Shown here: one piece after another, positions 1 through 64,000 of the stretch
Layout of the letters: the number at the start of each line of letters is the position of its first letter
Position numbering within the stretch: position 1 is the first letter of the stretch
NCBI GenBank assembly: GCA_016906335.1
Contig: JADEYG010000015.1
Coordinates: 744,001-808,000, forward strand
Direction of reading: 5' to 3'
DNA from: Novakomyces olei
Lineage: Eukaryota
DNA: 64,000 bases
Notes under the pieces: generated by a model
The model's database searches: none
Seen by the model: the letters and a program-made list of their open reading frames with translations, nothing else
Told to the model about the DNA's origin: nothing
Program-made: the position numbers and the translations under genes

Positions 1-1504
1 TACGCACTGAGCCAGCCTTCCGCCAATACAGGTCTCTGTCCCGTGCTGACAAGTCTTTGTGTCAGACGCATTTGAGTCGTCAGAACCAGAATTGCTTTGG
101 GCGTCTGCAGTGGTCGTGGCTTCAGGCGACTTTGAAGACACTAAGCTTGCCGGTACAGTCTGAGAACTTGGCGCTGCTTGTGCAGAGGACCAGTTGGTTT
201 CTGGCGCCTCCGTTGGCTGAGTCGTTTTATTCTGTGGTACTAGTGTAGTAGGGTTAGCGTTATCCTGTGTCGTTTCAGCAGGCTGCGGGACTCCTTGTGA
301 GCAGGTTTGCGTGGACGTTGTAGCAGACGGCTGCGGCGTAGATACCGATGTTTGGCTGGACTGTGACTCATGATCAATTTCCATCGACCGTCTCTTGATA
401 GTTTGTACGAATGAATTTCCATCTGAATCTTTGTTTGCAAAAGCCGAGCTCGCGTCCCAGATGGACACACCACCAAATTTATCATAGGTGGCCTGCAGTG
501 ACCGGGACAGATTGCCTATAAAATCTGCCGAAGCGTATCCAAAGGAAGCTGACTGAGCAGATCCAGGCACACCCATAAAGATGCGTACGTCTTTGTTAAT
601 GCTGTCTACTTGAGACCATTGTGACCAGTCTACAAAATTGAAATCAGGGCCTTGAGCATTGCAAAAGTTATTGTAAAACTGAATGAAGACAAAGTCAACA
701 TAAGAGTTTTCTAATAAGTTTCCCAGCACTCCGTCAGGGAAGGGGCATTGTGGTGCAGCAGATACAAGCACACCTGGGTTAATAGACCGCAATGTGCTTA
801 TGAAGTTGATAAATGCTGAAGCTTCTCCTGTTTCGATATCTATATCAAATCCGTCAACGACAGCATCATCAAATGGCCGCTGTGAGCTTGATCCGGTGCC
901 GAAGAAATCATTAAGCATGTGGGCTGCAGTAATTGCCATTGCGTCATCAACAAACCCGAATTCTGCTCCGGAGCCACCAATGGAGAGCAAGACTTTTTTG
1001 CCCCTTGACTGACAGGTCTTGATGTCCTGTCCTATTTGGCTGCAGTGTAATATATTTGTATTGGTGAAGTATGTTCCACACTGGTTGGAAAAATTGATCT
1101 CTGGCAATAGGTATGGCTCGGTGAGAGCGGTAACGAATGACAAAACTACTATATCAACATCGTCTGTGCAGTATTCCACCAGCCGGCCTTGATCCCCGTT
1201 TGAATTTTGTCCCCAGTAGATGGCTACATTGTTGTTGGCTTCCTTGTTGAACGCGAATACTTGGACTGCCAGTAAGGCAATTAACGTAAATAGCCGATTC
1301 TGTGTATTAGAAGGAAACAATGCACAAATTTTGAAAGATGGAGATGAAGTCAAACATGAATTATTGTATCTCGCAAAATGGTAAGGATCATTGAAGACTT
1401 GATCGATAAAGATCAAGTTTGCCCAAGACAACGAAAATGGACAATACTAATAGAATAAAACGGACATTTGAAATCGTGAGAAAAAAAAAGGCAACACGTA
1501 CCAT
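1..1504 (-). CDS. CTS1: GH18 class III (Cts1-like) secreted chitinase; 3' end runs off the window
   Basis: Absent from the ORF track; translated by hand. ATG-only exon 1502-1504, intron 1300-1501 (GTACGT...CTAATACACAG), then M-NRLFTLIALLAVQVFA signal, NVAIYWGQNS, KKVLLSIGG, intact catalytic DGFDIDIE, AAPQCPFPD, FIQFYNN, FGGVSIWDAS, a Ser/Thr-rich linker and the start of a Cys-rich module (CQHGTETCIGGRLAQC). Confidence 0.93.
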
Positions 1505-2609
1505 TGCAAAAACCGAGCCTATAAAGAGTTGCTCTGCAAACCGTTTTGTACTGTACAGCAGGCCAGTCGACTAGCTTTATATAGGATGGCGTTTGACAGC
1601 TGAGCTTTTGCAGATCCCTAAAATGTGAGAGCGGTCCAGGATTATCTTGATATACCCTTAGCTTTATTCATAGACATGACTCAAAATTAGTCAAAACCTT
1701 GTGTGCAACGGCCATTTGAACTGCCTAATACCAGCCCTAGAGTCCTTATCCAGACAGTCCCTTTCCGGTACAGATGGCTAGCAAGACTTTTAAGCGAATA
1801 ATTAGTTTACTCGCCCAAAAAGGAAACAGCCCATGCAAGCTAAGTGTCTCATTATACCATAAATGATAGGTGAAGCTGTCTCTAAGTAATTATTTTAATT
1901 ATTTTAAACGGTAAAACTATAAGCTTCCGATACTCGCCACATTCGGAAATATGCTTGAGCTAAATTCAGATAGTGAAGGCAGGACAGGCCGAATGTGATT
2001 ATAATATTAACACTCTATTGCGAAGCGCACTCTTCCCAAGTCTGCACTGTGTAGCAGCAGTCTTAAGTTTATCGAGAAGCGAAAACAATCACAGTACATA
2101 AATGGTCAGCAAACATTCGTATATAACCAAGATAGAGTATAAAGAAATATGAATAATGTGTTCAGAACAGACTCGAACCTTGTGAAAGTTTTTAACAAAG
2201 CCAAACCGTTGGCGCAGGGCTTGTCACCACTTTTTGGTACTGTATATGTTAGGCTATAATAATGTTCATTAAACGACACCATTCGACGCTAATGGCTCTT
2301 AAATTTTGGGTCCAATGCAAAAGCCATTGTGGTGCCGGTACAGGGTGCCGGCATCGGTAGCGCAAAACGTCCAATCGCTCTCCGGCGAAGTTCATAGCAC
2401 AAAGCGCCACGGTGCCAAGGGCGCCATCGCGCAAGAGATCATTGCTCTTTATACGTAAAACTTTGGTGTTGTAAAGGTAATGGAGATAGCGGTATAATAC
2501 AATATTTATAAGAAGAAAACATAGTTAACTATAATAAAAAGACACGGTTGGCACGGCGATAGACTCTTTATCAATATTTATATTCTGAACGGCAAACATT
2601 ATTCATAAT

Positions 2610-4466
2610 CTAGCCGAGTAGCTTGACCACTTTGCCGATGCCAATAGTAAGGTTTTGGTCACGCAGTGTAAACCGGCCAAGCTGTGCGTAGTCGGCAAAG
2701 CGCTCGATACAAATTGGTTTGGATGACTCGAGTCGGGCCACGATCTTCATTCCTTTGATGGCAAATTTTGGAGCTTGCTTACTCTTGCGGTTCCGTTTAT
2801 CTAGCTTGTGCAGTAACGCACCCACTCGGACTTCCTGGACCGCCGTGTGTACATACATGACGCAGCTGAAGCCGGCGGTCAACAGCGACTGCAAATCAAT
2901 TAAAGCAATTTGTGCCTCAAAGGAGGAAACACAGTGAACCGGGTCGGAAATAGACGACAAAACAAAGCCGGGTAATACATCCTGAAGTAAGTGATCTGTC
3001 CAATTTGGCATCAAAGCACGAATAACTTTTACGCAAAACAAAGGCAAAAGGTATAATAGTAAGGAATTTCTCAAAACACATGGCTAATTGGTTGAACATT
3101 AAACTCGTTCGTTGCTTACATCTTCTTCAATGCCCTTCACTTTAAGCCTGATTTGTTCGCCACAGACGGCGAGCTCCACTTCATCGTCCGTCTCATTAAA
3201 GATTGTCAGTACTTCCAACTCGCGCTTTTCCGGCATCATTACGACCTTTCCACGTTTCCGAACGTGCCCACTCTCAATCTTGCCCTCAATAATAATTCCC
3301 AAATCCTTAAACTTTGCCGATATGGGCATCATAAAAGATGCATTGACTTTACGCTCCAAAGTCTCCATGCCATCCAGGTATTCCAACAGCGAAGGCCCTT
3401 CCCACCACGAACAAACCTTTGGATCAAGACGATCTCGCAAATTGGCTCCTGTGTAAGCAGACACTGGAATGAAAAAAATGTCAGTCTTGGGATTGTAGCC
3501 GGCCTCCTTCTTCAAAAATTGAGCCAATTTGGTCGTACACTCGGTAAACCTTTCTTGGGACCATTGCACTGTTGGATCGTCCATCTTGTTAATAGCAACA
3601 ATAAGCCTATTAACACCTTGGGTACGAGCGAGCAACGCATGCTCCCGAGTTTGACCTCCACGCTCAAAACCCGTCTCGTACTCGCCCTTACGAGCCGATA
3701 TAACTAGAACGCCGACATCGGCCTGTGCGGCACCAGAAATCATGTTAGATACGTAACCCTTGTGACCAGGCGCGTCCAAGATAGAGTACCGACGCTTTTC
3801 CGTCTCAAAGTACGCGCGGCCAACCTCGACGGTCTTACCTTCAGATCGCTCTTCCTTTGTGGAATCCAGAGCCCAACTCAAGTACCAACTCTCTGTTCCG
3901 TTATCTTTGGCGTCCTTTTGATACTTTTCCAGTGTACGCTTGTCCACCATGCCCGTCAATACCAGTAAATTACCACCCAGCGTGGATTTTCCCGCATCCA
4001 CGTGTCCAATAAACACAATGTTTACGTGTTCTTTGCCATACAATTCTTGTACTACTTCACGATCAACTTTTTCCTGTTCCTTCTGTACCGCATCTGCCTC
4101 ACGACGCTTCGCCAAAGTGCTTTCTTTGGGAGCACTTTCTTTGACCGCGCTCTCCTTGACTGCATTATCCTTGGCAGGAGCTTCCTTCTCAGCCTTTACT
4201 TCACCATTTTGTACCTGTACAGGCTGTGCAGAAGAAGCAGTAGCTCGCGACTGAGCCTGAGCCTGAGTCTGAGCCTGAGGCTGTGCTAGCTGTGCTTGCT
4301 GTGCTTCGGGTGGGGCCACTTCTGCTGGTTTGAATGAAGGAGCAGCCGCAGAGAAACTAAAAGCTGGAGCGTTTGCGTTCAGACTCAGTTTACTAGTTTG
4401 CTGAGGTAAAGTGCACGCATCTGCACTTTGCTCCCAATCGTCCGCAGGCGCATCTTGGCTCGACAT
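2610..4466 (-). CDS. SUP35: Translation termination factor eRF3
   Basis: GHVDAGKST, DAPGH and INKMDD GTPase motifs; C-terminal LGRFTLRD. Intron 2982-3119 (GTAAGC...CTTACTTCAG) joins the two ORFs as IEED|DVLPGFVL. N-terminus has a PAM2-like segment (SKLSLNANAPAF) and no Q/N prion domain. Confidence 0.97.
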
Positions 4467-4625
4467 TGTGCTAATGGCGCTCGGAGAACGTAGAGCCCAA
4501 ATCGGCCGTCGATTGATTATCGAAATTTTTTTAATTTTGACGAGAAGCGATAGTAGGATACCCGTACGTAAAAATGCAAGTACGATTGTCGAGACATTCC
4601 CTATATTTGAACGAAATAAATAAAT

Positions 4626-4820
4626 GTATGGATAAAGTATGGATAAAGTGTGGATAAAGTATGGATAAAGTATGGGTAAAGTATGGATAAAGTATGGGTA
4701 AAGTATGGATAAAGTATGGATAATATATGGATAAAGTATGGATAATATATGGATATAGTATGGATAATATATGGATAATGTATGGATAACGTTGGATAAC
4801 GTTGAATAACGCTGGATAGT
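4626..4820. repeat. 11-bp minisatellite (GTATGGATAAA), about 17 progressively diverging copies
   Basis: Directly visible in the divergent SUP35/YRB30 spacer. Confidence 0.95.
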
Positions 4821-5236
4821 GTGTACGAGGTTACCCCAGGACTAGATTTGTTATTGTCAAGCGCAAGAATACGTTGCTTCGCGTTGAAGGTGGGCGTAGC
4901 TCGTAAGCCAGAAGCTTTTCCATCTCAATCGAAACTGGAAAAGAATGTTGAGTGGTGTACATGTTGAGTGGTGTACGGTAGCGGGCTCACAGCAATCACA
5001 GTAGAGCGTATCTGGACAATACCAACAAAATTTGTAACAATAAAGGCACAGAACGTCACATTTAACAACTTGCAGGTCAAAGGCAATACAGGTGTGTTGG
5101 AGCGGTGGCGATACTTGACCCCAGTCGCAAACTAGCGGATTACTATTTTCACAGTTTCTATTTAAACCCTTTAACAAAACTCAAGGATTGGTGGTACGGC
5201 GCAAAACACAATGCCAAACACAACGGCTGACTCGTA

Positions 5237-6934
5237 ATGGACGAGCTATTATCACGGTTTGGCACGCAGGCGGCCACGATAGCCACTACTTTTGCTTTGC
5301 GTAGCAGTTTAAATTTGGCTGGGACTTTTGCAGTACGGCAAGTCTCTCGTTTCATACAGGATGCCGCGTCTCACCAGGATCAGGCACAGTTACAGCGATT
5401 AAAAAGCCGACTCGATCAAAAAATCCGTATTATTACTCCCGCCATTGATCTGATAGAGATCATTGCCGCCCGTGGTAATACTAGCCTTGACAACACGGTA
5501 CAGCTGACCAGCGCGCTTCGCAGTGATATCGATGGATTCGCTCGACGTGTTGCAGATACAACCGATCTGCTGGAGGCAACGTCCACTAACAAAGGCTCCA
5601 GCGCCGGAGCCAGGTCTACGCGTGATATGAAGCATGCAGCACAGCGCGTTTTATCAGAAATGGAGGAGCTTTTACGGAGGATAGAAGATGCTGTCCCTCT
5701 GATCTCTTTAGCCCTCACTACTTCGGGCGTCAGCCTTTCTTCATCTCTTCCAGACAACGTTTCGCCGTCTCGGCTGCTACAGGCTTCTGCTTGCTTGCAA
5801 GATGGTGACCTACATTTCATGTCAAAGCAACAACAAGGAAGAAAAGAATCCGCTATTGGGCCCATCTTTTACTTTACAATGTACGTAATCTTCTCTGCTA
5901 GCTCGCGTATCAACAACCCTGCGAGTAATACGGCGACCGACGTGTCATGGAAGGAGGAGTACCCAAAGTGTCGGGTGCGAGTTGTAAGGGTACCAGGCTC
6001 TCACGCTTCCCATTCTCTTCTCGGCCGTGAACCGTACGAGTACATGATTGAGATTGCTGAAGACTTGGATGACGGAAGGTATCACGAGGAAGATGACGAA
6101 GAACAAGACGGCATCACTAGGCGTGCTACGAAAAAGGAAAAAGAAAAAGCCTTTGGTCATGGCAGAATAGGGCATATACGACACTTTTCTGCTCGAATAG
6201 TCAAAAAAATATTTTTCTCTGCCTCAGGGAGGCTATTAAATATTGAGGAAGCAAAGACACCAGTCTTGGTACTAAAGCTACAACATCCAACTCAAGCCGA
6301 TCAGTCGAATCAAGTGGAAGAGGAGGCAGAAGATGAGGATACGAGCGAGGTAGAATGGATCGCCTTTGAGCTTTATTCTCAGCCGGCTTCAAGCCCCGGT
6401 GCGTCCGATGACGAAGGCGAAAGCCTGTCGATAGCAGAGTCCTCTAAATCAGATGGCGACTCGGCTGATGACTCGGACGAGTCCCAGCCGCTTGAGGGAA
6501 TAATTGGCGGCAAGAAAGGACAATATAAAGAAGGAGGCGCATCTTCAACCAAAGGCGAAGACCTGACCAGAGCAATGGACAGCTTGAGCCTGGCTCGAGA
6601 ATCATTCACATCTATGACCAAAGGCTCACGTGACGTGTCGCTTAGTCTTTTCGAGTACGTGATTCGGCTGTGTGCCTGCCAAATGTCGGTCCAAGCTTCT
6701 GTGCTTGAAATTCCAGATGAGCAAATTAATCTGTTTCTTCGGGATGAGAACGAGTTTGCTAAAACTATCGCCTCTGAGCCTGAGCTGCTACAAACAAGCC
6801 GTACAAGTTCTGCGCCGACAGCACGGTTACGGCCCCGTAACCGGAATTCCAACAGCAATTTGTCGTTTGATTATGGAACGCCTGTCAATTCCGGTAGACT
6901 GGCGAGCTCACCACTAGGCCGCTACTCTTCTTGA
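5237..6934 (+). CDS. YRB30: RanGTP-binding protein, Yrb30-like
   Basis: 565-aa ORF; MDELLSRFGTQA..TFALRS, KIRIITPAIDLIEIIAARGNTSL, EDLDDGRYH and SLSLFEYVIRL match the fungal Ran-binding family. Confidence 0.85.
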   Translation: MDELLSRFGTQAATIATTFALRSSLNLAGTFAVRQVSRFIQDAASHQDQAQLQRLKSRLDQKIRIITPAIDLIEIIAARGNTSLDNTVQLTSALRSDIDGFARRVADTTDLLEATSTNKGSSAGARSTRDMKHAAQRVLSEMEELLRRIEDAVPLISLALTTSGVSLSSSLPDNVSPSRLLQASACLQDGDLHFMSKQQQGRKESAIGPIFYFTMYVIFSASSRINNPASNTATDVSWKEEYPKCRVRVVRVPGSHASHSLLGREPYEYMIEIAEDLDDGRYHEEDDEEQDGITRRATKKEKEKAFGHGRIGHIRHFSARIVKKIFFSASGRLLNIEEAKTPVLVLKLQHPTQADQSNQVEEEAEDEDTSEVEWIAFELYSQPASSPGASDDEGESLSIAESSKSDGDSADDSDESQPLEGIIGGKKGQYKEGGASSTKGEDLTRAMDSLSLARESFTSMTKGSRDVSLSLFEYVIRLCACQMSVQASVLEIPDEQINLFLRDENEFAKTIASEPELLQTSRTSSAPTARLRPRNRNSNSNLSFDYGTPVNSGRLASSPLGRYSS

Positions 6935-7747
6935 ATTAGAGAAAAACAAGTATAGGATGACTGTATTTCAATTTATACATGTTTACAGTTGGCGATAAGG
7001 GATAAAGGAGGCGTATGGGGGAATTGATATCTGCTATTCGCTGGTATCTCCTTTACCGCACTAAACGTTTGCCCTGTAAGAGCCCTGTGAGGAGCCCTGT
7101 GAGGTTGATCCGATGTTTCAACTGCCCAAGGGCAATACTTTGCAGACAGTGACACGCGAGCGCACCACCGTTAATTTACGCCAATTATTAATAATGATTA
7201 TTTGAACATGAGCCCTAAGCGTACCGCTGTGGTCTGGTTTCATAGTCGGTATAGAAAATTGCTATACGGCAAGTGCAATACTGTAAACAAGAAGTGATCC
7301 GATATAGTCGGTTTCGCAAAACTCTCTACCTTGTCTCGACGACGATTGTTTACTGTATGCGCACCATTTAAATAGCGCAGTATAATACGCGTCATACTGA
7401 TTACCTTGCTCATAGAATTTGGTCATAAAACATGCTCATAAAACTTGGTCATTAAGCTTACTCATAAGCGTACTCACCAAGTTCACTAACCAAACTACTA
7501 TACTCATTAAAGTTACTGTTAGAGTTTTATATTGTGCCAAGTTCTCAAGGTAGAACAATTGAATACGCAACGAACAACAGCATCAGCTGAATCCCCCAAG
7601 AGTATTGAGATATATATAACGTGTTTTAAAGAGAGATTCGGTAAACTAAGGTCAAACAAATGCCACACACGTTAGATGTATCTGAATTTGGAAAAGGTAA
7701 ACGACAGTGTATGAGGGATAGTAGATTCATATTTCAACAATGCTCAC

Positions 7748-7777
7748 TAAGCTTACTCTAAGCTTAGAGTAAGCTTA
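7748..7777. repeat. Perfect 30-bp palindrome
   Basis: TAAGCTTACTCTAAGCTTAGAGTAAGCTTA equals its own reverse complement. Confidence 0.95.
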
Positions 7778-7969
7778 CTGTAGGCCAAAATACCGAATAT
7801 ATCCCGTCGTAAACTAAACACTTGCTCGTGGAGTTAAGTAATTTCTCGTGCCGGAGCAGGCAGTGACCCGTGCACATTACCAAAATAGAAAATAGTAATA
7901 AAAAGGGATAAAATTTTACGTTTACAATTACACAGTTTGACGCGTGTCGTCGCGTTATATTATAATTAA

Positions 7970-8056
7970 TAAAATTTACAATTAATATTACAATTAACTT
8001 TACAATTAATTTTACAATAAAATTTACAATAAAATTTACAATAAATCGTACAATTA
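7970..8056. repeat. Degenerate 12-bp AT-rich tandem repeat (TTTACAATWAAW)
   Basis: Visible upstream of the protease ATG. Confidence 0.8.
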
Positions 8057-8170
8057 TATCAGCGTAATACCATTAGGTCATCTAAGCCCTGCCAAGCCTA
8101 CATTCGTATTGCCGAATGCATTACCTCATGCACGGCAGAGTCCTCCCTGGACCTTGTCTCACAGCCCACA

Positions 8171-9991
8171 ATGCCGCAGTGGACAATGGTTCTGTGGGCG
8201 GCAATTGTGGTAGCGGCTGTTTTGCAGCACACTGTACTAGCTGACTCCCAGCCGAAACTGCCCCTCGTGCGGAGGGGATCGTCTCCGCTGGACGCGGACG
8301 CGATCGTGCACGAACGCGTCCGTGTGCAGGCAAAGCATGATATACACAGCGGCCACCGCCGTCGGCAGCAGACGGTTCCCTTGGAGGACCAAGTATCGCC
8401 GGGCGTGTTCCCCGTGGACACTCTGTACTCGGCCGCAGTAGAGATCGGCACTCCGCCGCAAACGTTCTACGTCCAACTGGACACGGGCTCTTCCGACCTT
8501 TGGGTGCCCAACACAGACTGCCGATCGTGCAATACCTCTGGTGCTGCACTGTTTGAGGGCAATGCCTCTGCCACGTTCCACAGCGACAGCTCTAGAGCGC
8601 AATTGGTCTATGGACTCGGTGCAGTAGACGCAGAGAGCGTCGCTGACACAGTGCGCTTTGGGAATATCAGCGTTGAGCAGATGGCTTTTGGCTCTGTCGC
8701 GGATCAGTACGAGCTCTCTTTTCCCAGCGCTCTCGGCGTGTTTGGTATCGGGTTCCCTCTAAACTCTCGGCTGTCGCGTGACACGTTTATCTCTCGTGCT
8801 TACGCTCAGGGATCTATTCCGGCTCTGCAGTTTTCTCTAAACCTCCGCAGGTTTGCTGGCAGGAGTGATAGTGGTAGTGGCAGTGACAATGACAATGACA
8901 ATAACAATGACGAAACCTCTGGAGCAGGGGCAATTACACTGGGCGGGTACGATACAGAGGCTATTGCGGGCGAGATGCAGTGGATAGACGGGCTGAGCCG
9001 GTCCTTCTACGCTGTCCCCCTGCAGGGCGTCAGTGTAGGCAGCGGAGCGGCCGCTGCCTCTGGCAGTTTTGCCTCTCCAGCGATCCTGGACTCCGGCACT
9101 ACCCTGGGCTATGGCCCCAGGGCTCAAGTAGCGGCAGTTTATGCGCTCTTTGACGATGCTCGGTGGGCAGATGACATTGACCTCTACTACTTTGCCTGTG
9201 ACCGAGTGGCCAATCTCTCGTTTGTCATTGACGGGCAGTCGTACGCCATCGACGCTTCCGATCTCGTACAGGGAACACTGTTCCGCGACGGGCAGCAGTG
9301 GTGTATCGGGTCTCTGCAGCCGGGATCGCTGCAGCTGGAAACGGGCCAGCAGGCTTGGCTGCTGGGCGATACTTTCCTCAAGAACGTTGTCTCTGTCTAC
9401 GACCTGCAGCGGAACCGGGTTGGGTTGGCTGCGCATAGTAACGCGAGCACTGAGGGCGAGTTTACTGTGCTGCCAGAGTCTCTGCTGGCCACTGCCGTGC
9501 CTGGCTCAGGCACCGGTGGACCTGCAACTTATGTGCCCTACAGCGAACCACCGAGAACTGTGCTCGTCACTGACGGCAGCCAGATTGCTACTGCTGCCGG
9601 ACCTGATCACGTTTCCTGGACTACTTATACCGGCAGCGTTAGACCAGTGTCTACTGCCTCTGTAACTGTGCCGGGGATTTTTGTCTCACAGACTGCCACA
9701 CCTGCCACTGCCTCCCATTCGTCATCTGATTCGTCATCTGATTCATCATCTGACTCGCGTTCAGAGTCTCGCTCTGTACCGTCTGCTGTTACGTCTCAAA
9801 GTTCTTTTACGTCTCAGCCTTCTTCATCGACAGAGTCCACCACGGCTCTAAGCTCTATGGCGGACACGACTTCTTCCATGGCCGCGTCTGGTTCTGCAGT
9901 TACAAGTACGGACGCAGACAGTGGCAGTGTGCACCGCTCATGGTCGGGGCTGGCGGGTTTTATAGCCATTCTGTCTGTTTTGGCTGCATAG
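8171..9991 (+). CDS. Secreted pepsin-family (A1) aspartyl protease, yapsin-like, probably GPI-anchored
   Basis: Signal peptide, RRR pro-site, catalytic DTGSS and DSGTT, LLGDTFLKN, Ser/Thr-rich stalk, hydrophobic C-terminus. Confidence 0.92.
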   Translation: MPQWTMVLWAAIVVAAVLQHTVLADSQPKLPLVRRGSSPLDADAIVHERVRVQAKHDIHSGHRRRQQTVPLEDQVSPGVFPVDTLYSAAVEIGTPPQTFYVQLDTGSSDLWVPNTDCRSCNTSGAALFEGNASATFHSDSSRAQLVYGLGAVDAESVADTVRFGNISVEQMAFGSVADQYELSFPSALGVFGIGFPLNSRLSRDTFISRAYAQGSIPALQFSLNLRRFAGRSDSGSGSDNDNDNNNDETSGAGAITLGGYDTEAIAGEMQWIDGLSRSFYAVPLQGVSVGSGAAAASGSFASPAILDSGTTLGYGPRAQVAAVYALFDDARWADDIDLYYFACDRVANLSFVIDGQSYAIDASDLVQGTLFRDGQQWCIGSLQPGSLQLETGQQAWLLGDTFLKNVVSVYDLQRNRVGLAAHSNASTEGEFTVLPESLLATAVPGSGTGGPATYVPYSEPPRTVLVTDGSQIATAAGPDHVSWTTYTGSVRPVSTASVTVPGIFVSQTATPATASHSSSDSSSDSSSDSRSESRSVPSAVTSQSSFTSQPSSSTESTTALSSMADTTSSMAASGSAVTSTDADSGSVHRSWSGLAGFIAILSVLAA

Positions 9992-10321
9992 GGAGCGTTT
10001 GTTTTTCCTCACATTTTTACCCTTCAGACTGGTCTGAAGGCGCGTGCATGTGGTATCAAAAAGTAGAGATTGAGGTGTCTAAATTTTATATGAATAAAGC
10101 TGGATTTTGAATTAGTAATGCTCAGAAAGCGACAACGTATTTTGCATTCTAGTCACGTTGAAGTGTAGATTGCTATACAGTAAACGTCAATATCAGCCAT
10201 ACTTGGTCCTGTATGTGCATGTATAATCAAACACATTCATCGTGACACAAGTCGGTACATCAAACTGCCCACCGCGATGCGCTCAGCTATTTACATAAAA
10301 AATAAGAGTAAAACAGCGATA

Positions 10322-10948
10322 TCAGTCCCGCTTGTTCGCCTCCAGAGCTGCTTTCATATCGGCAATGGCTCCCTGAGGGTAGTAGTCGTCATTAAGCGCA
10401 GTACTGCCGCCCCATACTGTAGTATTACGAGGATTCAGTAGCAAAGCGCCTCGCTTAACTTGAACCTGAGAAACTAGAAGCTTACTTCCCAGCGGCATCG
10501 ACGAGCGAATACCCGCAACTTGCTCGTCAGTGTAAGCATAAACAACCGAACCTGCCGCGTCCTGAAGTGTAAGTCGAAAAGGACCTTTTCCCGAAGTATC
10601 AATCGCGTTCTTTTCCTCATCGTCTTTTGGCGTAACAATTTTCGTGCCCATAGAGTCCTGTAGATTTTCCAATTGATGAAACAGGCTAACGCCCGTATCG
10701 CGCACGTGGACGACTTGCAAACATATTGGGCCTTTCAAAGTTTCCGACACATAATCCTCAATATCGCGAGGCAAAACGTTGGTTTGAGAGTCAATGGCCG
10801 CCGTTATTTCAGAATTGAGTATGTATGCTTTTGCTAGTGCTGCCACCGCTGCCGCGTCACCGCCAGCAGCGGAAATCTGTGCTGATATTTTGGCCGCAAA
10901 TTCCGGTCGTAATGATACTCCAAGGATCTCTTTGACTAGCGCAGACAT
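10322..10948 (-). CDS. RMI1: RMI1 N-terminal OB-fold protein (Top3/RecQ partner)
   Basis: QVVHVRDTGVS..RLTLQD..LGSKLLV..VKRGALLL..WGG pattern of the RMI1_N domain. Confidence 0.75.
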   Translation of the reverse strand: MSALVKEILGVSLRPEFAAKISAQISAAGGDAAAVAALAKAYILNSEITAAIDSQTNVLPRDIEDYVSETLKGPICLQVVHVRDTGVSLFHQLENLQDSMGTKIVTPKDDEEKNAIDTSGKGPFRLTLQDAAGSVVYAYTDEQVAGIRSSMPLGSKLLVSQVQVKRGALLLNPRNTTVWGGSTALNDDYYPQGAIADMKAALEANKRD

Positions 10949-10994
10949 GAGCGTCCATTCATTCGCTCATTGAATTGGGCAGTTGATAAGAATA

Positions 10995-11023
10995 TTATAA
11001 TAAATAATTAAATAAACAAATAA

Positions 11024-11059
<36 letters not shown>

Positions 11060-11060
11060 A
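10995..11060. repeat. (TAAA)n tract
   Basis: Visible in the divergent RMI1/CLIP-170 spacer. Confidence 0.85.
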
Positions 11061-11190
11061 CACATAAAGGCCTCACGTAAACACCTCACCAAGTACGAAC
11101 CTTAGTCTTTCAACATACCTCCAACAACAAAGTCTAAATCAATTTGCCGTTACCCAAGTCAATTTGCATACAATATTTGGGCCTAATTTC

Positions 11191-12744
11191 ATGATGAGGC
11201 CTTTGCATATGGCAGAAGCCCATCGGACCCCCGTCAGACGTTCGATGGGAACCAATGGCTTCACGACTCCCGTACAAAGGCAAATGTCGTCGGTTCAGCG
11301 AAGAGGCTCTTTAGCCGCCTCTCCTTTATCGCCGTCTTCCGTACTTGATGGCGATTTTGCCGCGGTTGGCGATAAGGTAAGAACCCGATCTGGCCAATGC
11401 GGTATTGTTCGGTTTGTTGGGGTTGTGAAAGGCCGACGAGGCACTTTTTGCGGTATCGAGCTCATTGACGAGTGCCGAGGCCGAGGAAAGAACGACGGCT
11501 CCGTGGACGGAACTGTATATTTCCGAGTCGCAGCTCCGCTTTCTGGCCTGTTTGTTCCACAGGGATCTGTACATATTCTGGAGCGAGATACTGCACCAGC
11601 AGCACTGACCAACAAAATGGCCGCTCCTTCTTTGAAACAAACACCGCCTCTAACCAGAGGATCGACTGCTTCTAGCTCAGAGCATGAGGAAGCCGTGGGA
11701 GACAAAGAAGATTTGTACACTCAGCTGCAAGAGGCACAGGCTGCCTTGCAGAGTGCAGTTCACGATAGGGACACGTCTCTAGAGGAAGTATCGACTATGC
11801 TGGAAGAACTGCAGAGCCAGATTCGTCTACTGGAGAGCTCAACAGAGGCCTTGGAGGCAGATAAGGCTGATTTAATGGACAGGGTACGTGACAGGGAAGA
11901 GAAATTAAACTCTATGCGGCAGGAGAGACACGCCAAGAGTGACGAATTTCAATCGGCCTTACGATCGCTTGAGCAGTCCGCCGAGGAAACTGCGCGTGTC
12001 TATGAGAGCAAGCTGGCCGCTGCTCTCAATGAGCTGGCTCAAGTGCGCCAGGAAAGAGATCAGGCTAAACGGGACAAGGATCAGATTACAAAGGAAAAGG
12101 ATCAGTTAAAGAAAGAAAGAGATCAATTGCGGGAAGACTTGGAGCAAAGCAAAGTTCGTCAAGGCCAGTCGATGAACGAGCCTGATCAGCGTATGCGGGA
12201 AATGCAAATTATGCACAAGGAACTTGATGAAGCACTGCAAGTGGCACAAGAGTCGCTTGATACGGTAGAAAGGCATAAACTAGAACTAGAACAAGAAAAC
12301 CGACAGCTTGTCGATGCGGCCGAGGAACAAAGGCAGCAAGTGAGAGAACTGGAAGCGAAGCTAGAAATGAATGGCTCAGGAAATGCATCCAGAAAAGCCA
12401 TGCTTGAAGTGAACGGAGTTGATGCACATGAAATAGCACGACTTCGTCAGGAGAATAAGCAATTGCAGCAGCGCCTGCAGGCGATCAGTAAAGAGAAAAT
12501 TGCAAATAACGATGCGAAATCTGATCAGAGTACAGATCAAAGACCAAATTTTGACTCCAATCATGCACTCGATCAAAAATCAAATACAAGAGCAATTACT
12601 GGAGAGCGAGAGCAATGGTGCGAAATGTGCAATACTTCAGAGCACGATATTCTTAATTGCGAAGTAGTCTTTGGCTCTCAAGCTGCTCAAGCTGGTGAGA
12701 ATAATCCTGCAGTGGAGCCCGTGAGACCTTATGACAGGTTCTAA
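11191..12744 (+). CDS. CLIP-170/Tip1/Bik1-like microtubule plus-end protein
   Basis: CAP-Gly domain (GKNDGSVDG), long coiled coil, C-terminal zinc knuckle WCEMCNTSEHDILNC, terminal Phe. First in-frame ATG is 11191; the true start is uncertain. Confidence 0.88.
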   Translation: MMRPLHMAEAHRTPVRRSMGTNGFTTPVQRQMSSVQRRGSLAASPLSPSSVLDGDFAAVGDKVRTRSGQCGIVRFVGVVKGRRGTFCGIELIDECRGRGKNDGSVDGTVYFRVAAPLSGLFVPQGSVHILERDTAPAALTNKMAAPSLKQTPPLTRGSTASSSEHEEAVGDKEDLYTQLQEAQAALQSAVHDRDTSLEEVSTMLEELQSQIRLLESSTEALEADKADLMDRVRDREEKLNSMRQERHAKSDEFQSALRSLEQSAEETARVYESKLAAALNELAQVRQERDQAKRDKDQITKEKDQLKKERDQLREDLEQSKVRQGQSMNEPDQRMREMQIMHKELDEALQVAQESLDTVERHKLELEQENRQLVDAAEEQRQQVRELEAKLEMNGSGNASRKAMLEVNGVDAHEIARLRQENKQLQQRLQAISKEKIANNDAKSDQSTDQRPNFDSNHALDQKSNTRAITGEREQWCEMCNTSEHDILNCEVVFGSQAAQAGENNPAVEPVRPYDRF

Positions 12745-13226
12745 TCACATCGTTCTTATTGTTTATTTCTGGCTGATTTATTCGCACATTTTCTGAACAT
12801 ATTCTTTAAATATTATGTATTTACGTGTGTGTGTTTTTTTTTGCCATTCTGCTATCAGCGTCTCTTCTTATAGCTATTTACGTTCTTTGAACGCATTTCT
12901 AGTGTTTTACAGAATAGCGTTTAGGCGCACTTTATATTCATTTTGGTTGGTTTAAATTACGGGAATTTTGAAGACTACAAACTATAGGACTCTCGAGTAG
13001 ATCAACTCGTGTGTGGCACATTGTAGGCAGTAAAACGATATAACTAAAGCAAACAGTAACTCCAAAACACTAAAACACCAACGACCCGATTTAAACCGAG
13101 CAGATTCAGACGGAGAACGACAATTCACCGTCTTCCACTACATATTTCCATTTACTTTTGTTTTGGTTTCGGTTTTGCTGTAGAAAGATACCAAAGCCCT
13201 CACAGTTCCCACTCCATTCGCTCCCT

Positions 13227-13979
13227 CTAGCACGGTTGAAGCGCAACCAGATCAAAATGAACAGGCTTGCACTGGCCGCCAATCGACTGATCGTACAGAT
13301 TGTCAAATGTTCCAGAATTACAGCTCCAGAAAACAGTTGAGCCACCGAGACTAAGGGTGGCATTAGAGCAGGCACCGAACCCTCCAGTAATAATCCCGCC
13401 AGCCTGAATAGGTCCATCAAATTGGAACTGGCGGTTATCGGCAATGTACCCGTACCGATTCAAGCTGTCTTGCAGAATCCCATTGTTCAAAGTCATCTTT
13501 AAAGTCTTGCCCGGGACTTCACAGACAATCGGCAAAGAAGCTCCTGTCATTGCCCGGCGTTGCAAAAGGGCACGACGGGCATACACTGGCTCTCGCGGCA
13601 CAAGTTCACGCCTGACCAGTCTCAGCTTGCCATCGTACTGCTCTACCGTAAGAGTAGTATTGGCATCGTCCGGCTCTACAGTAGGGGTAGTATCGGCATC
13701 GTCCGGTTCTGCAAAAGTGCTGGAACCGGGTGACGGTGTATGAACAGCAATTCCAAAATTGCCCACAAAATCACCAGAACACCCTGGCACCCAGCCAGCC
13801 GCTGGCAATGCTCCAGGCTGAGGCAGACTCTGGGCCGGCACTGGAGCTGGCGGCGGAGGCTCGCTGGCATCGGTCGCAGGAGCCGGTTGCGTCTCTGTAG
13901 CCTCTTCAGCTTTTACCACATTGGCCGCTAGAGCAGCGAGAAGCAGCAGTACGATGCGAGGCAGTTTTGTAGCCCTCAT
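13227..13979 (-). CDS. Pir/Cis3-like cell-wall protein
   Basis: Signal peptide, dibasic sites, Pir C-terminal domain (GYIADNRQFQFDGP..GF..C..FWSC..NLY..C), terminal Cys. Confidence 0.85.
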   Translation of the reverse strand: MRATKLPRIVLLLLAALAANVVKAEEATETQPAPATDASEPPPPAPVPAQSLPQPGALPAAGWVPGCSGDFVGNFGIAVHTPSPGSSTFAEPDDADTTPTVEPDDANTTLTVEQYDGKLRLVRRELVPREPVYARRALLQRRAMTGASLPIVCEVPGKTLKMTLNNGILQDSLNRYGYIADNRQFQFDGPIQAGGIITGGFGACSNATLSLGGSTVFWSCNSGTFDNLYDQSIGGQCKPVHFDLVALQPC

Positions 13980-14473
13980 TTGTGTATATTGATGACAATT
14001 GAGACGCTGCTGCTTTGTTAAAGCTCAATTGCAGTCTGTCAAAAGATTGCAAGCAAAATCGATTAGTGTCAGTGCTCTCTGTCGTGTCGTCCAAGCACCT
14101 TGTAGAGGCACTTTGCAGAGACGGCTTTTGTCCATTCTAACGCGTGCTTAAATACTATAGTTTAAAGCGCCGTAGCCGCGTGCCGTGAATCTGCTCTAAA
14201 AGGGCGGCGACATGTGACACGCCGCTTAAATTTGAGTGCCTTGCTCAAATTACCGCTTCATTTCGTTCTCTTGTCCAGGCGCGTTATTTCCCTAAACGGT
14301 AATTTTGATCAAGTTTGCTCAGCATTGGATTTCGTGTTTGCAGTATAGCGCTGCTGCTTATCGGTTCCATACATTAATTAGGCTATTATAATAAATTAAT
14401 TTAAATGACACCTAATAATCAGGGCTTCAGCGACGAGCGGCTCATCCATAGGAGAGGCGGCGGCTGACGACTA

Positions 14474-16430
14474 ATGTATGATCAAGTCGAGTTTAATGGA
14501 AACATTGCGCTCGAAAATCAGCGATTATTAAAAACAGAGTTTCGATCTTTGACGGAACAATTACGAAGAGATCTAAAGAGCACGTAAGTAGCTTTGTATC
14601 TTGTCCCTTTTCCTCGACCGACTCTATTGCTTTACGATGGCAGGTAAACCTGCCGGCTAGATTGCACGTTGCCTTTGCAAATATACCCTTTCAAAACTCA
14701 AACTGAACAAAAAATCCATGATCGTCTAATATTCCAGGCGCAATCGGTTACACAGTATCGCACATGACCAAGAGTTTGTTGCAAAAGTACAGGGAGAATT
14801 AGGTCTTCCTATTGTCGGTGCGTTTGCCTGTTAGTACCAGCGTCAAGACGTGACTAAATTAAGACGTGAACAATTGCACGCAGTTTTACATTGAATGGAT
14901 TCAGTGAAGGTTTGATGCTACAGTCGTTGCATTAAATACAGCATGGTCCTTTTGTTCTTTTATTTCAAGTGTGAAATATTTCACTGCAAGCGTCTTTTCT
15001 GCAGCGCTCGAGTTTTATCACTTTAATCTAACTGACGCGTGTTTAGCAAATGAACGGTGTGGTCGGTATGTTGAAAGCGAAATGCTCTTCTTACTCGCAG
15101 ATGGTATTGCAGCACAGACACGGAAAGATGCTACTTCAAGTCGACCGATGGCCATACCCACTCTTGGAGGTTTAGCTTGCGTCGAATAAATTTACAATTG
15201 CTGAATACCATTATAAAAAACAATGGGTAGGCCAAAAAAAACTTGTAAAATCAAAGAGCAAAGAGAATAATGTAAAGTAAATCAAGCTAATTGCTGTCTA
15301 GCGTAATCATCGTTGACTCAACGAGAAGAGGCAAAACTTTTCCCGACGCTTTATCAAAGACAATTCCAATATGGATCACAGTGATAAACAAAGCCGTCTT
15401 TGGAACTGGCGAGCTGCGTACAGCCGGCACTGTTCCTGAAATGGAACACGAATGGATCGCACAGCTGATCGACGGGTTTGTGGCGGATTTCGTAAAGTGT
15501 GGAGTGGATATAGAGGCGCTTCGTCATGATTTAAAGCGACCTCTCGCACCTTTTTGGATCTCTCCAAGCGAGGAACCCATTAATATCGAGTCTATAGAGA
15601 GCTTGACAATTAAGGATTCGGCTTTAGACATTCAGTACTCTGAAACTCAAAAACTTGGCACTCATATCGACACTGGCTGTGAAGAAAACGCGAGACACCG
15701 CTCAGAATCCATCAACCACTACCCAGTCTGGCTTGTTACGGCATCGCGCGCGGTTAACGAAGGGTATGAACGGACAAAAGGTTATGTTTACGTACAAGGT
15801 GCAGCGGACGACGAGGAAGAATGGGCCATTAACGGCAAAAGTATATTGACTAGTGACATACTTAATGCTCATCGAGACATATTGCTTGCATGCAAAGATG
15901 ATAGCGAGCTTTGGTCGTGCGTTGAAAAGTTCGAGCCACAAGCTGGTCCGGAAGCCAAACTAATTCGAATCATACCGGGTATTCCTTTGTTTCTTGCTAC
16001 AGACGAACTATCCGCGGATCCGAAAGCAATTGTGATAAAAATTGGTCAGGAAACAGTCGTACGTAAAGAACGAATTTATAATATCAACGCGCATAAACTA
16101 TCACGGGCAGCGCAGAGGGAATGGATCCTACGAATGACAACCGATCCCATTTTTGCCGCTGCTATTGAAGGAGCCGGCATAATCGTTATAGACACAGACC
16201 CACGATTCAGTATGGGAGCGGCTTTGCTTTTAGCACTCATGCTCAAATTTGTTGATGATGAAAAGCACCCTTGTGACCAAAAAATGCAGGAGAAAGCGCT
16301 GCAAAATTGTTCAAAACAGCAGATCAGAACGCGTTTAGTATGGATCGTGATGGCGGCGCCTTTTGTGAATCCGCTGCGGGCGACTTTGAACACTGTAAAC
16401 CAGGCGTTGATAAGTAGTCGGTATACCTGA
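14474..16430 (+). CDS. RIT1: Initiator tRNA A64 2'-O-ribosylphosphate transferase
   Basis: Five exons; introns 14584-14737, 14818-15046, 15066-15100, 15227-15301. Spliced product reads NRLHSIAHD, ANERCGRWY, YFKSTDGH..W.FSLRR.N, IVDSTRRGK.FPDALSKTIPIW, YVQGAADDEE.W. Confidence 0.93.
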
Positions 16431-16700
16431 GCTCGTTGTGTAGCATTAGCTGTCATGCCTATTTTATGCTCAACACTTTTTATAGAAATCCTGAGCAACG
16501 GGACAAGAACCGTCGGAGAATGCTGACAAGGTCAGAATATAAGCTTTAGCGACTCTAAATGCTAATGGCTGGCCACTAATTTTTTTGTTAAAATATGACC
16601 AACAAGATATTGACGAGGCAAGATCTATCGCTTGAGAACGGCACATAGATATAAAACATTAATAATATTAAACCCCATAATCCTGTATCATTATAATCTA

Positions 16701-17353
16701 TTAGAAAGCAATACTTTCGCCGCAGCCGCATTCTGATTTGACGTTGGGGTTCTCAAACACAAACCGCGACTGTAAATCATCTTGTACGTAGTCCATACGG
16801 GACCCAATAATCTGGAGCAGAGCTTTGCTGTCGACAATAACGGTTGCCCCTAGAACCATTAATATAAAAACAAAAATAAAAATAAAAATAAATCACAGCA
16901 AAAAGCATTACCATCCTGCGAAACGACCTCGTCAAACTTATTTGGCCCGTTGACATACTCGAGGCTGTAGGCGTGCCCTGCACAGCCCTTGGTTTTCACA
17001 CCAATACGGATCATTTTATCGTCGTTCGTCATTAACTGTCGCAGGTGATGAACCGCGCGATCGGTCAAAGTTATCACTGCCTTCGCCGGCCTTCGCGAAG
17101 GCCGTCGCTCAAGCTCTGGCGCAGGTGTGGCAGACTCGACTGGCGGCTGTTTGCGATGGGGCGCTACTTCGTCCATTCGTCCCGTTCGCCGAAGAGTCTG
17201 TAGACTCTCGGTGCTGACGAACCGGTTCCTTGAGCCAAATTTGAAGTTGGCTCTGAGGTTGGGGGTTGCGTGGGAAAGGATCCCGCGGCGGGAGGCGGCT
17301 GCACGGCAGCTCGTGCATAGCTGAGCCCGTGCATATAATCCGATCATTGCCAT
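16701..17353 (-). CDS. ISA1: Mitochondrial A-type Fe-S cluster assembly protein
   Basis: Arg-rich presequence, KGCAGHAYSLEY; intron 16850-16911; exon 2 ends FENPNVKSECGCGESIAF*. Confidence 0.93.
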
Positions 17354-17947
17354 TTGTGAGTCGGTTTAGCTGCTGAGATTTGTTTGCGCAATGACATATG
17401 TATAGCAAATATAGTATATACGGGGAAAGTAATGTGATTTTTATACCTCTATCTTCCAGCTACTCGCCGGGCCAATCACGAGCCTTGGAATTTACCAGAC
17501 CGGCTCGAGCGTCGCCGTACTCTTTAGAAAGACGTAATAAGCTTAATTGGCAAGTAATGGAAAGTAATATTGCAACAAGAATATACTGTGACATGGATAT
17601 ATAGAGATTAATAATGCTGAATAATGTAATACTTGGTAATACTGGATACTTCGTAATACTTGGTAATACTTGGTAGTATACTTAGTTATAATTTTATGTA
17701 ATATTATCGCGCTTGTGCAAAGCCGACGCGGTAACTTTAAATAAATAAATCAAGAAATAAATCAAGAAATGATAAACCTAATCAGATAAATCTAATCAGA
17801 TAAATCCAATCAGATAACGCGTAGTGCACAATCATATGGCTATTTGAACAGATTTATACGGTCAAGACTAGAGAGAATGTGACAAAGAAGTATAATGACC
17901 TTTGACAGCGAGGCAAGTACCATCTACGTGAACACCGCGAGCCGAGT

Positions 17948-19591
17948 ATGAGCGCCACTGAGCCAACGAGGCTGCTCAATCTGAGCAAGATACCGTGTGA
18001 TCTCGGGCTGAAGTGTACACGGTCTCCATGCTTTTTTGGCCACCCTGCTGGCTACACGCCTCCGCCTTCTATAGAGCAAAAGCCCCTGAAGGGCCAGTCT
18101 GAAGGCCGCAAAAAGCGTCAAAAGACCGACAAAGTACCGGACAAGCCGTTTAGGGATGAGGCATCGGGATCAAAGGAGGGCAGTTTAGAACAAGATACGA
18201 CACAAGGCAGTGACCAGCCCGTAACCTCTTGTCGCAGCCAGACACGGGCACTTTCGCCGCGTATTGAAAGCACTCCGTCTAAGCCGTTGCCGGTGGCTCA
18301 AGCAGGAAGAGCAGTGGCAAATTCTGCGGCATCAGTTCACAGGGAAGCGCATGATTTTGCTAGTATGGCCCCGATTCTACCAGAGTACAGGCACAATTGC
18401 TACGTTGCACAAAAGCTGCGTGAAGACATGTTTATGCTGATGGCAAAAGAGTTGGCACGGCTACTCACGTCTTCACCACAGTCACGTATTTACGCAGAGG
18501 CACTATTGCGAGAGCAAAAGATACTAGACACGAACAACAAGTTTACATACAATGGAGCCTGCAAGCAAGAGATTATCCGGCTCAAACGCACACAGCCGTC
18601 CCAAGCCCATACTTTACTCTCTCAGCAAACACCACAAGACTGGTCCTTTGGCCGGCATTTTCCTGCACCGGGAAGGGCGGGCCAGGCAGCAATTGCTGCC
18701 CTTGTACATGCACCCTCTGAGCTGGTTAAATGGGGCTACCTTTTGGATATTCCTGGCAGTGATCCGCAAGACTTGGACAAAAGCGAAAGCAAAAATACAG
18801 AGGCAATTACAGTCCTTGGAAGCGGCCAGCTTGCAGAATGCGATCGCTGCAGTGTAAAGCACACTGTAACCCTTGTTCCCACAACGTGCACTTTCCACTG
18901 GGGCCGTAAGGAAACAGCAAAAGCAGGCCGTGAAAAGGAACGCAGGTTCACTTGCTGTGGAGCCAGTGTCGCCGAGGGTCAAAGGTCCGGGTGTGCGGTT
19001 GCACGTCACCATGTCTTCAAGCTAACGGACCCTATAGCCCTGGCCCAGCAATCTCCCTTCATCACTCTACCGGCAAAGTCTCTCTCACGGCAGTTTCGCC
19101 CTATTGTCGGCCTGGACTGTGAAATGTGTTACACAACAGCCGGACTCGAACTCGCCCGAGTCTCCCTGCTCGATGGACTAGATGGGTCTGTTTTACTGGA
19201 GACGCTGGTACGGCCAAGGGGCACTGTTCTTGATCTCAATACCCGGTTCAGTGGCATAACCAGCCTCGAGGAGGCAACCGAGTCAATGGAAGCTGTACGC
19301 AGCCGCCTCGTGCACCAAGTAGGTGTGACACGCGAAACGATTATCGTCGGCCACGGACTGGAAAACGATCTGAATGCCTTGCGCATCGTGCACTCTCGTG
19401 TAGTGGACTCTGCTCTGCTTTTTCCCCACGCTGCAGGGCCACCGTACCGAATGGGGCTCAAGGCGCTTGCAAAGAGGGTGCTCGGAGTCACAATTCAGCA
19501 GCAGGGTGCTGAGGGGCATGATAGTCAAGAGGATACACGGTCTGCCTTGGAGCTGGTATGGTTTATGGCAAAAAAGGCATTAGAATCTAAA

Positions 19592-19594
<3 letters not shown>
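17948..19594 (+). CDS. REX3: DEDDh RNA exonuclease, Rex3-like
   Basis: N-terminal CCCH-like motif, CTFHWG..CCG..GC..HVF, LDCEMCYT, GHGLENDL, GHDSQED. Confidence 0.88.
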
Positions 19595-19916
<322 letters not shown>

Positions 19917-20106
19917 GATTAATTAATTAATTAAATAAAAAGTAGCTTGATCGATTGGGCAAAACCATAAACATCAATCAAACCAAACTATGAGGATCAA
20001 TATGGACAAGCTCAACATTGAACAACAGCCACAGCCGAGTAAATATATGAATCCATTAAATGTACTATGTAGTGTTGGCAAAGCAGTCATTTATATCGCC
20101 AGACAC

Positions 20107-21888
20107 TCAAGCCTTGACACCACGGTGCCGCCATACGTGCCAATTTCCCAGCCACACACACATGGTGACTACTCCGACGAGGGCACTGATGGTGAAAGTC
20201 GTCTTGAAACATTTAAGGCCCACACAGAACCCGTTAGGATCAGCTTTCGCATCGTACTCCGACCCGTACATAAGACCAAAAAGCAGTCCGCCAAGTGCGG
20301 GAGCATAGGTCTGAATCCCCCAAAAGGTAGCGAAATTTTCCACTCCCCATACAGCGGAAATAACACTGGGAAATACGGTAAAAGTCCCACCATAGCCTGC
20401 TCCAATGAGGACAGTTGGCCAACCAAACAGGCTGCCATCAGGCCGTACTGCTCCAGTGGCAAACAAAATGGAAGCAATTACGGCAAAGAAATGTAGAAAG
20501 ATCAATACAAGGATCCTTGGAACACGGAAGCCACGATACCCGCCAGCAAGAAAGTCGCTGGCGGTTCCAACGATAAGGCGAGACGCCGTCGAGGAGAATG
20601 AGAGAAGCGATACCTGATACGAGCGGGCAGCTGACCTATCGCCCGAGGGCATTGACGACAATAGTGATTGGTAAATAGTGCCGATCTGGTATTAGAGCAT
20701 TTCGTAAAGGTCTGAGAGGGCAAATAAATAAACACGGCAAAAGTAAAAAGTTGTGAATCAACCAGTTCAAAAATTGATTGTTTGAGTGTATCAGATCTAA
20801 TTGTGAGATCAAATATAGATCTATTTCCAAAAAAAGATTAAATAAAAAGAAAAAAAAACAGCAGAATTACCGAGTTCATGTACATCTCTCCCATCCCGGT
20901 AAAGAGAAACCCAACAAAAAATAGCCAAGTAGTATGGTCTTTGAGGAAAGTGGGTAAATCTGCGCCGAGCAGACGGACGTTGTGGTGAGCAAGCAAAGGC
21001 TCATGCTCGCCTTGAGGACGGTGGTCGCCAGAAGAAAGCGGGTCCGCGACTTCAGACGGTTCTGGAAGCACCTTTAGGCCAAAGTAAGAGATGAATCCAG
21101 CGGTGCCGAGAACAATAGCGTAAAAAACCCAAAAGCGGGGCACGTCAATCTCCCTGAGCCACTCGATCTGTCCGTCCGGCAGAGTAATTGGCTCGAGGCG
21201 TTGGAAGAAAATGGCAGCCACTTGGCTCTGCCATAGAGCAGACAAGCCAAACGCAGTTATGGGCAGGGCAACAGCCACGCCTCGACGGCGGTCGTGGTTT
21301 TTCGCACACGTGGAAACGGCCGGCAGGTACAGGAAGCAGTTGACAGTGCCGATGGAGAAGAACACGGGGATGAACAGCCACCAGGCGGCTTTCACGACAT
21401 ACATTTGGTAGGCGACCAAGTATATTGCGGGGAACAAGAACCCGGCAGCCAAGCACAAGACATTGGGCCCGAGCCGGTCGCATATTGCTCCAGTGATGCT
21501 TTAATTAGTACAGAAAGCAGGCAAGAGAATAGCAACAAAGAATAGTCAAAAATAATAGTCAAAAAGACTCTTGCAAAGAGAATCGTGAAACAAAGCCGCC
21601 GCGGTACGCAGCAGCGCACGCAGCAAGGCGATGAGGAGGCGTCAACTCACGGGACCGGGATGTACTGTCCAATCTGGCAAGCGATCCCTACAATATTGAC
21701 TTGCAGCTGGGTAAACCCTAGCTCCGCCTGGAACACGGGCCCGTACAGCCCGTACACGGCCACATCTCCAGCGGACAAACTGCCGTTAGTTTTGTAAGTA
21801 ACAGAGACATTTACCAGTTGAGTACTGCGCAAGCAAACGAGACGGCGCGTCTCGCATTCGCTCTTGTCGCGGCATTCGGCGGCTCCAT
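20107..21888 (-). CDS. MCH1: MFS transporter, Mch1/nodulin-like
   Basis: Four exons; introns 21780-21814, 21499-21650 (AAG acceptor), 20686-20870. Motifs GAICDRLGP, TCAKN..RGVAVALPITAFGLSALW, WGVENFATFWG, FCVGLKCF. Confidence 0.85.
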
Positions 21889-22565
21889 GACGCGTTTGTG
21901 GCGACGCGATTGTTACCTCTCCGTCATACGTGGGTGCGTGTCGTGGGTAAGCAATGCAGGCAGCAGTGATAAGCAGTGATAGTATGGATATTGATAACGT
22001 TGAAACTGGTAATATATTGCAGTTTTGTGTTGGAAATAATCAAAATAATACTGAGGATTGATCCACCTTTCGTGATTTAGATAGAAAACTATAAAAGTAC
22101 AGTTAGCACCCAGATTCAGATTTAGGTGACATTCAATTATAGTAGAATCCAAACTTATTAGGCTTAGGGTTTGCTAGGGCTTGCTAGGGTTAGTTTGGTA
22201 CACCTGGATTAGTTGAAGCAAGAATACACATATATAGTTTACATAGCCTATCAAAATATCTATCCGACTAAACACAGTTTGTTCTGATAATTTTGATAAT
22301 TTTGATAATTTTGATAATGTTATTATATTGAATATAATCTTTGTTGTTGACTATGGTCTCGACTAGCCTCACTGCACCTTTGCTTGAGGATGCGTAGCTG
22401 TACATTGCCAAGTGCTCTCAAATCTCAAAGTCAGAGATTCAGCTAAAGCGTTCAGCAGTTTTAATTCAATATTACCAAAACAACAATTTCCAATCTGATT
22501 TACAACAATATTGGAATAATGATTGATAAACACGACAAGTATAAACAAATATTGACAGACGGCAG

Positions 22566-23136
22566 ATGACGGGATTCACGCTGCGAAACTTGGAGCCGAG
22601 CGATCTCGGCCAGACAGAGCAATTGATCGGGCAGAGTTTCGGGCGGGACGAAGTCTGCCCGCACGAACGCGTAAGCGCCGACTGTATAATCTAATCCTGT
22701 TAACCCTAATACCTCTGTGCAGATCAGCCAGCGCATGCACGACTGCCCCGAAGTCTGCCTCGGCGCCTTTGCGCACGACGGAAGTGCGCACAGAGCGCCG
22801 ACACTTGTAGGCGTTCTGCTCTGCACGCACATGTCCTCGCCGACGGTGACAGAGGCGGCAATGGCTAAATCAGATCCAAATGGCTCTTTTATTGGACTCC
22901 ACTCTTTAGCCGTCAGCGCTGCCTTCCGTCGCCGCGGAGTGGCAACTCTGCTGCTCAGAGAGCTGCAGACGCGGTGTGCTAGAGTCGTCTCGCCGCCGGC
23001 AAAAGCAATCGCTCTTATCGCCCACCCGCCGCTTGTCCCGCTGTACGAGGCTGCTGGGTTTAAGAATATAGGCGCCTCTGCCTGCTCGCACGCGGCGGGT
23101 AACTGGTGCGATCTTGTGTTTTTCATTGCCCAGTAG
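22566..23136 (+). CDS. GNAT N-acetyltransferase, Paa1/aralkylamine-like
   Basis: Exon 1 MTGFTLRNLEPSDL; intron 22671-22722 (GTAAGC...CTAATACCTCTGTGCAG); LHSLAV..FRRRGVATLLL and LVPLYEAAGF. Confidence 0.85.
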
Positions 23137-23365
23137 GCGGTACCATTGAGCAATTGTTGTAGATTTATTTTATTTTATTTTTATTTTTTTACGTTTGTTT
23201 CTGATGACGATAATTGTTGATATTTCTGGATCATTTTTCTGGATCATATTTCTGGATCATATTGCTAAACAGCCTACACCAGCCTGTGTATAGTATACAA
23301 CGCAGCATATGATTGCCAGCGTGCAGCGCGTACCTACAGACCAATCAAAGTTATAGCAAAGTCAT

Positions 23366-23817
23366 AGTCTTGAAGCTGTTGCAAGTCTGTCCTTAATTAA
23401 ACAAACATCTACCAAAGGATTAATAAAGCAGTCTTGAAGCTGTTGCAAGTCTGTCCTTAATTAAAACCAAAGGACTAATAAAGCAGTCTTGAAGCTGTTG
23501 CAAGTCTGTCCTTGAACAAACATCTACCAAAGAATTAATCAAGTCAGTCTTGGACGCTGTTGCAAGTCTGTCCTTAATTAAACAAACATCTACCAAAGGA
23601 TTAATAAAGCAGTCTTGAAGCTGTTGCAAGTCTGTCCTTAATTAAACAAACATCTACCAAAGGATTAATAAAGCAGTCTTGAAGCTGTTGCAAGTCTGTC
23701 CTTAATTAAACAAACATCTACCAAAGGATTAATAAAGCAGTCTTGAAGCTGTTGCAAGTCTGTCCTTAATTAAACAAACATCTACCAAAGGATTAATAAA
23801 GCAGTCTTGGACGCTGT
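23366..23817. repeat. 64-bp tandem minisatellite, 7 copies plus a partial
   Basis: Unit AGTCTTGAAGCTGTTGCAAGTCTGTCCTTAATTAAACAAACATCTACCAAAGGATTAATAAAGC; exact 64-bp period at 23611, 23675, 23739, 23803; indel variants among the earlier copies. Confidence 0.96.
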
Positions 23818-23935
23818 GGAAGGCCGCCTTTAATCAAAACATTTAATTAAAAGATTAATCTTTTGATACCTTTTATTCCATTAACTATTCATGGATAACC
23901 CTCGATAACCCTCAACTATCCACTACAATGCACAA

Positions 23936-26900
23936 TCAATCCTCGTCCATTTCATTCGGCGGCTCGCCGAGAGCAACAGTGGCCTCAAACGTCTTTTCCG
24001 AGTCGACGCCCATGTACGAGTCGCTGAGCAAAGTGACACGGAACTCGTGCCGCCCAGCAGCGATAGGCGTAAACTCGAGGCTCGTAGTGAGTCGGCGCTG
24101 GATAGTGACTTTGCGGATAGCGAGCAGAGCCGATTCGTCAGAGACGATAATCCACCACTGCTCTGTCTTTTCAAAAGGAAAAAAAGGAGCAATAACACGA
24201 GTATCCACTGCCTCATCCTCCTCGAGGCCTCTGTCCAAGCTCACTGTAATGACGGTGGGCGTATGTGTAGCGAGCTCAGCACTTCTAATCTCATACTGCA
24301 CATCGATCATAGGATAGTGGTTGACAAAGGCGGCAATATCGCTCAACTGGTCCGGCGCAAACCCCTGTAAAAGCAGCTGCCGCTTGTCCTCCTCCATCTC
24401 CTGCACATCGTACACGTCTGCCACACCGAGCTCAGTGGCACGGAGCACAGTGTCGCTCGTAAAATGCGGAAGCTGCCGCAGTACATGGTCGCTGTCCCAC
24501 AGAGCCTGTACTGTCATCTGCGACATCTCTATCGGCCGAATACAGGCGTGCAAGAACCCCTCAGAGGAGCAAACATCGACACAGGCACTGAGCAGCGTCA
24601 GTGTCTGCCGCACAACAATCCTCTGATCCAGAGCCAAATCGGTTGGCAGAGTAAACCGGGAGAAATGGGCGGCCAAGAGGATAAAAGCCTTGGCCTGAGG
24701 CGTATCCAGACGAGACGCGTCTGCCAGTTTTACGGGGACACGGTCGTGGATGCGTTTGAGCAAAGCAGACTCGTGCTGCCGGATAGGCAGCAGCGAATCA
24801 AACTCGGCCGCTGAGCTGACAATCTCGAGGAGGCCTCTCATCTTTAGCCGAGAGCTGAGGCTGAGGGCAAAAGTGTGCATCGTTATATAGCTCACACGGT
24901 AAAAGGAGGCAATCATGGCCGCATTTAAAGGGAAGCAGGCGCCCGTCTCGTCGTCGACGCTGACGAGACCGGCCTCTGCCAGCTCTTGCAGCACTGTCTC
25001 TACCAGCTCTGAGAGGTACTCGGAGACGGCAGTGTGGGTAGTAGCTTGGAGGCCATAGTACCCTGGATTGGCAACGAGTCTGCGGTACAGGAACGTCCAC
25101 GTCAGCCAGTCAACTGCGTCCTGTTTGCCCTCGATCGTCTGTGCTGCAATCTCTGCCACAAAGGCATCGTGCAGGTCCAAATACAGATGGCTCTCTATCG
25201 GCAGCGGCTCTGACAGGAATTTTTTATAGTACTCTTTACGTGCCGCCGTCGTCAGCAGCAGCAGTTTGGGTGGGTCACTAGTCTCTGTTTTTGCTTTTGC
25301 TTTAGTCTCTGCTTTTGCTTTTGTTTTTTCTTCTTCTCTTTCTCTTTCTTTTCCTATTGTCTCTGCCTTTCGAGCGTGACCTGCCATCTCGAGGATATCG
25401 CTGACGGGATAGTCAATGTACCGGTGCTCCCGCCCGTCGTACATTTGCGTGCCCATCACGACGACGAGGGACGCGTACAGGTCCACATCGTACGCCATCT
25501 CTCGCGGCACAAACAGCACTGTTAAAGCGCCCTCTGTATACAGCGACCTCACTATCCGCAGATCCTCTGCGTCTGTGCCCTCGTGGATATAGCCAATGCC
25601 TCGCATCAGCGCTTCCTCCAGCAGATTGTCAGAGACGCGTCTTACTACCTGTGCCCGCTTTTCAAACACTCCTCCAGAGTCAGACTGTAGCAGTTTAAGT
25701 CGGTTTTTTTCATCTTCTATTATTTCGTCTCTTCCTAATATTTCTCCTTCTTTTCCTATTCCTCCTTGTCCTTGTCCTTCTTTTCCTATTCCTCCTTCTC
25801 CTCCTTCTTTTCCTATTCCTCCTTCTCCTCCTTCTTTTCCTATTCCTATTCCTCCTTCTACTCCTTCTTTTCCTATTCCTATTCCTCCTTCTACTCCCTC
25901 TTTTTCTATTCCCTCGAGGAGCAGCTGCTGTACAGTCTGCCGGGCTACGGCCCGGCTCGGAGTGTACACGATCGTCGGTCCGGCGGCCATTCCCCTCACT
26001 GCCTCACGCACAGGCCGCACCATGGCGAGCATGAGCGAGGGAAAATGAGGGATCTGGAAGCTCTGTACGTGAGTCTCTATATCCATATTCTGAGGGCTAA
26101 AATTGTACACGTCTGCGGCAGCCGCACCGATCCACTCGCCAAAGTCTTTAGCGTTTGCGAGCGGCACAGAGAGAGCGACAAAGCGCACTGAGCGCTCGAG
26201 CTGAGCGGCCGCGTAGCGCGCACGTGCCACTACAGTTTCGTACACGGGGCCCGTGCTGCCGCCGATAAGGTGAGCCTCGTCGCAGATGTACAGAGTGCAA
26301 TTCTGCACATTGCGCCTCTGCCGCCAGCGCCGGGAGACACTGTCCCACTGCTCGGGCGTAGCGAGGACACAGTCTGCCGACGCTAAGCGCCGTAAGTCTT
26401 CGCCCGTCTCGCCGCTGAGCCGTACGATTGTGAGCCCGAGCGGAGCAAAAGCGGCCGTCCATTCTCGGCAGCGTCGGTCCACGGTTGATTGTGTGGGGGA
26501 TATGTAGACTGCTCGACCACCAACAGTGCCGGCACCGGCAGTGACGGCTCTGCCAGAATTATTAGAATTATTAGAATTATTAGGGTTAACCCCAGAATTA
26601 GGGTTAACCCCAGAATTAGGGTTAACTCCAGAATTAGGGTTAACCCCAGAATTAGGGTTAACCCCAGAATTAGGGTTAACTCCAGAATTAGGGTTAACTC
26701 CAGAATTACTACTGCCGCCGCTGCCGGCAGAGGCAAAATGCCTCAGCAAAGCAAGCTCGGCACACACACCCTTGCCACTCGCCACAGGCGCGCCGACGAC
26801 AACGCTCCTATCACTGCCAAACAGAGCGTGAAACGTCTGTGTCTGGTACGCGTTAAACTGCTCAACACCTCGACGCGTAAACACACGAGCCAGCTCGGCG

Positions 26901-29900
26901 CTGCGGAGTGCCGATACAGGCAGCCGCTGCAAGTCGAGCAGCGGAGTCGGCTGCGGAAACGGCCGCGGCAGCGGCAGTTGCTGCAGGCGGACAGCGATCT
27001 TTGTATCGCCTCCGATCCAACGGTCCGAGATGGCACTAATAAAAAAATGCGGCAGCGACAGCGGCAGTGTAAACTCGATCACGTGCGGCTCCTTTGCGAA
27101 CCGTCGGTACAGCACAAACTGCTCACTGTGCAAAATTGTATCGCCATCGCCATCCTCGACAATGATCCAAAAGGCCTCTGCATTCGAGTGGACACCCTCT
27201 GTCCAAGTAAAACAAGGAGTGCAGACACATTCTACTCGCAAAAGCGACGCTGTGATTGGCTGCACTTGCGCCTGCAGCTCGAGCCGAGGCAGAGCCTGGA
27301 TGCACGAGTGCACGAGCCGAGCCTCTGCTAAACTGCCGCCACAGAGCTCTGCCAGCGCCGGCACATCGAGGTCAGAGTAGCGAGTAAAAGGCAGTTCTGC
27401 CCTCTCCAGCCGCCGCAGCAGCCGCTGCGGCAGTTGTGGAAACTGTGCCAGTGGCGAAACAGTGAGCCACATACGCCTGTCGACCATCTTGCACATACCG
27501 AGCAGCAGTCTCGCCGGCCGCGCCCACTGCCGGCCGAGGCAGATGGCGAAAAGGCCACGCAGGATTCGGCTGGCAGATTGCGTAATGTATACCATATCCG
27601 CTACCAGAGCAAACCCGTCCAGTCGCTGCCGGGCAATGTACGCCTGCAGGAGACAGTTGATCTTGGCACTCGGATCGTCGACCCCCTCCCTTACGGGTAC
27701 AGGCACTCGGCCGAGCAGCCGGGCCAGTTCCACTTTCTCTTCCGCCCTGACAGGAACGTACTGGAACTCTTGGGCCCTACAAAAGACACGAAACAGGTCC
27801 GCCAGTGCCATCTGTGGAGACAACTCTGTATTAAAAGTGGCCATTGACGTGTGAGTGATGTAGAAATGAGCAGCCACTCTGCCCTCCTCTGTCGGCTGCA
27901 GCCGACCAGAGAGAGAATCGTAAATGACCAATCCGCTACGGGCTAAAACTGTGGCCGCCGAGTGGACGATATCCACCCTTTTCTGTATGAGCAGAGTGTC
28001 GGCTGCGTACTCGCGGCCGACACGGTAGAGTGCCGGCTGCCGCAGCATACGGATATAGAGGTAAGTGTACCCCAAATAATGGACGGCCTCGTCTCGGCTG
28101 CCGATACTGCCGAGGACAATCTCGGCGTTTAATGTATCCGCCAGCCGAGCGTACAGATGGCTCTCGATCGGCAGCTGCTGGTTCAGCAGGCTGCAGTAGT
28201 ACGGCAGCTCGCTCTGCGCTGTAATTATTACGCCTTCCCCGTAAGTATCGTACTGCGGCCGGCCGGCTCGGCCGAGCATCTGCAGCACATCCTGCGGCGA
28301 CAGCTCTGTCCATTGGCCCAACTCGGGAGCATAAACCTGAGTGCCTTTAATAACGACAGTATGTGCCGGCAGATTGACGCCCCAAGCCAGAGTGGCAGTG
28401 CTCACGAGCACCTGCACTGAGCCCTCGGCAAACAGGTCCTCTGCCAACTGCCGATCCTGGCGGGACATGCCTGCATGGTGGCAGGCAATGCCGTACGGCA
28501 GTACTGCCTTGAGATCTTTATTGGCTGTCTGCTCTGACTCTGTCTGCAGGATTTCTCTAGTGGCAGAGTCTGGACGGATGAGTCGGGTAATGCTGCCTTG
28601 CTCTACAGCTCTGTCGCAAATGTAGGCAGCCACTTTGGCCGTCTCCCTGCGCGAGTGGACAAAGACCAAAACTTGGTTCCTTCCGGCTTGCTCTATCACT
28701 TTGTCAAAGCAGGCCTCGTTCATGGCCTGCAGCTGTTTCAGCGGCCTTCGTTCAGTGACACCGATAAACGTCTGCTGCAATGGACAGGGCCTAAACCCAC
28801 TGTCAAAGTAGTAAAGGCCAGAGTCGATATCGACACGGAGAAAGGCGGCCACGTCTATATAGTTGGGCAGCGTGGCAGAAAGGCCTACCAGCCGGACTGG
28901 CTCTAGCGTCTCCAGCTGCCGCCTTAGAGTGCGGGCCACTACCGCCTCCAGCACTGGACCCCTCTCGTCATGCAGCAAATGGATCTCGTCTATTATAATA
29001 AGCCTCACAAGGCTTGTATAGGACAAATCCGTGGCCTTGCGAGTGACCACGTCCCATTTCTCTGGCGTTGTTACAATAACCTGCGTCTCTGCCACCGCCT
29101 GCTTTGTCAGCTGACGGTCGCCCGTTAGTTCAGAGACGGTTATACTATACGGCGCCAGCCGCTCACTAAAACTGCCCACCATCTCCTGCACCAGCGCCTT
29201 GAGCGGAGCAATGTACACTACTTTAAATGCTCCCTTGTCTATAATGCCAGTGGCGGAGTCTCGGTGCTTTGCCATCTCGTTCAGGATACACAGCATTGCC
29301 ACGTTGGTTTTGCCTGCACCAGTTGGGGCACAGAGCAGCAGATTCTGGTCGTCGCCAAAGGCTCGAGGGTAGATTCGTGATTGGATACGGTTCAGCGTCT
29401 TGGCGCCCTTGAATGCGGCTCGCGTCCACTCTGGCAGACTCGAGATTTCTACTAATTGCTCGCCATGGGCCATTGGCGCCCTTGCCGGCGCTGGCACTTG
29501 GATCTCTTGGTAGTTTTTGCGGTCATACTTTTTCGTGCCCGCCGGCAGCGATACGTTCTTGTTTGCCATCAAATGCGAACCTTGCTCAAACACGAAATTG
29601 TCTAAATCAACCAGCTGCTTTGGCGCAGGCAGCTGCGATGGGTTTGACGGGTTTGACGGGTTTGATGGCTTCGACTTTCCTGACTTAAACTGCTCTGGCT
29701 CTGCCTCTCGGTCGGCATCTGTTGGAGCCTTTGTTTCCAACCCACCTTTTCCCTCCAGCGCATCAAGTATCCATGCAAGGCCCCGGCCTTGCATCTGCGC
29801 TCGAATAGCAGATTTTTGCTCCTCCGTCTCGGCCCTCGCCAGCCGTGAGCAGTATACTACAACATCCACGTTCCTCGTCAGCAGCTGCACTATATCAAAC

Positions 29901-30913
29901 CGCTCAAAATCAAACAGCTCCATCAGATCGTTCTCCAGCTGGCCAATACTGCGCTCAGGATCGCTTGCTGCCTCGTTTAGCACTTTTGTAACTGCTCCTA
30001 CTTTCTCCTGTGTAATATGCGCATCACCATAGACCCCGGCAATAATGCGCTGCAGCCAAAAGGCGTCCACGTCCCGAGGGTCCAAAGCTTTGATTTTCTG
30101 CCGAGTCCGTGAAAGCGCATCGCCCATTGCCTGTGCTCCGGCACTTTCTTCCCAGGCGCCTCCGCCTTCCTCCGTCTCTGGCCGCTCCTCTTCTTCTTCC
30201 TCCTCCTCCTCCTCATTTTCCTCGTCTGACTCTGCGTACAAATCATCGATATCGTTGCCTTCTTCCTCGTCCACGACAACAGCCACCGCCTGGTCAGCCT
30301 GACCAGCCTGGCCAGTCGCCTCTGCCTCCTCTGCCTCCTCGCCCGGCCGAGTATAGTCTGTAATCCGCTTCGCCAGGCTCACGAGCTGTGCAAACTGATC
30401 GCTCGGCAACTCTGTGCCCAGGATATCATCGACCTGCGCCTTGCGCTCCACGTCCTTGAGATCTTGGTTCTTTAGCACTTCCAGAACCATATCGCCAGCG
30501 GACCTGATAATCTCATGCGTTTGGTCACCGAGCCAGTTGTGCACAAACGCCAGAATATGCTGAAAAGTCTGTATGCTCTCTTGCGTGCGCGGCCGATAGG
30601 AAATGCCCTCGAGCTGGAGAGTAGAGTCCAGCACAGAGGCAAACTGGCCAGATGCCATTGCTGGCACTGCTCCACGCTTGCGCTTGTTCCGCCTCACCGA
30701 TACATCGTCCGCTGCTAAATCTTCTACATTCAGCGTCTGCTTCAGCAGCTTTTCTTGGCCCTCTACTCGCGCCCGGTCGCCCATCTGCCGAGGGTCGATC
30801 CGGCCAACAAGCGACTCGGGCTCGCCTGTAGGATCGTTCGTTCCCCGGTGCCGCCGATCGGACGGCAGCACCAGATTGGACATTGCCGCATAGCGGTACT
30901 GCGACGTGTCCAT
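23936..30913 (-). CDS. BRR2: U5 snRNP 200-kDa Ski2-like RNA helicase with low-complexity insertions
   Basis: 2325-aa ORF; QYRYAAMSNLVL, PTGEPESL, APTGAGKT, DEIH, TLAWGVNLPAH, QMLGRAGRPQYD, second helicase cassette and Sec63 units. Confidence 0.97.
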   Translation of the reverse strand: MDTSQYRYAAMSNLVLPSDRRHRGTNDPTGEPESLVGRIDPRQMGDRARVEGQEKLLKQTLNVEDLAADDVSVRRNKRKRGAVPAMASGQFASVLDSTLQLEGISYRPRTQESIQTFQHILAFVHNWLGDQTHEIIRSAGDMVLEVLKNQDLKDVERKAQVDDILGTELPSDQFAQLVSLAKRITDYTRPGEEAEEAEATGQAGQADQAVAVVVDEEEGNDIDDLYAESDEENEEEEEEEEEERPETEEGGGAWEESAGAQAMGDALSRTRQKIKALDPRDVDAFWLQRIIAGVYGDAHITQEKVGAVTKVLNEAASDPERSIGQLENDLMELFDFERFDIVQLLTRNVDVVVYCSRLARAETEEQKSAIRAQMQGRGLAWILDALEGKGGLETKAPTDADREAEPEQFKSGKSKPSNPSNPSNPSQLPAPKQLVDLDNFVFEQGSHLMANKNVSLPAGTKKYDRKNYQEIQVPAPARAPMAHGEQLVEISSLPEWTRAAFKGAKTLNRIQSRIYPRAFGDDQNLLLCAPTGAGKTNVAMLCILNEMAKHRDSATGIIDKGAFKVVYIAPLKALVQEMVGSFSERLAPYSITVSELTGDRQLTKQAVAETQVIVTTPEKWDVVTRKATDLSYTSLVRLIIIDEIHLLHDERGPVLEAVVARTLRRQLETLEPVRLVGLSATLPNYIDVAAFLRVDIDSGLYYFDSGFRPCPLQQTFIGVTERRPLKQLQAMNEACFDKVIEQAGRNQVLVFVHSRRETAKVAAYICDRAVEQGSITRLIRPDSATREILQTESEQTANKDLKAVLPYGIACHHAGMSRQDRQLAEDLFAEGSVQVLVSTATLAWGVNLPAHTVVIKGTQVYAPELGQWTELSPQDVLQMLGRAGRPQYDTYGEGVIITAQSELPYYCSLLNQQLPIESHLYARLADTLNAEIVLGSIGSRDEAVHYLGYTYLYIRMLRQPALYRVGREYAADTLLIQKRVDIVHSAATVLARSGLVIYDSLSGRLQPTEEGRVAAHFYITHTSMATFNTELSPQMALADLFRVFCRAQEFQYVPVRAEEKVELARLLGRVPVPVREGVDDPSAKINCLLQAYIARQRLDGFALVADMVYITQSASRILRGLFAICLGRQWARPARLLLGMCKMVDRRMWLTVSPLAQFPQLPQRLLRRLERAELPFTRYSDLDVPALAELCGGSLAEARLVHSCIQALPRLELQAQVQPITASLLRVECVCTPCFTWTEGVHSNAEAFWIIVEDGDGDTILHSEQFVLYRRFAKEPHVIEFTLPLSLPHFFISAISDRWIGGDTKIAVRLQQLPLPRPFPQPTPLLDLQRLPVSALRSAELARVFTRRGVEQFNAYQTQTFHALFGSDRSVVVGAPVASGKGVCAELALLRHFASAGSGGSSNSGVNPNSGVNPNSGVNPNSGVNPNSGVNPNSGVNPNSGVNPNNSNNSNNSGRAVTAGAGTVGGRAVYISPTQSTVDRRCREWTAAFAPLGLTIVRLSGETGEDLRRLASADCVLATPEQWDSVSRRWRQRRNVQNCTLYICDEAHLIGGSTGPVYETVVARARYAAAQLERSVRFVALSVPLANAKDFGEWIGAAAADVYNFSPQNMDIETHVQSFQIPHFPSLMLAMVRPVREAVRGMAAGPTIVYTPSRAVARQTVQQLLLEGIEKEGVEGGIGIGKEGVEGGIGIGKEGGEGGIGKEGGEGGIGKEGQGQGGIGKEGEILGRDEIIEDEKNRLKLLQSDSGGVFEKRAQVVRRVSDNLLEEALMRGIGYIHEGTDAEDLRIVRSLYTEGALTVLFVPREMAYDVDLYASLVVVMGTQMYDGREHRYIDYPVSDILEMAGHARKAETIGKEREREEEKTKAKAETKAKAKTETSDPPKLLLLTTAARKEYYKKFLSEPLPIESHLYLDLHDAFVAEIAAQTIEGKQDAVDWLTWTFLYRRLVANPGYYGLQATTHTAVSEYLSELVETVLQELAEAGLVSVDDETGACFPLNAAMIASFYRVSYITMHTFALSLSSRLKMRGLLEIVSSAAEFDSLLPIRQHESALLKRIHDRVPVKLADASRLDTPQAKAFILLAAHFSRFTLPTDLALDQRIVVRQTLTLLSACVDVCSSEGFLHACIRPIEMSQMTVQALWDSDHVLRQLPHFTSDTVLRATELGVADVYDVQEMEEDKRQLLLQGFAPDQLSDIAAFVNHYPMIDVQYEIRSAELATHTPTVITVSLDRGLEEDEAVDTRVIAPFFPFEKTEQWWIIVSDESALLAIRKVTIQRRLTTSLEFTPIAAGRHEFRVTLLSDSYMGVDSEKTFEATVALGEPPNEMDED
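26555..26708. repeat. 7 x 18-bp repeat TTAGGGTTAAC(C/T)CCAGAA inside BRR2, encoding (NSGVNP)7
   Basis: Directly visible; followed on the coding strand by three 9-bp NNS units. Confidence 0.95.
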
Positions 30914-31089
30914 GGCTGTATTGGTACAGTATGGCTGTACAGCACTGCTCCTCTTGCCGACTACACGTCCACGTTTGCCTCTCCGCCAGGTTTTGTGGTG
31001 CGTGTAGCTCAGAAGCCAGTGTTACTTGTGATTGGCCGATAGTTTGGAAGAATTTTTATTCAGATTTACTATTTATCCAATATTTATTC

Positions 31090-31445
31090 AGTATATTCTG
31101 TATTCTGTATTCTGTATTCTGTATTCAATATTCAATATTCAATATTCAATATTTGTTCAGTATTTGTTCAGTATTTGTTCAATATTTGTTCAGTATTTGT
31201 TCAGTATTTGTTCAATACTTGTTCAATATTTGTTCAGTATTTGTTCAATACTTGTTCAGTATTTGTTCAATATTTGTTCAATACTTGTTCAGTATTTGTT
31301 CAGTATTTGTTCAATACTTGTTCAGTATTTGTTCAATATTTGTTCAGTATTTATTGTTTTTATTATTTTTATTATTTTTATTTTTATTATTTTTATTATT
31401 TTTATTTTTATTATATTTATTATATCTTTTATTATATTTATTATA
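31090..31445. repeat. Compound satellite: 7-bp units, then 11-bp TATTTGTTCAR units, then a T/A-rich tract
   Basis: Divergent BRR2/ZWF1 spacer; source of the spurious low-complexity ORFs in the track. Confidence 0.93.
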
Positions 31446-31699
31446 TCACAAGTTACACTTTGCACCCTGTTTACTAATACTATATCAACTAATCTTATAT
31501 TTAATTATTAAACTCTATAATACAGCGGTGTATGACTTCATTATCTCGTACATTACAAAGCGCCGGCTCGAACAATACATAATAATATTGCCAACGCTTA
31601 TTAGTAATGGCTCTACCTCTCGCACAATTATCCATGGTCCCTATATAAATAAATATATAAAGATACAGGCACACCCCAAAACCTCGAGACTAGCAAACT

Positions 31700-33754
31700 A
31701 TGGCCGAAACTCTCGTAGCGAATCCCGGGCCCACCACGGCCGGCTCGAAAGAGCTGACCAAGGACGTCACTGTCGTCGTCCTTGGCGCTTCTGGCGATCT
31801 GGCAAAGAAGAAGACTTTCCCTGCGCTCTTTGGTTTGGTAAGGCTTTCCCACTCTCTTGTTTGCTGCGCCAGTGACTTTCCACTGGAACTCGACCCTCTC
31901 GTTCAATGGTTCTCTTTCACATTGGGTTCACATTCGCCCACATACACAGGCTTTTTGGGCGTCATTGATTTGCGCAAACAGGCGATCTGCGCCAGCCAGT
32001 GTCGCCATGTGGTTTATATCCCAACTTTGCCGCTTGCTTCCGCCCTACGTCACTTGTCTGCTCACAAGTATAATGTCGCGTCCATTATACTTGCGTAACA
32101 CTGTCTACTATGCATTATCATGTATTATATATTATATATATTATAATTATTATATTATATATATTATATATATTATATATATTATATATATTATATATAT
32201 TATATATATTATATATTATATATTATATATTATATATATTATATATTATATATATTATATATTATACATGTATTATATGTTGTTTTATATATAATACATG
32301 TGTAAATATTATAGAAACATGGCGTCACATGGCTATGCTATCGATACTCGTTCTATCATCCTTTATCTGCCTATCTATAATTAATGTGCTATACTAATCA
32401 CGTACAGTTTCGCAACAAGTTCCTGCCCGACGATATCCGCATCGTTGGCTACGCACGGTCCAAACTCGACCACGACGCCTTCATCAGCCGTGTACGCAGC
32501 AATATTAAAACGCCTACTCCCGAAATTGAGGAGCGATTGGAAGAATTTATCAAGCGGTGCACTTATATTTCCGGCCAGTACAATGAGGACGAGTCCTTTG
32601 TGCACCTGCGCAAGCATCTGGAGGAAGTTGAGGGCTCTCGGCCAGAGACCAACCGTATTTTTTACATGGCCCTGCCGCCCAATGTCTTTGTCGACGTAGC
32701 CCGTGGTCTACGCAAGAACTGCTACCCCAGCAAGGGCATTGCCCGTCTCATTGTGGAGAAGCCGTTTGGTCACGATCTGGAGAGCTCGCGTGAACTGCAG
32801 CGGGCGCTCTCTCCCATCTGGAAGGAGGACGAGACTTTCCGTATCGACCACTACCTCGGAAAGGAGATGGTTAAGAATCTCTTGATTTTACGATTTGCCA
32901 ATACTTTCTTCTCCGCCAGCTGGAACCGCAATACTATTGACAATGTGCAGATCACGTTCAAGGAACCGTTTGGCACAGAGGGACGTGGTGGTTATTTCGA
33001 TGAGTTTGGTATTATCCGCGACGTAATGCAGAACCATTTGCTGCAGATTATGACCATTCTCGCTATGGAGCGCCCCGTCTCCTTTTCTGCGGAAGACGTT
33101 CGTGATGAAAAGGTTCGTGTTTTGCGTGCAACTCCCAGCATCGAGGCAAAGAACGTGATTATTGGTCAATACGGCCCAAGCGAGGATGGCACTAAACCGG
33201 GCTACTTGGATGACGACACTGTTCCAAAGGATTCTCGTTGTGCCACTTTTGCCGCTCTCGCTATCTTTATCAAGAACGAGCGCTGGGATGGTGTGCCGTT
33301 CATCCTCGAGGCAGGAAAGGCTCTGGACGAGCGGCTCACAGAGATCCGTGTCCAGTTTAAGGATGTCACCTCTGGAATCTTCAAGGAGATACCTCGCAAT
33401 GAGCTCGTTGTCACTGTGCAGCCTAACGAGTCCGTATCCATGAAGATGAACTCGAAGCTTCCAGGCCTTACTATGCGCACTACTCAAACGGAACTAGACC
33501 TATCTTATAAGCGCCGTTTCTCCGACATCAAAATCCCAGAGGCTTATGAGGCGCTTATCTTGGACGCACTTAAAGGCGATCACTCCAACTTTGTCCGTGA
33601 TGACGAACTCGATCAATCTTGGCGCGTCTTCACTCCGCTCCTTCACTATCTGGATGAAAACAAAGAAATCAAACCGACTTCGTATCCTTACGGTTCGCAC
33701 GGACCCGCCGTCTTGGACGAGTACTTGTCAAGCTACGGGTACGTCCACGAATAG
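31700..33754 (+). CDS. ZWF1: Glucose-6-phosphate dehydrogenase
   Basis: GASGDLAKKKTFPALFGL|FRNKFLP across intron 31838-32407; EKPFG, RIDHYLGKEMV, RGGYFDEFGIIRDVMQNHL. Confidence 0.97.
32122..32275. repeat. (TATTATATA)n-type microsatellite inside the ZWF1 intron
   Basis: Directly visible. Confidence 0.9.
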
Positions 33755-34080
33755 GTGCTTATTATTTGTTTGCTATCCTCTTTCTCATATTGTACCCTAC
33801 TTTTTACCCGACTTAGAGCAATCAATACGATTTAAACTGTATTGTTAAAAGGAGAACAAGAAAGAAATGTCAACTTTTGATGCAGACTTTGTGCAAGGTT
33901 TGCCTCGTAGTCCTTGCACTTTGCAATAGAATGATTAAATTTTTCGATATGCTAGATCACGAATAGATTAAAGGCCAAATGTATGTCTAATTTTACAATA
34001 CTCGCCAGCTTGACAGTCAAGCTGATCCGTGGATAGCCGCAGTTAAACCTTTGGAGGACAATTTCTTGAATATTTTGTGT

Positions 34081-34171
34081 AAAACTGCCTCAAAACTGCC
34101 TCCAAACTGCCTCAAAACTGCCTCAAAACTGCCTCAAAACTGCCTCAAAACTGCCTCAAAACTGCCTCCAA
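34081..34171. repeat. 11-bp repeat AAAACTGCCTC x8, just downstream of the SNT2 stop
   Basis: Directly visible. Confidence 0.95.
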
Positions 34172-34181
34172 ACGGCACAGA

Positions 34182-37100
34182 TCAAGGCCGAATACTCGCA
34201 GACGGACGAGTGCCCATAGTCGAAGGCTCCCTGAAATGACACAAGTGGCAGACACTTTTGTCAGACCCAACTGGCCACCACCTCGGGGAGACATCAATCC
34301 CACAGCACGCACAGCTATAAACATTCATATCCACAAAGTTTGACAGGCACTCTTTGGCCCTTAGGGCCTTTGCCTCTTGCGTCTTGCGGAGGACTGTGGA
34401 CGGTGCACTACTCGTAACAAAGCCCTGCCTTTGTTGGACGTGAGCAGCGGCATTACGTGCATTACTGGCACTACGGCCATTAACCCCAATCTTCACCTCT
34501 GTGCCTTGTCGCTGGAGCACAATGTAAGCATTTAGTGCCGGCATCACGCCTTGCACACACTGAACCATCTGGAAAAGTGTTATTTCATTTTTATTCAATT
34601 TTTCACTTTTAATATGGGTTTCTGCCGGAGAAGATGGAGTAACAGACGACACTGGTTTTGGTGGCGCACCAGTAACTTTGCCTGCTGGCGGAACAAGCAC
34701 TAGGCTCTGTACACCAGATAAACGGCCGTTGACCGTCTTTACTATGGCATTTTGCCATTTTGGATCGCGACGGCCAGTTGCTATTTGCTCAGTGAGCCGG
34801 AAAGCCGGCCTGTAGCCAGCTTGCAAGAGACACATTACATGAGCAGGCCCCCACTCTTGCTGCAGACAGACTCCGCCTTCACGGAAGCAAAGACAGCATT
34901 TGCTCCGCCAGGTGCTGTAAGGCAGAGCTCCAATCTGCTCGACCGGTAGGAGACGCCTAGCATCGCCAAACGTCAGTTCTGTGACAAACAGGGCACAGGC
35001 GACGTGAGCCCAGTTATTGCCTGAAGTCCGTTTAAGCGCTCGATTAGTGTTGTGGTACGGCTGAGGGCATAGAACGCAAGTGTATACTGTAGAAGCAACC
35101 GGTGATTGCTCATTCGCACACGGATCACACTGCCAATGGTCGGCTCCTGCTAGTTCAACTCCGTAGCAGCCTGCATGGACTTGCATCCGGCAACTGTGGC
35201 AAGTCTGCATTGAATTCTGGTCGTCTGTACGGAAACAGACTGCACAGTGCATCAGCCTCGGAGGCGGAGAGGCAACTGACGATGATTGCAATTTTTTGGT
35301 ATGCTGTTTGGCGTTCGAAGAAGTTAAAGGGCTCAAAGGCTTTTCTTTTTCTCGTTCTTTTTCTCGTTCTTTTTGCCGCTCTTTCTCTTGGGCAACAAGC
35401 AAAGCTTCATCCATCATCTTTGCTTTCAAACGCCACCACGAATCACTCTTGCCTGCCTTTGCAGAATCGTCCATAGGCGGCTCCCATTTAACAGCGTACC
35501 GTCTCCATAGCTCGGCACAACGATTACACAGGGCTGATACGACAGTGGCACTTACATTGCCATCAGCGTCTGTTATTTTAACATCCGCCAGCCCAGGAGC
35601 CTTGCGCCAGCGCTTGCTGCTGCCTGTTCCACAGAATTTGCATTTAAAAACAACTTGGACGGCCTTTGGACTATCGTAAGCCGACTCGTCACTCTCGTCC
35701 CCGATTTCGGTGTCCCCAAGGACCCTGTCTCCGAGCCTTTCCCTTCTTTTTAGTTTCTTTGCTGCTTCGTCAGTGCCTTGAACAGAACTGTCTCCGGCTG
35801 CCTTGCGACTTGAGGGCTTGCGGCCTTCAAAATTGCCCCAGATCTTGCGGCCCTGTGGAGTCTTTTTCCACATGTAATAGAACCGTACTACTTGCCCAGT
35901 AGGCCGGGTCCCTACGAGTTTAACTACAGGGTAAAGCTCGCTGCCGTGCAGGCTCACACCCTGCTCAAACCGAGCAATTTCGTCTGGCTCCAAATCAGGC
36001 TCAGACAGGTCTTTTCGCTGCAATGTTGTCTGCAATTGAGCGAGCGCGGATTGTGCATTGAACCTGCAGGCACTCAGTGTCTGCAGGACAATATCAAGAA
36101 AATTCGTATTCGTCGAAGGCACTCCCAGTCGAGCAGCCAGTGGTACAACTGCCTCGAGAAAGGAGGGGACTACTTCATCTCCTGGCCCAGGCTTGTAAAG
36201 AAGAGTGGACGTCGCCTCACTGCCCCGAGAAATATAGCCCTTCGGCCTGGGCTGAAGCCAAGCAGGCCGATCAGTAACGCCTTCATCATCACCCTCCTGA
36301 CTCTCCTGCTCGGCCTCTTGATCAGCATCTTGCTCAGCGTGCCTTTGACGGGTCCATTCTCGTCGCTTTTGATTGGCTGAACGGCCTCGAAAGACAGGGC
36401 TCGATTTGTTATTTGCTGTGGGTGTATAGTATTCCACAGCGTGCCCATGCCACTCGGGAACATCTGCCTGGAATCGGGAAGAGATCCGTGAGGCTGCCCG
36501 AGGGTATATATGATCGTCATACTCCACTACGTCGTTTATGGCACAGTGCTCGCCAAGGTACCGGAACGGCCATTGCCCGAATTGTTTCGAGTCCACATCA
36601 GCGTCCGATTTAGATAAGGTACCGGCAACGGACCGCGATTCTGACCGGGACTCTGATCGGGACTCTGATCGGGATTCGGCCCTAGATATAGTAGCTGATT
36701 CATCTATTTGATTATGCAGTTCGATATCTGGCTCTATTTTGCGAACGTGGTATTGCTCTGACTGCTTTGGTGCAGTAGATGCTGCTGCTGCTTTGCTTTC
36801 GCCCGCTAATCGCTGAGAACTGCGTAGGACAGGATAAAGCGTTGGTGACGATTCTGCAGTTGAAACTGCCGCTGAACCTGCCGAGGGGGAAACACTATCA
36901 GCTTCATCCACTGGCTTCCGTAATACTCCGCTGCGTTTGATATCGGGCGCCTGGTTGGCCTCCACGCGTCGACGCTCCTCTGCAGTACAACGCTCACACG
37001 TCCAACCAAATCCACGTGGCGGCTTACGAGCTAAAGGTGGTTGAACACATTTTAAATGGTAATCTGCCTTGCAAATAGCACACCGGACAGACTCTGCAGG

Positions 37101-38192
37101 AGCGCACCAGAGACTGCATACACAGCAGCCTCTCTCTGCCATACAAAGCTCTTTACTCCGACCCGGTTCCACTAATACAAACTGCCATCGCGACCTTAGC
37201 GCTTGCAAGACGTGTCTGGGCACGTTTGCTATTCGCTCTGTGGGTACTACGTCATAGAACCGTTGAATGTACCGGTCATACAACTTTTCGTACCAAAAAC
37301 TGTCGGGCTGCCTTCGATACACGTCCATGTCTTTAATATGAGCACGATGCGTTACATGGCAATGGCCACGTAACGCGCCAATAGGGCACACGTCTGTGTG
37401 CATGCACGCAAATAGTAAACGCGTGTCCGCGTTGCGACGAAGAATGTCGCGCGGACGATAGAACCAGTTTATTCGAACACTCCAATTGTACTTTCCACTT
37501 TCTTGTTGATCTCCATCTTCGTCTTGTTCACCGTCTTGTTCACCGGTTTTGTCAGGGGGTTTGTTCCTTATAAATTCCATAACCCGACCAATGTGATACG
37601 GCTCACCTGGCGGCTCTGCTACCAGGTAGACAGTGTCTGTAGTATTAGATGTCCATTTATTTATTTAAATTATAATTGTAATTGTAATTTTCATTTTCAT
37701 TTTTCTGTTTGTTTTTGTTCTCGTTTAAGTTTCCGTGCTTTTTCTGTTTTTTTTTTCCCAAAAGGGCCTGTCCTTGTTTAAAATTTCCCCTTCTCTTGAA
37801 TTCATCTCCCTTCTCTGTTTCCTGGTCTATTTTTCGAAAACGACAAAACCTTTCCTTAAATCTTTCCAAATTTCTCTGTTTATCTTACCATTAACACGAA
37901 CGATTTGACCGGGCCCGATAGAGCAGACTAGACTTTCTTCATCTGCGCTCATACGCGGGTACTTTATTGTAGAATTTGATAAGCGATTATTGCTTTTGTA
38001 AGGACTCGCCGGAGAGAATGCCTCTTTTCTTTTGCGATCATTGTCTGACTGTTGACTTGAAGGCACAGGATCTTGCAATGAGAGCGATTTTGGTGGGCGT
38101 CCGCGTCGACGCTCGCCATTGCTGCCAGAAGCTGATGGTTTGCTATTAATTCCTGGCGGCCGACCGCGGCCGCGTTTAATACTAATTGACAT
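34182..38192 (-). CDS. SNT2: Snt2-like chromatin protein (AT-hooks, BAH, PHD, ELM2, SANT, GATA-like, PHD)
   Basis: Exon 1 has two AT-hooks (RGRGRPP, RRGRPPK); intron 37637-37888; DTVYLVAEPPGEPYHIGRVMEF, NWFYRPRD, WPFRYLG, YPRAASRI, FYYMWKK, LKRTSGNNWAHVAC. Confidence 0.93.
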
Positions 38193-38592
38193 TTCCTTCA
38201 CCCTTAAAATATATGTACAGTACTAGAGATTTAAGGCCTTGGTAGAAGCACGCGTCTGATGTCAACTCATGCTTTTGTCGGTAATTATCAAGAAATCTGG
38301 GTGCATTGGTGAAGCATCAGCTGTGAAGCATGAATTCTGCATACATTATAATTTACTAATTAAATATTTAAACAATTTATTCAAAATTATTATGGCTTAA
38401 CTTAAATTTCATTGTTATTCATTGTTATTCATTTTTGTCCATTTTTGTCCATTTTTGTCCATTTTTATTCATTTTTATTTCATGATTAGTTCTATTCTTA
38501 TTGCTTTTAGTTTCATATCCATTTTATCGCTAATTTTATTCCTTATATCTTATAGCATGTTTTTAGTATAATGTGACTCGAATCAGTGCAGC

Positions 38593-39926
38593 ATGGCCGG
38601 CATCTGGAACAGCGTTTCAGAATGCATTGGCGGCTGTTTTGGTGCAAAAGGCCCTTCAGTACCATCGACAGTGCAGATTAATGGTAAAAAATATCGAATC
38701 CTACGACTTCTCGGTCAAGGCGGCTTTAGCTATGTGTATTTAGCGCAGCAGGATAGCACAACGCCATTGGTAGCAGTGAAGAAAGTTCCATGTCCTTTTG
38801 GCCAAGAAAGCCTGGACAAAGCAATGAAGGAAGTGGAGGCGTACCGTCGGTTTCGCCATCAGTCAATTATACATTGTATAGACTATGCCGTTGTGCAAGA
38901 AGGCAATAGCACACAAACAGTGTACATGGTGCTGCCGTATTATCAGGTATGTGGGAGATATTTGCAAACGTTGCCTCGATGAATTGTGCATAAATTACTG
39001 TTGTATACGTTTCTCTTTCTTGTTTTTTTTTTTTTTTTTTCGCTTTTTTTAATGCTAACTTATTCAGAAAGGCAATCTCCAGGACGCCATCAACAAGTGC
39101 GTTGTTGAAGGCACAAGGCTTCCCGAAAAAACAATTGTTCATTGGTTTCGCGAACTCTGTCGCGCTGTAGAGCACATGCATTACCATCGGCTGCAAGCTC
39201 AAACATTGTCAGCCGTAGATTCTACCGATGCTATTCAAGACGACACCTCATCAACGATGCCATTAATAGCTTCGGAATCAGAGTATTTGTCGGCGCATGG
39301 AGCTAAAGAAGGCGACTATCTCCCGTTTGCTCATCGCGATATTAAACCTGGGAATGTTATGATAGACCAGGTGCACAACACTGTCGTGTTGATGGATTTT
39401 GGGTCTACAGTACCGGCACGGCAACATATTCTTACCCGACAACAGGCATTAGAAGTACAGGATACGGCAGCAGAGAACTCTACAATGCCTTACCGTGCTC
39501 CTGAACTGGTATTTTTGTTTGGTCTTTTGCCATTGACTAACCAATAGTTTGACTGTAAAACTGGAAGTGATATAACAGAGAAAACAGATATATGGGTATT
39601 TATTTATTAATTTTCTAGTCTTTGAAGTGTTTTCCGTATTGCCTTGTCTAATTTTCCAGAGCTTGGGCTGCCTCTTATATGCTCTCATGTATTTACATTC
39701 GCCTTTTGAGACGGCAGATACGGCAGAGCAGGGCGGGAGTATTGCATTAGCAGTGCTTAATGGGAGATACCCAATGCCTCAAGACGAGGATGAACCAAAC
39801 GGAAGTGAAAGACACTATTCGCGTCGGCTGAAGAACATTGTGAGAGCGTGTCTGCAAGTAGATCCTGCCGAGCGGCCAGACGTGCGGCAGCTTTTACGTG
39901 CTTTAAATGTAGCAGATTCTGGATGA
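38593..39926 (+). CDS. ENV7: STK16/Env7-family Ser/Thr kinase
   Basis: LGQGGFSYVY, HRDIKPGN, MDFGS, TMPYRAPELFD; N-terminal Cys residues; introns 38947-39067, 39509-39547, 39596-39659. Confidence 0.9.
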
Positions 39927-40240
39927 TTTATGATATACTTCTCGCGGCAGGTATGTGAGATTATAAAACGGGATGAAGACGCGCGCTTCATAAATTACAG
40001 ATCACTGGTTGCCTTTTTTTGTATATGCATCTTTCTTCTGGTTATGACATTCTAATGGTTTTTCTCAGAGATAATTTCGTTGAAGTCCGATAAGAGTCTT
40101 AAACGCTCCTTCCGATTCCAGGTTTTAGTCATCGTTTTCCGTTCTTATTCTAAAGAATATAACAATAATAGACGTTGATTTTCTTTTCTGTATCATATTT
40201 ATAAATTTTTGTCTACTCTTTTTCAATGCAATATCCCCCG

Positions 40241-41570
40241 CTACTCATCCTGGCCCGGAATTGTGGCTACTGGCGTACCCGCGGACGAAAAATGCCAACT
40301 ACCCGCTAGAAGAAGCAAGCCAGAGATGACGAAACCGGCAAGTAAAACGGCTTTGGTAACCTTTGAAGCCTTGCGAAATTTAAATATCGCATTCTCCACA
40401 TTGTGTTTCAACTGTTCGGCTCCCAACTTGTAGTATAAAAGCCCCAATAGTGCGATAGAATATCCCGCCAACTGCAGAGCAGACACTGGAGAATGCCAGA
40501 TAAGCACACTTGCGCATACGAGCAGGATATCCTTAAGGACACCTGATAGTGTGAGTACAAGAGACGATGTTTTGCCTATCAAAAAGACAACGGCGATATT
40601 GAGACAAAGGGCGACTGCAGCATTGCATACTAGCGAGACTAAACCAACCTGTTGGATAGCCTGTAGAGAAAGCCGACGGCCTTCAAAAATGAGACAGCAA
40701 ACTGCATTCATACACGCACAAACAGGGGCAAAATAGTAGAGAGAAACGAGCGGATCCATCTTGAATTCTGCCGAGCTTAGCAATTGTTGCACAAGTGCAA
40801 GACGAACTGATTCAAACATGATCCCAGCCACTTGGAACATGACGCCAATAGTAACAAAATGAATCTCTCCATAACTGGCAATAATGACTCCGAGAACAAT
40901 TATGCTCACGTTGAACAGCACACGCATATCGAACTTTGCTAGTCGCATTGTCCAAGTGACTCCGAGGACTGCCACCGGAGTTGTAGCCTTTAGCATTTGA
41001 ATGAATGAAACTGAGAGGTATAAATAAGCGACGTTGGAGCAGATAAGGCTGAGACTGAAAAACGCTCCTATAGGAACAATAGCTCGTAAATAAACTGCTC
41101 CTGACATAGGCACAGCGAAACGCCCGTCGAGTAAATGTGTAGTGCGGGCCATAATCTGTGTAGCAATGCTGGCGAATATTAAATGCCAGGTAGTTAGAGC
41201 GATAGGAAAGCCTGGCTGTTAGCAAAGCCATATTCAGGAGAAGATAACGGCGATTTGCAAAATTCAAGATGACGAAACACTGAAATAAATAAAAAAATGA
41301 CGACAACAGTTAGAACATACTAAACCCCGCTGAATCAAGGACCCATTTGTTATACAGGATAACACTGCCGGAGAAAAAGATCCATACAGCAACGTAAACG
41401 GCCGCTGGGATACTTTTTCGTTTAGGATCGACGAGGGATGGTTCTAACGTCTGCGCCACTGCAACGGGCTTGCCAGAACTGGTTTCCTTGTTCGCGATAG
41501 GATCCAAACTGATATCATCATTAGCCTCGTCATGCCCTCTTTCCAGATCTGAGCGCCTGTCGTCCGCCAT
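40241..41570 (-). CDS. Triose-phosphate/nucleotide-sugar transporter family membrane protein
   Basis: VILYNKW; intron 41212-41320; FPIALTTWH, YLYLSVSFIQMLKA, MDPLVSLYYFAP, LTLSGVLKDILL. Confidence 0.9.
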
Positions 41571-43280
41571 TTGCCGAGGATGTCTCTAGTTGGATTACTT
41601 TCCCAGTCCTAATGTTATATATATGTGGGTTATTGAGAGTGGCAGGCATTGGAATTAAAGTGGAATATCGCTTTCCTATCGGCTCGTACGTATTACATAT
41701 GTTTAATGTTACAAGTTTGGCATTTAGCACAAATATTTCCTCGCGTAATTTCGCAGTATAGTCAGAGTGCTGTATATAGTAGTAGAGTAAACATGCGAGG
41801 GTACGAGGAGTCTAAATTAATGTGCGAGTATATAACCTAATGTATGTAATGTATTGGCAAATTGGGTCCTTCTCTATACCTTTTTGCCCCTGCGACTCGC
41901 TTTTATAACGTTTATTTCACAGCCGTCAATGTCAAATATATGGTGACTCTACACGTGCGCGGTGCTACTCGTATCATTTGCACCGGCTTACTTTGCCCTA
42001 AAGTACCATTGCACTTGCGGATTAAGTACCAAATAAAATGGTGCACTCATGATTCACTCTACTAAAATTGGATATAGTCACACGACAAATTTAGGTAGTA
42101 GCACAGGTCCCGGTACTTTAGATCTAACTAGTGTACTACGATAAGCCGCAATCTTAGACCGTTGCTCGTCTGCACCCTTAAACTAAGCCGCAGGTTTATC
42201 TAGCGGGAATTTTTATTGCTGCTTGCTTATACCCTAAATGTACTACAAAGTGATAAAAAGTAAGCTCTTGCTGTAAGTCTGCCTGTAATGCTCGAGTGCG
42301 GCGCAATTGGCGAGTTGTTAGCACGAGTACTCTACGTCAAATCTGAAATTGATAATTTATAATTAGACTTTTCGTTTCTTAGATTCACCATGTAACCTTT
42401 TTATCTCGATACAGCACGTAAAGCTTAAACTCTATTCGGCCATTGAGATATAATGGCTCGCATGAATATACTCGACGTTGACCGCTGCAACCTTTCCCCT
42501 TGCATGTCAGCTCTGTACAGTGCGGCGATTGTCCGGATCCATATATTGTCAGAATAATTTGGGAAATTATACGCTATTATGCGGGGCAGAGTCCAACTGG
42601 AGATTTGAATGTATTACAAGAATATTGGGAGAATTTGAATGACAAGTTCAACCTGTATTGGCACCTTTCTGGTTATGCTATTTTGGATGCCTGCGAAGGC
42701 TTTGGCTATTTTGGTCGCCTGTCATCATACATTGTGCCTGAACCTTTAGAGTTCTAGTCAGGAAATATATCAGTCAAATCTGCTTGGATATATGCCAAAG
42801 AACTATTAGCATTTCTAATTTTATCCTTTATAAGCATGCTATTGTCTGTATAATAAGTGCTTAAATTATCATAAATAAGCGTATTGCAATTTATCTTCAA
42901 CTTTCAAGATAATTTATAATATGTAGAATCATTAAAATTAAGGTTAATTCTACTAAATAAAGCGCATCAAGTCATTATTTGATCCTTGGTGTGCACTACG
43001 TACGCCCTTTTGTCGCAGTTATTTTATTTTTTTACTTTTCTATTTTGCTTTCCTTTGGAATATTTACGTAGATTAGCATTATGAACAATAATCTAACAGT
43101 CACAATAACCACATACAATTAGTAGACGAGTAGGCATCCAAGAGCTCTAACGTACGTAGGATATTACTTCTGTCTAGGCCTTCTGCCAATGCATGAGCCT
43201 TTTATGACAAAGATGTCTCGATTAAAATAGAAAATACATGAATGGGTGCATTTGTATAAAAACTATTCTTTTAAACATAC

Positions 43281-45449
43281 TCAGTGAGTATTGCCCATAT
43301 CGCCCATGCTGGACTTGGCAGACTCAATAAACTCATTTGGAACTTTGAGACGGTATACTTTACCATCTAGTTTGCTCTTAAATGCATATGCCCAGCTCGT
43401 TGCATCAATGCGTTGCCATACACGGCACGCGCTATCTGATTCGCCGCACTTTGTTTTTCCGGCTTTTTGTGCAAAAGACGACTTTACGCTATTCTGTTCT
43501 GCACTTTTCGTAGCAGCCTCGGGGCCTCGGAATACCTTTGGCAGACCACACTGTGAGCAAACGTTGATGGTACAACTTCCGCATAGAGGGCAGCACACGG
43601 ACCCGTGACCATCAGGCTTTGTGTCTACACTTCCTGTCTGCTCTACACGGTCTCCGCATTCATGGCCATGTGTCAGTTGTCCAATAGTGCACGATCCAAT
43701 ATTAACACGTCCCATCCTAATACACCTGCCTCCACAATGACAATGCCGGTTGTCTGGGAGCAAAGTCCTATCGCCCGAAGAGCCGTCTGGCAAAGCTTCA
43801 ACCGTCATATTGTACTCGTCCAACCGGGTCTCGGACCCGTCTGTTTTCGGCCCCGTCTCTGTATCGGAAGCATTTAAAGATTGATCCATTTGGTCCATGG
43901 CTGCATTAGCATGAGAAGTCTGAGAACCAGAATTGCCAGTTTCCTCATCACTGCCGCTGCCTTTGTTATCAGAGCCAACCTGATCAGGTGCCGTGTATGG
44001 CGAAAGATCATCGCCGAGTGGAATAGACTCATACACCAGGCTTCCCATCTTTTGCCTGGAACGGCTTGGCTCTGAAAAACTGCTCTCCCCATCAGGGCTC
44101 GTAAACTCTTTAGAGTCAGCGTACGAGTTAGAGTCTTTTGTTCCTTGAGCGTCGAGGCGTTCGAGCCACGACTCAACCCTTTGCGCTCCCGAATCTTTCG
44201 ATGCGCTCTGATCGTCCGCTGTAGCTCCCGACGAGGACTGATCTATCGGGATACGCGACCAATCAATATCCCATGAGACAAGCGCATCCTTTTCCTGGCC
44301 CAACATTTTTCTTTCACCGCCAGCATGCGCTGGCCAGTCTGAATTTTGTGCGCCATTGCTACTGCCCTCTTCATACAGGATTTGTTCACCTCCGTGGACG
44401 ATAACACGAGGTGTCCAGTCCGGTTGAGAGTTGTTTTGAGAATCGTAGCTATTACTACCGTTTGCAGCAAGCTGACCGTCTCCGTCGTTATGCACAATGA
44501 CCCGTGGCTCCCATTGTCGGTGAGAGTCTTGGCCAGAGTCTTTGCCAGAGTCTTGGCCAGAGTCTTGATTAGAGCCGTACTGATCTGCATCGGGTTGGAA
44601 TCCTTGATGCCGATTGAGATTGTATGGAAAAGACTGGGCCGAGCTACTGCCCGGCTGACCATCGTTTGGGTCATTTAGTATTGCTACATCGTTGCCGTGT
44701 ACCACAATCTTTGGCAACCAAAGGTCAGTGGAATCGGTCAAAGACTCAGATTGAGGTTCATTTTTGCCTGACTCTAGGCAGGAATCCTCAGATCCTCCAG
44801 TATAACAGACATCATGGTTTTTGTTTCCATTTGCGCTGCTTGCCAAATATCGAGTGTGCCCGTTAGCACCCTCTTGTAAGCGTCCATAAGTGCCCATGTT
44901 GCTGTCACTCTTTCCGTCGGTAGAGTCAGAGTCTGAAGACCCGGAATCCTTGTAACGGCCATCGTAGTGGCCAGAGTGATCAGCAGCCGAGGATACACCA
45001 TTATTGTTTCCTTGTCTGTAGTTATGGCGAGCAGCTGAGCCATGCTGAGGGTTACTCTCCTCTTCAGCCGAGTACTCTGTGCTATCTACATATGAAGAAG
45101 TAGCACTGCCCGACCCAGATTCGCAGCTGTCGCAGCTTTCGGAGCTAGAGTCGAAAGTACCCGTACTATCGCTCTCACTTGAAACCGAAGAAGACTGCAA
45201 GGTGCTATCCCGCCTGCGATGACTATGAGCAGACGGCAACTCCTTATCTAGCACCTCGTTTGCATCTTGCCCACTAGCCAAAATGGTCGCCTGTACTCTC
45301 ACGTCTTGGCTACCAGACTCGGCCTTGTGCTTTGTTATAATGGGTCCAGAACGAGACGCGCCCGTTGGAAACTCGGGCAGACTTAATCCAGATCCAAAGT
45401 CTAGTGCCGCCAGTGCCAGAAAAGCCAACAGCCTATGCTTTAGTCGCAT
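43281..45449 (-). CDS. Orphan secreted Ser/Asp/Gly-rich protein with Cys/His-rich C-terminal region
   Basis: 722-aa ORF, signal peptide MRLKHRLLAFLALAALDFGSG, RRR site, three W-x-P-[KR]-[IV]-[IV]-V-H repeats. No family recognised. Confidence 0.75.
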   Translation of the reverse strand: MRLKHRLLAFLALAALDFGSGLSLPEFPTGASRSGPIITKHKAESGSQDVRVQATILASGQDANEVLDKELPSAHSHRRRDSTLQSSSVSSESDSTGTFDSSSESCDSCESGSGSATSSYVDSTEYSAEEESNPQHGSAARHNYRQGNNNGVSSAADHSGHYDGRYKDSGSSDSDSTDGKSDSNMGTYGRLQEGANGHTRYLASSANGNKNHDVCYTGGSEDSCLESGKNEPQSESLTDSTDLWLPKIVVHGNDVAILNDPNDGQPGSSSAQSFPYNLNRHQGFQPDADQYGSNQDSGQDSGKDSGQDSHRQWEPRVIVHNDGDGQLAANGSNSYDSQNNSQPDWTPRVIVHGGEQILYEEGSSNGAQNSDWPAHAGGERKMLGQEKDALVSWDIDWSRIPIDQSSSGATADDQSASKDSGAQRVESWLERLDAQGTKDSNSYADSKEFTSPDGESSFSEPSRSRQKMGSLVYESIPLGDDLSPYTAPDQVGSDNKGSGSDEETGNSGSQTSHANAAMDQMDQSLNASDTETGPKTDGSETRLDEYNMTVEALPDGSSGDRTLLPDNRHCHCGGRCIRMGRVNIGSCTIGQLTHGHECGDRVEQTGSVDTKPDGHGSVCCPLCGSCTINVCSQCGLPKVFRGPEAATKSAEQNSVKSSFAQKAGKTKCGESDSACRVWQRIDATSWAYAFKSKLDGKVYRLKVPNEFIESAKSSMGDMGNTH

Positions 45450-45777
45450 AACGAAGTCAGCCCATGCAGCGTGTAGGTCAATGGTCGCATCACGAAACGT
45501 TATATCAGCAATAAAGACCTCATTTGCGCCATGTGACCCAGAGTCGTAAGGATAGAGCTATCTATCCATTGGCCCACGTGACACGTACATATCGCAATTT
45601 TACAAAGATACTTGGATTCGTACGAGCATTATTTTATATAGGCCAAACGACAGTAGAGCGGAGACGCATCGTGGAGCGGCCGAATGCCAACGACTCGTCA
45701 ATGGCTTCAGCCAAAGAAGCAGTTTGCGTAGAACGTTGAGTCATTGTCTCGACGTAGTAGCCTACATGATCTGGCGT

Positions 45778-45877
45778 ATAATAAATACAATAAATAATTA
45801 ATAAATACAATAATTAATAAATACAATAATTAATAAATACAATAATTAATAAATACAATAATTAATAAATACAATAA
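45778..45877. repeat. 16-bp AT-rich repeat (AATAATTAATAAATAC)
   Basis: Visible just upstream of MPE1. Confidence 0.9.
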
Positions 45878-45925
45878 GTAGAACAAATTTGTAAAAATAC
45901 ACGCACGACGCTCGTTGTCCACGAC

Positions 45926-47393
45926 ATGTCATCGAGTATATACTACAAGTTCAAGTCGCACAAGGAGCCGAGCCGAATCACGTTCGAGGGCACCTCCGGT
46001 CTCAGCGTGTTTGATGTGAAACGGGAGATTATCCAGAAGAGTCGGCTTGTCGATAGCGTGTCTGACTTTGATATTGTTATATACAATGCAGATACGAACG
46101 AAGGTAAAGATATACGTGGCGATCTAATACGCTGACTAAACAGAATACACGGATGATACGTCAGTGATCCCGCGAAGTACGAGTATCGTCGTGAAAAGGC
46201 TACCGGCCGCTCGTCGTGGCCATGGCAACGCGGCCCTGTACATTACTGGCGAGATGCCTACGACTAGTCGGGCACGTATGGAGTTTGCCAAGAGAATGCA
46301 GCAGCAGCAGCAGCAATCTCAGCCCTTCCGGCCTCAGTCTGAACTGCGATCTTTCCCAAAGACGAACGGTACTGCGGAGGATGCCGCAATTGCAGCGATG
46401 TTGGAGCACTCGTCCTCTCAATGGGAACAGGCTCAATCACAAATGGCTAATGCTACGCCTGTTTATTCACGGCGGCCGGGCGCTGCAGTGGCTAATGTTC
46501 CAGACAGGCCGCCACCACCAGGGTACGTATGCTATCGGTGTGGTCAAAAGGGCCACTGGATCCAAGCCTGCCCTACTAATAACGACCCTGACTGGGACGG
46601 GCGGCCCAAGGTTAAGCGGACAACAGGTATTCCCAAAACGCTGTTGACTAAAGTGGGAGACCCACGTTTGGCAGCTGAATCGGACAACGTAATGGTAAAC
46701 GCGGAGGGCGAGTATGTGCAAGCCCTACCTGACTCTCGTGCTTGGGAGAAATACCAGAAACAGCTGCAGAAACCAAAGACGCCGGCTGATGTATTTAATC
46801 AGCCTTTATCTGAAGAGCAAGAAGGGCTGGCGTGTGCTCACTGCCAAAAATTACTACGTGATGCGGTTCGCACACCGTGTTGTAAGACACTTTATTGTGA
46901 TGAATGTATTCAGCAGGCACTTTTAGACTCGGACTTTGTGTGTCCAAAGTGTGGAACTCGTGATATCTGGCTAGACAGGCTGGTGCCTGACGAGGGAGTT
47001 CGAGCCAGTGTTTTACAGCATGTACGAAAAGTGCTTGGTTTACCTGAAGATGCGCCAATTGAAATCGATAAAAAGGAAACGGAAGCTCGTACTAAAGCTC
47101 CTCCGGCTAGTGCAAAACGCAATGCTCGAGATTTTGAGCCTAACGATTTAGCGTTGCTCGCAAGCGCTTGGCCTCCAGAGTTTCAGAATATTCCTGGATT
47201 TATGGAGGCACTGAAATCAGGTCTAGTGCCCCCACCACCCCCGCCTGGTATGCTCGGGTCAGGAAACCCTTTTGCCATGAGCATGCCGGGTATGCCGGGT
47301 ATGCCGAGTATGCCGGGAATTCCAGCGTTCCCCCAGCAACGATATGGCCAGGTTGACGGTCAGCGTGATGCGAAACGATTCAAATCGACGTAA
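45926..47393 (+). CDS. MPE1: Cleavage/polyadenylation factor Mpe1 (RBBP6)
   Basis: DWNN domain (SSIYYKFKS), intron 46104-46143, zinc knuckle CYRCGQKGHWIQACPT, KRTTGIPK, RING-like domain. Confidence 0.95.
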
Positions 47394-47596
47394 TTGACTT
47401 TCTTATATTTTGTACTTTTTTGAAATGTTGGCACGGGCAAATGGGCAATACAATCATGGGCAATAGAACATTTTGATTTACGGCATTGCATTACAAGCAT
47501 TCTTTAGCAATGGATCTAGTAGCAATAATGAAGGCATTTTATTCATGTTGACATAGAGACCAAGGAAAGGACTAATATAAGCATTATTTAGAGTGA

Positions 47597-47597
47597 G

Positions 47598-47686
<89 letters not shown>
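47597..47686. repeat. (GATT)n microsatellite
   Basis: Directly visible. Confidence 0.95.
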
Positions 47687-47882
47687 ATATATTTATATTT
47701 GCATATTGGCTGATTAATTAACATTAAACAACAATTAAATAACAATTAAATAACAATTAAATTCGTTTGTAAGCGTACAACGTTACTCCACGCCATTTGT
47801 CAATCTTTATTTAATTATATTAAGATAATTCGCATACTAAAGACATCAACCATCTAATCGGCCGGCTGAGACATTTCAGCGA

Positions 47883-49356
47883 ATGGCAGACGCCCAAGTT
47901 GGAAGGATATGCGTCGTTGGCGCCGGCCCCGTAGGATGTTTAGCCGCGCTGATGCTTGCGCATGAAGGTTTCCAAGTCACTGTAATAGAGTCGCGGTCGG
48001 GTAAGATTTGTAGTATACTAATATTAACTAACCAAAGATCCACGAGCACAGCAAAATACAGGGGATGGACGCCGCTCGATAAACCTCAACATCTCTGCGC
48101 GTGGAATAACTGCGCTTGAGGCAGTGGACCAAGTAATGGCCGCGCGTATACTGGAACACGCTGTGCCGATGAAGGCGCGGATGATCCATACACGGTCGGG
48201 TGAATGTGAATCACAGCTCTACGGTGTTCATGGCGAATGGATAAACTCGATAAGCCGATCCTTTTTAAACAACCGTTTACTGGATGAAATTGAAAGGCTA
48301 CAGACGGATGAAAAAGCGTATGCTCAGATTGATCTAGAGTTTGATCGAAAAGTCAGGGCAATTGATCTTGAGGCAGAAGGCGGTGTCAGCATAAGTAGTG
48401 TCAGCAAATCTGGAGAAAGTACTGTCCAGACTTTTGCGTCTGTCATTGGTGCAGATGGAGCTTTTTCACGTGTTCGGGCAGCGCTTCTGCGTGTAGCACG
48501 TGTGGACTTTTCGCAGGAGTATATTCCTCATGCTTACATGGAACTGCATATACCAGCGGGCCAAGGGAAGCCTCCCTGCTTCCAACTCGACCCTAATCAT
48601 CTCCATATTTGGCCTCGGCACGAATTCATGCTTATTGCCTTGCCCAACCGTGATGGCTCTTTTACGAGTACTCTGTTCGCTCCTTACGGCGTGTTTGACA
48701 AGTTCAGAACGGCTCAAGACATGGTTGAGTTCTTCCGGCAGCAGTTTCCCGATGCATTGGCGCTGATGGGTGAGGCGCATATTGAACACGCCTTTCGTGT
48801 AAATCCACGGCCGCCGCTGCTCACAGTGCGAACGAGTCAGTATAACTATGGCGGCCGTCTTTTGATTCTAGGAGACGCGGCTCATTGTATGGTGCCGTTT
48901 TACGGACAGGGCATGAATTGTGGGTTCGAGGACGTGCGAATTCTGCAGAAACTGTTACGGCACAGCGCGATTGGAGGCAGCCAAAGTCTAAATGAAGGTG
49001 GCGGCAAACTTCAACAATTAGGATCTGTTTTTAATGAATTTACTCGCCAACGCAGGCCAGACGTGGAGGCAATTACAAAATTAGCTATGGATAATTATGT
49101 GGAAATGAGGCACTCCGTCGTATCACCGCTTTATCGCGCACGGAAACGGTTGGACGGTTTACTCTGCCGGATACTAAATGATCGATGGCTCCCACTTTAT
49201 ACAATGGTGAGCTTCCGGCCGGATATTCCTTATAGTATAGCTCTAGCTCGAGAGCAATGGCAGCGTCGATTTCTTGAGCGCGTCATGCGCGGGATCCTTT
49301 TGGGCACGGGGTTCTTGCTGTGGGTTTTTCGGAAAAGGATTGCCCGTACAGCGTGA
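47883..49356 (+). CDS. BNA4: Kynurenine 3-monooxygenase
   Basis: GAGPVG FAD motif; intron 48001-48037 (AAG acceptor); RSINLNISARG, HLHIWPR, GDAAHCMVPFYGQGMNCGFED. Confidence 0.95.
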
Positions 49357-49556
49357 ACGTAAAACTTTATTATGAGCTGGTTATGCCGCGGTGCAAAGGC
49401 AACTGATCCAGGCATACGATTGCTCTAAAAAGTCTACAAATCTACTGATAGGCACAACTAAACATTGTGTTGTTATCAGCCTACTCACCAAACGAGGATT
49501 GAAAAACAAAATAGTACATATTCTAGACCATAATCTAACTTTGAACAACATTTAAT

Positions 49557-49754
49557 CTATGAAATACTACAGCCTTTAGGCAGGCCACAAGGCCCGCTTT
49601 CAGGCTCCTTTTCAGTGTCAAACGGTTCCGCTGGGTTTGCAGTATTAGTGTCTTTGCTCTGAGCCGTTTGCACAGGAGCAGCGGATGAAGGAAGGGGAGC
49701 GTCAACGGTATTCTTATCGCCGTCGTTATTACCAGACTTTTCGCCCGAGCGTAG
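49557..49754 (-). CDS. Putative cryptic in-frame C-terminal extension of the flavodoxin-like gene (65 aa, ending in CaaX CSIS)
   Basis: Hand translation after TAA: LRSGEKSGNNDGDKNTVDAPLPSSAAPVQTAQSKDTNTANPAEPFDTEKEPESGPCGLPKGCSIS then TAG at 49557-49559. Confidence 0.75.
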   Translation of the reverse strand, partial: LRSGEKSGNNDGDKNTVDAPLPSSAAPVQTAQSKDTNTANPAEPFDTEKEPESGPCGLPKGCSIS

Positions 49755-50515
49755 TTATTTCGTAACTGCCTCCACAAAAGACTTGCCCTGGATCTCGCCC
49801 ATTCTCAGTTCGAGCGGCGAAGGCATGCGCGCGCCAGTGCCGCTGGCCAAGGTACCTGCACCCCATGGAGAGCCACCATGAACCTCGTCCAAGGAAGTGA
49901 GCTCAGCAAAAGCCTTGGCGTAACCGAGAGGCACAAAAGAGATACCGTGATGAACAAGTGTAGACATTGTATTAAGGGCCGTTGTTTCCTGTCCTCCGCC
50001 AAGACCACCAGTAGAGACAAAGATACCGGCACGCTTGCCCCACAAAGCGCCCTGGGCCCACAATTGGCCAGTAGAATCCCAGAACGCCTTCCATTGCGCT
50101 GGCATATTACCATAGCGTGTAGGAATTCCAAACAAAAAGTACTCGTACTCTTTCATCGTGTCCGGGGTGGCAATTGGGATTGAAGAGTTTTTTGGTGGAG
50201 CGTGCATTTTGGTCAGAATCTCTTCAGGTAACGTCTCCTGAACCTGGTACAGGTCGGCAATTGCGCCAGCCGATTCCACTCCCTGCAAGGTCAGCCTGCG
50301 CTGAAAACGAAAGAGATGTAACGAAAATGTATTAAATGAATTAAATAAATCATAAAGACGAGGATCAATCTTCAATTGAAACGGAATGATGCAGTTATAG
50401 GTTATGCGGTAACAACAGCGGGTATGGAAGGATAAAGTACCTTTTTCACGCTCTCTGCGAGTTTTTGGATATGGCCATACATAGAGTAGGTGATGATTGC
50501 AACACGGGGAGCCAT
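49755..50515 (-). CDS. WrbA-type flavodoxin-like NAD(P)H:quinone oxidoreductase (Pst2/Ycp4/Obr1 family), 200-aa short form
   Basis: Exon 1 [25 protein letters not shown]; intron 50283-50440 (GTACTT...GCTGACCTTGCAG); [26 protein letters not shown]. Confidence 0.95.
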
Positions 50516-50620
50516 TGCGATTTAATTGCGATTGCTTAAACGAGATAGTGCCGATATACTAGTTTGCCACGAATACTAGCCGGATTCAAGAATGGCATTG
50601 CTCGTGTGTGGGGGTCATTG

Positions 50621-50694
50621 CTTATATAGGCCCGTGATGAGTAATCCTCATGTCAGGATTGATTACTTGAAAGTCTGTCGATCTGTATGAGTAA
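50621..50694 (-). promoter_or_regulatory. TATA box plus two Yap1/Pap1-type elements upstream of the quinone reductase
   Basis: Minus strand TATATAAG at 50621-50628; TTACTCA at 50638-50644 and 50688-50694. Confidence 0.6.
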
Positions 50695-51380
50695 GCATCA
50701 CACTTTTTATCAGATCTGGCAATTAATTATATGGCTCGGACAGATCGCATGTCACGCTTTTATTTATAAAGCAGCCTATCATTTACTCTATTGTTTACCA
50801 GGCATAATATTTATTCGTACTCGGGTAAGAAATTACTTTGAAAGTGGTGTTTATTATACACGAACGGCCACGGGCCTGCTAAACGTCAAATTATTGACAG
50901 TAGAATTTTTGTAATGGTTCGATAGAACTTTTGCATTCATGGTCAGCGTATTCATCCAGGGACATTTTTGCTGATCAAAAGCCAACAGCAATTTAACAAA
51001 CAATGATTTAAACCTTATTCCTTTTATTGTCAAATAGAAGAAAGATAATTTAGGAGGCAATTTTTCTAAAATCGTCACCCAAATTTCTTGAACGACGCAA
51101 GCTAATAGTCAGTAATATTACATGCACAAAGACTCAAAGGCGAGCTTTGATTTTGGCTTTGATTAAAGATACTCGTGTAATAAATAATTATGTACTCGCT
51201 GGGTTAAGTGCGTGATTCTAGCAAACCCTAACTAACAGTGAGTCTTCGCTTCGATGCTACGATTGATTGCAAGTGACATGTTGAGCCAATTAGCCAACGC
51301 AAGAATTTCCCCATGTGACGGTAATCACAAGCGTCTTTATTAGATGAGATACGCTCGACTTCTATTAGCAGTGTGCGCGT

Positions 51381-51520
51381 AATTCAGCAATATAGCAATT
51401 TAGCAATTTAGCAATTCAGCAATATAGCAATTTAGCAATTTAGCAATTTAGCAATTTAGCAATTTAGCAATTTAGCAATTTAGCAATTTAGCAATTTAGC
51501 AATTTAGCAATTTAGCAATT
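51381..51520. repeat. 8-bp repeat (AATTTAGC)n, about 17 copies
   Basis: Visible upstream of CPA2. Confidence 0.93.
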
Positions 51521-51755
51521 TTTCACCATAATTAATACGAAGTAGAAAAGCGTGTTTGATCGTTTGCGTATCTGCACCTTATCAGCACTTTTTAGCAGTA
51601 CCGTTACTTACAGCCCCAAAAAGGTAGCCCGGCGATTTAATATTAAAAGATTCTGAGAGCACACCAGAATAAAGAAAAGAAAAAAAAAAGTTCGAGGTCC
51701 AACTAGCACATATCTCCAATTGCCACCGCGGCATTGCCCCTATTTATTGTAGGCG

Positions 51756-54700
51756 ATGGCTCTGTTGCGTGGCCCGCTGCGTCAATTGACGCAGCGGTTT
51801 ACGAGGCAAGCTGTTTCGCCCTCGCGCGGGCTTTGTACTCTTCCGCAATTGACAAATGGCTCCTTGTACAGAGCGGCGGCAATTCGCTCAAACATGGCAA
51901 GAATCAATGCCACGAGTGGGCTGCGCGGCTATGCGGCCGCAGCAGACGCATCTGTTACCGAAAAATACTACGCCAAGGGCCTCAAGCGCACCGGGAATCT
52001 CGAGCAAGTCAAAAAGGTGCTTGTTGTGGGCAGCGGTGGGCTTAGTATCGGACAAGCCGGGGAGTTTGATTATTCTGGTAGGTTTTGTTAGGGTTTACGA
52101 TTGACCTTTTTGGTGGACAATTGGGTTGGGCATAAATGTTTTTTTCCCTTTGGTCTTTTGATTATAATTTCGTCTTGCACGGTATTTGTGATATCCGTTC
52201 AGTCAACTACTCTCAGCCCCAGCCATTTCTGCTACACTTTTATTGGCCTCTACTTTTTCTCTTGAAACTCAGTGGTCACGTGTTTGCCGCTATGGCCCAG
52301 CCGTTCAGTCAGTTTGATCTTTAATCATACTTTCTCCTTCAGCAAGCTGCTAAACATTTACAGGCTCTCAGGCTATTAAAGCTCTGCGTGAAAGCAACGT
52401 CAAATCGATCCTTGTCAACCCCAACATTGCCACTATTCAAACCTCTCATGTAAGGCTTTTCCAGTATCATGCTTTAAAAAGAAAAAAATGGTGGTAAAAA
52501 ATAATAAAAAATAATACTTCCAATACAACTCTATACAAGGCTAACCGTTACAGCATCTGGCAGACGAAGTCTATTTCATCCCTGTTACTCCCGAGTATGT
52601 TACGTATATCATTGAACGCGAGCGCCCCGACGGAATCCTCCTCACCTTTGGCGGCCAAACTGCGCTCAATATTGGTGTAAATTTGGACAAGATGGGCGTC
52701 TTTGACATGTACAATGTGAAAGTCCTTGGAACGCCCATCAAGACTCTGGAAACTTCGGAAGACCGCGACCTGTTTGCGCGGGCACTGGACGAAATTGAGA
52801 TCCCTATTGCTACTTCTTTCGCCGTAGAATCTGTGGACGAGGCTCTTAAAGCCGCGGACGACATTGGCTACCCGATCATTGTCCGTTCGGCTTACTCCTT
52901 GGGCGGCCTGGGATCTGGTTTTGCAGCGAATCCGGAGCAACTTGAATCCCTGGCAGCTCGGTCCCTTTCTCTCACTCCCCAAATCCTGGTGGAGAAGAGC
53001 CTGAAAGGCTGGAAGGAGGTCGAGTATGAAGTTGTACGCGACGCCGACAACAATTGTATCACTGTGTGTAACATGGAGAACTTTGACCCTCTCGGAATCC
53101 ACACGGGTGACTCTATCGTGGTGGCTCCCTCACAGACGCTTTCCGACGAGGAGTATCACATGCTCCGCACAGCAGCAATAAAGATTATCCGCCACTTGGG
53201 CGTTGTGGGCGAGTGCAATGTGCAGTACGCTTTGGCGCCCTCTGGTTTGGACTATAGGGTGATTGAGGTGAACGCCCGTCTTAGCCGGTCTTCTGCCCTG
53301 GCCTCCAAGGCCACCGGCTACCCTCTGGCCTACACTGCTGCCAAGATTGCCCTGGGCCATACGCTGCCAGAGCTGCCCAATGCTGTGACAAAGACGACTA
53401 CTGCCAATTTTGAGCCCTCCCTGGACTATATCGTCACCAAGATCCCTCGCTGGGACCTGTCCAAGTTCCAGTATGTGGACAGGCACGTTGGCTCTGGCAT
53501 GAAGAGTGTCGGTGAAGTGATGGCCATTGGTCGTACCTTTGAAGAGTCTCTGCAGAAAGCAATCAGACAGGTCGACCCCGCCTTCCGAGGCTTTATGAGT
53601 CTGCCGTTTGAGGACGTTGATACAGTGCTGCAGGAGCCAACTGACCGCCGCCTTTTCGCAGTGGGCAATGCCATGCTGGAAAAAGGCTATTCCATCGACA
53701 AGATCCATGACATGACAAAGATTGACAAATGGTTTTTGCAAAAGCTCGATAATATTGTGCAGGTACGCAATGCTCTGCTGCAAGTCGGGCAAGAAGGCAG
53801 CGGCCTAACCAACTTGTCGTACGACCTGACCCGTACAGCTAAACGGCACGGCTTCTCTGATCTGCAGATAGCCGAGCTGCTGGGCTCTGGAGTGACAGAG
53901 CTGCAGGTCCGTGCTCACCGGCAGGCTCACGGCATTACGCCTATAGTAAAACGCATCGACACACTGGCGGCCGAGTTCCCGGCCAGCACAAACTACCTGT
54001 ACACCACATACAATGCCACGAGCCATGATGTCACCTTCGACGAGCACGGCACAATGGTCCTCGGGTCCGGAGTGTACAGGATCGGGTCGAGTGTCGAGTT
54101 TGATTGGTGCGGAGTCTCCTGCGCTCGAGCTCTGCGCAAAGTGGGCACAAAGACGATAATGGTAAACTACAACCCCGAGACAGTGAGCACAGACTATGAC
54201 GAATCTGAGCGGCTTTATTTCGAGGAACTCGGGTACGAAAGAGTAATGGACATTTACGAGCTGGAGGGCGCTTCTGGTGTCGTTGTCTCTGTCGGGGGAC
54301 AGCTGCCGCAGAATATTGCTCTGCGGCTGCAGCGAGACGGCGGAGCCAACGTGCTCGGCACTGATCCAGCGGATATCGATATGGCAGAGGACAGGCACAA
54401 GTTCAGCAGTGTCCTGGACCGTATCGGCCTGGACCAGCCCGAGTGGGCAGAGCTCACCAGCGTCGACCAGGCTCGGCAGTTTGCCGACAAGGTCGGGTTC
54501 CCTCTCCTCGTCCGGCCGAGCTATGTCCTCTCTGGCGCAGCTATGAGCGTCGTACACGACGCTCATACTCTGGCAGACAAGCTGGAAAACGCAAGTGCCG
54601 TTTCCCCCGACCACCCTGTCGTTCTGACAAAGTTTATACAGGGAGCCCGAGAGATTGACGTGGACGCTGTCGCTCACAAGGGACGATTGCTTGTTCATGC

Positions 54701-55679
54701 TGTCAGTGAGCATATCGAGAACGCTGGTGTCCACTCTGGCGACGCTACTATTGCTCTGCCGCCTTACAGTCTGCCTGCCGCTATTGTGGAGAGGTGCAAG
54801 TCTATTGCAGAGAGAGTGGCCTCTGCTTTTACCATCACTGGTCCTTTTAATATGCAGGTCATCTATGACGAGCAGACGGCCTCGCTTAAAGTCATCGAGT
54901 GCAATCTGCGAGCCTCCCGGTCTTTTCCGTTTGTCAGCAAAGTGCTGGGCTTGAATTTTATCGATGTGGCCACTAAAGCCATCGTGGGCAAGGACGTGCC
55001 TGAGCCTGTAGACCTTATGCAGCAGCCACGGGACTATTGTGCCGTCAAAGTGCCCCAGTTCTCGTGGACCAGGCTGGCTGGCGCTGACCCTTATCTCGGC
55101 GTCGAGATGGCCTCTACCGGCGAAGTAGCCTGCTTTGGCCGGGACGTTCATGAGGCCTACTGGGCCGCCATCCAGTCGACGCAAAACTTTAAAGTGCCGA
55201 TCCCGGGTAACGGGATCCTGCTGGGCGGTGACACTGAGCAGCCAGAGCTTGGGCGTGTAGCCCTTGTCCTGGCGCCTATGGGCTACAACTTGTACACTGC
55301 CAGCCACAGCGTCCGCGACTATATCAACTCTGTGCTAGAGCAGGCACAATCGGCCGTCCGTGCTGAAGCTATCGCTTTCCCTACAACGGACAAGAATGCG
55401 CTGCGAAAGGTGTTTGACGACAAGAAAATCGATGCCGTTATCAATCTGGCCTCTGCCCGTGGCCGAGATCAGCTGGACCAGGATTATGTCATGCGCCGAA
55501 ACGCTGTTGATTTTGGAAGGACACTGATCAACGATGCTAAATGCGCCATCATGTTTGCCGAGTGCCTGCAGCGCGATATTCCTTTTGTCGTTGAGCAGAG
55601 CAAACGCGCCATCGGGAAACGCGAGATCCCTCCTGAAGTCAAGCGGTGGAGCGAATTTACTGCTACTCGCGACCTGTAA
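51756..55679 (+). CDS. CPA2: Arginine-specific carbamoyl-phosphate synthetase large subunit with mitochondrial presequence
   Basis: [24 protein letters not shown]; introns 52078-52363 and 52450-52553; [30 protein letters not shown]. No GATase/ATCase domains, so not URA2. Confidence 0.95.
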
Positions 55680-55754
55680 TCTGCCGGCTTTAGCCTTTGC
55701 TAGTCTTGTCGATTTGATATATATACATTTATCTCGCTTGTAATACAAAACAAT

Positions 55755-56296
55755 AAAACAGAATAGAAATAGAAATGAAATAGAAATAAAATAGAAATAA
55801 AATAGAAATAGAAATAGAAATAAAATAGAAATAAAATAGAAATAAAATAGAAATAAAATAGAAATAAAATAGAAATAAAATAGAAATAAAATAGACATAA
55901 AATAGAAATAAAATAGAAATAGAAATGAAATAGAAATAAAATAGAAATAAAATAGAAATAAAATAGAAATGAAATAGAAATAAAATAGAAATAAAATAGA
56001 AATAGAAATGAAATAGAAATAAAATAGAAATAAAATAGAAATAGAAATGAAATAGAAATGAAATAGAAATATAGAAATATAGAAATATAGAAATATAGAA
56101 ATATAGAAATATAGAAATATAGAAATATAGAAATATAGAAATATAGAAATATAGAAATATAGAAATATAGAAATATAGAAATATAGAAATATAGAATATA
56201 GAATATAGAAATATAGAAATATAGAAATATAGAAATATAGAAATATAGAAATATAGAAATATAGAAATATAGAATATAGAATATAGAAATATAGAA
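55755..56296. repeat. Compound satellite: 11-bp GAAATAAAATA switching to 8-bp GAAATATA
   Basis: Visible between the convergent CPA2 and ERV46 genes. Confidence 0.95.
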
Positions 56297-56614
56297 CAAC
56301 AATACTACTTTATAAATATAAACGAATTATTGATTGCAAAGTTGTGTGCTCGTCTGCAAAACGACTATTCATATTATAAAGTGTACCGTTGTGCGTTTTG
56401 CAACGTCTATGCTTTCGATTTATTTACAGAAGCATTACAGCGTTCGTGCCAAGTAACATTTCTCTTTAGTAGCGATCTTAAATTGCTCTATTCATGATAG
56501 ACTCTTGCCAAAGTCCTTTATCTACAAAAACCGTAGCAGAACGCCATGTTCAGCAATTTAGTCTTTTTCTTTTATCTATAATCTGCAGTGCAGAATCATT
56601 TTGGTATCGTGAAA

Positions 56615-58284
56615 TTACTCCTTTTTAAGGCGCTGCACAGCGTGATGAACGCCTCGGTCGAGCATTGCGAAAAGAGTGACGACTCCACCGAGAACAGCAG
56701 CAACGGCTACAAGTTAGACCACAATCCACAGACTATAAAGGTAACCAACCTGTAACAAACTCGCCAAATGAACGGTTACGCGTTTCTTTTTCAATAATAC
56801 GCATCGGGCTTATATCGTACGCGAAAAATACGCCGGGAATACCGCCTTGCACACCAATATGGGTTGGATTCTTGTTATCACGGCCTCGTAAATCACGTTC
56901 GTGAGCGGTTACGGAGTACGAGTGCGTATCAATACGATCACCCTGCAAAGAAATGACAGAGCGTGAAACGCATTTCAAAAAATAATCGTAGTGTACGCTG
57001 GGAGTATCAGTCAGCTGTTCGAAGCCCGTCAAGGGATCAGCTCCTCCAGGGCCAAGAGACAGCTGGTAAATGTGATGACTAAAATCATGATGCTGACTGC
57101 TGTCTCCACCGAAATAGTCCGCCATATCGTGCACATGCTGGTTCATTTGAGCATTATGGAAGGACCGACCTGGAGCAAAATGAAAATTGCCAATGACCTT
57201 GTTTACATGAAGCACACCGGCAATACTACAGCCTTCTTGTGACTGAGCAAGGTACGATTGCTTGTAATTTTCGCGCTTGCACTGCTCAAAGGCGTCATAG
57301 TCGCCGATGGACCAGCCTGGCATGTAAGTCTGCAAAGTACTCAAAATAAAGAGTAGCCCGTGCTTTCACACGAAAAGTAATTCAAACTCGGCATTAAAGG
57401 AAGATATAACGGCGGTCAAAAACAAAGTTGCAAACAAAACACACGATAAAATAGCACAAAGTATCAGTATAATTACCCTTCTCAGTGTAAGCCTCGCGGA
57501 CGTCTTTACACGTGTTGCAACAGGCAGTAGTCTCACGTGCTCCGTAACAAGGACCGCAATAGTTTTCTGGAAGATCGCCTTCCGACCTAGCTCCGATAGC
57601 TTGTACGATTAGACACGTATACACCATCAAAACATACTCAGAGCCGACGACGATATTACCGCTCCGTCTTTACTCAATCGTGTCTTTATGACATCGTGCG
57701 AAATATCACGCTGGAACTCGCCGGATACGTCCATTACATCGAGACTCAACACTGGATATTTAGCGAGACTTTCTTTTTTTTTTTTTTTCTTCTTTTTTTC
57801 TTCTTCTTTTTTCTTCTTTTTTTCTTCCTTTTTCCCCTCCTTGTTTCCTCTTTTTCTCTTTAGTTTGAATCCAAATCTGCTTCAACTCCTTTCTCTCATC
57901 TTTCAAGCTTACATTCGCAAGGGATGTGGGGAAAAGAGACGTTAAAATTGATGCTAAGCCGCTCGCCTGATTGTTAGTTTTAGAGCAGATCCAAGAATAG
58001 GAAAGAGCGTATAACTCAAATCAAATTGGCCAGCGAGTAGCCGAGCAGTGCAGCAACAGACGGTAACAACTGACGCGACAAATATTCATACCCCTTGTCT
58101 GATCCACGACCAAAGAATCTTGGCGCACAATGCGACGGTAGTCGTTCCATTCAGCAGTACACAATACTCCAATCAGCACAAGCGCTGCGATTGTAAGCAC
58201 ACCGCCAATAGACGTCTTGACCTGTGCATCTTGCACCGTCTTTGAAAATGCGTCGATTCGGCGAATGCCGGTATTGCGACCCAT
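56615..58284 (-). CDS. ERV46: ER-Golgi vesicle protein Erv46/ERGIC3
   Basis: Six exons; introns 57967-58091, 57752-57912, 57600-57637 (AAG acceptor), 57317-57476, 56707-56749. Motifs DAFSKT, LDVMDVSGE, YCGPCYG..CCNTC, EGCSIAG..VNKVIGNFHFAPG, PGVFFAYDISPM. Confidence 0.93.
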
Positions 58285-58874
58285 TTTCTACGGGCAATTG
58301 GTTAGGCTTGGCCGGTGCAGCTAATTAACAATTGAGTTTATTTTCAAACATATAAATCTTTACATAGGACGAAGCATAGCTTACAAATTTGCTACATTGG
58401 ACGGCAATGGATCAATGGCCTTTACGAACAAGAGTGATGACGATTATTTGCTACTGCGATCTATACATCTCGCGGACTGACACGTACGCAGTTCAAATTG
58501 CGCTGTGATTATGTGCGTTAATTTACGTGAATGCGTAAAAAAGGTACTGAAATCTAATCTATAGAAAATGATTAGTACAGCCTCGAGTTAAAAGACTCTT
58601 AATATTAATTATTTTCTAAATTCACAAATAGAAATGAGTCTATTTTGCTCCAACTAATATTTAAAATAAAATTGAAAAATTGTAAAGTGCCGTGTATATA
58701 ATAAAATATAATATAATATAATAAAAAAAATACAATACAATAAAATATAATAAAATAAAATAAAATAAAATACAATATTTTTGACATATATATTTATAAA
58801 ATCTTGATTTAAATAAAATAAAAAGCAAATACCACCTGTTTATTGAGCAGTCTTGTCCCCGCGACAGTTTCAGC

Positions 58875-61800
58875 ATGGCCAACCGTGTGATGCTGAATGG
58901 TCGCTCGGCCATGGACGGCGACGTTTACGGTGAAAGTGTGGAGTATGTGGAAAGTGTGGTTCCCGATGGCGAAGAGGCAGCTGGTGCGGAAGACGAACCG
59001 ATGCCTGGTCGACGGTCTCTTGCTGGGCAGTACACTGCGCCAAAAGACGCTATGCAGGAATTTGCAGACGCAGAAGAAGATCCTATGCAGGGCAGCTTAA
59101 ACTCACGGCAGATCCAGAGCCGAGAAACCGATTACCAGAGACGTCGGTTTGACAGGGGCGCTGGTCAAATGCGACGCGATCTCGGTGGCGATGGGTCTGA
59201 GGGCAAAACCTACGCTGAGGTCATGGCAGAGCAAGAGCTGAGTCGTGAGGAGGCGCGTGTAGCTGAAGAGATCAAGAAAAAAGAGGAGGAGAGTAAAGAG
59301 ATGAGAAGAGAGGGTAGAGCAGAGACAAAAGCAGAAATAAAAAAGGAAGAACAAAGCAGTAGTGAGCTGCGGCCACGTCGACGCCGGTTTGACGTTAAGC
59401 CAGAGCAGGCAGATGGAAGTGTACCCGAGAAAATCGCCGAGAAAATCGGGCAAGAACCGACTCGTGCTGTGAAGCGTTCACGATGGGACGAAGCGCCGGC
59501 AGTGGAAAAGGCTCCGGCAAAGCGATCACGATGGGATCGAGCGGGTGCTCTTGAGGATGGAGAAAAGCCACAACGGTCAGGTGAGAAAGTAGAAGCTGCA
59601 GAGCCTCAAGGCGGTATGGCGGAGAACGATCTACGAGTCGGGACTCTATCCGACGCAGAACTAAACGAGATCCTTCCGTCTGCCGGCTTCACTATTGTAG
59701 AGCCGCCTGCAGGTTATGTGCCGCAGAGGACAAAGAGACGCCAGGCTCCTGTGCTGGACGACGAGCAGCCAACTGGCTACGTCATGCCAGAGGAGAACAC
59801 GTCTTTGGCTAAGCAGTTGGGTGCGGAGCTGCCTACAGACATTCCCGGCGTGGGTGATTTGGCGTTTTTCAAGCAGGAAGATATGAAGTTTTTTGGTAAA
59901 CTGCTTGATTCTACACCTGAGGAGGATCTCGCGCTGGAAGAGCTGCGGGAGCGCAAGATTATGCGACTAATACTCAAAGTAAAGAATGGGACACCGCCCA
60001 TGCGTAAATCAGCTCTGCGACAAATCACTGACGCTGCTCGCCAGTTTGGCGCGGGTCCATTGTTTAATCAAATCCTGCCGCTGCTAATGGAGCGGACTCT
60101 GGAGGACCAAGAGCGCCATTTACTTGTCAAAATTATTGATCGATGTCTTTACAAGCTGGATGACTTGGTGCGGCCTTATGTCCACAAGATTCTAGTGGTA
60201 ATTGAGCCGCTTTTGATTGATGAAGATTACTATGCACGCGCAGAGGGACGGGAGATTATTTCTAATTTGTCCAAGGCAGCCGGATTAGCGTGCATGATTT
60301 CCACAATGCGACCTGATATTGATCATGCCGATGAGTATGTGCGTAATACTACAGCTAGAGCATTTGCCGTGGTCGCTAGTGCCCTCGGTGTTCCCGCGCT
60401 GTTGCAGTTTTTAAAGGCTGTTTGCCGGAGCAAAAAATCGTGGCAAGCTAGGCACACGGGTGTAAGGATAGTGCAGCAAATCGCTATTCTCATGGGCTGT
60501 GGTATCCTTCCACACCTGAAAAGCCTTGTGGATTGTATAGCACCAAACTTGGAGGATGAGCAGCAAAAAGTTCGTACAATTACAGCGCTAGCACTGGCGG
60601 CCTTGGCAGAGGCAGCTGCTCCCTATGGCATCGAGTCCTTTGACAGTGTACTGGAGACCCTGTGGAAGGGTGTCAAGCGGCACCGTGGAAAAGGGTTGGC
60701 TGCTTTTTTGAAGGCTACCGGGTTCATTATTCCGTTGATGGACCCAGATTATGCTGCGGGTTTCACAAAGCGGATAATGGACGTTTTACGGCGAGAGTTT
60801 ACCTCGCCGGACGAGGAAATGAAGAAAATTGTTCTTAAAGTCGTGAGCCAGTGCAGTGCAACAGAGGGTGTTGAGCCCAAATTTCTAAGGACAGAAGTTA
60901 TGCCTGATTTTTTCAAGAATTTCTGGGTTCGACGAATGGCACTGGATCGTCGCAACTACAGGCAAGTTGTGGAAACAACGGTTGAACTGGCACAAAAAGT
61001 CGGAGTGCAGTTAATTGTGGGTACAATTGTGCAAAACCTCAAGGACGAGAGCGAACCCTACCGCAAAATGACAGTGGAGACAATCGGCAAGGCAATTACG
61101 TCTCTCGGAGCTGCCGATATTGATGAGCGGCTGGAGGAGAGACTGATTGATGGAATTCTGTTTGCTTTCCAGGAACAGTCGGTAGAGGATATTGCTTTGC
61201 TTGATGGCTTTGGTATTGTAGTAAACGCCTTTGGCTTACGGTGCAAGCCGTACCTGCCGCAGATTGTGTCCACAATTTTATGGCGCTTAAACAACAAGTC
61301 GGCTAAAGTACGGCAGCAGTCGGCCGACTTGATCTCGCGCATTGCTGTTGTGCTGGCGGCCTGCGGTGAAGAACAGCTCTTGGGCAAACTGGGAATTGTG
61401 CTCTACGAGTATTTGGGCGAAGAGTACCCAGAAGTGTTGGGTTCAATACTGGGTGCCCTGCGTGCTGTAGTGGCCGTGGTGGGTATGGGAAACATGCAGC
61501 CCTCTATCAAAGACCTGCTGCCCCGTTTAACGCCTATTCTGCGCAACAGGCACGAAAAAGTACAGGAGAACACGATTGATCTGGTGGGCCGTATCGCTGA
61601 TCGGGGTCCGGAGTACGTGTCTGCCCGGGAGTGGATGCGTATCTGTTTTGAGCTGTTGGACATGCTGAGAGCGCATAAAAAAGGCATCAGACGGGCAGCA
61701 GTGAACACTTTTGGCTACATTGCTCAGGCGATTGGTCCACAGGACGTTTTAGCCCTACTTTTGAACAACCTTAAAGTCCAGGAAAGGCAGAACCGGGTTT

Positions 61801-62384
61801 GCACTACTGTTGCTATAGCAATTGTAGCGGAAACGTGTGCCCCCTTCACCGTAGTACCGGCGCTAATGGCGGACTACAGAACGCCCGAGATTAATGTACA
61901 GAATGGTGTACTGAAATCGCTCTCCTTTATGTTTGAGTACATTGGTGAACTCGGGCGGGACTACGTTTATGCAGTTGCACCATTGCTGGAGGACGCTTTG
62001 ACCGACCGGGACCAGGTTCATCGGCAGACTGCTGCCAGTGTGGTAAAGCACATGTCTCTCGGCTCAGCGGGCCTTGATCTGGAAGATGCAATGCAGCACC
62101 TACTCAATATGGTCTGGCCCAACATCCTCGAGGAGTCGCCCCACGTTATCAATGCTGTGCGCGAAGCGATTGACGGTATACGCAACTGTGTGGGTGTGGC
62201 TGTCGTCCTCAATTACTTGCTGCAAGGCCTTTTCCATCCGAGCCGAAAGGTTCGGCATTCGTACTGGATGGTCTACAACAATGCGTATGTGCAGCATGCG
62301 GACGCAATGGTCCCCTACTACCCAACTGTGCCGGACGACGACAAGAATCAGTGGGTGCGGCACGATATGTACATGGTTTTGTGA
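58875..62384 (+). CDS. HSH155: U2 snRNP SF3B1 (Hsh155/Prp10)
   Basis: SRWD ULM motifs, [16 protein letters not shown] repeats ([37 protein letters not shown]). Confidence 0.97.
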
Positions 62385-62467
62385 GGTCCGCGTAGACTGT
62401 GCCGTCGTAGGATGTGTGGGTCATATGGACGGTGGTGGATCTGCTAATAGTGAATTAATAGCAGTAA

Positions 62468-62591
62468 ATAGCAATAGCAATAGCAATAGCAATAGCAATA
62501 GCAATAGCAATAGCAATAGCAATAGCAATAGCAATAGCAATAGCAATAGCAATAGCAATAGCAATAGCAATAGCAATAGCAATAGCAATAG
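62468..62591. repeat. (AATAGC)n microsatellite, about 20 copies
   Basis: Visible downstream of SF3B1. Confidence 0.95.
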
Positions 62592-62876
62592 AATTTATTG
62601 TATAGTAGTAGAATTGTATAGTAGAAAAATGCAGTAAACATATGAAAGTCTTGTCCACAAGTCTTGTCCGTATACTGCACAATAGCTTACTTGTGCATCC
62701 GCCGCTTTCTGGCGGAGCACCCACATATCTTACGCTATGGCCCAAGTAGTATTACCGTTAAATGGAACACGATCTCAAACCCCAATAATATCGAATAAAT
62801 ATATCGAGAAAATAGATGTGTCGGTGCTCAGGACTCTTTAATCTTTTATTTACTCCATCTCACGAAAAGTATCGCA

Positions 62877-63912
62877 ATGTCTACTTCGCCGGCTGCCGAC
62901 AAGAGCACAGAAAAGCAGGAAGCGCCTGCTGCGCAACAAGACGCAAAAGAGACGCGTGAAGAAGTTGCCTCCGCCGGCGAAAATGGATCGCCGACAAAGG
63001 GCGACGGCGATGCGACGCCAGAGCCGACGGCAAATGGGAAACCTCTAAAGAAGGGGGTCGCAAGGTCCAACAGAAAATCGATCGGCGGCGCCAGTGAGCA
63101 GGCGCAAAAAAATTTTGAGCCTGGCGCTGTGGTCCTGTGCAAGATGTCTGGCCATTCACCGTAAGCTTGATCTGTTAAATTTATACATTATTTTTCTCTA
63201 CACTGATTTCAAATTTGGGCTGAATCGCGCTAACGGATATGACAGATGGCCAGCAATGGTATATTGTCGCTCGTGCTTGCAGCAACAAGGCTCTAACGTT
63301 TGTTTAGGTTATGACGGAAGACCTCTTGTCCCCAGAGGCTATTGACGCAAAGAGAAAGAACGCTTTGCCCGTCATGTTTTTTCCTGACAGATCCTAGTAA
63401 GTTTCGTTGCCCCCCTGAATCTCTTATTTGCTCTTTTTATTTAATTAATTAATTATTTGTTTTTATTTATTTATTTGTTTATTTATTTTTATTTTATGCA
63501 AGTGATGCCCCTATATTTTTGATGGATCGTACTGGGTATGGAAGCATGCGTGAATGCTTTAATTACAATGAAAGATTGAGTACTCAAGCGTACAATGAGG
63601 GAGGCTCATAAATTGGTTTACGACAATTGGCGGTTCAAGGGACGATTGATGGATTTTCTCTTTTATTGGTCTTTATTTTGATACTTTTCAATGTAATCGG
63701 TAGCAAGCTGACCACGCAGTGCTTGGCTGCCGCCTAAAAGCATCAAGCTGCTCTCGCGTCAAGACATCCAAAAGTACTTGGATAAGGCGAACCCCAAGAA
63801 AGAGATCACTTTGGGTTACCAAGCGCTCTTGGACCCGCCAAGCCTTGAAAGCTTAAAGTATGTAGAGCCGGAAGAGCAGCTGGTGGAGGACGCAGACATG
63901 GAAGAAGCACCG

Positions 63913-63946
<34 letters not shown>

Positions 63947-64000
63947 CTGCTGAGCCTGAGGATGAAGCCGATGTTGACGAAGCTGAAGATGAGACTCCTC
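62877..64000 (+). CDS. PWWP-domain chromatin protein (Pdp3-like), partial
   Basis: FEPGAVVLCKMSGHSP|WPAM|VMTEDLL..PVMFFPDRSY|AW; introns 63161-63245, 63259-63307, 63397-63719 with a 13-nt micro-exon; acidic tract open at the window end. Confidence 0.85.

Follow-up and report, generated by a model that had tools for sequence, protein, structure and literature searches.

A conserved CaaX-type tail behind an in-frame stop codon of a fungal flavodoxin-like quinone reductase gene, probably expressed by stop-codon read-through

The reductase gene and its interrupted reading frame

The gene considered here lies on the minus strand of a 64,000-nucleotide stretch of DNA (the window, by which the whole of that stretch is meant), where it occupies two exons and meets a convergent FAD-monooxygenase-like gene (Table 1). 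The PF03358 (FMN_red) profile matches exon 2 alone at 32.8 bits against a cut-off of 24, two conserved sequence blocks of the enzyme domain align with homologues, and identity to the window protein is 65-72% among fungal homologues that carry the annotation Pst2, Alt a 7 or benzoquinone reductase. On profile match and homologue identity the gene, called a flavodoxin-like quinone reductase in a preliminary description of this DNA, is by its predicted activity a flavodoxin-like NAD(P)H:quinone oxidoreductase of the WrbA/Pst2 type.

Table 1. Features of the reductase locus, in window coordinates
Feature	Position	Strand	Remarks
WrbA/Pst2-type flavodoxin-like quinone reductase gene		-	two exons; product of 200 aa, or of 266 aa upon read-through
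Start codon ATG	50515-50513	-
Exon 1	50441..50515	-	aligns with homologue N-termini
Intron, 158 nt, GTACTT...CTGAC...TTGCAG	50283..50440	-	boundaries from homologue alignment (KK/GVESAG)
Exon 2, 175 sense codons, remainder of the flavodoxin-like fold	49758..50282 (49755..50282 including stop)	-	homologue identity, PF03358
In-frame stop TAA	49755..49757	-	AAA before, CTA after
CTA (Leu) codon adjoining the 3' side of TAA	49752..49754	-	read-through-type context
65-codon same-frame extension	49560..49754	-	hydrophilic linker and conserved tail; HMM match, coding-like codon usage
Conserved end motif SGPCGLPKGCSIS	49560..49598	-	matches (S/E)GPCGLPxKCaaX of long-form homologues
Upstream Cys codon of end motif	49587-49589	-
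CaaX box CSIS	49560-49571	-
Second stop TAG, adjoining the CaaX box	49557..49559	-
AT-rich, non-coding-like 3' region after TAG	49357..49556	-	G+C 0.36, codon score -0.65
Convergent FAD-monooxygenase-like gene	48028-49356	+	ends at the 3' region of the reductase gene

The host looks like a fungus of the Taphrinomycotina type, in keeping with the placing suggested earlier. The best named matches of the SF3b1 protein of the window come from Taphrina and Pneumocystis (80%) and from Schizosaccharomyces (79%). A search for a close relative of the host species found none, the best homologue identity being 72% and that of SF3b1 at most 81%.

As the preliminary description had it, the enzyme frame ends on the minus strand in AAA-TAA-CTA and then stays open for 65 further codons, translating as LRSGEKSGNNDGDKNTVDAPLPSSAAPVQTAQSKDTNTANPAEPFDTEKEPESGPCGLPKGCSIS, until a TAG closes it. 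A recount returned exactly the 102 G or C that had been given for the 195 nucleotides of this extension, and the sequence does turn AT-rich past the second stop (G+C 0.36 in the 195 nt after TAG). The gene had also been singled out as the only one in the window with CTA after its stop, which holds (1/23) on a crude gene list made up of the 23 non-overlapping stop-to-stop open reading frames (ORFs) of at least 200 aa in the window. Ranked among the same 23 long ORFs, the 65-codon extension is the third longest (median 12). An example of a peptide from the predicted read-through tail is NTVDAPLPSSAAPVQTAQSK.

A base-call error could place a stop codon at such a position, a caveat that was raised at the outset and is now judged unlikely. 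A contig of run X1 (depth 1166), which is possibly the source of this very DNA, spans the TAA without difference from the window, and a 154-nt contig of run X2, from another study (depth 2.8, 49726-49879), covers the TAA and is identical to the window. Of two further DNA runs, X3 matched 151 nt of the window and X4 none of it. The codon is present in contigs of two studies and is a real stop, not a base-call slip.

A conserved tail behind the stop codon

The annotated long forms of the enzyme (240-267 aa) all terminate in (S/E)GPCGLPxKCaaX. When an HMM made from the C-terminal 22 residues of 16 such homologues was compared with the 2293 six-frame segments of the window, the tail behind the stop was its sole match (E 4.9e-6; next best 1.2). 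All 13 of the 13 residues of the end motif agree with the family consensus, and BLASTP of the tail against the database protein P0015 gave 6e-07. The frame-0 codon-usage score is +0.31 bits/codon for the tail and +0.27 for the enzyme exon, the scores of 15/15 control 3' regions are negative (-2.5 to -0.08), and the coding-like usage of the extension is confined to this one frame. Judged by motif and composition, the tail did not arise by chance.

The downstream frame had been taken for the CaaX tail of Ycp4-like long forms, a reading that both the alignment and the HMM match sustain. As in the long forms, the window tail consists of a hydrophilic linker and a Cys-containing lipidation motif, with a Cys four residues from the end. 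Ycp4-type proteins have domain and tail in one uninterrupted frame, which here is broken by the TAA between domain and linker. The sequence CSIS-stop fits the Cys-a-a-X rule, having an aliphatic a2 and an X that prenyltransferase accepts. Serine as the X of a CaaX box favours farnesyltransferase.

An intact tail might, of course, be a relic. In that case a nonsense mutation would have struck the first linker codon of a Ycp4-type gene, or its bypass would have become ineffective, so that only the soluble 200-aa enzyme is now made, in front of a tail that has not yet decayed. Such a mutation in the linker does no harm to the enzyme itself and might be tolerated for that reason, and a recent event would also leave behind coding-like composition and an intact motif. 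Moreover, UAA is the weaker read-through codon in the available part of one fungal study (PMC4207609), and the window stop stands at another codon than the stops of two relatives described below (L001 and L003). Against a relic, however, speak the placing of the stop exactly at the domain/linker junction, where short forms end, the read-through-type CTA that only this one of the 23 ORFs carries, and the complete fit of the end motif to the family consensus. Further evidence on this point comes from the layout of related genes.

Related genes in other fungi

A metagenome scan yielded ten loci, of which only three (L001, L003 and L008) bear a tail of this type; they form the small sample of relatives available as DNA. 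L001 and L003 are distant Pezizomycotina metagenome contigs. The former reads ...KVNFA-TGA-CTA-GAT, carrying the full canonical read-through motif TGA-CTA-G, and continues for 52 open codons ending EGPCGLPTKCTIL; the latter reads ...KVNFA-TAA-CTG-CAG and continues for 74 open codons ending SGPCGLPVKCVVS. Domain, single stop and in-frame tail are found together in these two of the three fungal VNF-type loci with DNA, and both keep the stop, the CT after it, the open frame and the end motif, even though their domains, which share 80% of residues, have diverged to near saturation at four-fold sites (identical at 22/55). Across the window, L001, L003 and L008 the GPCGLP codons show synonymous differences only. 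The same layout with intact tails in two anciently diverged fungi suggests that the junction stop is a maintained state in the family and not a step of decay, and its presence in two distant contigs makes a private nonsense mutation of recent date a poor general explanation.

L008 reaches its tail through a 98-nt GT-AG intron (G/GTGCGT...TTTTGTAG/GA) with a TGA within its first codons, and its tail lies in another frame. Bypass of the stop in this family is therefore not always a matter of read-through. The caveat of a recent nonsense mutation raised in the preliminary description is countered, as a general explanation, by the layout of L001 and L003. The window stop lies four codons earlier than in the relatives (K-stop-L as against KVNFA-stop-L), and so may be an event independent of theirs. 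All told, we regard a relic as rather unlikely, if far from negligible.

The remaining loci of the scan show where this tail type was not seen. L002 proves to be a short form like those of yeasts (...ETIQKF-stop), and no GPCGLPxKCaaX tail came to light when three frames were translated as far as about 450 nt past the match. The homologues L004-L007, L009 and L010 belong to a different kind of eukaryote; they are rich in AT and in introns, and the translated frames inspected show no GPCGLP tail. Bacterial and archaeal contigs were also considered as a source of a contaminating fungal gene and rejected, as all 80 kept loci were prokaryotic WrbA with at most 51% identity.

Database proteins tell of the same junction. 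Among 32 short homologues fetched, 11 terminate exactly at ...KV(N/S)FA. One long protein, P0123 (jgi), reads VNFA-W-LDG...CAVL-W-DINDF, where a W occupies the necessary position of the terminal stop; it was evidently translated with TGA=W, which makes its first W a TGA as well. Three others (P0015, P0062 and P0247) have W-L at the stop position; in all four proteins the W is an interpretation based on the protein sequence. A Leu follows the stop, or the W in its place, in L001, L003, P0123, P0015, P0062 and P0247. A tail-only search of 1.84 billion representatives returned two suggestive matches, the short protein fragments P0247 and P0248; the latter resembles a tail ORF with intron-like sequence before it.

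Gene models reflect the same difficulty. Long models jump the stop ad hoc, and those of close relatives disagree around it: Clarireedia models end at VNFA, a Rutstroemia model equals L001 minus VNFA-stop-LD, and two Sclerotinia models omit differing stretches around the stop.

Splicing and RNA editing as routes past the stop

A small in-frame intron spanning the TAA would also give two products, the short form arising by intron retention. L008 gains its CaaX tail through an intron and P0248 may be a second instance, its tail ORF following intron-like sequence. The "stop plus C" of these genes (TAAC, TGAC) resembles a branch-point core, and in the window every candidate mini-intron keeps the frame: GTTACG...AAAAG (30 nt), GTTACG...GATAAG (54 nt) and GTGGAG... 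(39 or 63 nt).

The introns of the window nevertheless look different. Three could be inferred by homology, starting GTACTT, GTAGGT and GTAAGG and measuring 104-286 nt, a range that leaves out the 30-63 nt candidates. Within 73 nt upstream of the TAA the only GT sites are GTCTTT, GTGGAG and GTTACG, none of them of the GTA type with which the window introns begin. Hexamer counts for a splice consensus gave no canonical donor enrichment, in a window that has too few introns for such counts. Elsewhere in its gene L003 has a canonical 77-nt intron (GTAAGT...TACTAAC...CAG), but its lone GT-AG segment around the stop is 21 nt with a GTCAAC donor, and the matching GT...AG segment of L001 is 19 nt and would break the frame. 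Splicing, moreover, needs no open frame directly after the stop, yet the frame is open there in 3/3 single-stop loci (window, L001 and L003). From these features, splicing over the stop in the window seems unlikely, and we would give it little weight.

Bypass by A-to-I editing, which in the sexual stages of filamentous ascomycetes turns stops into Trp codons, is far less probable still. Fusarium provides documented cases in which stop-loss editing lengthens the C-terminus (PMC13123824, available part), and four database proteins do show W at the stop position. The favoured substrate in that same source is UAG with U at -1, however, and TAG accounts for 0/3 of the stops seen as DNA (TAA in the window, TGA in L001, TAA in L003). 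A single edit of UAA gives UGA, which is still a stop, and the W at the terminal stop of P0123 points to translation with TGA=W instead. A-to-I stop-loss editing is known only from Pezizomycotina, and the present host looks like one of the Taphrinomycotina.

Stop-codon read-through as the preferred explanation

Programmed stop-codon read-through yielding a minor prenylated isoform is the best explanation of the locus, and one to which we give modest confidence. Occasional failure of ribosomes to halt at the stop probably gives rise to a second enzyme form that is bound to a membrane, so that one gene would yield two isoforms. The majority of ribosomes would terminate at the UAA, releasing a soluble 200-aa flavodoxin-like NAD(P)H:quinone reductase, while in a small fraction a near-cognate tRNA would decode the UAA within AAA-UAA-CUA and translation would proceed for 65 more codons. 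The extension would form a disordered, hydrophilic linker leading to the conserved end motif, whose CaaX box would be prenylated, with Ser as X predicting a farnesyl group under general CaaX rules. The conserved Cys some 7 residues upstream of the CaaX box may bear a second lipid, and the minor isoform would be tethered to a membrane, where members of the flavodoxin-like family are thought to maintain reduced ubiquinone. The sequences show the stop with its open frame, the kinship of the tail with genuine CaaX tails and the shared in-frame layout of distant fungi; read-through in this host, lipidation of the tail and the cellular location of the long isoform are inferred.

The context of the stop is favourable in part. 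The window has UAA-CUA-C, in which CU is present and the base after CUA is C, as against the G of the extended UGA-CUA-G motif. In the portion of Stiebler 2014 available to us (PMC4207609), CU after the stop mattered most for read-through in a fungus and UAA gave less read-through than UGA, in agreement with the earlier caveat that UAA is a weak codon for this purpose. No stable RNA structure was found after the stop (z +0.62; 143/200 shuffles fold at least as well), and no tRNA genes turned up when the window was scanned for a suppressor tRNA. Selenocysteine insertion was ruled out, TAA being the codon at two of the three stops known from DNA.

A wider reading is possible, though we put it forward tentatively. 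The arrangement may be an old and widespread recoding module of the Ascomycota, in which a stop followed by a Leu CUN codon stands between the domain and a GPCGLPxxCaaX tail, from Taphrinomycotina-like fungi to several classes of Pezizomycotina. Intron retention would take over in some lineages, and termination or splicing would set the ratio of soluble to anchored enzyme.

Comparison with known systems

No description of read-through or of a stop-interrupted CaaX tail in the flavodoxin-like family was found in the literature, supplementary tables lying outside the scope of the search; one lead, CHE1, proved to be a zinc-finger gene outside this family. Freitag and colleagues reportedly described in 2012 cryptic peroxisomal targeting via stop-codon read-through or alternative splicing. 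As far as the accessible text on cryptic PTS1 signals goes (PMC4207609), several features are shared: a housekeeping enzyme, a short stop context with CU(A) after the stop, leaky there and possibly so here, a sorting signal that closes the extension, a minor isoform that is relocated (here by prediction), and read-through and splicing that are interchangeable across species, as they appear to be here between L001 or L003 and L008. The differences are that the signal here is a CaaX box behind a linker of 50-75 residues whereas there a PTS1 tripeptide ends a short extension, that the predicted destination is a membrane surface and not the peroxisome matrix, and that the window stop is UAA, which was read through less than UGA in Stiebler 2014 (PMC4207609).

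Within the enzyme family itself, the closest counterpart is Ycp4 of yeasts. The part of Li et al. 2015 at hand (PMC4556627) gives Candida albicans Ycp4 an extension of some 90 aa with a CAAX box at its end. The family, to which the window enzyme also belongs, is linked to the plasma membrane and to protection against oxidants; Ycp4 is palmitoylated according to the accessible text of bioRxiv 10.1101/2023.04.27.538084. The architecture is shared, the flavodoxin fold being followed by a hydrophilic linker that leads to a lipidation motif with Cys, but Ycp4 is a separate paralogue with an uninterrupted frame, whereas here the tail lies behind a stop in the only copy seen. The Saccharomycotina Ycp4-type sequences that were fetched end in CCxxM, in contrast to the window tail, which is of the GPCGLPxxCaaX type found in Pezizomycotina.

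Another parallel is the large antigen of hepatitis delta virus, for which a host deaminase edits a stop codon in RNA and so adds a short tail with a prenylation box. There, too, bypass of a stop lets one gene produce an unprenylated short and a prenylated long form (prenylation being predicted in the present case), but the route is RNA editing in a viral genome, whereas here a cellular gene would rely on read-through by ribosomes. In Fusarium graminearum, stop-loss editing is again a fungal means of conditionally removing a stop and adding a C-terminal extension; in the available part of that report (PMC13123824), though, UAG becomes UGG, the process is specific to a developmental stage and the extensions are destabilising, whereas the present genes stop at TAA or TGA and have a conserved targeting motif in the extension.

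Surveys in Drosophila and Arabidopsis have asked whether a read-through extension can carry a prenylation signal. In the sections accessible to us, the former lists one extension with a predicted prenylation signal, on which it reports no further work (Dunn et al. 2013, PMC3840789), and the latter reports no conserved isoprenylation site (PMC9293766); both differ from the present case in concerning other families, and neither text, as far as available, describes conservation across lineages.

Implications for the family

In fungi and animals the functional read-through known so far serves mostly to expose peroxisomal signals, and exposure of a CaaX box, if true, would add lipid anchoring to the traits controlled by termination. 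It would also explain how the enzyme could be both cytosolic and membrane-bound in fungi without separate Pst2 and Ycp4 paralogues. Flavodoxin-like proteins shield fungal membranes from oxidative damage and are required for Candida virulence, according to the available part of PMC4556627. Should the reading as a recoding module be true, this would be the first case of read-through controlling lipid anchoring, and many of the annotated models, whether "short" or "long", would describe one and the same gene from two sides. Recognising the recoding would then mend many annotations, namely those models that end at ...KVNFA or jump the stop by means of invented introns.

The reductase gene and its downstream frame

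The product of the gene under study is a flavodoxin-like NAD(P)H:quinone reductase, 200 aa long, from the WrbA/Pst2/Alt a 7 family. Its identity to annotated fungal homologues is 65-72%, and with 32.8 bits exon 2 by itself clears the Pfam FMN_red cut-off of 24. Past the TAA-CTA junction, the frame of the enzyme finishes ...EKEPESGPCGLPKGCSIS before a TAG. The best account of this arrangement, and one we somewhat favour, is that read-through of the UAA gives a minor CaaX-tailed, prenylated and membrane-tethered isoform.

Features of the reductase gene and of genes used for comparison
Feature	Position	Strand	Basis
Quinone reductase gene, ATG	50515-50513	-	window sequence
Exon 1	50515-50441	-	boundaries from homologue alignment
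Intron, 158 nt, GTACTT...CTGAC...TTGCAG	50440-50283	-	homologue alignment
Exon 2	50282-49755	-	boundaries from homologue alignment
In-frame stop TAA, then CTA	49757-49755	-	sequence
Tail ORF, 65 codons	49560-49754	-	same frame as enzyme, open past TAA
Second stop TAG, end of tail	49559-49557	-	sequence
Carbamoyl-phosphate synthase large-chain gene	51760-55679 (exon 1 start approximate)	+	homology
Carbamoyl-phosphate synthase intron, 286 nt, GTAGGT...CTAAAC...ACAG	52078-52363	+	inferred from homology
Carbamoyl-phosphate synthase intron, 104 nt, GTAAGG...CTAAC...ACAG	52450-52553	+	inferred from homology
SF3b1 (splicing factor 3B subunit 1) gene, single long ORF	58800-62384	+	protein homology

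The best named matches of SF3b1 are from Taphrina and Pneumocystis (80%), Schizosaccharomyces (79%), and Protomyces and Saitoella (78%), with none above 81% identity in the protein collection. By this measure the organism resembles a fungus of Taphrinomycotina type, one for which the database has no near sequenced relative.

The preliminary description allowed for a base-call error or a recent nonsense mutation at the TAA. The codon lies inside a contig of run X1 (depth 1166), which is possibly the source of the window DNA, and inside a 154-nt contig of X2, a run from another study (depth 2.8, span 49726-49879). Since both contigs match the window letter for letter, the TAA is confirmed and a base-call error is unlikely; a nonsense mutation stays a rival, taken up below.

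Evidence that the tail is not a chance ORF

The downstream frame is more than chance on three counts. Annotated long-form homologues (240-267 aa) from many Pezizomycotina run from ...VSK through a hydrophilic linker, each of them to (S/E)GPCGLPxKCaaX, and the C-terminus of the window tail is SGPCGLPKGCSIS. An HMM of the C-terminal 22 residues in 16 long-form proteins, with the window sequence left out, had the tail ORF as its sole match among 2293 six-frame window segments (E 4.9e-6; next best 1.2). Finally, the codon-usage score of the tail in the enzyme frame is +0.31 bits/codon, close to the enzyme exon (+0.27), against -0.08 and -1.38 in its two other frames and scores below zero in 15 of 15 control 3' regions. 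Both the G+C count made earlier by hand (102/195) and the claim that a stop followed by CTA is unique in the window (1 of 23 long ORFs) held on re-examination. Among those 23 ORFs the extension is the third longest (median 12 codons).

Two other long ORFs, 20838-21500 (-) and 55700-56326 (-), stay open in frame past their stops for 111 and 71 codons, in neither case with CT after the stop. The former may be an exon boundary; the latter, on the opposite strand just past where the carbamoyl-phosphate synthase ORF ends, may be no gene. A convergent FAD-binding monooxygenase gene (PF01494; 48028-49356, +) ends 200 nt from the TAG of the tail, and if the tail is transcribed the two genes would have a common short AT-rich 3' spacer.

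Related junctions in other fungi

A metagenome scan recovered 10 related loci, three of them tail-bearing. On the distant Pezizomycotina contig L001, ...AISKVNFA-TGA-CTA-GAT... is followed by 52 open codons ending EGPCGLPTKCTIL-stop; on L003, ...AVSKVNFA-TAA-CTG-CAG... is followed by 74 ending SGPCGLPVKCVVS-stop. The L001 junction is exactly the UGA-CUA-(G) motif which, according to Stiebler et al. 2014 (PMC4207609), suffices for read-through in a fungus. Judged by sequence, these two loci are only distantly related: residue identity is 80% in the domain but 39% in the C-terminal part, and just 22 of 55 four-fold degenerate sites agree. Both nevertheless place the stop at an identical codon position, follow it with CT, and have an unbroken same-frame tail and the end motif. 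With so few four-fold sites matching, a dead tail would not have lasted through this divergence. Across the window and the three loci, GPCGLP codons differ at synonymous positions only.

The third locus, L008, reaches its tail (C-terminus EGPCGLPKKCTLL) in a different frame from the domain. A G|GTGCGT donor opens a 98-nt GT-AG intron (622-719, within L008:600-905) with a TGA just inside; retention would yield ...KVNFGA-stop and splicing the long form. The predicted conservation of stop, CT, open frame and CaaX in other fungi thus stood for L001 and L003, while L008 reaches its tail by an intron, and the enzyme family seems to use two routes, stop bypass and splicing, to the same two isoforms. 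In alignment, the window K-stop-L is offset by four codons from the Pezizomycotina KVNFA-stop-L, and the two layouts may reflect a deep common origin or a parallel rise. L004-L007, L009 and L010, with 44-54% identity, are AT-rich, intron-rich homologues that belong to some different kind of eukaryote; the C-termini of their proteins read ...LVLKLT..., and the GPCGLP tail is absent from the frames inspected.

Public protein records bear the mark of the same junction. Of 32 short homologues fetched, 11 stop exactly at ...KV(N/S)FA, the stop position in L001 and L003. Among the nearest named relatives of L001, two Clarireedia jacksonii models end ...AISKVNFA, a Rutstroemia model equals L001 minus exactly 'VNFA*LD', and Sclerotinia models P0063 and P0126 skip two different stretches; from their sequences, jumps so variable have the look of introns improvised for the models rather than of conserved splice sites. 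Models P0122, P0124, P0125, P0126, P0063, P0023 and P0060 disagree at the junction, with a KVNFA end in some and, in the rest, omission of 'VNFA*LD' or of longer, differing stretches before the tail, in what looks like a systematic annotation problem from an in-frame stop. P0123, a metagenome protein predicted on a JGI contig, has the sequence VNFA-W-LDG...GPCGLPSKCAVL-W-DINDF..., its second W directly past the CaaX box, where all other family members end, and followed by apparent 3' sequence. Because this W stands at the place of the terminal stop, the fungal contig was evidently translated with TGA as W, and therefore the first W is also TGA. P0015, P0062 and P0247, seen as protein sequences only, likewise have W then L at the junction.

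Alternatives to read-through

That the tail is a relic, left when a nonsense mutation arose recently or when bypass ceased to work in this species, is possible but doubtful. UAA is read through less than UGA, according to Stiebler et al. 2014 (PMC4207609), yet the stop sits exactly at the domain-linker junction, CTA follows it, and the family-wide evidence points to a stop there as a maintained state.

Splicing over the TAA is decidedly improbable, even though the window offers in-frame GT...AG candidates of 30-63 nt and L008 is an example of intron use in the family. The splice signals of the organism, derived from three introns only (that of the reductase gene and two in the carbamoyl-phosphate synthase gene), all start GTA, with lengths of 104-286 nt; in the 73 nt before the TAA, donors are limited to GTCTTT, GTGGAG and GTTACG. 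Moreover, L003 does carry a canonical intron of 77 nt at another place (GTAAGT...TACTAAC...CAG), yet around its stop there is no more than a 21-nt GTCAAC...CAG segment. Removal of the stop by A-to-I stop-loss editing is very hard to credit: its preferred target is UAG, and changing one base of UAA in this way yields UGA, still a stop (PMC13123824). The three stops known from DNA include no TAG. No stimulatory RNA structure was found 3' of the stop, and no tRNA genes within the window.

Proposed function and precedents

Under the read-through account, most ribosomes would stop at UAA and release soluble enzyme, while a small fraction would continue and add a disordered linker and CaaX box. Prenylation of that box would tether this fraction of the enzyme to a membrane, and the conserved upstream Cys may hold a second lipid. 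Read-through, lipidation and localisation are what we infer for Novakomyces olei. A membrane-anchored isoform would fit the family, since published work places flavodoxin-like proteins of C. albicans at the plasma membrane, where they are proposed to keep ubiquinone reduced, gives C. albicans Ycp4 an extension of ~90 aa with a CAAX box at its end (PMC4556627), and states that yeast Ycp4 is palmitoylated (bioRxiv 10.1101/2023.04.27.538084).

Exposure of a sorting signal by read-through is already known for PTS1; the reductase gene would expose a CaaX box instead. A near analogue is the large antigen of hepatitis delta virus, which gains a prenylation box when a stop codon is edited, though the change there is by editing and here by proposed read-through. 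Our literature search found neither read-through nor a CaaX tail interrupted by a stop described for the reductase family, though supplementary tables outside it might list such a gene. In two surveys of read-through, one Drosophila extension has a predicted prenylation signal, and no conserved one was found in Arabidopsis extensions. The arrangement seems to be kept in fungi that are far apart, bears on many public annotations, and lends itself to simple tests.
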